Positions 1 to 64,000 of a stretch of DNA of 64,000 bases are shown here, one piece after another. Made by a program: the position numbers and the translations under genes. The notes beneath the pieces are model-generated. The model was not told the DNA's origin. It searched no databases and saw only the letters and a list, made by a program, of their open reading frames with translations. How positions within the stretch are numbered: position 1 is the stretch's first letter; the number at the start of each line of letters is the position of its first letter. The DNA is from an uncultured Gemmatimonadales bacterium (GTDB lineage Bacteria; Gemmatimonadota; Gemmatimonadetes; Gemmatimonadales; GWC2-71-9): the NCBI GenBank assembly GCA_963730185.1, contig CAVSQW010000007.1:352001-416000 (forward strand), in the 5' to 3' direction.

Positions 1-1
1 G

Positions 2-61
2 AAGGTGGCGGGAAAGGTCCAGGACGTCGTCGGCAAGATCGAGAAAGTCGTTGGAGACTGA
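2..61 (+). CDS. 3' end of probable CsbD-family stress protein (partial, runs in from left edge)
   Basis: Frame 2 reads KVAGKVQDVVGKIEKVVGD-stop, resembling CsbD C-termini; only 19 residues visible. Confidence 0.5.
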   Translation, partial: KVAGKVQDVVGKIEKVVGD

Positions 62-143
62 TCACGGACTGATGCCCTGGAACCGCATCAGGGCGACCCA
101 GGCGCAGATCGCGACCTATCAGTCAGCCAACTTCGGAGCTTCG

Positions 144-563
144 TCAAATGCCCCTCGTTTCGGGCTTTCCGGCGTCCTTTGTTAGCGCAGCCTCCGTCGC
201 CGGCGCCGACGCGGCCGTGAGGCCCGTCGGCTCGTCGGCCTCGCCGTCCTTCCGGTCGAGGCAGAGACCGAGGGCATCCAGACGCCGCTCGAGGTAGCCC
301 GCGAATTCGCCGATCCAGCCCTGGACCTCCTCGAGCGGGCCTGGCTCCAGCCGGTACCGCCGCTGGCGCCCCTGTCGCCGCACCGAGACCAGCTTCGCCG
401 CCTCCAGCGCCCGCAAGTGCTGTGAGATCGCCGGGAAGGTCATCCGGAACGGCTCGGCCAAGTCGCCCGCGGAGCACTCGCCACCTCGGAGCGTCGCCAA
501 GATCGCGCGGCGAGCCGGATGCGCGATCGCGTGAAAGACGTCATTCCGCTGGGCCGGTCGCAT
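144..563 (-). CDS. ArsR/SmtB-family transcriptional regulator
   Basis: DVFHAIAHPARRAIL...AISQHLRALEAAKLVSVRRQGRQRRYRL winged-helix signature; ATG at 563 preceded by GGAAG. Confidence 0.9.
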   Translation of the reverse strand: MRPAQRNDVFHAIAHPARRAILATLRGGECSAGDLAEPFRMTFPAISQHLRALEAAKLVSVRRQGRQRRYRLEPGPLEEVQGWIGEFAGYLERRLDALGLCLDRKDGEADEPTGLTAASAPATEAALTKDAGKPETRGI

Positions 564-590
564 GCTCGCTTCCTTCCAGGTTTTCGGCAC

Positions 591-1139
591 CTAGACGGCA
601 TAGGTCAGCACTACGTTGCCGCACGGGAACGCGCGGTGGTCGACGAGGCGCAGTCCGGCCTTGGCCGTGAACACCGTGCGCCCCCCGCCCAGGGCGACGG
701 GGATGACGACGAACTGGTATTCGTTCACCAGTCCCGCGGCGCCAAGCTGGCTCGCAAGGTCGCCGCTGCCAAGGATGGCGATCCCGGGGCCGTCGGCGGC
801 CTTGAGCCGGCGCACGGCCTCGACCAGGTCGCCCTCGAGGAGATGGGTGTTGCGCCAGGTGGGCCGAATGGTGCGAGACGCCACGTACTTGGTGGCGGCG
901 TTCATGCCGGCCGCCACCGCGGGCATCTGCTGGGCGGCCAGCGGCGTCGGCCAATACGCCTCCATCATCTGGTAGGTCTTCCGGCCGAAGAGTAGGTCGC
1001 CACCGGCGCTCGCGTTGGCGCCGACCCAGTCGGCGAACTCGGGGTCGTCCCGCCCGGCATGCGCCCAGCCCATGCCGCCCTCCGCGTCCGCGAAATACCC
1101 GTCGACCGAGATCGACTCGAAGACCCGCAGCGCTCGCAT
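591..1139 (-). CDS. Dihydrofolate reductase-like (RibD C-terminal domain) protein
   Basis: SVDGY, LLFGRKTY, ILGSGDL, VIPVALGGG motifs; GGAGG RBS. Confidence 0.9.
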   Translation of the reverse strand: MRALRVFESISVDGYFADAEGGMGWAHAGRDDPEFADWVGANASAGGDLLFGRKTYQMMEAYWPTPLAAQQMPAVAAGMNAATKYVASRTIRPTWRNTHLLEGDLVEAVRRLKAADGPGIAILGSGDLASQLGAAGLVNEYQFVVIPVALGGGRTVFTAKAGLRLVDHRAFPCGNVVLTYAV

Positions 1140-1167
1140 CCCAACCTCCAGGTAGAGGCCTGATATT

Positions 1168-1219
1168 GTTTAGTCATATCTTAAATGAAAGCCTGCCGTC
1201 TTAAATGACAAGCCTGCCC
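1168..1219. promoter_or_regulatory. Putative ArsR operator and tandem about 20-bp duplication upstream of the DHFR-like/ArsR operon
   Basis: AT-rich pseudo-palindrome TTTAGTCATATCTTAAA; tandem TCTTAAATGA(C)AAGCCTGCC copies at 1179-1198 and 1199-1219. Confidence 0.45.
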
Positions 1220-1389
1220 GGCCGATGCGGTCGCTCGACGCCGCGATCGCGGTTGAGCCGGGGTCATCCCTTGTTCATGGCGACCGAGGTAGATTATCCA
1301 CTTCATCATGACAATCCGGTTGGCGGACCGCGACGGCCGCCAAGCTCCATAGATCCGTTACCGACACCCAACCGACAGAGGAGGGAGCC

Positions 1390-2058
1390 GTGTTCGAGTT
1401 GAATCGTCCCGCGCACCGGCGCGGGTTCCTGGGCAGCATCGCTGCCAGCGCCGCGGCCGTGGGGCTGGGTCAGTTCCTCCCCCGGGATGTCGCGGCCGAG
1501 ACCGTCCCGTTCACCGGCGCCGATCCATCGTACCTGGCCTGGCTCGATCGGATCACCGGCAAGCACAAGATGGTGTTCGACGCGCCTGAGCCCAACGGCG
1601 GGATGCCGGTCGTCTGGCCTCGGGTGTGGCTCGATACGACCAACGGGACGTATGGCACCACCGACGACCAAAACAGCGCGGTGGTGATCCTCCGCCATGG
1701 CGCGGTGGGCTTCACCCTGTCCGACGCGATCTGGGCCAAGTACAAGCTGGGCGAGGTGTTCAACATCAAGGACGGATCGATGGCGGCGACCCGGAACACT
1801 TGGATCAAGCCGCTGCCGCTGCCGCTGCCGGGCACCGGACTCGAGGCCCTGCTCGCCAAGGGCGTTCTGATCGGCGCCTGCAACATCGCCTTGTCGGTGT
1901 ATTCGGGCGCGGTCGCGCAGAAGATGAACATGGACGCCGCGGCCGTGAAGGACGAGTGGGTCAAGAACCTGATTCCGGGCGTTCAGGTGGTCCCGTCCGG
2001 TGTGCTGGCCGTGAGCGGGACGCAGGAGAAGGGCTGCTCCTACTGTTTCTCTGGATAG
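1390..2058 (+). CDS. Tat-exported DsrE-like hypothetical protein
   Basis: HRRGFLG twin-arginine signal; VVILRHG, IGACN, VVPSGVLAV...QEKGCSY pattern of DsrE-fold proteins; strong RBS (GAGGAGGGAG). Confidence 0.75.
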   Translation: MFELNRPAHRRGFLGSIAASAAAVGLGQFLPRDVAAETVPFTGADPSYLAWLDRITGKHKMVFDAPEPNGGMPVVWPRVWLDTTNGTYGTTDDQNSAVVILRHGAVGFTLSDAIWAKYKLGEVFNIKDGSMAATRNTWIKPLPLPLPGTGLEALLAKGVLIGACNIALSVYSGAVAQKMNMDAAAVKDEWVKNLIPGVQVVPSGVLAVSGTQEKGCSYCFSG

Positions 2059-2061
2059 GTG

Positions 2062-2236
2062 TGGTAGGGAGTAGTGATTCGTGAGTTGTGCCTGGGGAGT
2101 GAGTGGGGAGTAGGCGATCGGGGTGGCGGCGCCTGCTCTCGCCCACTTCCCGCCCACTCCCTACTCACTCCCGACTCGCGCCCTACTCCCCACTCACCAA
2201 TCACTCCCTAGTCACGACTCCCAACTCCCTAGTCCC
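2062..2236. repeat. Degenerate about 7-nt purine-rich repeats and their inverted pyrimidine-rich copies between convergent genes
   Basis: GGGAGTAGTGA/GGGGAGTGAGTGGGGAGTAGG followed by CCTACTCCCCACTCAC/TCACTCCCTAG units. Confidence 0.7.
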
Positions 2237-3439
2237 TCTTCGCAAGTAGGCCAGTCCGACCGTCATTGCCATCAGCCCGGCCGACGCGCCGAGGCCCAGG
2301 GCCCACCGGGGGCCGAAGCGATCGGCCACCCAGCCCACCAGCGGCGCCCCGATGGGCGCCCCGCCCATGGCCACCGCCAGCACGATCGCGATGACCCGGC
2401 CCCGCATGGCCGGCTCGGTCCAGAGCTGGGCCGAGCTGTTCGCGGTGGTGGTGAAGGTCTGCACCGAGATGCCCACCAGGACGAGGGCGAGGCTGAAGAG
2501 CGCGTAGGTCGGCATGACCGCGGCCAGTCCCAGTCCGATACCGAAGCTCAGCGCCGCCGCGACGAGCAGGCCCATGCCGGGGCGTTCCCGTCGCGCGGCC
2601 AGGAGGGCGCCGGCCACGGAGCCCACCGCCATGAACGACATCAGCACGCCATAGCGGGCCGCGCCGACGTGGAAGACGGTGACCGACATGGTGGTGATGA
2701 AGATCGGGAAGTTGAAGCCCAGGGTCCCGATCAGGAACAGCATCACCAGCACGGTCTTGAGGTCGGACCGCCGCCACACGTAGCGAAAGCCCTCGAGGAA
2801 ACTGCCTCGGGTTCGGACGGCTCGCTCCCGGACCTGGAGCTGGTCGAGGCGAAGCAGGCCGAGCGCGGCGATCACCGCCCCGAACGAGGCGGCATTGATG
2901 AGGAACACCCAGCCCGAGCCCACCACCGCGATCAGGAGCCCGGCGACGGCCGGTCCAATCAGGCGCCCCGCGTTGAACGACGCCGAGTTGAGGGCCACGG
3001 CGTTGGCGAGGTCGCGGTCGTCGACCAGCTCGGAGACGAAGCTCTGGCGGGCCGGGGCGTCGAAGGCCGACACGCAGCCGAGCAGGACGGCAAAGAGGTC
3101 GACATGCCAGAGCCGCGCGACTCCGGTGAGGATGAGCAGGCCGAGTCCCAGGGCAAGCGCGCCCATGGCGGCCTGGGTGGCGAAGACGAGCTTGCGACGG
3201 TCCAGGTGGTCGGCCGCGTAGCCGGTGAGGGGGAGAAGGAAGACGCGCGGGCCGAACTGGAGCGCCATCACCACGCCCACCGCGGTGGCATTGTGGTGGG
3301 TGAGCTCGGTGAGCACGACCCAGTCCTGGGCCGTGCGCTGCATCCAGGTGCCGACGTTGGAGATGACCGCGCCGCCGGCCCAGAGACGATAGTTGAAGCT
3401 CCGGAGGGATCGGAACGTTCCGGTCGCCCTGGGGCTCAT
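2201..3439 (-). CDS. MFS transporter (MFS_3/DUF894 type)
   Basis: About 12 hydrophobic segments; SNVGTWMQ, ADHLDRRKL, FDAPARQSF, MRGRV motifs. Confidence 0.92.
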   Translation of the reverse strand: MSPRATGTFRSLRSFNYRLWAGGAVISNVGTWMQRTAQDWVVLTELTHHNATAVGVVMALQFGPRVFLLPLTGYAADHLDRRKLVFATQAAMGALALGLGLLILTGVARLWHVDLFAVLLGCVSAFDAPARQSFVSELVDDRDLANAVALNSASFNAGRLIGPAVAGLLIAVVGSGWVFLINAASFGAVIAALGLLRLDQLQVRERAVRTRGSFLEGFRYVWRRSDLKTVLVMLFLIGTLGFNFPIFITTMSVTVFHVGAARYGVLMSFMAVGSVAGALLAARRERPGMGLLVAAALSFGIGLGLAAVMPTYALFSLALVLVGISVQTFTTTANSSAQLWTEPAMRGRVIAIVLAVAMGGAPIGAPLVGWVADRFGPRWALGLGASAGLMAMTVGLAYLRRGTRELGVVTRE

Positions 3440-3530
3440 CGGGCGTCGGAATCGAGCATCGTGAGGGTCATGGTGCCACGAATACTATCCGCAGGCTAGC
3501 TTTGATTCATCTCCATCCGAGTGCTCCGTA

Positions 3531-5471
3531 ATGCCTTCATTGCTTCGTTCGATCGTCTTCGGCTCGGCCGCCACGCTGCTGGCCCTGCCCCTGACGGCGC
3601 AACGGCCGTCGCTTCCCAGCGAGACGCCGGCCACCTTCGCACCCGTCACCACCAGCTTCGACTACGAGCGTCGCGAGGTGATGATCCCGATGAGGGACGG
3701 GGTCAAGCTCCACACCGTGATCCTGGTGCCCAAAGGCGCCCGCCACGCCCCGATCCTCCTCACCCGCACACCCTACGACGCCAGCGCCACCACCACCTAC
3801 GCGGCCAGCTCGCACCTGGCGGCCAACCTGAACGGCTACGACAACGCGCTCGACGTGATCCTCCCGGGCGGCTACATCCGGGTGGTCCAGGACATTCGGG
3901 GCAAGTACGGCTCCGAGGGTGACTACGTGATGAATCGGCCCCTGGTCGGCCCGCTCAACCCGACCTCGGTGGACGAGTCGACCGACTGCTACGACTCGGT
4001 CGACTGGCTGGTGAAGAACGTGCCGGAGACCAACGGCAAGGTCGGGATCCTGGGGATCTCGTACGACGGGTTCGAGCCGTTGATGGCGCTCGTGAACCCG
4101 CATCCGGCGCTCAAGGTGTCGGTTCCGATGAATCCGATGGTCGACGGCTGGATGGGCGACGACTGGTTCCACCACGGCGCCTTCCGGCAGCAGAACCTGC
4201 CCTACATCTACGAGCAGGTGGCGTCTCGGACCAACGCCTTCAAGTGGTGGACCGACCATCACGACGACTACGACCTCTATCTGGAGGGCTCCGCCGGCGA
4301 CCTCGCCGCGTCGCACGGGATGGACCAGCTCGGGTTCTGGCAGAAGATCCTGGCCCATCCGAGCTACGACTCCTTCTGGAGCCAGCAGGCGTTGGACAAG
4401 ATCCTTGGGGCCCGGCCGCTCAGCATTCCGGTGATGCTGGTGCACTCGCTCTGGGACCAGGAGGACATCTACGGGGCGATCGCCGTCTACCAGGCGCTCG
4501 AGCCCAAGGACACCAACAACGACAAGGTCTTCCTGGTGATGGGCCCCTGGCATCACGGCCAGGAGATCGAGGACGGGAGCTCGCTCGGCGCGATCGACTT
4601 CGACGCCAACACCTCGCTTCAGTTCCAGCGCGCGATCCTCCTGCCGTTCCTGGATCATTATCTCAAGGATGGCGCGCCGTCCGACGACGTGGCCCCGGTC
4701 AACGCCTTCCTGACCGGCGCCAACCGCTGGGAGCGGCTCGACAGCTGGCCCTCGGGTTGTTCGAGCGGATGCACCGTCCGTCCGGCGCCCTTCTACCTCC
4801 AGGCCGGCTTCCACGCCGGGTTCACCGCGCCCGTGGCCGGCGGCGCGCCGTTCGACGAGTACGTCTCCGACCCCGCCAAACCCGTTCCGTACCGAGCCCG
4901 GCCGAGTCAGCCGGTGGGCTACGTTTCGCCGCTTACCTGGCCCCAGTGGCTGGTCGACGATCAGCGCGAGGCGTCGGGCCGGCCGGATGTCCTGGCCTAC
5001 GAGTCCGACGTCCTGACCGAGCCGGTGCAGATCAGCGGCCAGCCGGTCGTGCACCTGATCGCCTCGACCAGCGGAACCGATGCCGACTGGGTGGTGAAGG
5101 TGATCGACGTCTACCCCGACGAGACGGTGCCCGACCCGGCGATGGGCGGCTATCAGCTGGCCGTGTCGATGGACATCTTCCGGGGCCGCTACCGGGAGAG
5201 CTACGAGACGGCCAGGCCGATCGCGGCGGGCGAGCCGCTCCGGTACCGGTTCGAGCTGCCGACGGCCAACCACGTCTTCCTGCCGGGACACCGAATCATG
5301 GTGCAGGTGCAGTCGAGCTGGTTCCCGCTCTACGACCGGAACCCGCAAACGTTCGTACCCAACATCTTCCTGGCCAAACCCGGCGACTACCGGACGGCGA
5401 CGCAGCGGGTGTACCATACCCCGGGAGAGGCCAGCTTCGTCGAGCTGCCGGTCGTGCACCGCGGAGGGTGA
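3531..5471 (+). CDS. CocE/NonD-family serine hydrolase (alpha-amino acid ester hydrolase-like), secreted
   Basis: Signal peptide; MRDGVKL, RTPY, GISYDG nucleophile motif, WDQED, GPWHH, PepX-type C-terminal domain. Confidence 0.93.
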   Translation: MPSLLRSIVFGSAATLLALPLTAQRPSLPSETPATFAPVTTSFDYERREVMIPMRDGVKLHTVILVPKGARHAPILLTRTPYDASATTTYAASSHLAANLNGYDNALDVILPGGYIRVVQDIRGKYGSEGDYVMNRPLVGPLNPTSVDESTDCYDSVDWLVKNVPETNGKVGILGISYDGFEPLMALVNPHPALKVSVPMNPMVDGWMGDDWFHHGAFRQQNLPYIYEQVASRTNAFKWWTDHHDDYDLYLEGSAGDLAASHGMDQLGFWQKILAHPSYDSFWSQQALDKILGARPLSIPVMLVHSLWDQEDIYGAIAVYQALEPKDTNNDKVFLVMGPWHHGQEIEDGSSLGAIDFDANTSLQFQRAILLPFLDHYLKDGAPSDDVAPVNAFLTGANRWERLDSWPSGCSSGCTVRPAPFYLQAGFHAGFTAPVAGGAPFDEYVSDPAKPVPYRARPSQPVGYVSPLTWPQWLVDDQREASGRPDVLAYESDVLTEPVQISGQPVVHLIASTSGTDADWVVKVIDVYPDETVPDPAMGGYQLAVSMDIFRGRYRESYETARPIAAGEPLRYRFELPTANHVFLPGHRIMVQVQSSWFPLYDRNPQTFVPNIFLAKPGDYRTATQRVYHTPGEASFVELPVVHRGG

Positions 5472-5476
5472 GTCGG

Positions 5477-5668
5477 ATGGGAGGACGCTGGGCTGGGCTG
5501 CTGCTCCTCTGCCTGGTGGTCGTCGTGGGCCTGTTCTGGCGCCATCGCCGGCAGCTCAGGCTGCTCGGGGTGGCCGGCGTGATCATGGTACTGGCCGGGT
5601 GTGGGCGCGCCGCCCCTGCCCGCGAGGTTCGCGGACAAGGGCGGTCGCGTTGGATCACGGCGTGGTGA
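5477..5668 (+). CDS. Small membrane protein or truncated lipoprotein (uncertain)
   Basis: 63-aa ORF 5 nt after the hydrolase stop; two hydrophobic segments ending in LAGC lipobox. Confidence 0.35.
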   Translation: MGGRWAGLLLLCLVVVVGLFWRHRRQLRLLGVAGVIMVLAGCGRAAPAREVRGQGRSRWITAW

Positions 5669-6233
5669 GCGAGGTGGAGAGCACCGGGGCCGGCGTGGTG
5701 ACGATCGCCGAGCGGGACTCGACCAGGGCGCCGTGCTGGTCGAAGAGCTGGATCTGGATCTCGAACCGGGCTTCGAGCTCGACGGGCTCCCAGTCGATGG
5801 TGGTGCCGGAGGTGAAGCTGTAGCCAACCCCCCGGGGCGAGCCGAGGTCGGTGGGCAGGTAGACGGCGGCCGGCCCGGGCGGGTCGAGCGGCGTGCCGGA
5901 CAGGACGGCGGTCAGGGTGACCGTCGGGTCGCAGGGCTTGAAGCTGACCGAGGTCCAGATCGCGCCCCACGTCTTGTTGCCGGGGTAGTATCCGGGGACG
6001 GCCTCGAACTTCTGGACGTTGGAGCAGGTGGTCGAGCCGCCGCCACCGCCGCCTCCGCCGCCACCACCCCCGCCGCTTCCGGAGCCGCCCGAAAGGGACG
6101 GTACCGTCAACTGCTCGGGGCCGGTCGGCTCGGCTCCGGCGCAAGCGGTGACGAAGGTGACGGCGAGGGCCGCGGCGGCGAGCCGGCGGGCGCGCCCCCG
6201 CGGCAGACGGCTCGGCGGGGTGGAACGGCTCAT
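5655..6233 (-). CDS. Hypothetical lipoprotein with poly-glycine linker
   Basis: Basic N-region, hydrophobic stretch, VTAC lipobox, GGSGS(G)13S linker, beta-rich C-terminal domain with two Cys. Confidence 0.75.
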   Translation of the reverse strand: MSRSTPPSRLPRGRARRLAAAALAVTFVTACAGAEPTGPEQLTVPSLSGGSGSGGGGGGGGGGGGGSTTCSNVQKFEAVPGYYPGNKTWGAIWTSVSFKPCDPTVTLTAVLSGTPLDPPGPAAVYLPTDLGSPRGVGYSFTSGTTIDWEPVELEARFEIQIQLFDQHGALVESRSAIVTTPAPVLSTSLTTP

Positions 6234-6312
6234 GGAAGTGCTCCGGCATGGTAGGGCAGACCCATCCACGTCGCCCGGGCGGACGACGCTCGTGATCTCG
6301 CAGGCCGGGTTT

Positions 6313-6432
6313 GGCAGGTTTCGTTCCCCGGGGCGCCGGCGCCCCGTAAGCACGCCAATCCGTTGGAGACACACGGGTTGGACCGGCCGGCGCCGCGAGG
6401 CCTGGCCTGGCGGGCTGCATCGAAACGGTGCG
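6313..6432 (-). promoter_or_regulatory. Putative sigma54 promoter with upstream activator site
   Basis: Minus strand GG-AACGAAACCT-GC (GG-N10-GC) at 6327-6314; TGCATC-N5-GGTGCG at 6416-6432 resembles NtrC-type TGCACC-N5-GGTGCA. Confidence 0.5.
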
Positions 6433-6584
6433 GGCTGTCCCGGTTCGGACCGGCCCATCGAGCGGCCGAGCGCCGGGGGCGGCTCGCGGTCTCCGTGGCA
6501 GCCCCGGGGGAAGGTTACGGGGGAACGCTTGCGAGGACCGGGCGGCGGGCCCAACATAGGAAGGGCTCTCTCACGGCGCCGTCC

Positions 6585-7592
6585 ATGCTCTCGTTCTGTT
6601 TCTTTTGCGACCTCCCGCTCGGGACCAACCCGGAAATTGAGGAGATGCCCGTCGGGCGCCGGCTGGCATTCGACGAGCGCCGGGGCCGTCTCTGGGTCGT
6701 GTGCGTCGGCTGCGGTCGCTGGAATCTGGTCCCCGCGGAGGATCGCTGGGAGGCGATCGAGGCGTGCGAACGCCGCTTTCGCCAGAGCCGGGTTCGGTTC
6801 TGCACCGACGAAATCGGCCTGGCTCGGCTGGCGAGTGGGGTGGATCTGGTCAGAATCGGGAAACCGTTGTTGCCGGAATTCGCGGCCTGGCGTTGGGGCA
6901 ACTCGATCCTCCGGCGGCGCCGGAGCCTGATCGCCCGGCTCAGCCCCAAACTCGGCGCGCCCGCCGTGTTGATCGGGGCGCCGCTCCTGACCATGACGCT
7001 CGGTCCGGCCGGCGCGATGGTTTATGCCGGTCTAGTGGGAGTGGCGTCGGTCCAGCTCCGGCGGCGGCCGGCGCTCACCATTCCGTTGAGCAGCGGTGAG
7101 GAGCTGGTCTTGAGCCAGGCGCAGGTGTCGAGCGCGGAGCTGATCCGGGCGGAAGACGAAGAGGAGCAGTGGGCGATGTGGATCGGGTGTGCCGGCCGGG
7201 AGGTACCGCGGTCCGTGCCGATCGAGGAGACGGTGGCGGGGCCGAAGGCGCTTCTCACCGGCTCCAACGGCCGGGTGGCGGCGTCACGGATCCTGCCTCA
7301 CCTGAGTCCCGAGGGCGGCGATCACACCACGGTGCGGGAGGCGGTCCACTGGCTCGAGGCGGTGGGCGGACCGGAGCGGGCGCTGCATACCTTCGCCCGG
7401 TCGCGCTGGGTCCGGCCGGCGCTCGACGCCATCGAGCGGACCCTGGTGACCGTGCATCCGGAGGCTCGCCTGGGGTTGGAGATGGCGCTGCATGAAGCGG
7501 AAGAGCGGCGGGCGCTCGAGGGCGAGCTGACGGTATTGCGGTGGGCCTGGCACCGGGAAGAGGCGCTGGCGGAGATCGTGGACGGGATCTGA
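6585..7592 (+). CDS. Hypothetical protein with N-terminal zinc ribbon and central membrane hairpin
   Basis: CFFC...CVGC pair, RWNL and EFAAWRWG motifs, two hydrophobic segments, C-terminal LEMALHE...EGEL...WHREEALAEI. Confidence 0.8.
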   Translation: MLSFCFFCDLPLGTNPEIEEMPVGRRLAFDERRGRLWVVCVGCGRWNLVPAEDRWEAIEACERRFRQSRVRFCTDEIGLARLASGVDLVRIGKPLLPEFAAWRWGNSILRRRRSLIARLSPKLGAPAVLIGAPLLTMTLGPAGAMVYAGLVGVASVQLRRRPALTIPLSSGEELVLSQAQVSSAELIRAEDEEEQWAMWIGCAGREVPRSVPIEETVAGPKALLTGSNGRVAASRILPHLSPEGGDHTTVREAVHWLEAVGGPERALHTFARSRWVRPALDAIERTLVTVHPEARLGLEMALHEAEERRALEGELTVLRWAWHREEALAEIVDGI

Positions 7593-7639
7593 AGGGGGGC
7601 GGGTGGCCGCCGCCGATGCCGTCTCTCCCCGTCCCCCCC

Positions 7640-9964
7640 TCACATCCGAATCACATAACTCACCTTTCCGAAAAACCCATCCACCGTCCGGTCCAGGCTG
7701 CTGAACCGGAATTGCCTTGGCTCGGTCAGGGAGGCGCCGTACCCCAGATAGAACAGCGTGCCTGGCGTGGGGCGGTAGCTGAAGAGCCAGTCGACCCGAA
7801 AATCGTTGGTCACGCTGCCGGTGTCGAGGACGCCGTCGATCAGGATCGGGTTGCCGTGTCGGTCGACCAGGGCGGTCCGCTCGCGGGCGGTGTACTGCCC
7901 GATGAAGCGAACGAAGAGGGCGCGGTTGAGCTGGTACTCGACCTTGAGTCGGGGGATGGTTTCGTTGGAAAAGCGCGAGCCGTCGCGACGGCGGGTGAGG
8001 GTGAGCCGGGAGAGCTGAAAGGTGCTCCGGAGCGCCGCCGTGGGGCGGAGATCGAGGGTCGCATCGACTCGCAAGCTCTGGCCCGGGGCCGCCTCGGCGA
8101 AGATCGGGGTCTGACCGAGGGCGACGCTGGCCGACATGGTGAACTGCCGGAAGGTCGGGGTCGTAACCCGGAGCGAGCCGGACCACTGGCTGGCCTCGCC
8201 GGTGGGCACGGCAAAGGGGAGGGTGCCGCCTCCCGGTGCCTGGATCGTCAGGTCGCCGTACGTGGCCGGGTCGTAGCTGTAGAAGTTCCGGCTCACGTTG
8301 CCGCCCACCTGCCAGCCGCCGCGGAGGGTGGCGGAGGGCGAGATCGACTCGTTGCCCTCGATGGCGCCGTCGCCCACGTGAGAGTAGTCGAAGAGCCGGG
8401 TCACCCCGATGAAGGTGCTGTAGGTCTGGACCAGGGCCCCCTGGCTGCCGTAGCCGCTGAACCGGTTGTAGGCGGTCGCGTTGACGATGCCGGTCCGGTT
8501 CACGAAGCCGGCGGCGGCCCGGAAGTCGGGCGCGACCGCCTCGAGGTTGTAGTGGAAGCCCCAGCTCCGGCCGGTCCGGTCCCAGACGGCCTGGAGGAGC
8601 GGGCCGCTGGTGCCGGTGCCGGCGCTGTCGGTCCATGACTGGACCGCCTGGAGCTCGACGAAGTAGAGCCGGGAGTGGTAGAGCCGGAGGTCCGCGCCGG
8701 CGAGCCGGGAGTAGTCGGCGCCGTCCTCCCGCGAGGTGAGCACGGCGCCGAGGGTGGAGTTCCGGCCCAGGTCGCCGCGGAGGCGGGCGATCCCGAAGAC
8801 GGGCGAGTGGCTACCGTTCCAGGACTGTTGCTGCTGGTCGGCGGCGGCCAGGACCCCCACGTTCACCCGGCCGACCTTGCCGGCCAGCTTGAGGCCGCCG
8901 TCGGGAGCCACGATCCGGCGGGTGTAGATCAGCTGGTTCGGGGTGTCGAAGGCTTCGAGGCCATCGAGGAAGAAGGGCCGCTTCTCGGGGTAGAAGAGGG
9001 CGAAGCGCTCGTTCAGCTGGACTTGGCCGACGTCGGCCTCGACCTGGGAGAAGTCGGGGTTGACGGTCCCGTTCATCACCAGGTTCTGGCTGATGCCCCA
9101 GCGGACGTCGCCGCCCAGGTCGCCCCCGCTCTGGTAGTCCCAGCCTCGCGCGCCGGGGGCGCCGTCGAGCCGGCCCGTCGCGGTGGGCGTGACCTCGAGC
9201 ACCAGCCCGCGCTTGAGGTCGGTCAGCCCCTCCAGCCGGCCCGATTGCCCCAGGAAGCTCGCGTTGGCCCGGACCGCCGGGGCCCAGGAGTCCTGGAAGC
9301 CGGAGTGTTGAATCCGGCGGAGCACGTTGATGCCCCAGGTCTGGGTCCGGCCCTCGCCATAGCGGAGGCTCTTGAAGGGGATCCGGATCTCGATCTGGTA
9401 GCCGTCGGGAGTGAGCCGGCCCTTGGATTCGAAGACGAAGTCGGGATTGAGGTCGACGGTGCCCTCGAGGGGGTTGATGTTGGCGGTACCGCCGCCGGTA
9501 GCCGAGCGGCCCCCGGCGCCGCCGCCGAACTGGTCGCTCCGGGTGCCGTCCTGCTGGACCCCGAGGGGGTTCACGCCGAAGAGGAAGGCGAGGCGGTGAT
9601 CGTTGTAGGTGTCGAGCAGGATCTGGATCTGGTCTTCGCTGCCGATGTTGTCGCGATTGGCGCGGGTGGCCCGGACCACGTTGCCGTGGAGCTCTCGGGC
9701 CCGGACCCCGAAGTAGATCGCGTCGGGGGCATACCAGACCAGGACCTCCGTCGGTTCCTCGGCGGGACGTCCGTCGACGGGCTGATATTGGGAGAAGCCG
9801 ACCAGGCGGGCCGCGTGGGCCCACGCCGGCTCGTCCAGGACGCCGTCGATCGTGACGGTGGCCTCGATCCGGGGGACGGTGACGTCGAGCTGGTGGGCTC
9901 GACCACTATAGCTGGGCGCCGTGTCCTGGGCGGCGACGATCGCGAGCAAAGCGAGGCTGATCAT
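7640..9964 (-). CDS. DUF5916 / CBM9-like domain outer-membrane protein
   Basis: Signal peptide, IDGVLDEPAW (CBM9/DOMON-like), TVNPDFSQVEAD, FYPEKRPFFL motifs, barrel-type C-terminus. Confidence 0.88.
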   Translation of the reverse strand: MISLALLAIVAAQDTAPSYSGRAHQLDVTVPRIEATVTIDGVLDEPAWAHAARLVGFSQYQPVDGRPAEEPTEVLVWYAPDAIYFGVRARELHGNVVRATRANRDNIGSEDQIQILLDTYNDHRLAFLFGVNPLGVQQDGTRSDQFGGGAGGRSATGGGTANINPLEGTVDLNPDFVFESKGRLTPDGYQIEIRIPFKSLRYGEGRTQTWGINVLRRIQHSGFQDSWAPAVRANASFLGQSGRLEGLTDLKRGLVLEVTPTATGRLDGAPGARGWDYQSGGDLGGDVRWGISQNLVMNGTVNPDFSQVEADVGQVQLNERFALFYPEKRPFFLDGLEAFDTPNQLIYTRRIVAPDGGLKLAGKVGRVNVGVLAAADQQQQSWNGSHSPVFGIARLRGDLGRNSTLGAVLTSREDGADYSRLAGADLRLYHSRLYFVELQAVQSWTDSAGTGTSGPLLQAVWDRTGRSWGFHYNLEAVAPDFRAAAGFVNRTGIVNATAYNRFSGYGSQGALVQTYSTFIGVTRLFDYSHVGDGAIEGNESISPSATLRGGWQVGGNVSRNFYSYDPATYGDLTIQAPGGGTLPFAVPTGEASQWSGSLRVTTPTFRQFTMSASVALGQTPIFAEAAPGQSLRVDATLDLRPTAALRSTFQLSRLTLTRRRDGSRFSNETIPRLKVEYQLNRALFVRFIGQYTARERTALVDRHGNPILIDGVLDTGSVTNDFRVDWLFSYRPTPGTLFYLGYGASLTEPRQFRFSSLDRTVDGFFGKVSYVIRM

Positions 9965-9982
9965 GGGGCGGGAATCTAAATA

Positions 9983-10052
9983 TAGTGGCTGGTGATTGGT
10001 GACTCGTGAATAGGGAGGGAGTGGTGAGTGGGGGGGCGTCGGTGGTGGGTGA
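9983..10052. repeat. Degenerate purine-rich short-period repeats in divergent promoter region
   Basis: TAGTGGC TGGTGAT TGGTGAC TCGTGAA TAGGGAG... units, similar to those at 2062-2236. Confidence 0.55.
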
Positions 10053-10101
10053 AAAGCGGCCGGCTGGTTTGCGGGGGGGCGGAGCCGGGGTAGCTTGGGG
10101 G

Positions 10102-10992
10102 ATGTCCTCCGTCGAGCGGTCGTCCGGCGCGGTTCGCAGTGAGGCCCATCCCAAGCCTCGGGACGAGGATCTCGACTTTTTCGGGATGACCCACCAGGGG
10201 TTGGTCCGGAAGGACAATCAGGACCACTTCCTGTTCTGCACCCTTCACAAGACCATGCGGGTCGGCGGAACCAGCCTGCCGAACGCCGAGCTGTTGGAGC
10301 TTCCGAGCCAGCGGCTGGCATCGCTCGGGATGGTGGCTGACGGGGTCGGGGGGCGGGCCGGAGGCGAGACGGCGAGCCGGACGGCGGTCGAGACGATCGC
10401 GAGCTACATGACCCACACGGTCGAGTCGTTCTACGCCGGCAACACTCGTGACGAGCAGGCGTTCCTGGCGTCGCTGGAGGGCGCGGCCCGCCGGGGCCAC
10501 GACGCGGTGGTGGTCCGGGCCGAAGAGAGCGGAGACGAGCGCGGCGTGGCGACGACCTTCACGATGATGATCGCGATGTGGCCCGCGCTCTACCTCCTGC
10601 ACGTGGGCGACAGTCGGTGCTACCGGTATCGCGGTGATGCGGTGAAGCAGCTCACCAAGGACCAGACCATGGCCCAGGATCTGGTCGATTCGGGGGTGCT
10701 GCCGGCGGAGCGGGCGGCCGAGAGCCGGTTCGCGCACGTGTTGTCCAGCTCGCTCGGGGGCCGGGCCACCCGGCCCGAGGTCTCCAAGGCCGATCTCCAG
10801 CCAGGCGACGTGATTCTCCTCTGCAGCGACGGGCTCACCAAACACGTCTCGGACGAGCGGATCACCGAACGGCTCCGCGCCCTGACGTCGTCGGAGCAGG
10901 CGTGCCGGGCGCTGGTGCAGGACGCGCTGGACGACGGCGGGAGCGACAACGTGACGGCCGTGGTGCTCCGGGCGATCGTTCGCCCGTCGTAG
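10102..10992 (+). CDS. PP2C/PPM-family Ser/Thr phosphatase
   Basis: RKDNQD, VADGVGG, HVGDSRCY, LLCSDGL, GGSDNVT motifs. Confidence 0.93.
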   Translation: MSSVERSSGAVRSEAHPKPRDEDLDFFGMTHQGLVRKDNQDHFLFCTLHKTMRVGGTSLPNAELLELPSQRLASLGMVADGVGGRAGGETASRTAVETIASYMTHTVESFYAGNTRDEQAFLASLEGAARRGHDAVVVRAEESGDERGVATTFTMMIAMWPALYLLHVGDSRCYRYRGDAVKQLTKDQTMAQDLVDSGVLPAERAAESRFAHVLSSSLGGRATRPEVSKADLQPGDVILLCSDGLTKHVSDERITERLRALTSSEQACRALVQDALDDGGSDNVTAVVLRAIVRPS

Positions 10993-11045
10993 GCCGAGTC
11001 CGCCCCTCCCCCCTTATGTTCCGGAGCGAACCCACTCCGGATCCC

Positions 11046-13151
11046 ATGGCGCCACTCGATTCCATTCTTCGTCCGTCGTCGATCGCGGTGATTGGCGCGT
11101 CCCGCACCCCCCACACCATCGGGCACGAGATCGTGGCCGCGCTCCTCAAGGGCGGCTTCACGGGGCCGGTGTACCCGGTCAACCCCAAGGCGCGGTCGAT
11201 CTGCGCGGTTCCGGCGTTCCCGGATCTCCGATCGGTGCCGGGGCCGGTGGAGCAGGCGATCGTGGTGGTGCCGGCCCCGCTGGTGCGTGGGGTGGTGGAG
11301 GAGTGCGTCGAGCTGGGGGTGCAGGGGCTGGTGGTGATCAGCGCGGGCTTCCGCGAGATCGGCCCCGACGGCGCCGCCGCCGAAAAGGCGCTGGTGGACT
11401 ACGTCCGGGCGCGCGGGGTCCGGATGGTGGGGCCCAATTGCATGGGCGTGCTCAACGCCGATCCCGCGGTGGCCATGAACGGCACCTTCTATCCCAACCT
11501 GCCACCGTTCGGGCGGGCGGCGTTCGTGTCGCAGTCGGGAGCGTTGGGCCTGAGCGTGCTGGATTATGCCCGCGAGTACGGCATCGGGATCGCGCAGTTC
11601 GTCTCGGTCGGCAACAAGGCCGACGTGAGCGGGAACGACCTGCTGGAGGCGTGGGAGGCGGACCCGGGGATCGACGTGATCCTGATGTACGTCGAGAGCT
11701 TCGGTAACCCGCGGAAGTTCCTGGAGTTGGCCGCCCGGATCTCCAAGACCAAGCCGATCATCGCGGTCAAGTCGGGGCGCTCGCGGGCGGGGGCCCAGGC
11801 GGCGTCGTCACACACCGGCGCCTTGGCGGCGAGTGATGTGGTGGTGGGCGCGATGCTGACCCAGGCTGGGGTGCTCCGGGCCGACTCGGTGGAGGAGCTC
11901 TTCGATTTCGCGATGGCGTTCTCGGGACAGCCGCTCCCCAAGTCGCGGCGGACGGCCGTGGTGACCAACGCGGGGGGCCCCGGGATCCTGGCGGCCGACG
12001 CGCTCGACGCCAAGGGGCTCGAGGTCGCGCCGCTGTCGCCCGAGACGGTGGAGCGCCTCAAGCCCCTTTTCCCGAGCTATGCGTCGATCCGGAACCCGCT
12101 CGACATGATCGCCTCGGCGACGCCGGCGGGTTACCGTTCCGCACTCACCTCACTCCTCGCCGACCCGGTCATGGACTCCGTGGTGGCGATCTTCGTCCCG
12201 CCCCTGGGGGTGAGTCAGGTGGACGTGAGCGAGGCGATCGCCGAAGCCGCGATTGCGCACCGGGGCAAGCCGGTGCTGGCGGTGCTGATGGGCCACGAGG
12301 GGTTGCCGGCGGGCAAGGCGGGGCTCCATCACGCCGGCATCCCGGCCTACGTCTTCCCCGAGTCCGCGGCCCGGGCCCTGTCGGCCCTCTGGCGGCAGGC
12401 CGAATACCAGAGCCGGCCGCTCGAGCCGGCGGAACGGTTGCCGATCGACCGCGACCGGGTGGCGCGGGCTCTCCGCGGGGGCGGGGGGAACGGAGTCCGG
12501 AAACTTCCGGAGCTGGAAGCGCTCGAGGTGCTGGCCGCGGCCGGGATCCCGACCGCGGAGGCCCGCCTGGTCCGGTCGGCGACCGAGGCTCGCGATGCGG
12601 CGGAGGCCATCGGTCTTCCGGTGGCGCTCAAGGTGGTGGCGCCGACGATCGTGCACAAATCGGACGCCGGGGGCGTGTCGCTCGGGCTCGAGACCGCCGA
12701 CCAGGTCGCTGAGGAATACGAGCAACTCCTGGTCCGGGTGGCGGGGGCGGAACCCGACGCCGTGGTGAGCGGGGTGCTGGTGGAGCGGATGCTGGCGCCG
12801 GGCCGCGAGGCGATCGTGGGCGCCACGAGGGATCCGAGCTTCGGGCCGGTGGTGATGGTGGGGTTGGGCGGAATCTACGTCGAGGCGTTCCGCGACGTGG
12901 CCTTCCGGCTTCCACCGCTGGCCCGGGCCGAGGTGCGGCGGATGATCCGCTCGCTCCGGGGGGTGCCGCTCCTGGACGGGATTCGGGGGATGCCGGCGGT
13001 GGATTTCGGAGCGCTGGAGGACGCGGTGCTTCGGGTGGGGGAGCTGATGCTGGCGTTTCCCGAGATCACCGAGCTGGACGTGAACCCGCTGGTCCTCTAT
13101 CCGGACGGGGCCAGGGCCGCGGACGCTCGGGTGGTGCTGGGGCCGGCCTGA
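11046..13151 (+). CDS. Acyl-CoA synthetase (NDP-forming), fused alpha/beta; acetate-CoA ligase family
   Basis: CoA-binding IAVIGAS, GPNCMG, SQSG, GNKAD, phospho-His SHTGALA, ATP-grasp HKSDAGGV and ELDVNP; no GNAT domain. Confidence 0.92.
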   Translation: MAPLDSILRPSSIAVIGASRTPHTIGHEIVAALLKGGFTGPVYPVNPKARSICAVPAFPDLRSVPGPVEQAIVVVPAPLVRGVVEECVELGVQGLVVISAGFREIGPDGAAAEKALVDYVRARGVRMVGPNCMGVLNADPAVAMNGTFYPNLPPFGRAAFVSQSGALGLSVLDYAREYGIGIAQFVSVGNKADVSGNDLLEAWEADPGIDVILMYVESFGNPRKFLELAARISKTKPIIAVKSGRSRAGAQAASSHTGALAASDVVVGAMLTQAGVLRADSVEELFDFAMAFSGQPLPKSRRTAVVTNAGGPGILAADALDAKGLEVAPLSPETVERLKPLFPSYASIRNPLDMIASATPAGYRSALTSLLADPVMDSVVAIFVPPLGVSQVDVSEAIAEAAIAHRGKPVLAVLMGHEGLPAGKAGLHHAGIPAYVFPESAARALSALWRQAEYQSRPLEPAERLPIDRDRVARALRGGGGNGVRKLPELEALEVLAAAGIPTAEARLVRSATEARDAAEAIGLPVALKVVAPTIVHKSDAGGVSLGLETADQVAEEYEQLLVRVAGAEPDAVVSGVLVERMLAPGREAIVGATRDPSFGPVVMVGLGGIYVEAFRDVAFRLPPLARAEVRRMIRSLRGVPLLDGIRGMPAVDFGALEDAVLRVGELMLAFPEITELDVNPLVLYPDGARAADARVVLGPA

Positions 13152-13158
13152 CCGGCGG

Positions 13159-13527
13159 TCAGGGCTTCATGGCCGCGTCGACCGCCTCGCGGAGCTCGAG
13201 ATTGGAGAACGGCTTGGCGAGGATGCCGTTGGCGCCGAACTTCCGGGCCACGGTCAGGTACTCGTTGGCGTTGACCCGGCCGCCGCCCGAGATCGCGAGA
13301 ATCCGGACCTGGGGGTCGAGCTTCCGGAGCTCCTGAATCAGCTCCAACCCGTCGGTGTCCGGCATGATCAGGTCGGTTACCACCAGGCTCACCGCCTGGG
13401 TTCGGAACATCCGGAGCGCTTCGGCGCCACTCTCGGTGCTGGTGACGGAATGCCCCGCGCGCTCCAGCATCTGGTGGACCGTGCTCCGGCTCAGATCGTC
13501 GTCGTCGACCAGCAGGATCGTCGTCAT
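13159..13527 (-). CDS. Single-domain response regulator (receiver)
   Basis: LLVDDD, TDLIMPDTDG, ISG, KPF motifs. Confidence 0.92.
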   Translation of the reverse strand: MTTILLVDDDDLSRSTVHQMLERAGHSVTSTESGAEALRMFRTQAVSLVVTDLIMPDTDGLELIQELRKLDPQVRILAISGGGRVNANEYLTVARKFGANGILAKPFSNLELREAVDAAMKP

Positions 13528-13622
13528 AGCTCACTTACCGGGGGTTCGAGTAGCAATCTAGCGCCGGGCGGCGGCCCCGGTCCACCGTCTCCTCCAGTCT
13601 CGGACGGCTGGCGCCGATACTG

Positions 13623-14219
13623 ATGCCCATGCCCGAGGTCCGCACCTCCCTGCAATGGACGGTCATCGCCAGCCCTTTTCCCGGTCAGCGGGCGCCGTCC
13701 AGCCGCTGGGCCGTGTTCCAGGAGGGCGGCCGGATCGTGGCAGCCCTGCTGGATCCGTGCCGTCAGAGCCGAGAGGCGCTCGTCGTGGGACGCTCGGCCG
13801 GGCTGCTCTCTGCCCCGGGCATGGATCCCGTGGAGCGGTTCCACCGGCTACACCGGGCGCTGTCGGGAACCCAAGGTGCCTCGCTCGCGATCGTGGAGCT
13901 CGACGCCGACCGGTCTCGATTGGCGTTCTACGGGCTGGGGGCCATCCGGGCCCGGATCGACGCCGGTGGTGACTCGATCTGGCTGGAGAGCGCGCCGGGA
14001 CTCCTGGGGGTGGGCCGACCGGTCATCCCGGGCCGGGTCGATGCCTCCTGGCCGCCGGACGCCGCTCTGCTTCTGGTGAGCGACGGCGTGGTCGAGCGCT
14101 GGCCCCTCGACACCATTCCGCCCGCCGCGGCGATGCCGCCCGAGGCCTTCGCGGCCGAAGTGACCGCGTTGCTCGGACGCCTGCCGGATGACGGGGTGAT
14201 GCTGGTCCTCCGCGCCTAG
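13623..14219 (+). CDS. SpoIIE/RsbX-like phosphatase homologue, probably degenerate
   Basis: LSGTQGASLAI, PGLLG, LLLVSDGV and terminal DD motifs; N-terminal DGxGHG replaced by DPCRQS. Confidence 0.65.
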   Translation: MPMPEVRTSLQWTVIASPFPGQRAPSSRWAVFQEGGRIVAALLDPCRQSREALVVGRSAGLLSAPGMDPVERFHRLHRALSGTQGASLAIVELDADRSRLAFYGLGAIRARIDAGGDSIWLESAPGLLGVGRPVIPGRVDASWPPDAALLLVSDGVVERWPLDTIPPAAAMPPEAFAAEVTALLGRLPDDGVMLVLRA

Positions 14220-14251
14220 GAGCGCCTTCGGGGGCCGGGTACCATTCCGGT

Positions 14252-16342
14252 ATGCCCGAGCACGCGACCCTCTTCCTCCGCGATCTCGCCGTCGTGCTGA
14301 CGACCGCCGCCCTCGCGACGGTGGTGTTCCAGCGGCTCAAGCTTCCGGTGATCGCGGGCTATCTGGTGGCCGGCGTGCTGGTGGGCTCGAAGCTCGGCCC
14401 CCTCCTCATCAGCGATCCTGCCGAGATCCGAACCCTGGCCGAAGTCGGCGTGGTGCTGCTCATGGTGTCCGTGGGGCTCGAGCTCCGGGTCCGGCGGTTG
14501 GTGCGGCTCATCCCCCGGGTCGGCCTGGTGGCGCTGGTCGAGGTGGGGATCATGTTCTCGATCGGTCTGGCCACGGCGCGGGCGCTGGGTTGGGGCGCCC
14601 TGGACGGGCTCCTGGCCGCGGGGGTGGTCGCCATCTCGAGCACGATGGTGATCGCCAAGGTGTTCGAGGAGCGGCACGGGGATTGGCGGCTTCGCGACCT
14701 GGTGTTCGGCGTGCTGGTGATGGAAGACGTGGTGGCGATCGCGTTGATCGCCCTCTGCACCACGGTCGCCTTCGGGGCGCCCGTCACGGCCCGCTCCATC
14801 GCCGCCGTGCTCGGGCGGCTGGTCCTGCTGCTCGGCCTGATGGTCGGGATCGGCCTGGTGGTGGTGCCGCCCGTGGTCCGGGCCGTGGTACGGCGGCACC
14901 GGAGCGAGACGGTGCTGGTGACGACGGTAGGGCTCTCGTTCCTCGCGGCCGTGGTGACCCAGGCCGCCGGCTTCTCGGTGGCCCTCGGGGCCTTCGTGGC
15001 CGGTGTCCTGATGAGCGAGTCGGGCGTCGGGCACCAGGTCGGCGAGGTGATCCGGCCGGTGCGCGACCTGTTCGCCGCGGTCTTCTTCGTGGCGGTCGGG
15101 ATGCTGCTCGACGTGTCGGAGGCCGCCCGGGTGTGGCCGCTGGTCTTGCTCTTCACGACGGTGGTGATCGTCGGCAAGATCGTGGGCGTGAGCCTGGGAG
15201 CCTTTCTGAGCGGATTCGGGACCGCCACATCGGTGCGGGCCGGGATGAGCATGGCCCAGATCGGCGAGTTCTCGTTCATCATCGCCGGACTCGGCGCCAC
15301 CAGCGCCAACTCCTCGGCCCCGCTCTACCAGATCGCCGTGGCCACCGCCCTGCTGACCGCCCTGGCGGCGCCCCTTCTTTCGGGTCGGAGCGAGGCCGTG
15401 GCGCTCTGGGTGGACCGCCGCCTGCCCAAGCCGCTCCAGACGTTCACCTCGCTCTACGGCTCCTGGGTCGAGGCCCTGCGAGCCCGGCGCGATGCCGGGC
15501 GTCCGGGACCCCGGATCCGGCGCCGGGTGCTCTTTCTCTTGGCCGACGCGGCCGCGATCGCCGCCCTCCTGGTGGCCGCCAGCGAGTCCTGGCGCCGGGC
15601 GCCGGAGTGGCTCGAAGCCGTCGGCCTCCGGGTGCCCTTCGAGCGGTTCCTCGTCTCCGGCACCTTGCTGCTCCTGGCCCTCCCGTTCGGGTTCGGCCTC
15701 ACCCTCACGGTCCGCCGGCTGGCCCGGCTGCTCGCCGACTACGTGGTGCCGCCGGTCGTGCCCGGCAAGGTCGACCAGGGCCGGGTGCCCAGGCAGATGC
15801 TGGTGGTTACCCTGGAGATCGGCATCGTGCTGGCGCTGGCGCTCCCGGTAGTCGCCGCGACGCTGCCCTTCCTCCCGCCGTTCGGCGCCCCGGGCGTGGT
15901 GGCCGTGCTGCTCCTCCTCCTCGGCGCATCGTTCTGGCGCACGGCCCGCGAGCTCGATAGCCACGCGCGGGCGGGTGCGGAGCTGGTGGTGCACGCGCTG
16001 GCCCGTCAGGGCGAGGAGGCCGATGAAGAGGCGTTCGAGCAGGTGCGGAAGATGTTGCCCGGACTCGGCAACCTGACGCCACTCCGGGTGGACCCGGCGA
16101 GCGGGGCGGTCGGCCGGACGCTCGGCGAGCTCAACATCCGGGGCCTGACCGGTGCCACCGTCGTGGCCCTCTGCCGGGGTGACGAGCGCCGGGTGTTCCC
16201 ATCGGCCGGCGAACGGCTCGCGGCCGGCGACCTGATCGCCGTAACCGGAAGTCGGGAGGCGATCGGTCAGGCCGAAGACCTCGTTCGGGTCCGGGGTCCC
16301 GGCCCGCGACCCCCCGGCGACGTTCGCGCTCCATCCGACTGA
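14252..16342 (+). CDS. CPA2 cation:proton antiporter with C-terminal TrkA-C (RCK-C) domain
   Basis: GYLVAG, AISST, MED, FFVAVG, QIGEFSF motifs; C-terminal GRTLGELNIRGLTGATVVAL. Confidence 0.92.
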   Translation: MPEHATLFLRDLAVVLTTAALATVVFQRLKLPVIAGYLVAGVLVGSKLGPLLISDPAEIRTLAEVGVVLLMVSVGLELRVRRLVRLIPRVGLVALVEVGIMFSIGLATARALGWGALDGLLAAGVVAISSTMVIAKVFEERHGDWRLRDLVFGVLVMEDVVAIALIALCTTVAFGAPVTARSIAAVLGRLVLLLGLMVGIGLVVVPPVVRAVVRRHRSETVLVTTVGLSFLAAVVTQAAGFSVALGAFVAGVLMSESGVGHQVGEVIRPVRDLFAAVFFVAVGMLLDVSEAARVWPLVLLFTTVVIVGKIVGVSLGAFLSGFGTATSVRAGMSMAQIGEFSFIIAGLGATSANSSAPLYQIAVATALLTALAAPLLSGRSEAVALWVDRRLPKPLQTFTSLYGSWVEALRARRDAGRPGPRIRRRVLFLLADAAAIAALLVAASESWRRAPEWLEAVGLRVPFERFLVSGTLLLLALPFGFGLTLTVRRLARLLADYVVPPVVPGKVDQGRVPRQMLVVTLEIGIVLALALPVVAATLPFLPPFGAPGVVAVLLLLLGASFWRTARELDSHARAGAELVVHALARQGEEADEEAFEQVRKMLPGLGNLTPLRVDPASGAVGRTLGELNIRGLTGATVVALCRGDERRVFPSAGERLAAGDLIAVTGSREAIGQAEDLVRVRGPGPRPPGDVRAPSD

Positions 16343-16388
16343 ACCTCCTTCGGTCGACGCGGGCGACGGCCAGTCTCCTCGGCACCCT

Positions 16389-16440
16389 CAAAGCCATCCA
16401 GCGAACATCTCGGGCAAAGCCATCCAGCGAACGTCTCGGG
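16389..16440 (+). repeat. 26-bp tandem duplication
   Basis: CAAAGCCATCCAGCGAAC(A/G)TCTCGGG at 16389-16414 and 16415-16440, one mismatch. Confidence 0.9.
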
Positions 16441-16532
16441 TGACCGAAAGTGCGTCACAGTACGCCTTCGGATCTATAGTTGTCGTCCTTCCGGCCGACA
16501 CTTAGAACCATCCCAAAGGACCTGGACTTTCC

Positions 16533-16970
16533 ATGGCCGAGGTGGACGCGAATGGGGCCGGGGGCGAGAGTCGGCGGGCACCTCGCATCGCGGTAGTGGA
16601 TGACGATCCGGCCGTGAGGCGGCTCCTCACCTTCCTCTGCGAGCGACGTCTGGGGGCGGAGGTGTCGACGGCCGCCGACGCCGACGAGGCGATCGCCCTG
16701 CTCGGTCAGGGCAAGCCGGACTTGGTGCTGCTTGACTATTCCATGCCCGGCATGGACGGGCTGGGCCTGCTCCGCCGGCTCCGCGAAGACGAGGCGTTGC
16801 GCGATCTCGCAGTGGTGGCCGTCTCCGGCTCGGGCAGCCGCGACACCGTGGTCGACATGGTGGACTTGGGGGTGCTCGACTACATCCTCAAGCCGGTGAG
16901 TCCCGATACCGCCCAGCGCCGTCTGACTCGGGTGCTCCGGGAGCTGGGATTCGAGTTGCCGCCCGGGTGA
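16533..16970 (+). CDS. Single-domain response regulator (receiver)
   Basis: VVDDD, LLDYSMPGMDG, VSG, YILKP motifs. Confidence 0.9.
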   Translation: MAEVDANGAGGESRRAPRIAVVDDDPAVRRLLTFLCERRLGAEVSTAADADEAIALLGQGKPDLVLLDYSMPGMDGLGLLRRLREDEALRDLAVVAVSGSGSRDTVVDMVDLGVLDYILKPVSPDTAQRRLTRVLRELGFELPPG

Positions 16971-17021
16971 CCTGAGCCGGTCCTCGGTGACGGGGCTGGT
17001 CTCCATCGACATATTCCGGAC

Positions 17022-17951
17022 GTGTCCTCTCCCTCGACTCCGGGCGGGTCCGCCTTCCTCGACTCCGTCCGCCCGGGCCTGGCCTTGACCTTGGCCGGCG
17101 GGGGGAACCGCGCCTTCTATCAACTCGGCCTGTTGGGGCGATGGTGGAGCCGGCTCGAAGACCGGCTGGGGACGGTCGCCACCTGTAGCGCCGGCGCCTG
17201 TACGGCCGTGATCCTCCTCTCCGGCCGGCGCGACGAAACCTTCGACTACTGGCTGGCGAGACGGGCGCACGTGACCCGGAACTTCCAGTGGTCCCGCCTC
17301 CTGGCCGGCCGGCGTCCGACGCCGCACTTCCCGATCTATCGCGACACGATGCGGTTCGCGCTCGCCGACGGCGGGCTGGAGCGGCTCAAGGCGCGGCCCT
17401 TTCCGATCCTGGTGCTGGCGTCGGCGCCGCCTCACGGGCTGCCGGTGCCGCTCGCCGTGCCGATCGGGCTCGGGGCGTATTCGCTGGAGCGCTGGTGGCG
17501 GCCGGGTCGTCTCCATCCCGGGATCGGTCGGCGGCTCGGCTTCGAGCCGTTGGTGGCGGATCTCCGCGATGCCGCGAGCGTCGAGGAGGCGGCCGACCTG
17601 GTGCTGGCGTCCTCGGCGACGCCGCCCTTCACGCCCGTGGGACGGGTGGCTGGTCGGCCGGTGCTCGACGGCGGGATGGTGGACAACGCCCCGGCGTTCG
17701 TCGCCGAGCGGGGGGGCCCCTGGGACCGTCACCTGGTGCTGCTGACCCGTCCCTATCCGGCCGCATCGGTCGGCCATCGCGGCCGGCGGTGGTACGTTTG
17801 TCCGTCCGAGCCGGTGCCGGCCGATCGGTGGGACTACACCCGGCCCGCCCGGATCACGGCCACCATTGCCTTGGGCGAGCGGGATGCCGCCCGGCGCGAG
17901 GCGGAGCTCGAGCGATGGCTCTCTGTCCCAGCGGAGGACCGGAACCCGTGA
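17022..17951 (+). CDS. Patatin-like phospholipase
   Basis: GGGNR oxyanion loop, TCSAG nucleophile elbow, ASSATPP, DGG motif. Confidence 0.85.
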   Translation: MSSPSTPGGSAFLDSVRPGLALTLAGGGNRAFYQLGLLGRWWSRLEDRLGTVATCSAGACTAVILLSGRRDETFDYWLARRAHVTRNFQWSRLLAGRRPTPHFPIYRDTMRFALADGGLERLKARPFPILVLASAPPHGLPVPLAVPIGLGAYSLERWWRPGRLHPGIGRRLGFEPLVADLRDAASVEEAADLVLASSATPPFTPVGRVAGRPVLDGGMVDNAPAFVAERGGPWDRHLVLLTRPYPAASVGHRGRRWYVCPSEPVPADRWDYTRPARITATIALGERDAARREAELERWLSVPAEDRNP

Positions 17952-17974
17952 CGTCACCCCCTTCACCTGATCGC

Positions 17975-19369
17975 ATGCAGACCGACGAATTTCGGCGACA
18001 CGCCCACGCCCTGGCCGACTGGATGGCCGACTATCTCGACCAGGTCGGCCGGGAGCGGATCGTACCGGACGTTCGCCCCGGCGACGTCCGCCGGTCGCTG
18101 CCGCCGGAGCCGCCGGCCGACCCGGAGCCGTTCGAGGCCATTCGCACCGATTTCGAACAGATCGTCTATCCCGGCATCACCCATTGGGCCCATCCGGGGT
18201 TCTTCGGATACTTCCCAGCCAACCACAGCCCGCCGTCGATCCTGGCCGAGATGCTGACGGCGACGCTGGGCGCCCAGTGCATGTCGTGGCAGACCTCGCC
18301 GGCCGCGACCGAGCTGGAGCAGGTGGTGATGGACTGGCTGAGGCAGATGCTGGGGCTGCCGGCGGGCTTCACGGGGGTGATCCAGGACACGGCCTCGACC
18401 GCGACCCTGGTCGCGTTGATCACGGCCCGCGACCGGGTCCGGGACGACCTGGACCGCTCGACGGTGTACCTCTCGGGTGAGGCCCACTCGTCGGTGGCCA
18501 AGGACGCGAGGTTGGCGGGGTTCCGACCGGAGCGCCTCCGGCAGGTGCCGGTCGACTCGGCCTACGCGATGCGGCCCGACGCGCTCGAGGCGATGATCGT
18601 GGCGGATCGGGCGGCGGGCCTGGTGCCGGCCGCCGTGGTGGCGACGGTGGGAACGACCTCATCGACCGGCATTGATCCGCTCGCGGCGATCGGCGCCATC
18701 ACCAGTCGCGAAGGAGTTTGGCTCCACGTGGACGCCGCGTTCGCGGGGTCGGCGGCGATCGTGCCCGAGCTCCGCTGGCTGCTCGACGGGGTCGAGTACG
18801 CCGACAGCCTGGTCATGAACCCGCACAAGTGGTTGCTGGTCAACTTCGATTGCTCGGCCTATTTCGTCCGCGATCCGGACGCGCTCCTCCACTCGTTCGG
18901 CACCTCGCCCGAGTATCTCAAGACCCGGTACGACGCCGAGGTGGTCAACTATCGGGATTGGGGCGTCCCGCTGGGCCGGCGGTTCCGGGCGCTCAAGCTC
19001 TGGTTCGTGATCCGGAGCTATGGGGTCGAAGGACTCCGGGCCATGATCCGGTCCCACGTGGCGCTGGCGACCGAGTTCGCCGGGTGGGTGGAGGCCCATC
19101 CGGAGCTGGAGCTGATGGCGCCCGCCCCGGTGGGACTAGTCTGCTTCCGGAATCGGGCTCGCCCAGACGAGGCGCCGGAGGCGACCGACGCCCGGAACCG
19201 GCTCCTGCTGGAGCGGATCAACGAACCCGGCGACGTCTTCCTGACCCACACCGTCCTCGCCGGCCGCTTCACGCTCCGGCTCGCCCTCGGCCATCTCTCG
19301 ACGACCGAGGCCGTGATCGGCCTGGTGCGGCGGCGGATCGACGAAGCGCTCAGCCGACTGCCGGGCTGA
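17975..19369 (+). CDS. PLP-dependent aromatic-L-amino-acid decarboxylase family protein
   Basis: THWAHPGFFGYFP, SPAATELE, HVDAAFAG, NPHKW (PLP Lys), GRRFRALKLW; alternative GTG start at 17948. Confidence 0.93.
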   Translation: MQTDEFRRHAHALADWMADYLDQVGRERIVPDVRPGDVRRSLPPEPPADPEPFEAIRTDFEQIVYPGITHWAHPGFFGYFPANHSPPSILAEMLTATLGAQCMSWQTSPAATELEQVVMDWLRQMLGLPAGFTGVIQDTASTATLVALITARDRVRDDLDRSTVYLSGEAHSSVAKDARLAGFRPERLRQVPVDSAYAMRPDALEAMIVADRAAGLVPAAVVATVGTTSSTGIDPLAAIGAITSREGVWLHVDAAFAGSAAIVPELRWLLDGVEYADSLVMNPHKWLLVNFDCSAYFVRDPDALLHSFGTSPEYLKTRYDAEVVNYRDWGVPLGRRFRALKLWFVIRSYGVEGLRAMIRSHVALATEFAGWVEAHPELELMAPAPVGLVCFRNRARPDEAPEATDARNRLLLERINEPGDVFLTHTVLAGRFTLRLALGHLSTTEAVIGLVRRRIDEALSRLPG

Positions 19370-19751
19370 CCCCGCCGCCGTCGGCGCTCCCGAGCCAGTC
19401 TCTGGCCTCCCGCTCGGTCCGGAAGACGCCCGCCTCCAGCCCATCCTGCTCGGCGTAGGCCGAGTAGGCCCGGGCCAGTCCGTAGGTCAAATCCTCCGAC
19501 GCGACCACTGCGACCCGCCCGAGCCCGCTCCGGGTCAGCCCGGCGAAGCGGCGGGCCATCCGCTTGAGCTCGGGAAAGGCGACCTCGGGCGTGGCTTGGG
19601 TGGCGTCGATCAGAAGATCGTATCGAGAGGGCCGGTCGAGACGGGCCAGGAGCTCGCGCTCGAGGCCCGTGACGTCATCGTCGGTGATCGGCCCGGCGGC
19701 AAAGACGAGCACTAGGTGGCTCGCGTCGGGAAACGTCAATGTCAGTGTCAT
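19350..19751 (-). CDS. STAS/SEC14 (SpoIIAA-like) domain protein
   Basis: LLIDAT, RVAVVA, YGLARAY, VFRTEREARDWL pattern. Confidence 0.75.
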   Translation of the reverse strand: MTLTLTFPDASHLVLVFAAGPITDDDVTGLERELLARLDRPSRYDLLIDATQATPEVAFPELKRMARRFAGLTRSGLGRVAVVASEDLTYGLARAYSAYAEQDGLEAGVFRTEREARDWLGSADGGGVSPAVG

Positions 19752-19787
19752 CGCGGGGCCAAAAGTAGACGGCTCCGACGGCGACTA

Positions 19788-19864
19788 CAAGGCATTGATA
19801 TGGCAAGTTTTAAGGACGAAAATGAGTCGCGGTTCACGAGCTCAGGTGTTCAGAAAATGGACAC
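19788..19864 (-). promoter_or_regulatory. AT-rich regulatory island: IHF-consensus site and inverted repeat
   Basis: Minus strand TATCAATGCCTTG (19800-19788) matches WATCAANNNNTTR; GTGTTCA-GAAAA-TGGACAC at 19846-19864. Confidence 0.45.
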
Positions 19865-19887
19865 TAGATGCGTTTCGGGCCCATGCC

Positions 19888-20775
19888 TCACGACTCGGCG
19901 GCTTCGGTGATCGGTCCCGGGCCTGGAACGGGCGGAGTGCTCGGCGACGGGCGGACCGACAGCATCCCGGCGAGGATCATTCCGGCACCGAGCCACTGAG
20001 TGCCGACCAGGCGCTCGCCGAGGGCGGCGAAGCTCGCCACGGCGGCGAACACCGGCTCGAGGGCGAAGATCAGGGCCGCCTCCGTGGCCCGCACTTTTCG
20101 TTGGCCCACCAGTTGGCCACCGAAGCCGGCGATCGACGACAGGGCCAGGAAGATGATCAGGAACACGGTCCAGGGTCCGAGCTCGATCCGGGGCCGTTCC
20201 AGCAACGCGGCGAGACCGAGGCCGATGAAGGCCATGACCGGCAGCTGGGCGGCGAGCAGGTGCATCGGCTCGTGCCGGGGACCGAAGTGACCGGCCGCGA
20301 CCACGTAGATCGCGCCGCAGAGGGCGGCGCCCAGGATTAGCCAGTCGCCGGTGACCAGGCCGCCGCTGGCCGAATCGGGGCGGGTGAGCCACCAGGTACC
20401 CGCCACGGCGAGGCTCACGGCAACGAGGTCGCGGGGCCGTGGCCGCCGCCGCTCCACGAACGGGACCAGAAGCGGGACCAACGGGGTTGCGATGCTGAAG
20501 AGGAAGGCGGCCCGGTTGGAGGGGATCCGGTCGAGTCCCGTGATGAAGAGGGCGAGCTGCACGCCGAACAGGACACCGAGCCGGAGCCCGATCCGCCAGT
20601 CTTCGCGGGTCATGGCGGGATAGATTCGCGCCATCAGGGTGGACGCGAGCGTGAACCGGATCCCGATCAGGAGGAGAGGGGAGACCACGGCGAGCGCCAT
20701 CTTGTTGACCGTGAACGACCCACCCCAGATCAGGGTGCAGCCGGTCAGGATCAGAACCGCCCGCCGGTGGGTCAT
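19888..20775 (-). CDS. DMT/EamA-family transporter
   Basis: IWGGSF, RF, two EamA repeats, LEPVFA, LGERL. Confidence 0.9.
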   Translation of the reverse strand: MTHRRAVLILTGCTLIWGGSFTVNKMALAVVSPLLLIGIRFTLASTLMARIYPAMTREDWRIGLRLGVLFGVQLALFITGLDRIPSNRAAFLFSIATPLVPLLVPFVERRRPRPRDLVAVSLAVAGTWWLTRPDSASGGLVTGDWLILGAALCGAIYVVAAGHFGPRHEPMHLLAAQLPVMAFIGLGLAALLERPRIELGPWTVFLIIFLALSSIAGFGGQLVGQRKVRATEAALIFALEPVFAAVASFAALGERLVGTQWLGAGMILAGMLSVRPSPSTPPVPGPGPITEAAES

Positions 20776-23567
20776 CGGGCCGCCCCGACCGCGAGGTATC
20801 CGGCCAGGTAGTGCCCGGTGTGCGAGTCGGGGTGCGCGGCGACCTTCTCAGGGGTGCCTTGGACCACCACCCGGCCGCCGTCGGGGCCGGCCCCGGGGCC
20901 GAGGTCCACGATCCAATCGGCCCGCTTGATGACGTCGAGGTGGTGCTCAATCACCAACACGGTATGCCCGGCGTCGACCAGGCGGTCCAGGACCCCGATC
21001 AACATCCGGACGTCGTCCAGATGGAGCCCCGTGGTGGGCTCGTCGAGCACATAGAGCTTCCGGCCGGTTCGCTTACCGGCCTGAATCAGCTCCCGGGCGA
21101 TCTTGAGCCGCTGGGCTTCACCGCCGGAGAGAGTGGTGGCCGGCTGACCCAGCCTCAGGTAGCCGAGGCCGACCTGCTTGAGCTGCCAGAGGGCGGCCCC
21201 GAGGTGGGGCTGATGGTGGAAGCGGGTAATGGCGTCGTCGATGGTCCACTGGAGTACGTCGTGGATCGACTGGTTCCGGATCTTGACGTCGAGCACCTCC
21301 CGCTTGAACCGGGTGCCGTTGCAGGCCTCGCAGGGGACGAAGACGTCGGCCAGGAAGACCATCTCCACCTGCACCTGGCCGGCGCCCTCGCACTGATCGC
21401 AGCGGCCGCCGCCGGTGTTGAACGAGAAGGTGGCGGGCGTGTAGCCCCGGGCGCGGGCGAGGGGCTGATCGGCGAAGAGCTCCCGGATCTCGTCGAACGC
21501 TTTGACGTAGGTGATCGGGTTGGAGCGGGGGGAGCGCCCGATCGGCGCCTGGTCGATCAGCACCACGTCCTGAAGCCACTCGGCGCCGGTGATCTCGTCG
21601 ACGGGTCCCACCACCTCGCCCAGATGCTGCTTGGCGCTGACCCGACCGCGGAGGCGGGACTCGAGCTGCCGGTAGAGCACGTCGTGAACGAGGGTGCTCT
21701 TCCCGGACCCCGAGACGCCCGTGACCGCGATCAGGGTGCCGAGCGGGAAGTCCGCGTCGACCCCGGTCAGGTTGTGAAGGGTGGCGCCCCGGATCCGGAG
21801 CCATTGCGATCCGGCCGGCTGCCGCCGCGCGCTCGGGACCCCGATCCGCTTCTCGCCCGAGAGATACTGTGCGGTCAGCGTCCCCTGCGCCTCCGCGACC
21901 GGCCCCGCATGCACCACTTCGCCGCCCCGCTCGCCGGAGCCCGGGCCGAGCTCGAGCATGAAGTCGGCCTGCTGGATGGCCGCCAGGTCGTGCTCGACCA
22001 CCAGGACGGTGTTCCCCGCGTCCCGAAGCCGGCGGAGCAGGCCGAGCAGGCGGTCGGTGTCGCGGGGGTGGAGCCCGATCGAGGGCTCGTCCAGGACGTA
22101 GAGGGTGTCGACCAACCGGGCGCCCAGCGCGTTGGCCAGGGCGATCCGCTGGGCCTCGCCGCCGGAGAGCGTTCGAGTCTGCCGCTCGAGCGAGAGGTAG
22201 CCCAGGCCGACGTCCATCAGAAACGTAACCCGGGCCTCCAGCTCGGCCAGGATGTCCATGCCGATGGCCCGTTCGTTGGGGGTGAGCTCCAGGGCGCGGA
22301 GCCACGCCGCCAGCTCGGCCAGGGAGCGGGCAGCCGCATCGGCGATGGTGTCGTCCCCGATCCGGACCGCGAGGGCCTGGGCGTTGAGCCGCTTGCCCCC
22401 GCAGGCCGGGCAGGTCTTGGCGAGTTGGTATTGCCGGAGGAAGACCCGGATGTACTGCTTGTACCGCTTCTCCTCCAGGCCCGTGAGGAAGGGGAAGACG
22501 CCCACGAAGCGGCCCACCTTGCCGTGGAGGAGCTCGCGCCGGACCGGCGCCTTGAGGCGGCGCCAGGGCGTCGTCGGATCGGCGCCGAGCTTCCGGGCCG
22601 CCTCGAGCAGCAGCCGGCGGCGGGTCTCGTAGCGGGGCTTGGTCCAGGGGTCGATCGCCCCGTCGAGCAGCGAGCGGTCGGGGTCGGGGACGATGAGCGA
22701 CTCGTCGTACTCCAGCACCGCCCCGAATCCGTTGCAGCCGCCGCAGGCTCCGCGGGGATTGTTGAAGGAAAACAGGGCCGGGGTCACCGCCAGTGCCGGG
22801 GTATCGCAGGCGCTGCAGGCGGGATGCTCGGTGAAGCGGAGCCGCCCCTCGGGGTAGAGGATCACCGCGACCCCCTCGCCCTCGGCCATGGCCTGGGCGA
22901 CCGACTCGGCCACCCGCGACTCGGCGGCCGCCGCCCGGCTGATCCGGTCGACCACCACCAGCAGGTCGGCCACCCCGTCGAGGTCGAGCCCCTCGGGAAG
23001 CTCGTCCAGGTGGAGGGCCTTACCGTCGGCCAGGAGCCGGAGATAGCCCAGGGCGCGGAGGTTCTCGACGATCGCGTCGTGGGCCAGCCGGGCGGAGGCC
23101 GGCAGCGGGAACCCGATCTGGATCGGCACGTCGCCCAGCGCGGCGACCCGGGCCGCGGCGGAGCCGGGCGTGTCCCGGGCCACCGGCGCGCCGCACGTCC
23201 GGCAATACTGCCGCCCCACCCGGGCCCAGAGGAGCCGGAGGAAGTCGTAGACCTCGGTGGCGGTGCCCACGGTCGAGCGGCTGGACACGGTGGGGTTCCG
23301 CTGTTCGATCGCCACGGCCGGGGCGATGCCCTCGATCCGGTCGACCGCCGGTTTGGGCATCCGCTCCAGGAACTGCTTCACGTAGGTCGAGAGCGACTCG
23401 ATGTATCGGCGCTGCCCCTCGGCGTAGATGGTGTCGAAGGCGAGCGAGCTCTTGCCCGAGCCGGACGGCCCGGTGATCACGATCAGCTGCCGGTGGGGCA
23501 GGTCGACCGTGATCCCCTTCAGGTTGTGCTGGCGGGCGTTGACCACGCGGAGGACGGAAAGCGACAC
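20772..23567 (-). CDS. uvrA: Excinuclease ABC subunit A
   Basis: ARQHNLK, two Walker A motifs (GPSGSGKS, GVSGSGKS), two LSGGEAQR, zinc fingers, FSFN motifs. Confidence 0.95.
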   Translation of the reverse strand: MSLSVLRVVNARQHNLKGITVDLPHRQLIVITGPSGSGKSSLAFDTIYAEGQRRYIESLSTYVKQFLERMPKPAVDRIEGIAPAVAIEQRNPTVSSRSTVGTATEVYDFLRLLWARVGRQYCRTCGAPVARDTPGSAAARVAALGDVPIQIGFPLPASARLAHDAIVENLRALGYLRLLADGKALHLDELPEGLDLDGVADLLVVVDRISRAAAAESRVAESVAQAMAEGEGVAVILYPEGRLRFTEHPACSACDTPALAVTPALFSFNNPRGACGGCNGFGAVLEYDESLIVPDPDRSLLDGAIDPWTKPRYETRRRLLLEAARKLGADPTTPWRRLKAPVRRELLHGKVGRFVGVFPFLTGLEEKRYKQYIRVFLRQYQLAKTCPACGGKRLNAQALAVRIGDDTIADAAARSLAELAAWLRALELTPNERAIGMDILAELEARVTFLMDVGLGYLSLERQTRTLSGGEAQRIALANALGARLVDTLYVLDEPSIGLHPRDTDRLLGLLRRLRDAGNTVLVVEHDLAAIQQADFMLELGPGSGERGGEVVHAGPVAEAQGTLTAQYLSGEKRIGVPSARRQPAGSQWLRIRGATLHNLTGVDADFPLGTLIAVTGVSGSGKSTLVHDVLYRQLESRLRGRVSAKQHLGEVVGPVDEITGAEWLQDVVLIDQAPIGRSPRSNPITYVKAFDEIRELFADQPLARARGYTPATFSFNTGGGRCDQCEGAGQVQVEMVFLADVFVPCEACNGTRFKREVLDVKIRNQSIHDVLQWTIDDAITRFHHQPHLGAALWQLKQVGLGYLRLGQPATTLSGGEAQRLKIARELIQAGKRTGRKLYVLDEPTTGLHLDDVRMLIGVLDRLVDAGHTVLVIEHHLDVIKRADWIVDLGPGAGPDGGRVVVQGTPEKVAAHPDSHTGHYLAGYLAVGAAR

Positions 23568-23638
23568 GAAGGGAATAATAGGCGGGCCGGGAAGCCCGGT
23601 CGCCGGGGGCGGACTGTCGCATTACGTTTCCCCGTTCC

Positions 23639-24706
23639 ATGGCGAAACTTCTCACCCCCAGGGTGCTCAGGCGGGGCTTCGAGCTCTTCCTGCTGGTCTC
23701 CCTGCTGAGCTTTCTCGGCCTGCTGTTCTACGGCCACAACACCACCGCGCTCCTCGAGGCGATCCCCCGGATCCGCTGGCGCTGGGTGATCCTGGGGCTC
23801 GGCCTGGCGTCGATGGACTGGATTGGGGGTGGGCTCCGGAACTGGGTGCTGGCTCGGAACGTGATGCCGAACCCGCCGCTCAAGGGGATGATTCTCTCCG
23901 GCGGGATGAGCGCCTGGGCGTCGTACATGACGCCGCTGCAGTCGGGGGCGGCCCCGATGATGGTCTATACCATGAAGCGGTACGGCGTGCCGGTCCCGGT
24001 GGGGCTGACGGTGACGCTGATGAGCTTCGTCGCGACGGTGGGGTTCTTCGCGCTGGCCGGCCCCTTGGCGATCGTCTTCGGAGCGGGCAAGTCGCTGGGG
24101 GCGCACGGCGTGGCGCTGGGCATCTCGCTTTATGACCTCTTCATCGCCAGCCTGAGCATCTTCTTCGCGCTGGGTGTGCTCCTGGTGGCGGTGATCCTCT
24201 TCCCCCGCCTGATCCGCAACCTGGTCCACAAGCTGGCCCTGGCCCTCGGCCGCCGAAGCCGGCGGATCGCGGCCCGGTTCGAGGGGCTCGAGCGGGGCAT
24301 CGACCAGACCCACGAGGCGGTCGCCAAGTTCAACTCGCCCCGGGGGTGGCTGGCGCTGTTCGGGGCGCTGATCCTCTCCGGTCCGTCGCACGCCAACAAG
24401 CTCCTGGCCGGCTACGTGGCGCTCCGGGCCATCGGGATCGAGGCGCACTTCGTCGACGTGCTCCTGCTCCAGACGTTCATCACCTTCATGCTCTACTTCG
24501 CGCCGACTCCCGGGGCGTCGGGCATCGCCGAGATCATCTCGGCCGCGGTGATGTCGATCTACGTGCCCCGCGAGCTGACGCCGCTCTACACGCTGCTCTG
24601 GCGGCTGGTGATCAGCTACTACACCATCGCGTTCGGCGCCTTTGTCTTCTCCGGCTGGGTGCGGCAGGGGCTCAAGGGCATCGAGGGCGAGCCCGCGGCG
24701 GTGTGA
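23639..24706 (+). CDS. Lysylphosphatidylglycerol-synthase TM (UPF0104, flippase-like) membrane protein
   Basis: Multi-TM; TPLQSG, PTPGASGIAE, LWRLVISYY motifs. Confidence 0.85.
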   Translation: MAKLLTPRVLRRGFELFLLVSLLSFLGLLFYGHNTTALLEAIPRIRWRWVILGLGLASMDWIGGGLRNWVLARNVMPNPPLKGMILSGGMSAWASYMTPLQSGAAPMMVYTMKRYGVPVPVGLTVTLMSFVATVGFFALAGPLAIVFGAGKSLGAHGVALGISLYDLFIASLSIFFALGVLLVAVILFPRLIRNLVHKLALALGRRSRRIAARFEGLERGIDQTHEAVAKFNSPRGWLALFGALILSGPSHANKLLAGYVALRAIGIEAHFVDVLLLQTFITFMLYFAPTPGASGIAEIISAAVMSIYVPRELTPLYTLLWRLVISYYTIAFGAFVFSGWVRQGLKGIEGEPAAV

Positions 24707-26482
24707 CCGAGGTCGATCAGGACGAGCTGCCGGCCGAGGGGTTCGATCGCCGGCTGCTGGTGCGGCTGCTTCGTTACCTCAAGCCCTACCGGCCCTGGCT
24801 GGCGGGGTCCTTGGGTCTGCTCCTCCTCCAGGCGGGCCTCACCATCGTCGGCCCGGTGCTCACCCAGCGAGCGCTGGATCGAGCCACCCCCTCCCGCGAC
24901 GGCGCGCTGCTCCTCCGCTATTCGCTGCTCTACGTCGGCGCCCTGTTCCTGAGCTTCGGAGTGCAGTACGGCGACGCCCTCCTCACCGTTCGGATCGGGC
25001 AGCGGGTGATGTACGATCTCCGGATGGAGATCTTCCGCCACCTCCAGCGGCTCAGCGTCCCGTTCTTCGACCGGAACCCGGTCGGTCGGCTGATGACCCG
25101 GGTCACCGCGGACGTCGAGACCCTGAACGAGCTGTTCTCGTCGGGGGTGGTGACGGTCTTCGGCGACCTCTTCACGCTCGGTGCGATCACGGCGCTGATG
25201 CTGGCCACGGCTGGCGGCTCGCACTGGTCGCGTTCGCGGTGGTGCCGATGCTCTGGCTGGTGGTGACGGGGTTCCGGGGCCGGGTGCGGGAAGCCTTCCG
25301 ACATTCGGGCCCGGGTTGCCCGGCTCAACGCCTTCCTCCAGGAGCACTTGAGCGGGATCCGGGTGGTGCAGCTCTTCGGGCGGGAGCGGGACGCGGCCGA
25401 CCGGTTCGAGCGGGTCAATCGCGACCATCTGTCGGCCCACCTTCGCTCGATCACCATTTACGCCGTGTTCTTCCCGATGGTCGAGCTGGTGACTGCCATC
25501 GCGACGGCGCTGCTGCTCGATGTCGGGGGGCGGCGAATCGTCGGCGGGACGCTGACCATTGGCGTCCTGGCCGCGTTCATCCAGCTGACCCGACGGTTCT
25601 TCACTCCGCTCCAGGACCTTTCGGAGAAGGTCAACCTGATTCAGAGCGCGATGGCCAGCTCGGAGCGGGTGTTCCGGCTGCTCGACACGCCGGTGACCGT
25701 GGTGGAGCCGGCCCGGCCCCGCCCGCTTCCCCGTGCCGGTCCGGGGCGAGATCGGGCTCGAGCACGTGTGGTTCCGCTATTCGCCGACCGGGCCGTGGGT
25801 GCTCCGGGACGTGAGCTTTCGAGTGGCCGCCGGAAGCACGACGGCGATCGTGGGGCACACGGGTGCCGGGAAATCCACGATCATCAGCCTCCTGCTCCGC
25901 TTCTACGATCCGACCGAGGGCCGGGTGACCCTCGACGGGGTGGAGCTCCGCGAGCTCGCTCTGGCCGATCTCCGGGCCCAGTTCGGTTTCGTGCAACAGG
26001 ACCTCTTTCTCTTCACCGGCGACATCCTCCGCAACCTGGCCCTCGATCCCGCGACGACCGAAGGGCGCGTGCGCGAGGCCACCTCGCGGGTCGGGATCGC
26101 GCCGTTCCTGGACCGGCTGCCAGGCGGGCTCCGGCACGTGCTCTCGGAGCGAGGCCGGAACCTCAGTATGGGCGAGCGGCAGCTCCTGAGCTTCGCCCGG
26201 GCGTTGGCTCGCGATCCTCGGATCCTGATCCTCGACGAGGCCACCAGCTCGGTGGACTCGGAGGCCGAGGCGCGAATCGAGCGGGGAACGGCCGAGCTGA
26301 TGGCCGGGCGGACCTCGGTGGTGGTGGCGCACCGTCTCAGCACGGTGCAGCACGCGGACGAGATCCTGGTTCTTCATCGGGGCGAGCTGGTGGAGCGGGG
26401 GCGGCACGCCGACCTGGTTTCGAGGGGTGGGGTGTACGAGCGCCTCTACCGGCTCCAGACTGGGACTGTGAATCGTGGCTAA
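24703..26482 (+). CDS. ABC exporter, fused TMD+NBD (MdlB/MsbA-like); three apparent indels
   Basis: FDRNPVGRLMTRVTADV, SGIRVVQLF, GHTGAGKST, LSMGERQ, LDEATS; frame breaks near 25210, 25300 and 25730. Confidence 0.88.
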
Positions 26483-26555
26483 ATTGCGATTTTCCCAGCA
26501 CTTGGGCGTGATCGGCCCGGGCGGGCCCGCCGAGAGCCCGAGCCTGGGTGATTGC

Positions 26556-26584
26556 TTGCAAACCCCCTTGTCTCGGCCTACGTT
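26556..26584 (+). promoter_or_regulatory. Sigma70-type promoter of the FHA-PP2C-permease operon
   Basis: TTGCAA (26556-26561), 17 nt, TACGTT (26579-26584). Confidence 0.6.
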
Positions 26585-26618
26585 TGATGCCCGTTGTTCG
26601 AACAGGAACACGCTACGC

Positions 26619-27929
26619 ATGCAGCTTGAGCACGGCGGACAACCCTATACCGTGGCCGCCGATGACGTTGTTATCGGCTCGGATCCCAGCGTCACGGTCC
26701 GGCTCGCCGGCTCACACGTGCTCCCTCGCCACGCGGTGGTGCGGCGACTCGGTGGCGGGCTGCTGGTCGTGCTCCCCGCCGTGCCCGAGGCGGAAATCCG
26801 GGTGAATGGAGCCCGGATTGGCGTCGACCCCACTCCTCTCATGCACGGCGACCGGATCGTGATCGGCGGCCAGGAGATCCGCGTTTCGGATCCGGCCCGC
26901 CAGGGAGCGACCCGCGAGGTGAAGACCGCGCGGCTCCCGAGCGATGCCGGGCCGCCGGCGGGCGCCCCGCCCCCAGTGCCGGCGGCCCGGCCCCCCGCGC
27001 CGCCGCCGGCCTCGGGCGGCCCGGGTGGCCGCTTGGTGAGCCTGACAGACGGGCGGGAGTACCCGTTGGGGGCGGTCCCGTTCGTCTTCGGCCGGGACGC
27101 GACGGCCGAGGTGGTGATCGCTTCGCCGGACGCGTCCCGCCGGCACGCGGAGATCGTGTCCCGCCCGGACGGCGACGTGCTGGTTGACCTGAGCGCCAAC
27201 GGGACCCACGTCAACGGGAAGCCGATCGACGGCCGTCACCCGCTCAAGGCCCTCGACGTGATCCGGATCGGCGCCGAAGAGTTCCGGTACTATCCGGCGG
27301 CCCCGAAAGCCGAGCCGGTCGCTCCGCCCGCCGGTGCCCAGTACCGCCTCGGCGACACCCTGGTCGGCCTTCCCTCGTTCACTCCTCCCGGTACCCGCCC
27401 CGCTCCCCGACCCACCCGTCCCCTCGCGTCGCTCCTGGTCAAGCAGGGCGAGCTCAAGGGCGACCGGCTGGCCGTCCGGTCGCCGGTGGTGAACATCGGC
27501 CGGGCGGAGTACAACGACCTCAAGCTGCCCGACGTGAGCGTGAGCTCGAGCCACGCGAAGCTGCAGCTCCGGGAGGGAGTCTGGGTGCTGTCCGATCTGG
27601 GATCGACCAACGGGACCTTCGTCGACGGCGTGCCGGTCGACGAGGAAACCGCGCTCTCGCCCGGGTGCATCGTGCGGGTCGGCGAGGTGGGACTGCTGTT
27701 CGAGCCCCAGGACGAGTCGCCGGCCCGGGCGCCGGGGACGGCGGTGCTGGAGCGGCCGGTGGCGGCCCAGGTGCCCAGCGCGCCGGCCGCCCGGGCTCCG
27801 AGCCGGCCGGCGGCCCGGCCGGCGGCGCCGTCGGCCGCGCCGCCTCCCGCGGCGCGCAACACCGGACTGCTGGTGCTCGGCGTGGTGTTCGTGCTGGCAG
27901 CGCTCATCGCTTTGGTGATCCTCCTTTAG
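26619..27929 (+). CDS. Triple-FHA-domain protein with C-terminal membrane anchor
   Basis: Three FHA units separated by Pro/Ala linkers (FGR..SRRH..NGT; IGR..SSSH..STNGT), terminal hydrophobic helix. Confidence 0.9.
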   Translation: MQLEHGGQPYTVAADDVVIGSDPSVTVRLAGSHVLPRHAVVRRLGGGLLVVLPAVPEAEIRVNGARIGVDPTPLMHGDRIVIGGQEIRVSDPARQGATREVKTARLPSDAGPPAGAPPPVPAARPPAPPPASGGPGGRLVSLTDGREYPLGAVPFVFGRDATAEVVIASPDASRRHAEIVSRPDGDVLVDLSANGTHVNGKPIDGRHPLKALDVIRIGAEEFRYYPAAPKAEPVAPPAGAQYRLGDTLVGLPSFTPPGTRPAPRPTRPLASLLVKQGELKGDRLAVRSPVVNIGRAEYNDLKLPDVSVSSSHAKLQLREGVWVLSDLGSTNGTFVDGVPVDEETALSPGCIVRVGEVGLLFEPQDESPARAPGTAVLERPVAAQVPSAPAARAPSRPAARPAAPSAAPPPAARNTGLLVLGVVFVLAALIALVILL

Positions 27930-27936
27930 CCCGCCC

Positions 27937-28695
27937 ATGCTGATCTCCTGCGCCGGTGACACCCACGTCGGGGTGGTGCGAAGCGGAAACGAGGACAGCT
28001 TCCTGCTCGACTTCCAGCAGGGCGTCTTCATCGTGGCCGACGGCATGGGCGGGCACGCCGCCGGCGAGGTCGCGAGCGAGATGGCGGTCGAGATCATCGC
28101 GCGGGAGCTGGGCTCGATGCGGGGCCTCGACGCCGCCGCGGCCGGCGACCGGATGCGAAACGCGATCCGGGTGGCCAACGGCGCGATCTTCGACCGGACC
28201 CTGGCCGAAGCCGACAAACGGGGCATGGGGACCACCACCACGGTGCTGGTCCTCTTCAGCGGCCGCTACCTGATCGGCCAGGTGGGTGACAGCCGGGCCT
28301 ATATGCTCCGGGACCAGACGCTCCACCAACTCACCAAGGACCACAGCTACGTCCAAGAGCAAGTCGACGCCGGGTTGCTCACCGCCGAACAGGCCCGGAC
28401 CCATCCCTACAGCAACGTGATCACCCGCTGCGTGGGGGCCAATGAGGACGTGGTGCCTGACGTCTACTTCGGCGACCTGGCCAGCGGCGACGTCATCCTG
28501 CTCGCGTCCGACGGGCTGACCGGCATGCTGGAAGACGAACACCTCGCCAAGATCCTGTCGAGCGATGGTAACCCGGCCACCTGGGTCAGCCGGATGATCG
28601 CCGAGGCCAATCGGCGCGGCGGACTCGACAACATCACCGCCATCATCGTCCGGGTCGACGAGGCCGACACGCCGGCTCGAACCTCGGCGGGATGA
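27937..28695 (+). CDS. Stp1/IreP-type PP2C Ser/Thr phosphatase
   Basis: RSGNED, VADGMGGHAAGEVAS, GMGTT, VGDSRAY, SDGL, GGLDNIT. Confidence 0.95.
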   Translation: MLISCAGDTHVGVVRSGNEDSFLLDFQQGVFIVADGMGGHAAGEVASEMAVEIIARELGSMRGLDAAAAGDRMRNAIRVANGAIFDRTLAEADKRGMGTTTTVLVLFSGRYLIGQVGDSRAYMLRDQTLHQLTKDHSYVQEQVDAGLLTAEQARTHPYSNVITRCVGANEDVVPDVYFGDLASGDVILLASDGLTGMLEDEHLAKILSSDGNPATWVSRMIAEANRRGGLDNITAIIVRVDEADTPARTSAG

Positions 28696-29927
28696 GGCTC
28701 GCCGGGCCGGCCGCCGCCCGGATCGGGATCCAGGAGCTCCGCGGCAACCCCCTTCGCGCCATCCTCTCCACGCTGGGCATCGTCATGGGCGTCGCCGCCC
28801 TGGTCGCCGTCTTGTCGGTTGGCGATGGGGTCGAGCGCTTCGCCCGTGATCAGGTCGCCGCGACCACAGACATTCAGGCGGTCGCAGTCCAGGCCGTGGC
28901 GACCCGCGAAGTGGACGGCGTCCAGCTGCCGGTCGCGGACTTCCCGGCCCTCGGCCCCGCCGACGCGGCCGGCCTGGCTGCCGCCGTTCCGGCGGGAACC
29001 CGGGTCGTGCTCCAGCTCAACGGGTCGGGCTTCGTCCGGGCGGCGGGTTGGGACCGCCCCCGGGCCGCGGTGGTCGTCGCCTCGGCCGGCCCTGCCGATA
29101 CGGCCGGTCTGGGCGCCGGACGGCCGGTCTCGGAGGAGGAGGCCCGGGCCGGCGCCCGGGTTGCGGTCGTGGGTCACGCGCTCGCGGCGGCGCTGGCCGG
29201 GGACGGGCCGGCCGCCGGGGCCATCGGCGACACCATCGTGGTCGGCTCGATCCCGGTGGTCGTGATCGGCGTTGCCCGGGCCCGGGCGGGCGAGAAGGTC
29301 TTTCAGCTCCGCGTCCCCTTTCCGTTGGCCGATTCGGCCCTGGTGCCGTCCGATCGGCCCCGGCCCGCCTCCCTCTTTGCCGTGGCGCCCCGGATCGAAG
29401 ACGTGGACGCGCTCCGACGCACCGTCCGCGACTGGGTGGGAGGCCACGACTCGGGGTGGACCGCCGGGGTTCGGGTCATCAGCAATCAGGGGCGGTTGGC
29501 TCAGGCGGAGCAGGGTGTCCTGATCTTCAAGATGCTGATGGGCACGATTGCGGGCGTGTCGCTGGTGGTGGGCGGGATCGGGATCATGAACGTGTTGCTG
29601 GCCTCGGTGGCCGAACGGACCCGGGAGATCGGGATCCGGAAGGCGGCGGGCGCCCGCCAGCGCGACGTGCTGCTCCAGTTCCTGGCCGAATCGGTCGCGA
29701 TTTCCGGGATCGGGAGCTTCCTCGGGGCGGGGTTGGGCTTCGGCGCGGCGATCGCCGCGACGGCGGTCATGCGGCTCCGAGCGGCGGCGCCGATCCGGGC
29801 GGGATGGAGCTGGTCGACACTGGCGGTCGCGGCCGGGGCCGCCGTCCTGGTGGGCATCGTGTTCGGGCTCTATCCCGCCCTTCGAGCCGCCCGGCTCGAT
29901 CCAATCGAAGCGATCCGGCACGACTAG
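28692..29927 (+). CDS. MacB/FtsX-type ABC permease
   Basis: LSTLGIVMGVAA, VGGIGIMNVLLASVAERTREIGIRKAAGA, YPALRAARLDPIEAIRHD. Confidence 0.92.
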   Translation: MRLAGPAAARIGIQELRGNPLRAILSTLGIVMGVAALVAVLSVGDGVERFARDQVAATTDIQAVAVQAVATREVDGVQLPVADFPALGPADAAGLAAAVPAGTRVVLQLNGSGFVRAAGWDRPRAAVVVASAGPADTAGLGAGRPVSEEEARAGARVAVVGHALAAALAGDGPAAGAIGDTIVVGSIPVVVIGVARARAGEKVFQLRVPFPLADSALVPSDRPRPASLFAVAPRIEDVDALRRTVRDWVGGHDSGWTAGVRVISNQGRLAQAEQGVLIFKMLMGTIAGVSLVVGGIGIMNVLLASVAERTREIGIRKAAGARQRDVLLQFLAESVAISGIGSFLGAGLGFGAAIAATAVMRLRAAAPIRAGWSWSTLAVAAGAAVLVGIVFGLYPALRAARLDPIEAIRHD

Positions 29928-30005
29928 CCCACATCCCGTCCGCCCCGGCCGTTCGACGCCAACGACGGCCTCGGCCGGCGAGGGTAACCCGCCGTCCCGG
30001 TCTCG

Positions 30006-31274
30006 TCAGCCGAGGAGCGGTTTCCCGTTCTGGAGCCGGCGGCGCACCTCGACATCCGACCAGGTCACCAGCCCGATGACCCCGGTGACCGCCCCGGTGG
30101 CCGGGCGGGCGGTGAACACCCGGAGTCGGCGGGCGCTCCGATAGAGCTCGCTCGCGATTCGGGGCAAGCCCAGCTGTCCCGCCCGTCCCTCGTCGGTGAG
30201 GCGCTCGATTTGTCCAGTCCTGGTCCGGAGCGGCAGGTCCACCGCCAGCATCGACTCGCGCTCGGGGAAGTCGAGCAGCAGCTCCGACGGTGAAAGCCCC
30301 ACCTCGGCCGCCAAGGCATCCTCCACCTGCTCGAGCAGGTCCACGTCGCCAGTGACCCAGGGTTGCGCCTGGCCGGGCACGTCGCTCGCCGGCAGGTCCA
30401 GGGCCCGTTTGTAGAGCCGCCGGCCATGCACCGCCGCGGCCAGCCCCGACGGGTCGGCGCCGAGCAGCTGCTCCATCAGCGAGCCGTCGGTGGCATTGGC
30501 GATCGCCGCCGGGTCGACGAGTCCGGCCCGGACGGCGAGTCGGACCGCCCGCTTGAACATGCAGGTGGCGGAGCGGACCGCGTGATGCCAATACACGTTT
30601 CGGTACATCTGATACTTCGCGAAGAGCAGCGTCTCGAGCGCGCTGACGCCTTTCTCGAGCACTCCGATCTCGAACCGGCCGTCCTCGACCCGGACCAGGG
30701 TGAGCGCCGCCAGCAGCCGGTCCACGTCGAGCATGCCGTACGGCACCCCGCAGGCCCGGGCATCGCGGCTCAGATAGTCGATCTTGTCGAGGTCGAGCGT
30801 CCCGCTGATGAGCCCCTGGAGCGGGCTGGCGGAGCGGCCCTGGATCAGGTCGCCTACCGCCGGGGCCAGGGCGGGACCGCCCAGCCGGGTCAGGGCCTCG
30901 CCCAGCTCTCCCGTGGTGAGGCGCGCGACCCCGAGGGCCTCGTGGTGTGCGAACCCGGCCTCCTCCAGACCATGGGAGAAGGGATAGTGCCCGATGTCAT
31001 GCAGGAGCGCCGCCAGCCGCACGGCCGGGGCCTGAGCGTCGTCTTCCGGCCGGAGCAAACCGCGTTGACGGAGGGTGGTGAGTGCCCGGCCGGTCAGGTG
31101 GTAGGCGCCGAGCGCATGCTCGAACCGCGTGTGCGTGGCGCCCGGATAGACGAGGAAGGCGTGCCCGAGCTGACGGACGTAGCGGAGCCGCTGGACGGGC
31201 GGGGTATCGAGCACCGCCATGGCCGCGTCGTCGAGCTCGATGTTGTCCCAGAGCGGGTCGCGGATGATATCCAT
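30006..31274 (-). CDS. HD-domain phosphohydrolase (SAMHD1/YwfO-like dNTPase family)
   Basis: QRLRYVRQLG, YPGATHTRFEH, LLHDIGHYPFSH, DKIDYLSRD, MYRNVYWH. Confidence 0.9.
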   Translation of the reverse strand: MDIIRDPLWDNIELDDAAMAVLDTPPVQRLRYVRQLGHAFLVYPGATHTRFEHALGAYHLTGRALTTLRQRGLLRPEDDAQAPAVRLAALLHDIGHYPFSHGLEEAGFAHHEALGVARLTTGELGEALTRLGGPALAPAVGDLIQGRSASPLQGLISGTLDLDKIDYLSRDARACGVPYGMLDVDRLLAALTLVRVEDGRFEIGVLEKGVSALETLLFAKYQMYRNVYWHHAVRSATCMFKRAVRLAVRAGLVDPAAIANATDGSLMEQLLGADPSGLAAAVHGRRLYKRALDLPASDVPGQAQPWVTGDVDLLEQVEDALAAEVGLSPSELLLDFPERESMLAVDLPLRTRTGQIERLTDEGRAGQLGLPRIASELYRSARRLRVFTARPATGAVTGVIGLVTWSDVEVRRRLQNGKPLLG

Positions 31275-31309
31275 AGGAGGGAGGAGGGCAGTCTCTTCCC
31301 GCCCCCTTG

Positions 31310-32911
<1,602 letters not shown>

Positions 32912-33069
32912 ATCGTCTCGGTCGTGGCGCGGTGGTGCGGGCGCCGGTGGCACAGTGGACGTTGCAACATGGAACACGCCCCATGGTCGACAGGATGCGA
33001 AAGATCGGGGGGCGAGGCGGTCAGGGGAAGGGACGGGGAGGGCTCCCCGTCTCGCCCTGGTTCCGGCCG

Positions 33070-33325
33070 CGCGGCCTTGCGGGTGAGCCTCCGGGTCCGG
33101 CCGTCGATGTAGTTGCCCCGGTGCGACAGCACGCCGTCCCATCCGAGGGCCGAGGCGGGCCGGAGTTTGGCCGTCAAAGCCGTTATCGATCTTCGAGTTA
33201 GGTGCTGGTCGGGTGGGGCCGGGTCGATGAGGTACGAATCGTGCGCGACGGCATACCGTATCTCATGGTCTCGCAATGCCTTGCGAAACCGGGCCGTCAC
33301 TTCGGCCGAGATCACGGCTCACGCC
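33070..33325 (-). pseudogene. nfo: Decayed internal fragment of endonuclease IV
   Basis: [13 protein letters not shown]...RRSI...[19 protein letters not shown] matches Nfo HDSYLINLASPD...RS...EL.R...LG....HPG with conserved residues lost; both termini missing. Confidence 0.72.
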
Positions 33326-33381
33326 GGAGCGGTTCGAACGCGTGGTCATCAGGCCGGGTGCCTGGAGGAACGGGTTGGCAC

Positions 33382-34788
33382 GTGCATAGTCGGGTACTAT
33401 TGCTGGGTGATCCCAACGCGAGGCCGGACGGCCTGGAACGGGCGCTGATCCGGGCCGGGTTCTCGTTGGCCGAAGCGGAGCAGCTGCCTCCCGCGCCGGG
33501 AGACAGCGGGTCGCCCGACCTTACGATCCTCTCGATCGCTGAGGCCCAGGGCGACTGGGACACGTTGCTGATGCCGATTACGCACGAGGCGTGGCGGAGC
33601 GTCCCGACGATCGTGCTGCTTCCCCAGGGGCAGGCGGCCGCGGCCGCGCGGGCGCTCTCCCTGGGCGCCCGCGACGCGATGGTGGCGCCGATCCATCTGC
33701 CGGAACTGTCGGCCCGGGTGGTCGCCCGGCTCCGTGGCACCCGTGACGGCTTTCGGGCGACCTCGTCGTCCAACTCGCAGGCGCAGCTCTTTGCCGTCTT
33801 CAAGAACATCGCGCTCGCGGCCCGCCCCGAAGAGATGATCCAGATCCTGGTGCGCGGGGTCGCGGAATCGCTCGGGGTGGGTCATTGCGCCTGTCTCTTG
33901 CCGCTCGACCCGGAGCGCGGGCGTGCGGTCGCGGTGGCCGAGCAGCCGGACGTCCGGGCGACCGAAGTGCCCTTGAGCGAGTATCCCGAGGTGCGCCATG
34001 CGGCGGCCGTCGGGCGGACGGCCTACATCCCGAGCGTCACCGATCACCCGCTCTTCGAGCGCCTGGTGGGATCGGGGCGGGACTCCCTGGCGGGGTTTCT
34101 GCCCTCGAGCGCGGTTGCCGTGCCGATGGGCTTTCAGGGACGGAACGTGGGTTTCCTCGTGCTCCGGACCCGGATCACCGACGCGGTGCTGTCGGTGGAC
34201 GACGTCGCCTTCACGGAGACCCTGGTCGCGGCGACCACCCGGCTTCTGGAGCACGAGGAGCGGCGGGCCACGCTCTATCGGCGGCAGGCCAGCGCCGGGG
34301 TGATCGATCCGCTCACCGGGTGCGGCGGGCTCGACGCCCTGGAGCGGCGGCTCCGCGAGGAGATGCAGCGTTCGGAACGCTACGCCCGTCGCTTCACGGT
34401 GGCGATCGTCGACGTGAAGGGGCTCCGGTTCCTGAACCAGCGGAGCGGGGTGGAGGCGGGCGACCGGGTTCTGACCGAGCTGGGCGGGCTCTTCCAGCGC
34501 GAGCTCCGGTCGCCGGACTTCGTGGCCCGCTACGGTGGCGACGTGTTTGCCCTGATCCTGCCCGAGACCGACGAGCGAGGTGGGCGGGAGACCCTGACTC
34601 GGCTCCGGCGGGCCATTGCCCGGCACACCTTCCCGGACCTCGGGACGGCACCGCTCGAAGTCGAAGCCGGCTTCGCCAGCTACCCGATGGAGGGAGCCTT
34701 CCAGCCCAACGATCTGCTGGCCGCGGCCGAAGCGTCGCTCACGGCGGCCGTCGGGAGTCGCCCTTCCGGCGCGGAGGACGCGGCTTGA
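33382..34788 (+). CDS. Pseudo-receiver + GAF + degenerate GGDEF domain protein
   Basis: DPLTG, RSPD-FVARY-GGDVF, GAF-like central region; GGAGGA upstream of GTG. Confidence 0.88.
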   Translation: MHSRVLLLGDPNARPDGLERALIRAGFSLAEAEQLPPAPGDSGSPDLTILSIAEAQGDWDTLLMPITHEAWRSVPTIVLLPQGQAAAAARALSLGARDAMVAPIHLPELSARVVARLRGTRDGFRATSSSNSQAQLFAVFKNIALAARPEEMIQILVRGVAESLGVGHCACLLPLDPERGRAVAVAEQPDVRATEVPLSEYPEVRHAAAVGRTAYIPSVTDHPLFERLVGSGRDSLAGFLPSSAVAVPMGFQGRNVGFLVLRTRITDAVLSVDDVAFTETLVAATTRLLEHEERRATLYRRQASAGVIDPLTGCGGLDALERRLREEMQRSERYARRFTVAIVDVKGLRFLNQRSGVEAGDRVLTELGGLFQRELRSPDFVARYGGDVFALILPETDERGGRETLTRLRRAIARHTFPDLGTAPLEVEAGFASYPMEGAFQPNDLLAAAEASLTAAVGSRPSGAEDAA

Positions 34789-34792
34789 CGCT

Positions 34793-36058
34793 CTAGTTCC
34801 GGCGGCGGAGCCAGTCGGTGGGGTCGAGGGCGATCTGGTTCTCGCCCCGGATCTCGAAGTAGAGGTGGGGCCCGTCGGGCGTGTTGCTGCCGCCGACGGT
34901 GCCGATCGTCTGGCCTTTGGCGACCGAGGCGCCCACCTGCACGCTGGCCGTGCTGAGCTGCATGTAGAGCGAGTAGTATCCCGTCGAGTGCTCGAGAATC
35001 ACCGAGAGCCCATAGGTCCCGAGTCGCTGGACCAGGACCACGTTGCCGTCCGCCACCGCGGTCACCTGGCTGCCGGCCGAGGCCGCGATGCTGATCCCGT
35101 GGCGGGTGATCTTGCCGCCGCTGGCCAGGGTGTCGGGACCGAAGGTGTGGATGATCCGCCCCTCCACCGGCCAGTCGAGCCGGCCGATGTCGCGGGTGGA
35201 GAGCCCGCGCTCTGCGGCGCTCCGGCTGTTGCTGGCGGCGGGGGCGCTCTTTCGGGCCCGCTCCAGCGAGGCGAGCACGTCGATCAGGTTCTCTTCGTCC
35301 TTGGCCAGATCGCTCAGGCGCCGGGCGGTGCTGGCGCTGGTCCGCCTGAGCTGGCGGATCTTCTGGGACCGTTCCTGGGCCAGCTCTTTGTAGCTCGCCA
35401 GCTCGGTTTCCCGCTCGTGCCGCCGGCGGTCGAGCTGATCCTGCACCCGGACCAGCTCCCCGCGCTGGTTTTGGATCCGGTTCCGGAGGCGTTCCACGTC
35501 GATCACCACCGCCCGGTCCTGCCGGCTGGTCAGGAAGAGGTACTTGTAGCGGGAGAGCAGGTCGCCGAACGATTCGGCCGAGAGCAGGACCTTGAAGGTG
35601 TAGAGCGGACCCCGCTTGTAGATCTCCACCAGTCGCCGTTCCAGGACCGCCCGTCGCTCGGCCAGGTTGTCCTCGGCCAGCGCCAGCTGGGTGCTGGCGT
35701 CGTCGAGCTGGGTGCCGAGGCCGCCGATCTGCCGCTCCAGCTCGTTGACGATCCGGTTGGTCGTTTCGCGCTGCCGTTCCAGGTTGTCGAGCTCCCGGCC
35801 GGCATCGCGTACCTGGCTCTGGAGGCGCTCCTGCTCCTGGCGGAGCCGCTCGCGCTCGGCCCGGATCTGCTCCAGCCGCTGCCGGCTCTTGTCGAGGTCC
35901 TGCTGGGCGGTCAGGCGGGGGGCCACGGTCGCGAGCGCAAGGCCGGCCAGGATCGCGGCCAGCGCGGCCGGACGCCAGCGCCGCCTCCGACCCGCTCCCG
36001 TCCGGGGTCCGGCCGGGAGCGTTCCGCTGGCGCGGTCGCGAGCCGTCGGCGCCGCCAT
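34793..36058 (-). CDS. envC: Murein hydrolase activator EnvC (coiled coil + degenerate M23)
   Basis: Signal peptide, long coiled coil, WPVEG, M23 domain lacking Zn ligands (HLYFE); follows ftsX. Confidence 0.88.
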   Translation of the reverse strand: MAAPTARDRASGTLPAGPRTGAGRRRRWRPAALAAILAGLALATVAPRLTAQQDLDKSRQRLEQIRAERERLRQEQERLQSQVRDAGRELDNLERQRETTNRIVNELERQIGGLGTQLDDASTQLALAEDNLAERRAVLERRLVEIYKRGPLYTFKVLLSAESFGDLLSRYKYLFLTSRQDRAVVIDVERLRNRIQNQRGELVRVQDQLDRRRHERETELASYKELAQERSQKIRQLRRTSASTARRLSDLAKDEENLIDVLASLERARKSAPAASNSRSAAERGLSTRDIGRLDWPVEGRIIHTFGPDTLASGGKITRHGISIAASAGSQVTAVADGNVVLVQRLGTYGLSVILEHSTGYYSLYMQLSTASVQVGASVAKGQTIGTVGGSNTPDGPHLYFEIRGENQIALDPTDWLRRRN

Positions 36059-36068
36059 TGCCCGGGGC

Positions 36069-36944
36069 TCAGACGTTCCGGAGATGTCGGCCCACGCTGA
36101 GCACGCTCCCGCCCAGCCCGATGACCGTGCCGAAGACGAGCGCCATGATCAGCTCGCCGGTGGAGAAGAACACCAGGGGAGACCCGGCCGTGGCCGCACT
36201 CTTCCGAAAGATCACGAAGGTGATCCAGCACATCAGGATGGCGAGCCCGCCACCGAGTACGCCCTTGACCGCGCCTTCGATCAGGAACGGCCCCCGGATG
36301 TAGGAGTTGGTGGCTCCGACCAGCCGCATGATCGCGATCTCCGTGGCCCGCTGGAGCACCGTGATCCGGATCGTCACCCCGATGATCACCACCGCCACCG
36401 CCGCGAATGCCAGGCCGATCACCAGCCCGACCACCCCGGCCATGTTCCGGAGCCGGTCCAGGCGCTCCACCCAGTCGCGACCGTAGCGGACGTCCTCGAT
36501 GAAGGGAAAGCCGCGGAGCCGCTCCGCCACCTGCCGAGCGTGCTCGGCGTCGCGAAAGCCGGGCTTGAGCCGGATCTCGAACGAGGCCGGCAGGGGATTG
36601 ATCTCGAGGTCCCGGAAGGCGTCCTGGAACTCCACCAGCTCCTGACGGGCCCGGGCCAGGGCCTGGTCCGCGTTGACGTACTTGATGTCGAGGACCTCGG
36701 GGAAGGCCGCGATGTCCGTGGAGGCGGTGCTGATGGTCTCGGTCGGCGTTCCCCGGAGCACGAAGGCCACCACCTCGACCCGCTCGGCCAGGGTGTGGAG
36801 CGCTTCCCGGAAGTTGATCGCCACCAGCCCGAAGAGGCCGATCGTGAAGAGCGAAAAGGCGATCGACGCGACCGAGAGCCCCGAGAGGAGCGGGGTCCGC
36901 TTGAAGGTGAGCAGCGCCTCGCGGAGGGGGCTCCTCCGTCTCAC
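36069..36944 (-). CDS. ftsX: Cell division permease FtsX
   Basis: NPLPASFEI, EIAIMRLVGAT..YIRGPFLIEG. Confidence 0.93.
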   Translation of the reverse strand: MRRRSPLREALLTFKRTPLLSGLSVASIAFSLFTIGLFGLVAINFREALHTLAERVEVVAFVLRGTPTETISTASTDIAAFPEVLDIKYVNADQALARARQELVEFQDAFRDLEINPLPASFEIRLKPGFRDAEHARQVAERLRGFPFIEDVRYGRDWVERLDRLRNMAGVVGLVIGLAFAAVAVVIIGVTIRITVLQRATEIAIMRLVGATNSYIRGPFLIEGAVKGVLGGGLAILMCWITFVIFRKSAATAGSPLVFFSTGELIMALVFGTVIGLGGSVLSVGRHLRNV

Positions 36945-37627
36945 GCGAAGCCTCCCCCGACGTCGACGCTCGAGTCGTAGACGATCTCGCCGCCCTTGAG
37001 CTCGACCACCCGATAGCCCGTGTCGCGGACCAGCTCCATGTCGTGAGTCGCCATGACCACCACCGTTCCGCCTCCGTTGATCTCGCGCAGCAGCTGGAAG
37101 ATGCCCCGGGTGGCGCGCTCGTCGAGGTTCCCGGTGGGCTCGTCCGCGATCAGGATGTGAGGGTCGTTCACCAGCGCTCGGGCGATGGCGACCCGCTGCT
37201 GCTCGCCGCCCGAGAGCTCCTTCGGGTGCGACCGGGCCTTGGAGGCGAGCCCCACCTGGGTCAGGGCCCGCATCACCCGATTCGGGATCGTCTCCCGGCG
37301 GGCCCCGGTCACCTCGAGCGCGAAGGCGACGTTCTCTTCCACTGTGTGATACTCGAGCAGCCGAAAATCCTGGAAGACCACCCCGAGCCGGCGCCGGAGC
37401 CGGGGAATGTCCTTGGGGCCCAGCTTGCTGACGTGGTAGCCCGAGACCCGAACCTCGCCGGAGGTCGGCTTCTGCTCGGCATAGAGCATCGCCAGCACGG
37501 TGGACTTCCCCGCCCCCGAGTGGCCGGTCAGGAAGACGAACTCGCCCTTCGGGATGTGGAACGAGACGTTCCGGAGCCCGACCACGCCGTTGGGAAAGAG
37601 CTTGGAGACGCCCGTGAACTTGATCAT
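36941..37627 (-). CDS. ftsE: Cell division ATP-binding protein FtsE
   Basis: GHSGAGKST, GVVFQDFRLL, LSGGEQQR, ADEPTGNLD. Confidence 0.95.
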   Translation of the reverse strand: MIKFTGVSKLFPNGVVGLRNVSFHIPKGEFVFLTGHSGAGKSTVLAMLYAEQKPTSGEVRVSGYHVSKLGPKDIPRLRRRLGVVFQDFRLLEYHTVEENVAFALEVTGARRETIPNRVMRALTQVGLASKARSHPKELSGGEQQRVAIARALVNDPHILIADEPTGNLDERATRGIFQLLREINGGGTVVVMATHDMELVRDTGYRVVELKGGEIVYDSSVDVGGGFA

Positions 37628-38781
37628 GGCCCCGCCAGCGCCTGGGCCAGGTCGTCGATCAGATCGGCCGGGTCCTCGACGCCGCAACTCAGTCGGACGA
37701 AGCCGTCGTCGATTCCCATCGCCCGCCGGCCGTCGGCGTCGAGTCCGGCGTGGGAGGTGAGCCGGGGCTCGGAGACCAGGCTCTCCACCCCGGCCAGGCT
37801 GGGCGCGTGGGTGAAGATCCGGAGCCGCCGGAGGAAGCGCTCCGCGGCGCTGGTGCCGCCCTCGATCACCAGGCCGACCATGCCGCCGAATCCGTCCAGC
37901 ACCCGGGCGGCGATCTCGTGATCGGGATGCCCGGGCAGGCCAGGGTAGTGCACGGCGGCGACCCGTTCGTGCTCCGCCGCCCACCCGGCCACCGCGAGGC
38001 CGTTGGCGTTCTGCCGCTCCATTCGGATGGCGAGGGTCTTCAGGCCCCGGTCCAGGAGCCAGGCCGCCTCGGGATCGATCGCGGAGCCCCAGGAGCGCAT
38101 CAGGCGGACCACCTCGTCGATCAGCGATTGGGTGCCGGCCACCGCGCCGGCCGTCACGTCGCTGTGCCCGTTGAGGTACTTGGTCCCGCTGGTGATGACC
38201 ACGTCGGCGCCGTGCTCGATCGGTCGGAAGTTGATCGGGCTTGCGAAGGTGGAGTCCACCAGCAGGGCCAGCCCGTACTCCTTGGCGATCTGAGCCACCG
38301 GCACCGGATCGATCACCCGCATCGTGGGATTGGTGGGCGACTCGAAGAAGATGGCCCGGGTGTTTGCGGTGACGCCCCGGCGCCATTCGCGGGGATGATT
38401 GGGGTCCACGTAGCCCACCGTGATCCCCAGCCGGCCGAACTCCTCGTCGAAGAGCTTCCGGGTGCCGCCGTAGATCCAGGAACTGGTGATCAGGCGGTCG
38501 CCCGGACGGAGCACCGCCAGATGGGCCAGCGCCGTCGCCGCCATCCCGCTCCCCAGGAGCACGGCGCCCTCGGCGCCCTCGAGGAGGGCGTACTTCCGGG
38601 CCACGCTCAGTTGGTTGGGGGTGTTGCCGTACCGGGCGTACATCACTTCCAGGTCGGAGCCCACCGCGTTGACGTACGTGGTGGACCGGATCAACGGGGC
38701 CACCACCGGCTCGTCGGGATGGTGCCGCTGGAGGTGTCCGTGCACGGACACGGTCGATCGTCCCAGCTGGCGGCCGCTCAT
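37624..38781 (-). CDS. Cys/Met-metabolism PLP enzyme (cystathionine gamma-synthase / methionine gamma-lyase family)
   Basis: YARYGN, SGMAA, YGGT, ESPTNP, DSTFASP, SGTKYLNGHSD, SLAGVESL. Confidence 0.92.
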   Translation of the reverse strand: MSGRQLGRSTVSVHGHLQRHHPDEPVVAPLIRSTTYVNAVGSDLEVMYARYGNTPNQLSVARKYALLEGAEGAVLLGSGMAATALAHLAVLRPGDRLITSSWIYGGTRKLFDEEFGRLGITVGYVDPNHPREWRRGVTANTRAIFFESPTNPTMRVIDPVPVAQIAKEYGLALLVDSTFASPINFRPIEHGADVVITSGTKYLNGHSDVTAGAVAGTQSLIDEVVRLMRSWGSAIDPEAAWLLDRGLKTLAIRMERQNANGLAVAGWAAEHERVAAVHYPGLPGHPDHEIAARVLDGFGGMVGLVIEGGTSAAERFLRRLRIFTHAPSLAGVESLVSEPRLTSHAGLDADGRRAMGIDDGFVRLSCGVEDPADLIDDLAQALAGP

Positions 38782-39320
38782 GCGGTGGGTAACGGACGGA
38801 AGGTTCCCGACGCGGCCTGCACCAGCCCGCGGAGGGCGAGCGACTGGAGCGCGTCGGCGGCCCGCTCGATGGTCCAGCCCAACTCGTCGGCCAGCCGGCC
38901 GGCGTCACCGGGGCCGATCCGGTTCGCCGCCTCGAACGCGGCCACCAGGTCGGGGGTCCGCCAGCCGACCATGCAGGGCGGCGCCTCGGGCCCGGCGGAC
39001 GCGATCACGGTCAGGTGGTGCGTCTCGAGCACGTGCTCGATCGCCTCGAGGTGCGACTCGCCCACGTTCACCAGCACCACGAAGCGGGGGCGGTCGCGCT
39101 CCCCGTTCAGGATCAGCTTGGCGACCACTTCGTCGGCGCAGCTGAAATCGAGCAGGCCGATGGCGTCGAAATCGAGCTGCGCGGTAGGATGGGGGCTGGC
39201 CGCGATCCGGGCCTCGATTCGGCCCCGGACCGCCGCGCCGGTCGACCGGGTCACCAGATCGGAATAGGGAGTGGTCACGGTCTCGCGGAGTAGCCGGGCC
39301 AGCTCGATTCGCTCCATCAT
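38778..39320 (-). CDS. STAS-like (DUF4325-type) + winged-helix protein, CapS-like
   Basis: LVTRSTG..VR, LDFDAIGLLDFSCADEVVAKL STAS motif; C-terminal AGRLADELGWTIERAADALQSLALRGLV HTH/wing. Confidence 0.78.
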   Translation of the reverse strand: MMERIELARLLRETVTTPYSDLVTRSTGAAVRGRIEARIAASPHPTAQLDFDAIGLLDFSCADEVVAKLILNGERDRPRFVVLVNVGESHLEAIEHVLETHHLTVIASAGPEAPPCMVGWRTPDLVAAFEAANRIGPGDAGRLADELGWTIERAADALQSLALRGLVQAASGTFRPLPTA

Positions 39321-40219
39321 CGGCCGTGCGCCTCCTGAGCGGGAATGGTGAGGGCGAGCTGTGAGCCCGGGAAGAACGGCAGCTGCTCGGCCAGGGGGAC
39401 GTCGTCGTCCCAATCGGGCACGACAGCCAGTCGGGCCGTGCCGCTCCGGATCGAGATCTTGCCGTGCCAGCGGAGCAGGTAGCGCTTGATGCCCGCCAGG
39501 CCCTGTCCCCGTCCTGGGTCGCGGAACCGGCTCACGCCGTGTAATAGGGCCGATTCGAGCGCGGCGCCGTCGCCCCAACGCTCGCCGACCTTCCGGGCCT
39601 CGGTGCTCTCGAGCGAGCGGCGAAAGCCGATGCCGGCGTCGCTCACCGCGATCACGACCACTTTTCGCCCTAATCGCCGACGCCAGAGATAGGTCTGGAC
39701 CGCGACCCATCCGCCCGTGCCGGCATGCTCCACAATATTCTGACATGCCTCCGAGAGCGCCATCGCGAAGCCCATCGTGGCCTTCGCCTCCAGCTTGAGC
39801 TCCGAGGTAAGGATCCGCACCGCGCTTTCCTGGACCCGTCCCACGACCTGGTGAACGTCTTCCGCCGCTTTGACGGCGGTGACCGGAAGCAAGACATCCG
39901 ACGGGGCATCCTCGGCTCGTCTAGGAATCTTGCCAACCAGGTCGAAATACTCCACCGCATGGCCGAAGAAGCCGGCTCGGCTCCAGTACGACCGAGTGTC
40001 GTCGTGCTCGGGCACGGTGAACCGGGGCTTGGGCAGGCCGAGCTCGGCGATGGCCTGGCCCACCGTGAGGAGGGCGGTGAGCCCATACGGCGAGGCCCAC
40101 TGCGTGCCCCGGGCATCGAGGAGGAGCCGCTCCGCCGGCGGCCAGTCACCGAAGCCCATCGCCAGCTGGTCGAGGGAGCGATCGTCGAGCGAAGTCGGCA
40201 CGGGCACGACGTGCATCAT
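39317..40219 (-). CDS. STAS + HATPase_c anti-sigma-type Ser kinase, CapK-like
   Basis: N-terminal LLLDARGTQWASPYGLTALL...SYWSRAGFF; N-box EACQNIVEHA, G1 DAGIG, G2 GRGQGL, FPGS; no HisKA domain. Confidence 0.82.
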   Translation of the reverse strand: MMHVVPVPTSLDDRSLDQLAMGFGDWPPAERLLLDARGTQWASPYGLTALLTVGQAIAELGLPKPRFTVPEHDDTRSYWSRAGFFGHAVEYFDLVGKIPRRAEDAPSDVLLPVTAVKAAEDVHQVVGRVQESAVRILTSELKLEAKATMGFAMALSEACQNIVEHAGTGGWVAVQTYLWRRRLGRKVVVIAVSDAGIGFRRSLESTEARKVGERWGDGAALESALLHGVSRFRDPGRGQGLAGIKRYLLRWHGKISIRSGTARLAVVPDWDDDVPLAEQLPFFPGSQLALTIPAQEAHGR

Positions 40220-41181
40220 GGCGTCACCAGCGATCCGCGAAGATGGGACGCGAGGCCCGAGGCCCCGCGGAAGGTGGCATTCCGGGCGGCGGCCTGCGAC
40301 GCCCGCTTGACCGCGACCTCGATCGTCGCCCCGCCGAGGAGGTGCGCGAACGCCGTCGCGCCGAACACGTCGCCGCACCCGGTCGGGTCGATGGCGTCGA
40401 CCGCGGGGGCCGCGAGCCGGGCGGTCCGAACCGCCAATCCAGTCCGTCCCGCCGCCCGCCCGTCGGCGCGTCCGTCCCCGAGCCGGGCGAACCCGGGCGC
40501 CGCCAGGTAGACCGCGCCCTGCGGTCCCAGGGTCACCAGCAGGGCCGACACGCCCCGGTCCAGCATCCCGGTGGCGAGGCCGAGCGGATCGACCGAGAGC
40601 TCGCGCATCTCGTCCTCGTTGACCTGAATCAGGTCGAAGCACGCGAACCAGCTCGGGGCATCGGGGAGCGGCTGGAGGCTCCGGAGCCCGTCGCCGCCCA
40701 TCCCGAGGAGGAGGCTGTGGAGATCGGCGTAGATCCAGCCCCCGAACCCCTGGCGCAGCGCCACCGCGGTCCCGAGCCCGAGCTCGAAGCCGGAGATGAA
40801 GTTCAGGTAGAGGGCGTCGAGGTCGCCCACCATCGGTCCCAACTCCTCCCAGCTCCAGGGCGGCACCCCGCCCGACATCCGCTCGCAGCGCCGCTCGCTC
40901 GATTGATAGCGGAGCACCACCCGGTTGTTGGGGGTCGGCACGATGGTGAAGCGGGCGGTCGGGGCGGCCCGGGTCAGGGTTCGGAGAAAGCGGTCGGCCG
41001 GCTCGGCCAGGTCGCGTCCCACCTTGATGACCGGGACCAGCTCCCAGTCGGAGGGCAGCGCCGCGTCGAGACCGGCCAGGGCGTAGGCGATGCCGCCCCA
41101 CTCCTCGACCGGCGGCGCGGCCGGGTCACGTCCGTGGATCTCGTCCCAGACCAGGGACCCGATCACGCCGACCCTAGGCAT
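40216..41181 (-). CDS. PfkB-family carbohydrate kinase
   Basis: WGG, QVNEDE, VTLGPQG, DPTGCGDVFG. Confidence 0.88.
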   Translation of the reverse strand: MPRVGVIGSLVWDEIHGRDPAAPPVEEWGGIAYALAGLDAALPSDWELVPVIKVGRDLAEPADRFLRTLTRAAPTARFTIVPTPNNRVVLRYQSSERRCERMSGGVPPWSWEELGPMVGDLDALYLNFISGFELGLGTAVALRQGFGGWIYADLHSLLLGMGGDGLRSLQPLPDAPSWFACFDLIQVNEDEMRELSVDPLGLATGMLDRGVSALLVTLGPQGAVYLAAPGFARLGDGRADGRAAGRTGLAVRTARLAAPAVDAIDPTGCGDVFGATAFAHLLGGATIEVAVKRASQAAARNATFRGASGLASHLRGSLVTP

Positions 41182-42142
41182 GCGCCTCGAGGAAGATCCG
41201 CGCCGCTCCCACCACGCCGGCCGTGCCCGGGAGCTCGCCCGGCACGATCCGGCAGGCCTGGACCGCGGGCTTGAAGGCCCGGCGGGCCACCTCCCGGCGG
41301 AGCGGCCCGAAGAGTCGGTCGCCGGCTCGGGTGACGCCCCCGCAGATCACCACGACCTCCGGATTCAGGATGTTGATCAGGTTGGCGACGCCGGTGCCGA
41401 GATACCGGGCCGTGTCCTGCACCACCTCGAGCGCCAGGGGATCGCCGTCGGCCGCGGCCTCGTAGACCGTCTGGGCCGTGATCCGGGACGGGTCGTTGCC
41501 GGCGATCAGGGCGAGGACGGTCTCGGCCCCGGCCTCGATCGCCTCGACCGCCCGTCGAGCGATGGCCGGGCCCGAGGCGTAGGCCTCGAGGCAGCCGTCG
41601 TTGCCGCAGCTGCACCGCCGCCCGTTGGTGTCGATGGTGATGTGGCCGATCTCGCCGGCCACGTCGGAGGCGCCGTGGTAGAGCTTGCCGTCGATGATCA
41701 GCCCACCGCCGACCCCAGTGCCGAGGGTGAACGCCACGGCGTGACGGGCGCCCCGCGCGGCACCGAGCCACCATTCACCCATCAAGGCGCAGTTGGCGTC
41801 GTTGTCGAGGCTGGCGGGCAGGGCGAGCCGGGTCGAGATCCGGTCCCGAAGGGGCATGTTGGACCAGCCCAGATTCGGCGTCAGGATCACCACCCCGCTC
41901 CGGGTGTCGAGCGGTCCCGGCGAGCCGATCCCGGCCCCGGCGATCTTGGCGGCCGGGTCGACCCGGCGGGTGGCGGCGATGCTGGCCTGGGCCATCGTCA
42001 CGATCCGGTCCACCACCGCGTCGGCCCCGTGGGCGGCCCCGGTGGGTTCGGTGTGGAGGCCCTCCACCCGGGAGCCGTCCTCGGCCACGGCCCCGACCAC
42101 CAGGTTGGTGCCTCCGATGTCGATCCCCAGCACGTAGCGCAT
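41174..42142 (-). CDS. ROK-family sugar kinase (glucokinase-like)
   Basis: GIDIGGT, NDAN, GTGVGGG, GEIGH, CSCGNDGCLE. Confidence 0.93.
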   Translation of the reverse strand: MRYVLGIDIGGTNLVVGAVAEDGSRVEGLHTEPTGAAHGADAVVDRIVTMAQASIAATRRVDPAAKIAGAGIGSPGPLDTRSGVVILTPNLGWSNMPLRDRISTRLALPASLDNDANCALMGEWWLGAARGARHAVAFTLGTGVGGGLIIDGKLYHGASDVAGEIGHITIDTNGRRCSCGNDGCLEAYASGPAIARRAVEAIEAGAETVLALIAGNDPSRITAQTVYEAAADGDPLALEVVQDTARYLGTGVANLINILNPEVVVICGGVTRAGDRLFGPLRREVARRAFKPAVQACRIVPGELPGTAGVVGAARIFLEAHA

Positions 42143-42151
42143 GGTCCCCGC

Positions 42152-43141
42152 CTAACGTATCAGCGCGGTGATCGCCTCGTGGACGGCCGTCGCCGGAATT
42201 TCGCGCATGCAGCGGTGATGCCCCAGGGGGCAGCGGGCCGGTCCGTGGGCCGAGCAGGGCCGGCAGCCCAGGTCGGTCCGTTCCACCACGGCGGCCGCCG
42301 GACCGCGGGGGCCGAAGCCCAGCCGGGGGGCCGTGGGTCCGAAGATCACCACCACCGGCGTTCCGACGGCGCTCGCCAGGTGGAGCGGGGCGGAGTCGTT
42401 GGTGACCAGCACGGCGGCCCGCTCGATCAGGGCCGCCGAGACTCGGAGCGAGGCCTGTCCCACCGCGCTCGCCACCCGGTCCGGCGCCGCGTCCACCAGC
42501 CTAGCCGCCAGCGGCGCGTCCTCGGGTCCGCCCACCACCACGATCCGCCCGCCCACCAGCTTCACCAGATCGGGAAACGCCGGCCAGCGCTTGGTGGCCC
42601 ACACCGAGCCCGGCGCCAGCGCCACGAACCCGTCGCCGACGCCCCGGTCGGCCAGCCAGGCGTAGGCCTCGGCCCGATCGTCGTCGGTGAGCCCGAGGCT
42701 CACCTCCGCGACGGTGCCGGGCGCCGGCTCCGCGAGCGCCAGCAACCGCTCGGCCTCGTGGGCGCCGGCCGGGCGGGCGATCCGCCGGGTCTGGAGCCAG
42801 GCTCCGGTGCCGTCCCGGAAGCCGATCCGCTCGGGGATCCCGGCCAGCCGCGCCAGCAAAGCGGTCCGGAGCGAGCGGTGCGGCAGGTAGGCCCGCCGGT
42901 AGCCCCGCCGACGGAGTCGGCGGGCCATGCGCTGGAGCCCGCCCAGGCCCCGATCCCGCCCCCGCTTGTCGAACCCGAAGGCCGCGGCGACCGCGGGATG
43001 GGTCTCGACCAGCGGTACCGCGGCCGGCCGGACCAGGACGTCCACCGGCCCGTGCCGCCGGGCCAGCGCCGTCAGGAGTCCGGTGGAGAGCACCACGTCG
43101 CCAAGGAACGCGGTCTGGATCACCAGCGTGTCGCTCGGCAC
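42152..43141 (-). CDS. waaF: LPS heptosyltransferase II-like glycosyltransferase (GT9)
   Basis: QTAFLGDVV, APGSVWATKRWP, TNDSAPLHLA, FGPT, CRPC..HG..CPLGHHRCM. Confidence 0.85.
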   Translation of the reverse strand: MPSDTLVIQTAFLGDVVLSTGLLTALARRHGPVDVLVRPAAVPLVETHPAVAAAFGFDKRGRDRGLGGLQRMARRLRRRGYRRAYLPHRSLRTALLARLAGIPERIGFRDGTGAWLQTRRIARPAGAHEAERLLALAEPAPGTVAEVSLGLTDDDRAEAYAWLADRGVGDGFVALAPGSVWATKRWPAFPDLVKLVGGRIVVVGGPEDAPLAARLVDAAPDRVASAVGQASLRVSAALIERAAVLVTNDSAPLHLASAVGTPVVVIFGPTAPRLGFGPRGPAAAVVERTDLGCRPCSAHGPARCPLGHHRCMREIPATAVHEAITALIR

Positions 43142-43152
43142 CGCGGACTCGC

Positions 43153-44955
43153 TCAGTCTCCCACCTGGAGCACGGCCAGAAACGCCTCCTGCGGAATCTC
43201 CACGGCGCCGACCTGCTTCATCCGTTTCTTGCCTTCCTTCTGCTTCTCCAAGAGCTTCCGTTTCCGGGTTACGTCGCCGCCGTAGCACTTGGCCAGCACG
43301 TCCTTCCGGAGGGCGGAGATGGTCTCCCGGGCGATGATCTTGTTGCCGATCGCCGCCTGGACGATCACCTGGAAGAGCTGGCGCGGGATCAGCTCCTTGA
43401 GCTTCTCGGCCACCTTGCGGCCCCACTCGTACGCCTTGTCGCGATGGATGATCACGCTGAAGGCGTCGATCTGCTCGGTGTTGATCAGCATGTCGAGCTT
43501 GACCAGCTCCGACGGCCGGTAGCCGGCCATCTCGTAGTCGAGCGAGGCGTAGCCCCGGGAGAGCGACTTGAGCCGATCGTAGAAGTCGAGCACGATCTCG
43601 CCCAGGGGGAACTCCCACTGGAACTCGACCCGGGCGGGGTCGACGTAGTGCATCCCGAGATACACCCCCCGCCGGTCCTGACCCAGCTTCATGATCCCGC
43701 CGATGTAGTCGGCCGGGGCCAGGATCCGGGCCTTCACGAACGGCTCCTCGATCCGCTGGATGGTGGCGGGGTCGGGCAGGGTGGACGGGTTCTCCACCAG
43801 GGCCGACTCGCCGCTGGTCAGGAAGACGTGATACTCGACCGTCGGCACGGTGGTGATCAGGTCGAGGTCGAACTCCCGCTCGAGGCGTTCCTGGACGATC
43901 TCCATGTGGAGCAGCCCCAGGAACCCGCAGCGAAAGCCGAAGCCCAGGGCGGTGGACGATTCCGGCTCGTACTTGAGGCTGGCGTCGTTGAGCTGGAGCC
44001 GTTCCAGGGCGTCGCGGAGCGACTCGTACTGGTCGGTGGTGGTCGGGTACACGCCCGCGAACACCATCGACTTCACCTCGCGGTAGCCGGGCAGGAGCTC
44101 GGCGACCGGGTGGTCGGCGTCCAGCACGGTGTCACCCACCCGGGCGTCGCGGACCTCCCGGATGCTGGCCACCAGGTACCCGACCTCCCCGGCCAGGAGC
44201 TCCTCGCAGCGGCGCTGGCCGAGCGCCAGGTACCCCACCTCGTCCACCTCGTAGCGGTCCTGCGGGCGGGCGCCGAACCGGATGTTCATCCCCTGACGGA
44301 TGGCGCCGTCCACCACCCGGATGCTGGGGATCGCGCCCCGGTAGCGATCGTAGTACGAGTCGAACACCAGTCCGCGGAGCGGGGCGTCGGGGTTGCCCCG
44401 GGGTGCCGGGACCCGGCTCACGATCGCCTCCAGCAGGTCCGGCACCCCGGTGCCTTCCTTGGCCGAGACGGCCAGGATCTCGTCCTTCCGCACCCCGAGC
44501 AGGTCGCGGAGCTCCTCGGCCCGCTTGTCCGGCTCGGCGCCCGGGAGGTCGATCTTGTTGAGCACCGGGATGATCTCGAGGTTGGCCTCGAGCGCCAGGA
44601 ACAGGTTGCTGAGGGTCTGCGCCTGGGGCCCCTGCGAGGCGTCGACCACCAGGATGGCCCCCTCACACGCCGCCAGCGACCGCGACACCTCGTAGGTGAA
44701 GTCGACGTGGCCCGGGGTGTCGATCAGGTTGAGCTCGTAGGTCTCGCCGTCCCGGGCCTTGTAGGACATCCGGACGGCGTTGAGCTTGATCGTGATCCCC
44801 CGCTCCCGCTCCAGGTCCATGGTGTCGAGGACCTGTTCCCGCATCCGCCGCTTCTCCAGCGTACCGGTCGCCTCGATCAGGCGATCGGCCAGCGTGGATT
44901 TGCCGTGGTCGATGTGGGCGACGATGCAGAAATTCCGGATTCGTGACTGCGCCAT
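43153..44955 (-). CDS. lepA: Translation elongation factor 4
   Basis: [50 protein letters not shown]. Confidence 0.98.
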
Positions 44956-45004
44956 GGCACGAATATAGTCGGGCGAGACTGGCGCCCCCCAATAGATTAC
45001 GGCG

Positions 45005-45946
45005 ATGCCCGCCCCCCGTTCCGGCCTGTCCCGTTATGACGCGGGCATGCTGCTCGTGTGCCTCATCTGGGGTGCCAACTTCAGCGCCATCAAGTACGCT
45101 CTGGAGTCCATACCGCCCCTGGTCTTCGCGGCGCTCCGGTTCATCCTGGCGAGCGTGGTGTTTCTGGTGCTGGTCCGGCTGCGGGAGGGGCCCCTTCTTC
45201 GGACCCGGACCGGCAGCATCCGGGGGCTGATTCTCCTCGGCCTGATCGGCAATACCTTCTACCAGGCCGGTTTCATGATCGGCCTCGACGAGACCACCGC
45301 GACCAAGAGTGCGCTGATTCTGGCGGCGATGCCGGTCATGGTCGCCGTGATCGCGACCGTTTTCGGGGTCGAGCGGCTGAGTGGCCGGCTCTGGGCCGGG
45401 ATGGCCCTGGCGCTGGTCGGCGTCGTCGTGGTGATCGGGACCAGGAGCGGCACGGCCACGGCCGGCGGCAGCCTGATCGGCGACCTGCTGATGCTCCTTG
45501 CCTGCCTCTGCTGGTCGGTCTACACCGTCGGGCTCAGGAGGGTCGGGAGCGGGATGAGCTCGCTCCGGGTCACGGCCGTGACCACGGTCGCCGGGACGCC
45601 GGGGCTCGTCCTCCTGGCCCTGCCCCAGTTCCGCGAAGTGAGCTGGGGATCGCTCGACGCCGGCACCTGGTTCGGCGTGTTCTACTCGGGGCTCCTCGCC
45701 ATCGTCGTGGCCTATACCCTCTGGAGCGTGTCCGTTCGGGTGGTGGGGAGTAGCCGGACCGCCGTCTACAACGCCGTGATCCCGGTGGTGGCGGCCCTGG
45801 TGGCGTGGGTGGTGCTCGGCGAGCAGCCGACGGCGGCGCAGGCCGGGGGGGCCGCGCTGGTGATCACCGGGGTGCTGCTGAGTCAGAGTCGCCGGGGCCA
45901 GCCGAGGGGCGTGCCGCGGCCTGCCGGGGCGCCCAGCGCCGACTGA
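45005..45946 (+). CDS. DMT/EamA-family transporter
   Basis: IWGANF, LRF, two EamA repeats, LGE. Confidence 0.9.
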
Positions 45947-45955
45947 CCGCCCCGG

Positions 45956-46321
45956 CTAGGCTGGGGGCTGGGCCCGGCGTGCCTCCTGAAGTCGGGCGAA
46001 GGCCCGGCGGAGATGGGGGATCACGATCGAGCCGCCGACCACCAGCCCGATGGCGAAGGTCTCCTGGATCTCGGCGTCGCTGGCGCCCTCCTCGACGGAC
46101 CGTACCACATGGTAGGTGATGCAGTCGTCGCAGCGGAGCACCAGCGACGCCACCAGGCCGAGCAGCTCCTTGCTGCGGACGTCGAGCGCGCCGGCTTCGT
46201 AGGCGCGGGTGTCGAGATTGAAAAACCGATTGATGGTGAGGTTGCCGGCGCCCAGGATGGTCTCGTTCATCTCCGAACGGAACGCCTGGAAGTCGGCCAG
46301 CGAGTCGTGCGTATGGGCCAT
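45956..46321 (-). CDS. Carboxymuconolactone decarboxylase / AhpD-like protein
   Basis: GALD..SKELLGLVASLVLRCDDCITYH, VGGSIVIPH. Confidence 0.9.
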   Translation of the reverse strand: MAHTHDSLADFQAFRSEMNETILGAGNLTINRFFNLDTRAYEAGALDVRSKELLGLVASLVLRCDDCITYHVVRSVEEGASDAEIQETFAIGLVVGGSIVIPHLRRAFARLQEARRAQPPA

Positions 46322-46391
46322 GGGCCCCAAGCGTAAGGGGCTCGTCGCCGGGAGGCAACGAGCCCCGCCAGTCGCCTCCGCCCCGGCGGGG

Positions 46392-46652
46392 CTAGGTGCC
46401 GTCGGCGACCTCGAGAACCAGATCCCGCCCCTGGGGCGGGCGGTGGGGCGGCTTGGGAGGGGGCTTCCGCCGCTTGAGAATCGGGTCACCGGTCGGCTTG
46501 GGGTCGGCTGGCCTCTTCGGCGGCTTGGGTGGCTTCTTGGGATCCTGTCGGTGGCTCACCGCTGGCGCCTCGTGATCGCTCGGCCCGGCCGGCGGTACGG
46601 CGCCGGCCGAAATCGCGACCATCAAGGCCAATGTGAGCCGTGGTACCATCAT
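46392..46652 (-). CDS. Small secreted Pro/Lys-rich protein
   Basis: GGAGG RBS, signal-peptide-like N-terminus, DPKKPPKPPK...KRRKPPPKPP. Confidence 0.65.
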   Translation of the reverse strand: MMVPRLTLALMVAISAGAVPPAGPSDHEAPAVSHRQDPKKPPKPPKRPADPKPTGDPILKRRKPPPKPPHRPPQGRDLVLEVADGT

Positions 46653-46679
46653 CGTCCAACCTCCGTACCGGGAGGGTAT

Positions 46680-46788
46680 AGCAGAGGCTGTGCCGCCCCG
46701 GGCTCGACAGGCAAGTCCTTGTCACACTGGACGGTAGCGTCTCGTGGCTCGATTTGCTTGGGGGCCCAGTCCGTCCTCGGAAGAGGAC
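46680..46788 (-). promoter_or_regulatory. Putative sigma54 promoter with palindromic activator site
   Basis: Minus strand CGGCACAGCCTCTGCT (46695-46680; GG-N10-GC); perfect inverted repeat GTCCTC-GGAA-GAGGAC at 46773-46788. Confidence 0.6.
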
Positions 46789-46803
46789 AGTGGTACAGTC
46801 ACG

Positions 46804-46832
46804 TTGACTCCCCCAGGGCAGTGCCGTACGTT
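46804..46832 (+). promoter_or_regulatory. Sigma70-type promoter of the DUF58-BatA-mfd operon
   Basis: TTGACT (46804-46809), 17 nt, TACGTT (46827-46832), 9 nt before ATG. Confidence 0.65.
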
Positions 46833-46841
46833 GCGCCCCCT

Positions 46842-47747
46842 ATGGCGGCCCACCGTCTCGACCTGCTCGATCCGATGGAAGTGGCCCGGCTCGGGGGCGT
46901 CGAGGTGCTCACCGAGGGGATCGTCGAAGGCTTCCTCACCGGTCTTCACCGCTCGCCCCGCCGCGGCTTCTCCGTCGAATTCGCCGAGCATCGGATGTAT
47001 CAGCCCGGCGACGAGCTCCGCTACGTCGATTGGAAGGTCCTGGCCCGGAACGACCGGCTCTTCGTGAAGCAATTCGAGGAAGAGACCAATCTCCGCGCCA
47101 TGATCGTCGTCGACGTCAGTCGCTCGATGGCCTGGTCGGGCGACCCCAGCCGCCGGCTGAGCAAGCTCGAGTACGTCAAGCGGCTGGTCGCGGCAATGTC
47201 GCTGGTGCTCCTCCGACAGCGCGACGCCACCGGGCTCATCACCTTCGACGACTCGGTCCGCTCGGTCACCCCGCCGCGGGCCCGGCTGGGACACTGGCGG
47301 CACCTGCTGGCGGTGCTGCACGACACCGAGGCCGGCAAGGCCACCGCCGCGGAGCCGGCCCTCCGGCGGGTGATGGATCAGCTCCGCCGCCGCGGTCTGG
47401 TGGTTTTCGTGTCCGACCTGCTGCTCGACCGGGAGCTTGCCCTCAAGGCGCTCCGGTTTCTCCGGCATCGCGGGCACCAGGTGCTGGTGCTCCACGTGAT
47501 GGACCCCGCAGAGATCGCCCTGTCGGGTCCGGCCGAGGCTCGGTTCGAAGACCCCGAGACCGGTGAAGCCGTGACCCTCAGGCCGGCCGACTGGGCCGGG
47601 GTCTACACCCGGACGGTCGAGGGCGTGGTGCTCGACTGGCGGCTCGCCTGCCGGCGCCACGGTATCGCCTACGAGCGGATCACGACCGACACCCCGTTCG
47701 GCGTGGCGCTCCGTCAGGCGTTGGTCCGCTCGACCCACGTCGCCTGA
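46842..47747 (+). CDS. DUF58 (vWA-like) protein
   Basis: GFSVEFAEHRMYQPGDELRYVDWK, DVSRSM, VSD. Confidence 0.93.
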   Translation: MAAHRLDLLDPMEVARLGGVEVLTEGIVEGFLTGLHRSPRRGFSVEFAEHRMYQPGDELRYVDWKVLARNDRLFVKQFEEETNLRAMIVVDVSRSMAWSGDPSRRLSKLEYVKRLVAAMSLVLLRQRDATGLITFDDSVRSVTPPRARLGHWRHLLAVLHDTEAGKATAAEPALRRVMDQLRRRGLVVFVSDLLLDRELALKALRFLRHRGHQVLVLHVMDPAEIALSGPAEARFEDPETGEAVTLRPADWAGVYTRTVEGVVLDWRLACRRHGIAYERITTDTPFGVALRQALVRSTHVA

Positions 47748-49529
47748 TGAGCTTTGCGGCCCCCTGGGCCCTGGCGGGCCTCGTGTTCGCGGCCGTGCCG
47801 CTCATCCTCCATCTGCTGGCCCGTCGGGAGCCGCCGACGGTGGTGTTCCCGGCTACCCGGTACCTGGCCCAGGCCACCCGCCAGCACCAACGCCGGCTCC
47901 AGCTCCAGCACCTCCTGCTCCTGCTCCTCCGAACTCTCCTGATCCTGGCGATCGTCCTGGCCGCCGCCGGGCCGAGCTGGCCGGCCGCGTCGGTTGGGAG
48001 CCACGGGCCGAGCGCCCTGGTGGTGGTGGTGGACAACTCGCTCTCGAGCGGCGCGGTCCGGGCGGGCGTGCCGGTGCTCGATGGCCTCAGGACCGCCGCT
48101 CGAGCGGCGCTGGCGCGGGCCACGCCCGACGATCGGGTCTGGTTGGTGACCGCCGACGGCATCGTCCGTGCCGGCTCGCCCGGGGAGCTGGCCCGGCTGG
48201 TGGCCGGGCTCGCCCCGATGCCGGTCCGCCTCGACCTCGGGCAGGCGGTGGCCTCGGCCCGCCGGGTGCTGGACGGCGCCGACCGGCCCGGCGAAGCGCT
48301 GGTCGTCACCGATCTCCAGCGGAGCGCGCTGGGGCAGGGGCGGGCGCCCGCCGCTTTGGCGGTCCTCCGTCCCGAGGGCGATCCGGTTGCCAACGCCGGG
48401 CTGGCCAGGGTGAGCGCGGGCTCGCAGCCGTGGGCCTCGGACGGCGGCGTCGTCGGGGTGGTGGTGTCCGGCGTGGGCGACGGGCCCCGGCCGGTGTCGG
48501 TCGGGTTCGTGGGGCGGCCGGCCAAGCAGATCCTGGTGCCGGTTGGCGGCCAGGGCACCGTGCGGGTGACGGCCCCCGAACCGGGCTGGTGGACGCTGGA
48601 AGCCGCGCTCGATGCCGACGAGCTCCGGGCCGACGATCGCCGGCTGGCCCTGGTCCGGGTGGCCCCGCCGGCCCGGGTGGCCTGGCGCCCGGGACGACCG
48701 CTACCTGGCCACAGCCGCGCTGGTGCTGGCCCAGAACGGGCGGATCCAGCCCGGCGACGCCGTCACCCTGGGCACCCTCGGCCGGGGCGCCTCGATCGTG
48801 GAGCCACCCGCCGATCCGGCGGCGGTTGGCGCCTTGAACCGGGCGCTCGCCTCCCGGGGGTCGCGCTGGCGCTTCGGCGACCTCGACCTGACCCCCGCCA
48901 CCACCGACAGCGGCGCCTGGCTGGCCCGGGAGCGGGTAACCCGGCGCTACCGGCTGACCTATGCCGGCGGCGCCCCGACCGACGTGCTGGGCACCGCCGG
49001 CGGCACGCCCTGGCTGGTCCGGGCCGGCACCGTGGTGCTGATCGGGAGCCGACTCGAGCCGGAGTGGACCGGGCTGCCGCTCGCGGCGGAATTCGTCCCC
49101 TTCGTCGACGCCCTGGTCAACCGGGCCGCCCGAGGTGAAGTGATCACCCTGGCCGCCGCCCCGGGCGAGCGGACCCTGGTGCCCGACCGGGTGACCGAGG
49201 TGCTCCTGGGTGAGCGGCGGTGGCCGGTGGAAGGCGGCGCCGGATTCCGCCCGACGGAGCTGGGGGTCCACTTTCTCGTGGCCGACGGCGACACGATCGG
49301 CGGAATCGCGGTGAACCCCGATTCTCGGGAGACCGACCTGACCCGGGCCAGTGCGAGCGAGGTCCGGGCGCTCTGGCCCCAGGCCCGGCTCGGGATCCTG
49401 TCGGACGCCCCGCGGCTGGTGTTTGCCGCTGGCGCCCGGAGCGACCTCCGTGGCCCGCTGCTCTGGCTGGTCGGCGGTTTGCTGCTGGCCGAGGCCGCGA
49501 TGGCCAGCCGCCGGCGGCGCGCCTCCTGA
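47747..49529 (+). CDS. BatA-domain / vWA membrane protein; one apparent indel near 48690
   Basis: PLILHLL...FPATRYL...LLLLRTL BatA motif, DNSLSS MIDAS-like, TD; C-terminal half continues in another frame (AVNPDSRETDL, terminal TM). Confidence 0.85.
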
Positions 49530-52500
49530 TGCTCCAGCCGGTTCTCGACGCCTTCGCCCGGACCCGGTTCGCCCGGGAGCTGGTCGACCGGCTGCCCGCG
49601 CCCGGTGCCTCGGTCCGCCTGGGCGGTCTGGCCGGCTCGAGCCAGGCCGTGCTCGCGGCCTGGCTGGCCGAGCTCGAGCCGACCCGGCCGGTGGTGATCG
49701 TCGCCACGACCCCGGCCGACGCCGAGCGGTGGCTGGCCGACCTCTCCCACCTGACGGAACTCCCGACCGCGCTCTACCCCCAGCGCGAGGCGCTCGGCGA
49801 AGAGGAACCGCACCTGGAGATCGCGGGGGAGCGGGCCGAGACCCTGGAAGCCCTGCTGGGTGGCCGGCTCCGGATCCTGGTCACCACCGCCCGTGCCACG
49901 GCGGAGCGTACCACCCTGCCGGGCGCCCTGGCGGCCCACCGGTTCGAGTTGACCCGGGGCGCCAGCCTCCCGCCCCGCGAGGTGGCGGAACGACTCGAGA
50001 CCATGGGATTCGAGCGGGTTGCCACGGTCACCGAGGTCGGCCAGTTCAGCGTTCGCGGGGGCATCATCGATCTTTACGGGTTCGGGATGCCGGCCCCGGC
50101 CCGCTGCGAATGGTGGGGCGACGAGCTCGAGACGCTCCGGGCCTTCGATCTCACCACCCAGCGGAGCGGCGACGAGCTCCCCGCGGTGACCGTGCTGCCG
50201 GTCCGGACACCGCCGCCGGAGGGATCGGGCGGTCCCGGCGTCCGCACCTCGCTCCTCGAGCTGATCCCGTTGGGCGCCCTGACGCTGGTGGAGTCGCCGA
50301 CCGCCAACGCCGAGGAGGTGGGGCGCGCCTGGCGGGAGGCCGAGCATCACCTCGACATCGCCCGGCGGCTGGGCGAAGAGGTGCCCCGGCGCGACGACCT
50401 GTTCGTCGATCCCGGAACGTGGCAGGGGCTGTCCGAACGGTTGGCGCGACTCTCGACCGCGGAGGCGGAGGTCGATCTCCAGGCCGGCTTCCTGCCGCCG
50501 GAGCGGGTGGACCGCGATCTCCGCCGGCTCCGGGCGCTGTTGGACGGCGGGCTCCCGACCCTGATTCTCTGCGACAACGAAGGCCAGCTCGAGCGGCTGA
50601 GCGAGCTCCTCGAGGAGCAGGGCCGACCGTCCTCGGCCACGCTGGCGGTCGGCGCCCTGGACGGCGGCTTCGTCATGCCGTCACTCCGGGTCCATACCGA
50701 TCACGAAATCTTCCGGCGGGCGCGGCGGCTCCGGCGGGCGCGCCGCTATCGTCAGGCCGCGCCGACGATGGCCATCGGGGCGCTCTCCAACGGCGACTAC
50801 GTGGTGCACCTCGATCACGGGATCGGGATCTATCGCGGAATCGCCGCGATCGAGATCGAGGGGGGCGTGCTCGAGGTCGCGGTGATCGAGTACGAGGGGG
50901 GCGACCGGCTCCATGTGCCCCTCTACCGGCTCGACCAGATCGAGCGGTACCGCTCGGCCGGCGGCGACACCGATCAGCCGCCGCCCCGGATCCATCGGCT
51001 GGGCGGCACCAGCTGGAAGAAGGCCCGCGAGAAGACCCGGGAGGCGATTCAGGAGATGGCGGCCGAGCTGCTCGACCTCTACGCCCGGCGGCAGGTGTCG
51101 GCGGGGTTCGCCTGCCCGCCCGACACCAAGTGGCAGCGCGAGCTGGAGTCGAGCTTCCTCTACGAGGACACCCCCGATCAGCGGAAGGCCACGGAGGACG
51201 TGAAGCACGATCTCGAGCGGCCGATCCCCATGGACCGGCTGCTGGTCGGCGACGTCGGGTACGGCAAGACCGAGATCGCGGTCCGGGCCGCCTTCAAGGC
51301 GGTCCAGGCCGGCAAGCAGGTGGCGGTGCTGGTGCCTACCACGATCCTGGCCGAGCAGCATGGACGGACCTTCACGGAGCGGTTCGCCGACTTCCCGGTC
51401 CGAATCGAGGTGCTGTCGCGATTTCGCACCGCCAAGGAGCAGAAGGCGGTGCTGGCCGAGCTGACCGAGGGCGCCGTCGACATCGTGATCGGCACCCACC
51501 GGCTGCTCTCGAAGGACGTGACCTTCAAGGATCTCGGCCTCCTGATCATCGACGAGGAGCACCGGTTCGGCGTGCGCCACAAGGAGCGGCTCAAGACCCT
51601 CCGGTTGGCGGTACACGTCCTGACCCTCACCGCCACGCCGATTCCCCGGACCCTCCACATGTCGCTGGCGGGGCTCCGCGATCTCACCCTGATCGAGACC
51701 GCGCCGCGCGACCGCTCGCCGGTGCTGACCTTCGTGGAGCCGTGGGACGACGGGCTCCTGGACGAGGCGTTCGCGCGGGAGCTGGACCGGGGGGGCCAGG
51801 TGTTCGTGGTCCATAACCGGATCGAGACGATCGAGACGATCGCCGCCCGGGTGAGCGCGCTGGCGCCCCGGGCCCGGGTGGCGGTGGCTCACGGTCAGAT
51901 GGCGGCCGACGCCCTCGACGAGGTGATGCGCCGGTTCGTGTCCGGGCGAGGTCGACATCCTGGTCTCGACGATGATCGTGGAGTCGGGATTGGACGTCCC
52001 CAACGCCAACACCATGGTGGTGAACGACGCCCACCGGTTCGGCCTGGCTCAGCTCTACCAGCTGCGGGGCCGGGTGGGCCGGAGTCATCGACGGGCCTAC
52101 TGCTACCTGATCACGCCCGACCTGATCGCCCTCGACGCGGAGGACCGGCTCCGGGTGCTGGAGCACCACACCGAGCTCGGGGCCGGGTACCGGATCGCGC
52201 TCAAGGACCTGGAGATTCGAGGGGCCGGCAACCTGCTGGGGCGGGAGCAGTCCGGGCATGCCCAGGCCGTCGGGTTCGATCTCTATCTCCGCTGGCTGGA
52301 GGAGACGGTCACGGCGCTCAAAGGCGGGGCCGGGATCGTGGAGGCGCCGGCGCCGCCCGACGTGGTATTCGACCGGGCCGCCCAGCTTCCGGATACCTAC
52401 GTGGACGACGACGACATCAAGTTGGACATCTACCGGCGACTGGCGCGGGCGGCTCGACCAGGTGAAATTGATGAGCTGCGCCAGGAGTTGCGGGAGCGGT

Positions 52501-52805
52501 TCGGGCCCCTGCCGCCGGAGGCCGAGAACCTGCTCAATCTCACCCGGCTCCGGGTCATCGGGGCAGCCCTTGGGATTCAACACATCCTGGTGCGGGGCGA
52601 CGAGGCGCGGGTGAGCTTCCGCGCCGGCACGGCCCCGCGCCTGGCTCGACTCACGGCCGCGCTGGACAACGTCCAGCTAGCGGCCGATGTACGGCGTACC
52701 GTCCCGTTGTCGCTCCGCTTGGTCCGCCTCGGCGGCGAGGAGATCGTCCCCGCCCTGGTGCGGGCCCTCCGGGCGGTCGACGGCGAGCAGTCTCGCGGGG
52801 TCTGA
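49529..52805 (+). CDS. mfd: Transcription-repair coupling factor; one apparent +1 indel near 51945
   Basis: VRGGIID, GDYVVHLDHGIG, GDVGYGKTE, DEEHRFG, TATPIPRT, QLRGRVGR, DLEIRGAG, TRCF domain. Confidence 0.95.
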
Positions 52806-52887
52806 CCCGCGCCCGCCGGCGACCGGTCCGTTCGCCGAGGGCCCTGCAACCCATCGGACCCGGCAGTCATCATTCGTGAGGAACGTT

Positions 52888-54343
52888 ATGCGTCGCTGGA
52901 CTTTCGGAGTGCTCTCCCTCGCTGTCGCGCTCGCCGCGTGTGACAAGTTCGCCGCTCGGTCGGACGTCGCCGCCGAGGTGGGCGACCACCAGCTCAAGGC
53001 CGAGCGCGTGGCCGAGATCCTCCGGCGCTCCGGCGGCGGACCGACGATGCAGGCCGCGGAGTTCGTGTCGAACCTCTGGTTCGACTACTCGCTCTTCGCC
53101 GACGCGGTGGCCAGGGGCGCGATCAAGACCGACTCGGCCACCGTGGCGAAGGTCATGTGGCCGGACATCTCCCAGGCGCGGGTCCAGCTCTGGCACGACT
53201 CGACCCTGGCCCGGCTGGCGACCATCTCACCCGACGGCCCCGACAGCGCCTACAACGACGGCACGGCCCGGGTCTTCCAGCACATCATCGCCGTCCCGGG
53301 CGGCACCACCGCGGCCGACACCGCCGCGGCCCAGCGCACGATCCAGCAGGCGCTCGCCAAGATCAAGGCCGGGGCGGACTTCGGAAAGCTGGCGGCCGAG
53401 GTGAGCGCCGACGGCAGCAAGAACGACCAGGGGTATCTCCCGGTCGGGCCCAAGGGGCAGTTCGTCCCGGCCTTCGAGGACGCCGCCTGGAAGCTCGCGC
53501 CGGGCCAGGTGAGCGACGTGATCAAGAGCCAGTTCGGGTACCACATCATCCGCCGCCCCACGCTCGGCCGAAGCCCGGACGCGGTTCGAGAAGTACCTCC
53601 GCGAGGAAGCCGCCAAGCAGAACGATTCGGCCTACGTGAAGCAGCTCACCAATCAGGCCGGGATGGAGGTGGCCGGGGGCGCCGCGTCGGCGATGCGGTC
53701 CGCCGCCTTCGATCCGGACGGATCGCGGAAGTCGTCCCGGACCCTGGTCTCGCTCAAGGGCGGCGACCTGACCGTGGGCGAGTTCGTCCGGTGGCTCGGC
53801 ATGTTCCCGCTCAACATCCGGCTCCAGATCCGGAACGCCAACGACAGCCTGCTCACCGAGTACCTGAAGAACCTCGCCAGCAACGTACTGCTGCTCCGCC
53901 AGGCCGATTCGGCCAACTTCCACCTGTCGGACGCGCAGTGGCAGTTCATCATGCTCAAGTATGGCAACTCGGTGTCGACCCTGAAGCGCGATCTCGGCCT
54001 CGACGTGCCGGAGCTGAGCGACTCGTCGAAGCTGAGCCAGGCGCAGAAGGCCACCTTGGCCAACCAGAAGGTGGAGGACTACTTCACCCGGCTGATCGAG
54101 GGTCGGGCGCCGCTCCAGATGGTGCTCCCCTCGCTGGCCGCCTGGCTTCGGGGCACCGAGGCCGGACACGTGAACCAGGCCGGCATCTCCCGCGCGGTCG
54201 AGCTGGCGTCGGCGGAGTACCGCCGCGATTCCGCCGCCGCGGCGGCGCGGGGCGGGGCCACGGCCCGGCCGGCCCCCGGGATGCAGCCGGCGCCGGGTGG
54301 GCCGCCCATCGGCGGTGGCGACAGCGGCTCGACCTCCAAGTAA
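52888..54343 (+). CDS. Parvulin-type peptidyl-prolyl isomerase lipoprotein; one apparent +1 indel near 53566
   Basis: LAAC lipobox, HII, GADFGKLAAEVSAD, FVPAFE, SQFGYHII; reading continues AEARTRFEKYL in the next frame to 54343. Confidence 0.85.
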
Positions 54344-54375
54344 GGAGCGTCGCCGGAAGGGAAGCGAAGGTGCGG

Positions 54376-55695
54376 ATGAAGGGAATCACGCTCGTGACGC
54401 TGGCCGCCCTGGGGCTCCTCGCCCCGGGGCTCCAGGCCCAGGCCCCCGATACCGCCGGGACCATCGACCGGATCGTCGCCGTGGTGGGCACCAGGCCCAT
54501 CCTCGAGACCCAGGTCGAAGAGCAGGCGCTGGCCGCGCTCCGCGGGCAGCCGATGCCCACCAAAGCCTCCGACCGCCAGGCGCTCTTCCAGTCGATCCTG
54601 GACGGGCTGATCAACGAAGAACTGGTGGTGCAGGCCGCCCAGAAGGACACCCTCATCAAAGTCGCCGATGAGGAGGTCACCCAGTCGGTCGACGAGCTCT
54701 TCCGGAACGTGCGGGCCAAGTTCTCGTCGGATCAGGCCTTCCGGGAGGACCTCCGGAACACCGGCTTTCAGACCGTGGAGGAGTGGCGGAGCTACTACGC
54801 CGACCGCCAGCGGCGGAAGTTCCTGGTGGATCGCTTCTGGTCCGAGTTGGAGGCGCAGGGCAAGCTCAAGCCGATCCCGCCGACCGACCAGGAGGTCCGG
54901 GACTATTTCGAGCAGAACAAGGCGGCCTTTCCGCAGCGGCCCGCGGCCCTTTCGTTCAGCCAGATCGTCGTCGCGCCGCACGCCGCGGATTCCGCCAAGG
55001 CCACGGCGCTGGCGTTGGCCGACTCCATCCTGACCGAGCTCCGCAACGGCGCCGACTTCGCGACCGCGGCCAAGCGGTTCTCGATGGACCCGGCGACCAA
55101 GGATCAGGGTGGCTCGCTCAACTGGATCCGGCGCGGCCAAGGATGGGATCAGGCGTTCGAGAACGCCGCCTTTTCCCTCAAGGTGGGCCAGATCTCGAAC
55201 CCGGTCGAAACGGCGTACGGCTATCACCTGATCCAGGTGGAGCGGGCCCAGCCGGCCGAGGTGCAGGTCCGTCACATCCTGATCATGCCGACGGTCGACT
55301 CGATCCAGGCCGACAGCGCCCGGCAGCTCGCGGAGCAGGTGTACCGGGCGCTCAAGGCGGGGGCGTCGTTCGACAGCCTGCAGCGGCTCTATCACGACAA
55401 GGCCGAGGAGCGGGAGATCCAGCAGATCCCCATGACCCGGCTGCCGCCGGCCTACGCGAGCGCCCTCAACGACATCAAGGAGGGCGAGATCGCGCCGCTC
55501 TTCCGGCTCGAGGCCCCTGATCCCAATCGGACCAAGTACGCCATCGTGAAGGTCGACTCGCGGATTCCGGCCGGCGATGTCCGGTTCGAGGACGTCCGCG
55601 ACCAGATCCGCTCGCAGCTCTCACACGAGCTGGCCCGCCGGCGCTACCTGGAGACGCTCAAGCACGCCACCTACGTGGACGTGCGCCCGGCGTGA
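54376..55695 (+). CDS. surA: SurA-like chaperone / PPIase
   Basis: Signal peptide, IDRIVAVV SurA N-domain, two parvulin domains, directly upstream of pdxA. Confidence 0.82.
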   Translation: MKGITLVTLAALGLLAPGLQAQAPDTAGTIDRIVAVVGTRPILETQVEEQALAALRGQPMPTKASDRQALFQSILDGLINEELVVQAAQKDTLIKVADEEVTQSVDELFRNVRAKFSSDQAFREDLRNTGFQTVEEWRSYYADRQRRKFLVDRFWSELEAQGKLKPIPPTDQEVRDYFEQNKAAFPQRPAALSFSQIVVAPHAADSAKATALALADSILTELRNGADFATAAKRFSMDPATKDQGGSLNWIRRGQGWDQAFENAAFSLKVGQISNPVETAYGYHLIQVERAQPAEVQVRHILIMPTVDSIQADSARQLAEQVYRALKAGASFDSLQRLYHDKAEEREIQQIPMTRLPPAYASALNDIKEGEIAPLFRLEAPDPNRTKYAIVKVDSRIPAGDVRFEDVRDQIRSQLSHELARRRYLETLKHATYVDVRPA

Positions 55696-56615
55696 GCCCG
55701 GCCCCCCGGCTGGCGATTTCCCTCGGTGACCCGCGGGGGATCGGAGCCGAGATCGTCGCCAAGGCCCTCGCTTCCCCGCTCGATGCCGACATCACCCTGG
55801 TGGGTCCCGACGACGTAATCGCCCCGATCCCGGCCGCCCATCGGGTGTCGGTCGGCGCTTGGCGGGCCGGCTCGGGCGAGCACCGCGAGGACCGGCCCCG
55901 GGCGATTCGGGCCGGCCAGCTGGCCGGCCACGCCGTCGAGAAGGCCGCTCGACTCGCCCTGGCCGGGATGGTCGACGCGATGGTGACCGCCCCGGTCGAG
56001 AAGCATGCGCTCCACCTCGCCGGCTTTCGCTTTCCCGGTCATACCGAGTGGCTGGCCGCCCTGGCCGGCGGCGCCGAGGTGGCGATGATGCTCGCCACCG
56101 GATCGCTCCGGGTGGTGCTGGTCACGACCCACGTGGCCTTCCGCGACGTCCCGGCCCTGCTCACCGCGGAGCGGGTGGTCCGGATCGGGCGAATCACGGT
56201 GGCGGGGCTTCGCGACTGGTTCGGCATCGCCGAGCCCCGGATCGCGATCTGCGCCCTCAACCCGCATGCCGGTGAACAGGGGCTGTTCGGCGACGAGGAG
56301 ACCCGGATCCTCGGGCCCGCCGCCGAAACCCTGGGCGCCGCCGGTCCGTTTCCCGCCGACACCGTGTTCGTCCGGGCCCAGCGAGGCGAGTTCGACGCCG
56401 TGCTGGCGCCCTATCACGACGTGGGGATGACGGCGATCAAGGTCGCCGGGTTCGGGAAAGGCGTGAACGTGACCCTGGGGCTGCCGTTCCCGCGGACCTC
56501 GCCCGATCACGGGACGGCCTTCGACATTGCGGGGACCGGCGTGGCCGACGCCGGCAGCATGCGGGAAGCGATCGAGCTGGCGGCCCGGTTGGCTACGAGG
56601 ACGCGGCCGGGCTGA
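55692..56615 (+). CDS. pdxA: 4-hydroxythreonine-4-phosphate dehydrogenase
   Basis: GDPRGIGAE, GHTE, TTH, NPHAGE, YHD, RTSPDHGTAFDIAG. Confidence 0.95.
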   Translation: MSPAPRLAISLGDPRGIGAEIVAKALASPLDADITLVGPDDVIAPIPAAHRVSVGAWRAGSGEHREDRPRAIRAGQLAGHAVEKAARLALAGMVDAMVTAPVEKHALHLAGFRFPGHTEWLAALAGGAEVAMMLATGSLRVVLVTTHVAFRDVPALLTAERVVRIGRITVAGLRDWFGIAEPRIAICALNPHAGEQGLFGDEETRILGPAAETLGAAGPFPADTVFVRAQRGEFDAVLAPYHDVGMTAIKVAGFGKGVNVTLGLPFPRTSPDHGTAFDIAGTGVADAGSMREAIELAARLATRTRPG

Positions 56616-57909
56616 CCACCTTGACGCTCTTGACCCGGCGGGCGTCCATCGCGGCGATCTCGAAGGTCAGGCCGCCGGCGTTGACTTGGTCGCCCACCTG
56701 TGGCAGCCGGCCCAGCTGCCCGAAGAGGTAGCCTCCGAGCGTCGTGTAGTCCGCATCGTCGAGCTCGGTCCCGTGGGCGTCGTTGAAGTCGGTGACCGGC
56801 GTGCTCCCGTCCACCAGGGTGGCGTCCTCGGCCGCCGCGGGCCGCTCCACCACGTCGTGCTCGTCGAAGATCGGCCCCACGATCTCCTCCAGCAGGTCTT
56901 CCATCGTCACCAGGCCCGCGGTGCCCCCGTACTCGTCGAGCACGATGGCCATGTGGGTTTTGAGCCGCTTCATGTCGGTGAGCACGTCTTCCACCTCGCG
57001 CGTGCCCGGCACCAGGAGCGGGGGGCGGACGATCGATCCGACCGGCGTCTTCGGGGCTTTTCGGAGCGTCCGGAGAATGTCCTTGGCATGGACCACTCCG
57101 ATGATCTCGTCCAGGGAGTCCAAGTGGACTGGATAGCGGGAACGGTGCGCGCTCGCCACGATGTCGGCCGCCTGCTCCACCGTGAGGCCGGCCTCGAGCG
57201 CCACGATTTCGGTCCGCGGAGTCATCACCTCCTGGGCGGTCTTCTCGCTGAACTCGAACACCCCCTCGAGCAGGCGTGCGTCCTGGGACTCGAGCTGACC
57301 GCTCTCCTGGCTCTGCTCGACCAGGAGCCGGATCTCCTCCGGCGAGTGCACCCGCTCCCGCTCGGTGGGTGCCCGGATCCTGAACAGCTTGAGAACCGAA
57401 CGGGCCGAGCCGTTGAGCACCCGGATCGGGCCGGTCATCACCCAGGCAAAGCCCATCAGGGGAGCCGCCACCCAGCGGCTCACGTCCTCGGGGTAGAGCA
57501 GGGCCACCGACTTCGGGACCAGCTCGCCGGCCACGATGTGGAGCACCGTGATGACCGCGAAGGCCACCGTCACGGCGATGGAATGGGCCGCCACCGGCTG
57601 AACATCAGGGGGGAGGAAGCGCAGCCAGCCTTCGACCAGGTGGGCCAGGGCCGGTTCGCCGACCCATCCCAAACCCAGTGATGCCAACGTGATACCGAGC
57701 TGGGTCGCGGAGATGTAGCGGTCGAGCGATTGAACGGCCCGGGCTGCCAGGATAGCTTTGCGATCACCGCCCCGGCCCATCTCGTCCAGACGAGTGCGCC
57801 GGACGGCGACCAGGGCGAACTCGGCGGCCACGAAGAAGGCATTGGCCGCTACCAGAGCGAGGACGGCGGCCAGACCGCCTAGGATCGACGCGGATTGGGG
57901 AGGCTCCAT
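56593..57909 (-). CDS. Hemolysin-family CNNM/CBS/CorC protein (TlyC-like)
   Basis: NAFFVAAEFALV, QLGIT, GELVPK, VMTPR, SRYPV, DEYGGTAGLVTMEDLLEEIVG. Confidence 0.93.
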   Translation of the reverse strand: MEPPQSASILGGLAAVLALVAANAFFVAAEFALVAVRRTRLDEMGRGGDRKAILAARAVQSLDRYISATQLGITLASLGLGWVGEPALAHLVEGWLRFLPPDVQPVAAHSIAVTVAFAVITVLHIVAGELVPKSVALLYPEDVSRWVAAPLMGFAWVMTGPIRVLNGSARSVLKLFRIRAPTERERVHSPEEIRLLVEQSQESGQLESQDARLLEGVFEFSEKTAQEVMTPRTEIVALEAGLTVEQAADIVASAHRSRYPVHLDSLDEIIGVVHAKDILRTLRKAPKTPVGSIVRPPLLVPGTREVEDVLTDMKRLKTHMAIVLDEYGGTAGLVTMEDLLEEIVGPIFDEHDVVERPAAAEDATLVDGSTPVTDFNDAHGTELDDADYTTLGGYLFGQLGRLPQVGDQVNAGGLTFEIAAMDARRVKSVKVVSPAASS

Positions 57910-57967
57910 ACCCGGGAACGTTAGCGGCACCGGTGCCGACGGGCGAGAGGCCGTATCGCGGCGACTC

Positions 57968-58846
57968 GTGCTCGTCTTGGCCGTCACCACGGTCATCATG
58001 CTGGTCGAGGCGGTGGGCGGGTTCGCCAGCGGCGCACTGGCGCTCCTGGCCGACGCCGGCCACATGCTGATCGATGTGGCGGCACTGGGCCTGTCCGCCT
58101 TCACCGCGTGGCTGGCCCGCCGGCCCCCGAGCGCCTCCAAGACGTACGGCTACCTCCGGTTGGAGATCCTGGCCGCGCTGATCAACGGGGTGGCGCTGGT
58201 GGGCATCGCGATCGGGGTCACGATCGAGGCCTTCCACCGCCTCGAGTCGCCCGAGCCGATCAAGTCGGGGCTCTTCCTCCTGGTGGCCGGCATCGGCCTG
58301 TTGGCCAACGTGATGAGCCTCTGGCTCCTGCACGGCCTCCGGCACGGCAGTCTCAACGTCCGGGGCGCCTACCTCCACGTGGTCGGCGACCTGCTCGGCT
58401 CGGTCGGAGCCCTCCTGGCCGCGGTGATCGTGGCTACCACCGGGTGGACCCTGGCCGACCCCATCGTCTCGGTTGTCCTGTCACTGCTGATCCTCGGCGG
58501 CGCCTGGTCGCTGGTGAAGGAGAGCGCGAACATCCTCCTCGAGGCGGTGCCCCGCCACGTGGATCTGGACGAGGTCAAGCGGAGCCTGCTCTCCGTCTCG
58601 GGTGTGGCGGACGTTCACGACCTCCACGTCTGGACCGTCACCAGCGGCGTCGTGGCCATGAGCGGCCACGCGGTCGTGCCGGAGCTCCCCCGCCATCCCG
58701 ACGCCCTCACCTCGATGCTCCACCGGCTGGAGCACCTCGGCATCCACCACGCGACCCTGCAGCTGGAGACGGTCGACCATTGCGAGGGGCTGGACTGCCT
58801 GGAGCGCCGGGAGCCGGCCGGGGCGCATGCGGGGCACGGGCATTAG
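57968..58846 (+). CDS. Cation diffusion facilitator (CzcD/ZitB-like); start uncertain
   Basis: LALLADAGHMLID, TYGYLRLE, NVRGAYLHVVGD, VHDLHVW, His-rich tail. Confidence 0.9.
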   Translation: MLVLAVTTVIMLVEAVGGFASGALALLADAGHMLIDVAALGLSAFTAWLARRPPSASKTYGYLRLEILAALINGVALVGIAIGVTIEAFHRLESPEPIKSGLFLLVAGIGLLANVMSLWLLHGLRHGSLNVRGAYLHVVGDLLGSVGALLAAVIVATTGWTLADPIVSVVLSLLILGGAWSLVKESANILLEAVPRHVDLDEVKRSLLSVSGVADVHDLHVWTVTSGVVAMSGHAVVPELPRHPDALTSMLHRLEHLGIHHATLQLETVDHCEGLDCLERREPAGAHAGHGH

Positions 58847-59018
58847 GGGGATGGGGAGGGACGGAGAGGGATGGGGGAGACGGGGAGGCCGCCCCACGCC
58901 CCGCCGCCCCCACCACCCCCCCACCCGCCACCCCCACCCACCCAGTTCCCGGCCCCCCCTCCCCGTCTCCCCCCATCCCTCCCCATCCCACCCAACCCTC
59001 CTCTTGCCCTCCCGTCCC
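58847..59018. repeat. Purine-rich about 10-nt repeats with inverted pyrimidine-rich copies
   Basis: GGGATGGGGA/GGGACGGAGA/GGGATGGGGGAGACGGGGAGG versus CCTCCCCGTCTCCCCCCATCCCTCCCCATCCC. Confidence 0.75.
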
Positions 59019-59031
59019 GCGCAGCCTATAT

Positions 59032-60912
59032 ATGGCCCGCCTAAGGGGGCCCAACGCTGTGCCGATTCGTAACATCGCCATCATCGCCCACGTCGATCAC
59101 GGGAAGACCACCCTGGTAGACCAGATGCTTCGCCAGGCCGGGGTCTTCCGGGTCAACGAGCAGGTCGCCGAGCGGGTGATGGACTCGAATCCCATCGAGC
59201 GGGAGCGCGGGATCACGATTCTGGCCAAGAACACGGCGGTGCGCTGGGGCGAGACCAAGATCAACATCGTCGACACCCCCGGCCACGCCGATTTCGGGGG
59301 CGAAGTGGAGCGGATCCTCCGGATGGTCGACGGGGTCCTGATCCTGGTCGACGCCGCCGAAGGCCCGATGCCGCAGACCCGGTTCGTGACCCGGAAGGCG
59401 CTGGGTCTGGGCCTCCGGCCGATCGTGGCGATCAACAAGATCGACCGGGCCGACGCGGAGCCGCTCCGGGTGCACGACGAGGTGCTCGGCCTGTTCATCG
59501 ATCTCGAGGCGACCCACGAGCAGCTGGACGCCCCTTTCCTGTACACCTCGAGCCGGTTCGGCACGGCCACGGCCGATATCGACCAGCCCGGAACCGACCT
59601 CACGCCCCTGTTCGAGGCCATTCTGAGCCACGTGTCGCCTCCCTCGGGCGATGCCGAGGGGCCGTTTCAGATGTTGATCTCGACCCTCGACTACTCGCCC
59701 TTCCTCGGCCGGCTCGGGATCGGCCGGATCGAGCGCGGCCGGGTTCGGGTCGGTGACCCGGTGGCGCTCCTGCCGCTCGGTGAGCCCGGCCCGGTGAGCG
59801 CCGAGGAGATCGAGCGGAGCCGGATCACCAAGCTGTTCACCTTCGACGGGCTGCACCGGATCGACGTCGAGGAGGCGTCGGCGGGCGACATCGTCGTGGT
59901 ATCGGGGTTCGACGGCATCGAGATCGGCAAGACGCTCACCAGCCCCGAGCATCCCGACCGGCTGGCTGGGATCGCGGTGGAAGAGCCGACCATCTCCGCC
60001 GACTTCGCGGTCAACAACTCGCCCTTCGCCGGTCGCGAGGGCAAGTTCGTGACCAGCCGCCAGGTCCGGGAGCGCCTCTTCCGCGAGCTGGAGCGGAACG
60101 TCGCCCTCCGGGTCGAGGAAACCCCGTCGCCCGATACGCTCGCCGTGAGCGGCCGGGGCGAGCTCCATCTCGGCATCCTGATGGAGAACATGCGGCGGGA
60201 GGGCTACGAGTTCCAAGTGTCCCGGCCGAGGGTCATCATCAAGGAAGGTCCCGGGAGAGTGCGGCTGGAGCCCTACGAGGAGCTCATGATCGACGTCGCC
60301 GAGGAGTACATGGGCGCGGTCATGGAGAAGCTCGGTCCCCGGCGGGCCGAGCTGACCGAGATGCGGAACCCGGGGCAGGGGTCGGTCCGGATGATGTTCA
60401 AGATCCCGGCCCGCGGGCTCTTCGGGTACCGGTCGGACTTCCTGACCGATACCCGCGGTACCGGCACGATTCATCACCGGTACCTGGAGTACGGACCTTG
60501 GGCGGGTCCTCTGGCCGGCCGGAAGCGCGGGGTGCTGGTGGCCGACCGGGAGGCCACCACGGTCGCCTTCGCGCTGGGCAACCTGCAGGAACGAGCTCAG
60601 ATGTTCGTCCGCCCGGGCGACGAGGTCTACGAGGGGATGGTCGTGGGCGAAAACGCCCGCCCGGACGACATGGACGTGAACGTGGGCAAGGAAAAGAAGC
60701 TCACCAACATGCGGACCACGTCGTCGGACGAGAACGTCACCCTCGAGCCACCCCGGGAGATCACCCTCGAGTACGCCCTGGAGTACATCGAGGACGACGA
60801 GCTGATCGAAGTCACCCCCAAGAGCGTCCGGCTCCGCAAGCGGGTGCTCTCTCAGATGGACCGGCGACGCGCGGCCCGGGCGGCCGCTCGGGTTGCGAGC
60901 GTGTCGTCCTGA
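59032..60912 (+). CDS. typA: Translational GTPase TypA/BipA
   Basis: IRNIAIIAHVDHGKTTLVD, DTPGHADFGGEVER, GRGELHL, KKLTNMR; alternative GTG start at 59059. Confidence 0.97.
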   Translation: MARLRGPNAVPIRNIAIIAHVDHGKTTLVDQMLRQAGVFRVNEQVAERVMDSNPIERERGITILAKNTAVRWGETKINIVDTPGHADFGGEVERILRMVDGVLILVDAAEGPMPQTRFVTRKALGLGLRPIVAINKIDRADAEPLRVHDEVLGLFIDLEATHEQLDAPFLYTSSRFGTATADIDQPGTDLTPLFEAILSHVSPPSGDAEGPFQMLISTLDYSPFLGRLGIGRIERGRVRVGDPVALLPLGEPGPVSAEEIERSRITKLFTFDGLHRIDVEEASAGDIVVVSGFDGIEIGKTLTSPEHPDRLAGIAVEEPTISADFAVNNSPFAGREGKFVTSRQVRERLFRELERNVALRVEETPSPDTLAVSGRGELHLGILMENMRREGYEFQVSRPRVIIKEGPGRVRLEPYEELMIDVAEEYMGAVMEKLGPRRAELTEMRNPGQGSVRMMFKIPARGLFGYRSDFLTDTRGTGTIHHRYLEYGPWAGPLAGRKRGVLVADREATTVAFALGNLQERAQMFVRPGDEVYEGMVVGENARPDDMDVNVGKEKKLTNMRTTSSDENVTLEPPREITLEYALEYIEDDELIEVTPKSVRLRKRVLSQMDRRRAARAAARVASVSS

Positions 60913-60945
60913 TTGACCCTCACTCTAAGGAAGGCGGGAGCGCAC

Positions 60946-61155
60946 ATGTCGGCCCTGGTGGTGGCGTCGTACGAGCAGGTTGAGATGCGCCGTCGAAGCG
61001 ACGACGAGGAGGAATTCGACGACGGCTTCACCTTCGACGATGACGACGAAGACGAGGACGAGGAGCTCGACGAGGACGACGAGTTCGAGGACGACGACGA
61101 CTACGACGAGGACGACGACTTCGACGGCGACTCCGACGACGACGACGACCGCTAG
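60946..61155 (+). CDS. Small polyacidic protein
   Basis: AAGGAAGGCGGGAG RBS; 69 aa, last 51 residues contain 39 Asp/Glu. Confidence 0.7.
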   Translation: MSALVVASYEQVEMRRRSDDEEEFDDGFTFDDDDEDEDEELDEDDEFEDDDDYDEDDDFDGDSDDDDDR

Positions 61156-61194
61156 GCGCGTCGAGCGGCCGGGCGCCTCCCGGGAGCTCGGCCG

Positions 61195-61650
61195 GTGAGT
61201 GGCCGGGTCCCGCGGGCGGTGCTGACGACCGCCGCCGCCGCCCTTTGGCTCGCCTGCTCGCCCGCCGCCCCCCCGGCCTCCTCAGCGTCCGACGGCACGC
61301 TCCGACTCGACTGGTCCGGGGCGTCGCCCGCCGGAGCCCGGTATCGAGTCGAGGTCCGAATCGATGGCGACGTCGGTTTCGTCGACACCGCCCGGGCGCC
61401 TGCCGGGGTGGTGGCGGTCCGGCGTGACCTCGCCCTCCCGGCCGGCACCCATTCCGTCAACGTCGCGATGACCAGACTCCAATCCGCCGCTCCGACCGGA
61501 GAGGCCGTTCCCCTGACCGGCCCATCGGCCGCCCTCCCGGATACCCTCCAATACGCCGGGCTCGTCACCCTGGCCCCGGGCGAGGTGGCGGTGATGAGCT
61601 ACGAGCCCCGCCGCCGGTGGCTCATGGTCCGTCGGCCCGGAGCCGGTTGA
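61195..61650 (+). CDS. Hypothetical lipoprotein
   Basis: Hydrophobic signal ending WLAC; beta-rich domain; stop 1 nt before ctaA start. Confidence 0.65.
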   Translation: MSGRVPRAVLTTAAAALWLACSPAAPPASSASDGTLRLDWSGASPAGARYRVEVRIDGDVGFVDTARAPAGVVAVRRDLALPAGTHSVNVAMTRLQSAAPTGEAVPLTGPSAALPDTLQYAGLVTLAPGEVAVMSYEPRRRWLMVRRPGAG

Positions 61651-61651
61651 C

Positions 61652-62731
61652 GTGTCGTTCGATCGCCGCCGCCGCCTGACCGGTCTCTGGCTCGCCGGCT
61701 GGGCCGTGATGGTGCTCTTCACGGTCGTGATCGGGGGCGTGACCCGGCTCACCAACTCGGGACTCTCGATCACCGAGTGGCGGCCGGTAAGCGGGGTGAT
61801 CCCCCCGCTCTCGACCGCGGCCTGGGAGGCCGAGTTCGCCAAGTACCAGGCGATCCCGGAGTACCGGATCGAGAATCCGGACATGACCCTGGCCGGGTTC
61901 AAGCGGATCTACCTGGTGGAGTTCGTCCACCGCTTCTGGGCCCGCCTGGTCGGAATGGTCCTGGCGGTTCCGCTGTTGATCGGCCTGGCCCGCAAGTGGT
62001 TCGAGCCTCCCATCCGGAACCGGCTGATCGGGATCGTCGCGCTCACCGGCCTCCAGGGCGCGATGGGCTGGTACATGGTGAAGAGCGGTCTGACCGTCCG
62101 GACCGACGTGAGCCAGTATCGCCTCGCCGCGCACCTCACTCTGGCGCTGGTCATCTTCGCGGTGACGGTCTGGACCGCGGCGGACTTGCTGGGCTCGCGA
62201 ACCGCCCCGCCGGTCGGCAAGGGGCTCCGGCGCCACGCCCTCCTGACACCGGCGCTGGTGCTGCTCACGGCCCTGGCCGGGGCGTTCGTCGCCGGGCTCG
62301 ACGCCGGCAAGGTGTACAACGAGTTCCCGCTGATGGCCGGGCGGCTGGTGCCGGCCGGCTACCTCGCGATGCGGCCCTGGTACCGGAACTTCTTCGAGAA
62401 CGTCGCCACGGTGCAGTTCGACCACCGACTCCTCGCGACCCTGACCGCCCTGGCGGTGCTGGCCCTGGCCCTCCGTCTCTGGCGAGCCGGGGCCGCCCGA
62501 GCCCTGGCCCTGCTGCTCGGCCTGGCCGTGGCGGGCCAGTTCACGCTCGGGCTCCTGACCCTGCTCTGGTCGGTGCCGGTCCCGATCGCGGCCTGCCACC
62601 AGGCGGGTGCCGTGCTCCTCTTCGGGCTGAGCCTCCTCGTGGCCCATCGGGTGACCCGGGACGAGGTCCCGGTGCCGGCGCCCCGGCAGGCGGAGCAGTC
62701 CGGCCTGGCCCGCCGACCGGTCAACGCCTGA
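61652..62731 (+). CDS. ctaA: Heme A synthase (COX15/CtaA type 2)
   Basis: GGVTRLTNSGLSITEW, EFVHRFWAR, QGAMGWYMV, YRLAAHL, QFDHR, HQ. Confidence 0.93.
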   Translation: MSFDRRRRLTGLWLAGWAVMVLFTVVIGGVTRLTNSGLSITEWRPVSGVIPPLSTAAWEAEFAKYQAIPEYRIENPDMTLAGFKRIYLVEFVHRFWARLVGMVLAVPLLIGLARKWFEPPIRNRLIGIVALTGLQGAMGWYMVKSGLTVRTDVSQYRLAAHLTLALVIFAVTVWTAADLLGSRTAPPVGKGLRRHALLTPALVLLTALAGAFVAGLDAGKVYNEFPLMAGRLVPAGYLAMRPWYRNFFENVATVQFDHRLLATLTALAVLALALRLWRAGAARALALLLGLAVAGQFTLGLLTLLWSVPVPIAACHQAGAVLLFGLSLLVAHRVTRDEVPVPAPRQAEQSGLARRPVNA

Positions 62732-62883
62732 GCCCTGAGCGCTCCCTCCGGAAGGGAGTCGGCCCGGCCTGAGACACCGCTCGGCGGCCCGCTCGAACCG
62801 CTCACCCCGAATCGGCCGGCCGCCCGAATCCGCCGGCTCCCCCCACCCGTCGGGCTCCCGATCTCAACCGACCGGGAGTCCCC

Positions 62884-64000
62884 ATGCGTCTCGCTCCGTT
62901 CGCGCTGTTGACCGCCCTGCTGGTGCCCTCGTGGCTCCGGCCCTCGCCGCCGCTCGATGCCGGTTCGCTGGTCGACTCGGCGCTCGCCGCCATGGGAGGG
63001 CGCGAGCGCCTCGCCGCCATGACCTCGCTCCGGCTCGAAGGGGCTCAGCACGAGTATGTCCTCGGCAACGCGGAGCGGCCGGAGGGTCCCTGGCGGACCC
63101 AGTACCGCCGGTTCGCCGAGCTCCGGGCCCTGGACCGGGGCTGGATGCGCCGGACCGTGGTCAACATGGCGGCGCCGCCGGGATCGCCCGGCGCGGTCGA
63201 CGTGGTGTCGATCCTGCGCGACTCGCTCCTGGCTCGCCGGGTCGCCGGGCGGGAGGGTCCCAGCTACGCCGGCTTCTACGAGGACGATCTCGACGGCCTC
63301 GATGCCTCGCCGGCCCAGTCGCTCCTGCTGGCCGGCCGGGCGGAGCGGCTGCGGGTGGAGGCGCCGGTGGAGCGCTACGGAATCCGGCACGACGTCGTCT
63401 CCTTTCCGCACGGGACCGGGTCGATGCGGATCGAGCTCAGCGCCGAGACCCACCTTCCCGACGCCGTCGAGATCCGGCGGGTCTATCGCGAGGCCATTCG
63501 TCGAGTCCCGTTCGGCGACGTGACGGTGCGCTTCGAGTACCTCGACTGGACCGTCGAGGCTGACGGCCTGGTCTGGCCCCGGCAGCTCCGGCAGTTCGTC
63601 AACGGCGAGCTCCTCCGCGACGTGAGCCTGAGCCGGGTCTCGCCGGATGCGCCGGCGCCGGCGGACTCCTTCGCCATCGGCGACTCGCTGCCCGGGCTCT
63701 GGGCCAGCCAGATCGAGAACTCCCGGGCCCGCTTTCGACTCGGGAGCCGGGGGACGCTCCCCGATCTCGCCGATGGCATCGTCCGGTACCAGGACTTCTG
63801 GACCATGACCGCGGTGCACCAGCCGGACGGCGTGGTGCTGTTCGAGGCCCACCTGAGCGGCGACTATCTGGACCAGGTCATCGCCGACCTCGAGCGCCGC
63901 TGGCCCAACCTTCCCCTCAAGGCGATCGTGCTCACCTCCGACCCCTGGGCCCACATCGGCGGGGTGCGCGAGGCGGTGGCCCGCGGGATTCCGATCTATG
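62884..64000 (+). CDS. Secreted protein with C-terminal metallo-beta-lactamase-like fold (partial, runs off right edge)
   Basis: Open frame from ATG 62884 to the end: signal peptide, ALAAMGGRERL, then VVLFEAH...PLKAIVLTSDPWAHIGGVREAVARGIPIY. Confidence 0.8.
   Translation, partial: MRLAPFALLTALLVPSWLRPSPPLDAGSLVDSALAAMGGRERLAAMTSLRLEGAQHEYVLGNAERPEGPWRTQYRRFAELRALDRGWMRRTVVNMAAPPGSPGAVDVVSILRDSLLARRVAGREGPSYAGFYEDDLDGLDASPAQSLLLAGRAERLRVEAPVERYGIRHDVVSFPHGTGSMRIELSAETHLPDAVEIRRVYREAIRRVPFGDVTVRFEYLDWTVEADGLVWPRQLRQFVNGELLRDVSLSRVSPDAPAPADSFAIGDSLPGLWASQIENSRARFRLGSRGTLPDLADGIVRYQDFWTMTAVHQPDGVVLFEAHLSGDYLDQVIADLERRWPNLPLKAIVLTSDPWAHIGGVREAVARGIPIY

Follow-up and report, generated by a model that had tools for sequence, protein, structure and literature searches.

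A kinase–STAS gene pair within a lepA operon

We analysed a stretch of 64,000 nucleotides from an uncultured Gemmatimonadales bacterium (hereafter, the window), in which two adjacent genes encode a GHKL-type kinase and a STAS–winged-helix (wHTH) protein, its predicted substrate (Table 1). Rereading the sequence bore out the coordinates, reading frames, motifs and ATGA overlaps on all sides that a preliminary description had given. Besides the overlap between the two genes, the same stop/start arrangement is found at the kinase start (40216–40219) and at the substrate stop (38778–38781). Because of the 4-nt overlap at the kinase/substrate junction, the promoter and operator present there in CapKS and in the relatives from outside the phylum described below cannot fit. 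The neighbours were also confirmed: LepA, a WaaF-like glycosyltransferase, ROK and PfkB-like kinases, a PLP enzyme, an ABC ATPase, FtsX and an EnvC-like protein.

All operon genes appear to be co-transcribed. The TATATT element before lepA is likely a leaderless operon promoter; footprinting of this region by eye across loci revealed a conserved -10 element and no conserved palindrome beside it. From the pair to ftsE, where the genes overlap, no promoter-like site was found. A defence scan of 18 neighbouring proteins (27.9 to 52.5 kb) recovered no defence system, the matches being solely cross-matches of generic ATPase, helicase, permease and phosphatase domains. The same interval contains no sigma-factor or toxin families, bar generic ATPase cross-matches of FtsE, in agreement with the earlier remark that toxins, sigma factors and immune genes are absent nearby.

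Table 1 Features of the kinase–STAS pair and its operon (window coordinates).
Feature	Position	Strand	Basis or remark
Kinase gene, 300 aa: N-terminal STAS-like domain and SpoIIAB-type GHKL; no HisKA; no N-terminal HTH	39317..40219	-	VapK-like architecture, CapK homolog
Kinase N-terminal STAS-like domain, residues 1-97	39929..40219	-	Model versus 1vc1, Z 9.9, rmsd 2.5, 91 aligned
GHKL kinase domain, residues 106-297	39329..39904	-	Model fold match and ortholog alignment
Trp41 of kinase	40097..40099	-	Aromatic in 46/46 class orthologs
Basic beta-hairpin, kinase residues 175-186	39662..39697	-	Aligned with CapK K237/K239 hairpin
Substrate gene, 180 aa: STAS and winged helix	38778..39320	-	CapS homolog
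LVTRxTG motif, substrate residues 22-28	39237..39257	-	Ortholog alignment
Ser60 of substrate, AGC codon, predicted phospho-acceptor	39141..39143	-	Aligned with CapS Ser54
Winged-helix domain, substrate residues 121-177, net charge -1, short wing	38790..38960	-	
Recognition helix, substrate residues 151-163, without the T-R pair seen in CapS and in the outside relatives	38832..38870	-	
ATGA stop/start overlap, kinase/substrate genes	39317..39320	-	Read from sequence
PfkB-like kinase gene, overlaps kinase gene start	40216..41181	-	Most constant neighbour
ROK kinase gene, upstream in operon	41174-42142	-	
WaaF-like glycosyltransferase gene, upstream in operon	42152-43141	-	
lepA, upstream in operon	43153-44955	-	
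Upstream block (ROK, WaaF-like, lepA)	41174..44955	-	
Cys/Met PLP enzyme gene, next downstream of substrate gene	37624-38781	-	
ftsE-like gene (ABC ATPase), downstream	36941-37627	-	
ftsX, downstream	36069-36944	-	
envC-like gene, downstream	34793-36058	-	
Downstream block (PLP enzyme to envC-like)	34793..38781	-	
TATATT -10-like element, 6 nt before lepA start	44962..44967	-	By-eye reading across loci

Folds and invariant residues of the two proteins

The kinase matches the Pfam families HATPase_c (E 1.4e-7) and HATPase_c_2 (E 4.1e-6), with no Pfam match to HisKA. The best fold match of its structure model (pLDDT 93.5) is SpoIIAB (Z 14.4, rmsd 2.7, 135 aligned), with RsbW and UsfX among the other top structural matches. 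Pfam and the model thus back the initial reading of a STAS-like domain joined to HATPase_c without HisKA. E157, N161, H165, D194, G196, R237, G238 and G240 are invariant in all 46 class orthologs. The basic hairpin carries a net charge of +2 to +6 across the same 46/46 (+4 in CapK), and Y177 and R/K185 are each conserved in 46/46; together with the aromatic at position 41, these are candidates for an ssDNA site. A single-sequence PDB search with the kinase returned no match, and a plasmid search returned three distant ones. PADLOC matched the kinase to DrmA (E 6e-10, 147 of 1750 model positions), which we discounted as a domain cross-match.

Fold searches with the substrate model (pLDDT 94.8) assigned residues 1–113 to the STAS fold (1vc1, Z 10.8; SpoIIAA, Z 9.3–9.6) and residues about 120–180 to a wHTH fold (Z 9–10). 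CapS (9z71) was not among the best 50 matches of this search, which is no argument against a fold relation, and a single-sequence PDB search yielded a weak wHTH match and nothing else. Both folds postulated in the preliminary description are therefore present in the structure models, and its serine codon is that of Ser60; its label "DUF4325-type" fared less well, with no match of the window substrate to the DUF4325 profile (PF14213) and weak matches in 6 of 43 orthologs (best E 5.7e-4). Within the LVTRxTG motif, L22, V23, T24, R25, T27 and G28 are invariant in 43/43 orthologs and common to the Nitrospirota-type relatives. Ser60 and the surrounding STAS face are likewise invariant (43/43).

Comparison with described kinase–STAS systems

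The CapK/CapS system, which the preliminary description had named, does exist (Chambers, Rani, Min, Villa, Corbett, EMBO J 2026, PMC13373217; CapS structures 9Z71–9Z73). CapK has an HTH–STAS–GHKL architecture, of which the N-terminal HTH is dispensable, and is activated by ssDNA, with Trp68 needed; CapS is a repressor homodimer that is broken by phosphorylation (PMC13373217). A promoter with a palindromic operator lies between both genes, adjacent to an immune or stress operon, and the key residues are the kinase Asn N218, the acceptor S54 and the wHTH DNA contacts N145, K151 and G169–G170 (PMC13373217).

Both proteins of the pair are remote homologs of CapK and CapS by hhalign, alignable over most of their length, at about 20% identity. 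The kinase aligned with E. coli CapK (P 98.3, E 1.8e-14) from CapK residue 67 onwards, and the substrate with CapS (P 85.7, E 5.5e-6), placing Ser54 on Ser60; 9z71 also ranked first among the PDB matches to the substrate profile (E 0.0088), almost level with an ArsR. As in CapK/CapS, the kinase gene immediately precedes the STAS–wHTH gene, the kinase combines STAS and GHKL domains with a basic hairpin, and the kinase Asn (N161, 46/46) and acceptor Ser (S60, 43/43) are retained. Unlike CapK, the window kinase has no N-terminal HTH, and the position equivalent to Trp68 is Ser10, which is variable among orthologs. A different aromatic, Trp41, may serve as a substitute. Unlike in CapS, the DNA-contact positions of the wHTH are variable and often acidic, and neither the recognition helix nor the GG wing is conserved. 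The intergenic promoter and palindrome are absent from the Gemmatimonadota pair, which lies in housekeeping synteny with no immune operon alongside.

The same paper describes VapK and VapS together with VapC, a PIN toxin that is encoded by a third gene and released by VapS (PMC13373217; PDB 9Z7O). The window kinase resembles VapK in being a STAS–GHKL protein without HTH. In a by-eye match against the VapK sequence printed in the Appendix, Trp41 would correspond to VapK Phe54. Position 41 is aromatic in 46/46 class orthologs; Phe54 is the predicted ssDNA-stacking residue of VapK, whose ssDNA activation is presented without biochemical proof (PMC13373217). Gemmatimonadota substrates that have no HTH consist, like VapS, of STAS and a short C-terminal helix, whereas most Gemmatimonadota orthologs retain the wHTH fold. 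Also unlike VapKSC, no PIN toxin is found among the neighbours of the pair, the next gene encodes a Cys/Met PLP enzyme, and the location is a core one rather than a defence island. With SpoIIAB/SpoIIAA and RsbW/RsbV, the pair shares a GHKL Ser kinase fold without HisKA and a STAS substrate whose helix 2 bears the acceptor Ser, but it carries an extra STAS on the kinase and a wHTH on the substrate and has no linked sigma factor (27.9–52.5 kb) or phosphatase.

A core gene pair of the class

The kinase occurs in all 183 genomes of families f1–f8 of the class, with a single match in 175 of the 184 positive genomes. Since the substrate gene is found in 40/41 and 121/121 related genomes, the pairing is not due to chance; the kinase is the better conserved of the two. 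The 27 class kinases sampled form one branch (SH-aLRT 100); the tree comes from a quick search, has no tested root and includes a long CapK branch. In the eight families the pair sits at one site, with 44–82% identity and a vertical-looking tree; in the sister family f9, the operon with ftsEX is present and the pair is missing, an empty site. The pair is a fixed core-operon locus in most of the class, in contrast to CapKS, which is a mobile regulator, and the earlier suggestion that it is domesticated holds.

Absence of an operator present in outside relatives

The closest relatives that we found are kinase–STAS–wHTH pairs of Nitrospirota, Desulfobacterota and NC10 (loci L081–L139, L141 and L144), which are previously undescribed. 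They share with Gemmatimonadota the signatures LVTRx[ST]G and D[FY]SC[AS]DE as well as the kinase motifs. Between their kinase and substrate genes lies a sigma70-type promoter with the palindrome TTCAATTGAA, exact copies of which occur within 400 nt past the kinase stop at 31 of 57 outside loci and nowhere in 279,535 nt upstream. The genes behind this promoter are variable, comprising restriction, toxin-antitoxin or repair genes. The scan for these loci used 10 of the more closely related outside proteins, a set of 27 being too diverse. The tandem operator was found at most once per genome (3/5 genomes), indicating that the ancestral target was local, and this target is gone in Gemmatimonadota. 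Indeed, none of 86 Gemmatimonadota loci carries the exact palindrome, and the kinase and substrate genes overlap by 4 nt in 47 of 66. The host genome holds a single exact copy, in an A+T-rich stretch far from the pair.

The DNA-reading part of the substrate differs as well. Outside relatives retain a conserved basic recognition helix with T156 and R/K157 (each 28/28, both shared with CapS), and pairwise identity of this helix (0.70) lies above that of their own STAS (0.59). In Gemmatimonadota, by contrast, the helix varies over the class, with a pairwise identity of 0.35, below that of their own STAS (0.49), and is net acidic (net charge <=0 in 38/43); the wing is short, 7–9 residues versus 12–17 outside. 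In 19 of 20 selected low-scoring genomes, from 12 genera, the HTH is deleted (proteins of 141–149 aa) and both genes are retained.

In the published capKS table we found no Gemmatimonadota or Nitrospirota names (PMC13373217). Literature searches, in which subscription journals were mostly out of range, returned, for CapK/CapS/VapKSC since 2025, Corbett-type papers and others that were unrelated to judge by the listing, and no published account of the Gemmatimonadota signatures or of a DUF4325–STAS pairing. Matches on Gemmatimonad anti-sigma, STAS and ftsE were all unrelated, judged by listing, and none of those listed for the TTCAATTGAA operator was relevant by title.

Discussion

We propose, with a probability of roughly one half, that the pair is a domesticated CapK/CapS-related phospho-switch, likely triggered by ssDNA, that acts on a protein partner rather than on transcription. 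The repressor-binding site found between the kinase and substrate genes of the closest relatives is missing, which makes a protein the likely target. Kinase and substrate would very probably be made at about 1:1 from the lepA operon, as a SpoIIAB/SpoIIAA-type pair, and the kinase would likely phosphorylate Ser60 of the STAS protein. By analogy with CapK, we slightly favour activation of the kinase by ssDNA bound in the STAS/GHKL groove; against this stand the replacement of CapK Trp68 by Ser10 and a Trp41/VapK Phe54 match that was made by eye. The phosphate would then likely release or recruit a protein partner instead of turning off a repressor. The odds lean a little towards partner switching through the invariant STAS face, much as VapS releases VapC, with a partner encoded elsewhere or an operon enzyme, although binding of the kinase would by itself account for the invariance of this face. 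Of 20 long proteins recovered as possible fusions, the 10 examined resembled frameshift read-throughs, chimeras or kinase–substrate joins, with no informative partner fusion among them. The present state would be derived from a CapKS-like local repressor after loss of promoter and operator.

The protein-partner reading is challenged by the recognition helix of the window's own genus. There no segment is better conserved than the helix (amino-acid difference 0.08 versus 0.22 for the STAS core) at a normal synonymous divergence (0.46), and a similar helix is retained in about seven genera. Helix and wing are under strong purifying selection in this branch, and the wHTH therefore does something there, possibly DNA binding. 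In this branch at least, the substrate could still be a phospho-controlled DNA-binder whose new helix reads new, possibly G+C-rich genomic sites, and the HTH-less forms would be secondary losses. The wHTH fold is predicted with high confidence, and Glu, Arg and Asp are able to read bases. We nevertheless consider this unlikely: no autoregulatory site is found at the kinase/substrate junction, nor by eye at the lepA promoter, the local ancestral target is gone, the wHTH domain has a net charge of -1 and a short wing, and across the class the helix varies and is lost in 12 genera with both genes staying. The conserved helix of the window's own branch aside, these features also speak against the DNA-binding transcription regulator of the preliminary description.

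An effector role of the kinase itself, in the style of SpoIIAB and RsbW, we regard as less likely still. Here the STAS antagonist would hold the kinase, and phosphorylation would free it for a sigma factor or another STAS target, the signal perhaps being ATP/ADP or a metabolite instead of ssDNA. The top structural matches, the stronger conservation of the kinase, its sugar-kinase neighbours and a SpoIIE-type phosphatase encoded in the host genome fit such a role, but the locus has no sigma factor, the synteny survey revealed no cognate phosphatase linked to the pair, and the kinase falls among CapKS-like proteins, with which it shares a CapK-type STAS at the N terminus and an extension at the C terminus.

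The preliminary description had envisaged a DNA-damage-responsive switch, transcriptional or direct, that controls ftsEX–envC and thereby septal wall remodelling, which now seems very unlikely. Conservation next to ftsEX holds within the order, where all 30 Gemmatimonadales genomes with sufficient sequence have ftsE–ftsX–envC no more than about 3 kb downstream, apparently co-transcribed with the pair, but not beyond it, ftsE being missing at all 15 pair-bearing loci of other orders. Moreover, the f9 operon has ftsEX without the pair, and the overlapping genes offer no promoter-like site from the pair to ftsE. The proposed independence of LexA finds no support either: the host has lexA, as do 40/41 genomes, so there is no absent SOS repressor for the pair to replace. 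Finally, passive or addiction-like maintenance without a host signalling role, for instance a substrate neutralising a harmful kinase, accords with the tight translational coupling and with relatives that adjoin restriction and toxin-antitoxin genes but is most improbable, since presence in 183/183 genomes of eight families at one site, with a vertical-looking tree and 44–82% identity, argues for selection for a host function.

Our preferred reading, a switch acting on a protein partner, allows a broader scenario that is possible but doubtful: a phage-defence ssDNA-sensing kinase may have entered the class early, through a single capture, and shed its promoter and operator, its role shifting from control of transcription to a post-translational DNA-stress checkpoint. 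If so, STAS phosphorylation would switch some core enzyme or process of the cell on or off, and most of Gemmatimonadota would possess a bacterial ssDNA-activated checkpoint kinase beside RecA–LexA. The 2026 description of CapK/CapS and VapKSC presents them solely as regulators, themselves mobile, of immune or toxin genes (PMC13373217). Here, the kinase–STAS unit belongs to the core genes of an abundant but little-studied class and is nearly universal in it. The change can be traced: the relatives look like local repressors with an operator and defence or repair cargo, whereas the Gemmatimonadota branch has no operator and a DNA-reading helix that is reshaped or deleted. If the kinase still senses ssDNA, this points to an undescribed post-translational output of DNA stress.

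The kinase and its substrate

Both reading frames of the pair, their three ATGA overlaps and the motifs quoted in the preliminary description were confirmed directly in the window sequence. The kinase gave a Pfam HATPase_c match (E 1.4e-7) and no HisKA match over its 300 residues, and its predicted model (pLDDT 93.5) best matched SpoIIAB (Z 14.4, rmsd 2.7, 135 aligned), followed by RsbW and UsfX. Residues 1-97 of the model matched STAS proteins (1vc1, Z 9.9), bearing out the proposed STAS-like N-domain, and in the predicted structure of the substrate (180 residues, pLDDT 94.8) a winged helix comes after a STAS domain. The label DUF4325-type fared less well: the window protein was unmatched, and 6 of 43 orthologs matched weakly, at E up to 0.1.

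According to PMC13373217, CapK is an HTH-STAS-GHKL protein activated by ssDNA via Trp68. CapS, a repressor of STAS-wHTH type with Ser54 as its phosphorylation site, recognises palindromes in the capK-capS intergenic promoter and the downstream immune promoter. VapK is built without the HTH, and VapS acts by blocking a PIN toxin. Compared by hhalign with CapK and CapS from an E. coli capKS-Bub locus, our kinase profile matched CapK (P 98.3, E 1.8e-14) and our substrate profile matched CapS (P 85.7, E 5.5e-6), with Ser60, the predicted phospho-acceptor, aligned to Ser54. Among PDB sequences, the substrate profile matched the CapS structure 9z71 best (E 0.0088, an ArsR nearly tied). The proposed CapK/CapS resemblance is therefore true, though remote, homology. 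The pair would resemble CapK/CapS or VapK/VapS in the working of its kinase step, but it is missing the kinase HTH, Trp68, the DNA-contact residues, the operator and the immune operon; with several defining features absent, we did not file it as CapKS. A search of the capKS table in that paper turned up no Gemmatimonadota or Nitrospirota name, and a title-level literature search found no published description of the Gemmatimonadota pair. A Nostoc plasmid encodes a kinase-STAS-wHTH pair ahead of an E2/ThiF gene; this is likely a CapKS locus, one that did not come up by name in the search of the capKS table.

Coordinates of the pair and of associated features (L-numbers are surveyed genomic loci; operators are predicted)
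Sequence	Position	Strand	Feature
Window	38778..39320	-	Substrate gene
Window	39317..40219	-	Kinase gene
Window	39141..39143	-	Ser60 codon
Window	40216-41181	-	PfkB-like kinase
Window	44962-44967	-	TATATT element
Window	27937-28695	+	PP2C phosphatase gene
Window	about 51900-52805	+	mfd-like reading frame
L126	6830-6880		Operator just past kinase stop
L133	6820-6865		Operator just past kinase stop
L144	2085-2140		Operator just past kinase stop
L126	6821-12773		Operator-bearing promoter, substrate and recA run
L042	7505-7975	-	Cyclophilin-like gene
L061	9711-10253	+	Cyclophilin-like gene
L069	7594-8847		Kinase paralog
L072	7525-8775		Kinase paralog
L073	7650-8900		Kinase paralog
L079	3995-8855		Nostoc plasmid pair

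Relatives outside the phylum carry a predicted operator

We scanned genome contigs with a 10-protein alignment; the best 80 of 501 matched stretches comprised 61 loci from outside Gemmatimonadota (among them Nitrospirota, Desulfobacterota-like, NC10, Nitrospinota and Brocadiae) and 19 from within it. The outside substrates have STAS signatures in common with the window protein, and their recognition helix carries T156, R/K157, N160 and K163, each in 28/28 full-length rows (5 of 33 were omitted: four truncated or frameshifted, plus the Nostoc protein). CapS has the helix T and R in common with them.

Past the kinase stop, the outside loci (L081-L139, L141 and L144) present a sigma70-type promoter with a TTGACA-type element and, overlapping it, the palindrome TTCAATTGAA, in tandem in many. 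The exact palindrome lay at most 400 nt past the kinase stop in 31 of 57 loci (4 of the 61 were too short) and further downstream in 7, and 5 had it with one mismatch; upstream, it occurred 0 times in 279,535 nt. Across five whole genomes, the promoter-plus-palindrome form was found one to three times per genome and the tandem form at most once, in three of the five. Restriction-modification or toxin-antitoxin genes lay behind the operator in at least 16 of the 61 loci, scanned as cluster representatives, and other cargo was of repair type, for example cinA-thpR-recA, rmuC, mutS and a gene for a DinG-type helicase. Cargo was often inserted between kinase and substrate, a gap with the look of an insertion hotspot. 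With their predicted operator, these relatives have the appearance of functional local repressors of the CapKS type, and they form an apparently undescribed clade of CapKS-like repressors.

ORF6N genes are further variable cargo of this clade. In several Nitrospirota (L108, L119, L120, L126 and L136), the substrate gene and (pgpA)-cinA-thpR-recA-pilT are preceded by an operator-bearing promoter, which may place recA under the kinase-substrate switch. One operator-bearing Nitrospiraceae genome (G282) gave no lexA match.

Divergence of the Gemmatimonadota substrates

In 86 Gemmatimonadota loci (1.0 Mb), TTCAATTGAA occurred 0 times; as these loci are G+C-rich, its absence is informative at the kinase-substrate junction only. 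Of 66 loci, 47 show a 4-nt overlap between kinase and substrate genes (20 from one genus, one locus counted twice), and the others mostly have gaps below 45 nt, with start codons as called here. Pairwise identity is lower in the recognition helix (0.35) than in the STAS domain (0.49), whereas the outside set shows the reverse (0.70 versus 0.59). Wings span 7-9 residues versus 12-17 outside, and the helix carries no net positive charge in 38 of 43 Gemmatimonadota substrates, compared with +3 in CapS. Among 20 genomes chosen for low score, 19 encode substrates of 141-149 residues with the HTH deleted (12 genera); all that remains of the domain is its hairpin and the final part of its last helix. 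Because CapS and the outside clade have helix residues in common, loss in Gemmatimonadota is the simplest reading.

Within the window's genus (19 sequences), conservation is highest in the recognition helix, with an amino-acid difference of 0.08 versus 0.22 in the STAS core; synonymous divergence is 0.46 versus 0.45. About seven genera have a similar helix (3 of 28 loci unparsed). The domain has thus become fixed anew in this branch, with a different, neutral-to-acidic sequence whose target may be a protein or else a new DNA site. A substrate that acts as a re-targeted DNA-binding regulator is a possible, if rather unlikely, alternative, with this conserved helix in its favour and the HTH-deleted substrates against it.

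Ser60 and the surrounding STAS face are invariant in 43/43 substrates, and all catalytic residues in 46/46 kinases. Also present in 46/46 kinases are Tyr177, an aromatic at position 41, a basic residue at position 185, and a basic hairpin aligned with the K237/K239 hairpin of CapK. Trp41 sits three residues N-terminal to a conserved proline, like VapK Phe54, as compared by eye with the printed VapK sequence and allowing a five-residue numbering offset; an equivalent of CapK Trp68 is not conserved in the Gemmatimonadota kinases or in the outside clade. That the kinase is itself the effector of a partner switch appears doubtful.

Operon context and distribution

The gene order at the locus is lepA, WaaF-like transferase, ROK kinase, PfkB-like kinase, the pair, Cys/Met PLP enzyme, ftsE-like, ftsX and envC-like. 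A scan of 18 neighbouring proteins revealed no defence system, in keeping with the preliminary description. Judged by the cluster names of close homologs, the host belongs to Gemmatimonadales. ROK-pfkB-kinase-substrate followed by ftsE-ftsX-envC recurred in 20/20 Gemmatimonadales loci and 10 further genomes of the order with enough sequence (one contig stops inside the kinase). Conservation beside ftsEX held within Gemmatimonadales and broke down in other orders, where ftsE was present at 0 of 15 pair-bearing loci (one with just 2 kb downstream), the PLP enzyme followed the pair in 8 and pfkB preceded it in 13. Both genomes of family f9 have lepA-(waaF)-ROK-pfkB-metB and then ftsE-ftsX, with neither gene of the pair between pfkB and metB; the pair may have been inserted once f9 had diverged, or it may have been lost from that family. 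Since the f9 operon lacks the pair and the pair of other orders lacks ftsE, ftsEX is operon context, independent of the pair, and control of ftsEX-envC by the pair, for all their adjacency in Gemmatimonadales, is highly improbable. The suggested LexA-independent stress link was not upheld either: the host has lexA, as do 40 of 41 genomes.

The PfkB-like kinase, whose Pfam match is confined to its C-terminal part, is the pair's most constant neighbour and is conserved beside ROK across the phylum. Most Gemmatimonadales loci have a -10-like TATATT 5-9 nt ahead of the start of lepA, a position suggesting a leaderless operon transcript; in other families the element lies further upstream. By eye, across loci, no conserved palindrome was seen at the operon's promoter. 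Two f8 genomes have a gene read from sequence as cyclophilin-like between kinase and substrate, and family f2 has a conserved gene of ~100 codons overlapping the substrate stop (L024, L027, L029, L030, L032, L035, L037, L056-L058). Elsewhere in the window, a PP2C phosphatase gene lies 10 kb away from the pair, and the mfd-like frame changes near 51.9-52.0 kb, a possible frameshift or sequencing error.

The substrate gene was present in 121/121 genomes of the family and 40 of 41 of the order, the sole missing genome being 73% complete. Across the phylum, 184 of 201 genomes had the kinase (one of those tallied, G179, is unpublished and supports no other claim): 183/183 in families f1-f8 plus the host, 0/2 in f9 and 0/15 in other classes, with a single match in 175 of the 184. 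A profile search of 18 kinase-negative genomes gave three weaker matches, the two stronger in other contexts. A quick tree built from 70 kinases, with no tested root and CapK as a long branch, placed the 27 Gemmatimonadota rows on one branch (SH-aLRT 100), within which Gemmatimonadales split from other orders. Against the kinase's presence throughout f1-f8, passive or selfish retention of the pair is the least credible explanation.

One assembly (G105) holds two divergent whole-operon copies (L049, L050), the substrate cut short in one, which may reflect contamination. Family f7 has a distant 417-residue kinase paralog adjoining genes read from sequence as lipoate-ligase-like and glycine cleavage, with no STAS-wHTH partner seen.

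Proposed mechanism

The most likely reading, to which we give roughly even odds (about 0.5), is a phospho-switch whose output is a protein; the helix conservation in the window's genus counts against it. Kinase and substrate would be produced together, and the kinase, probably triggered by binding ssDNA, would phosphorylate Ser60. The phosphate would then alter what the invariant STAS face binds, so that the switch would act through a protein and not through a promoter.
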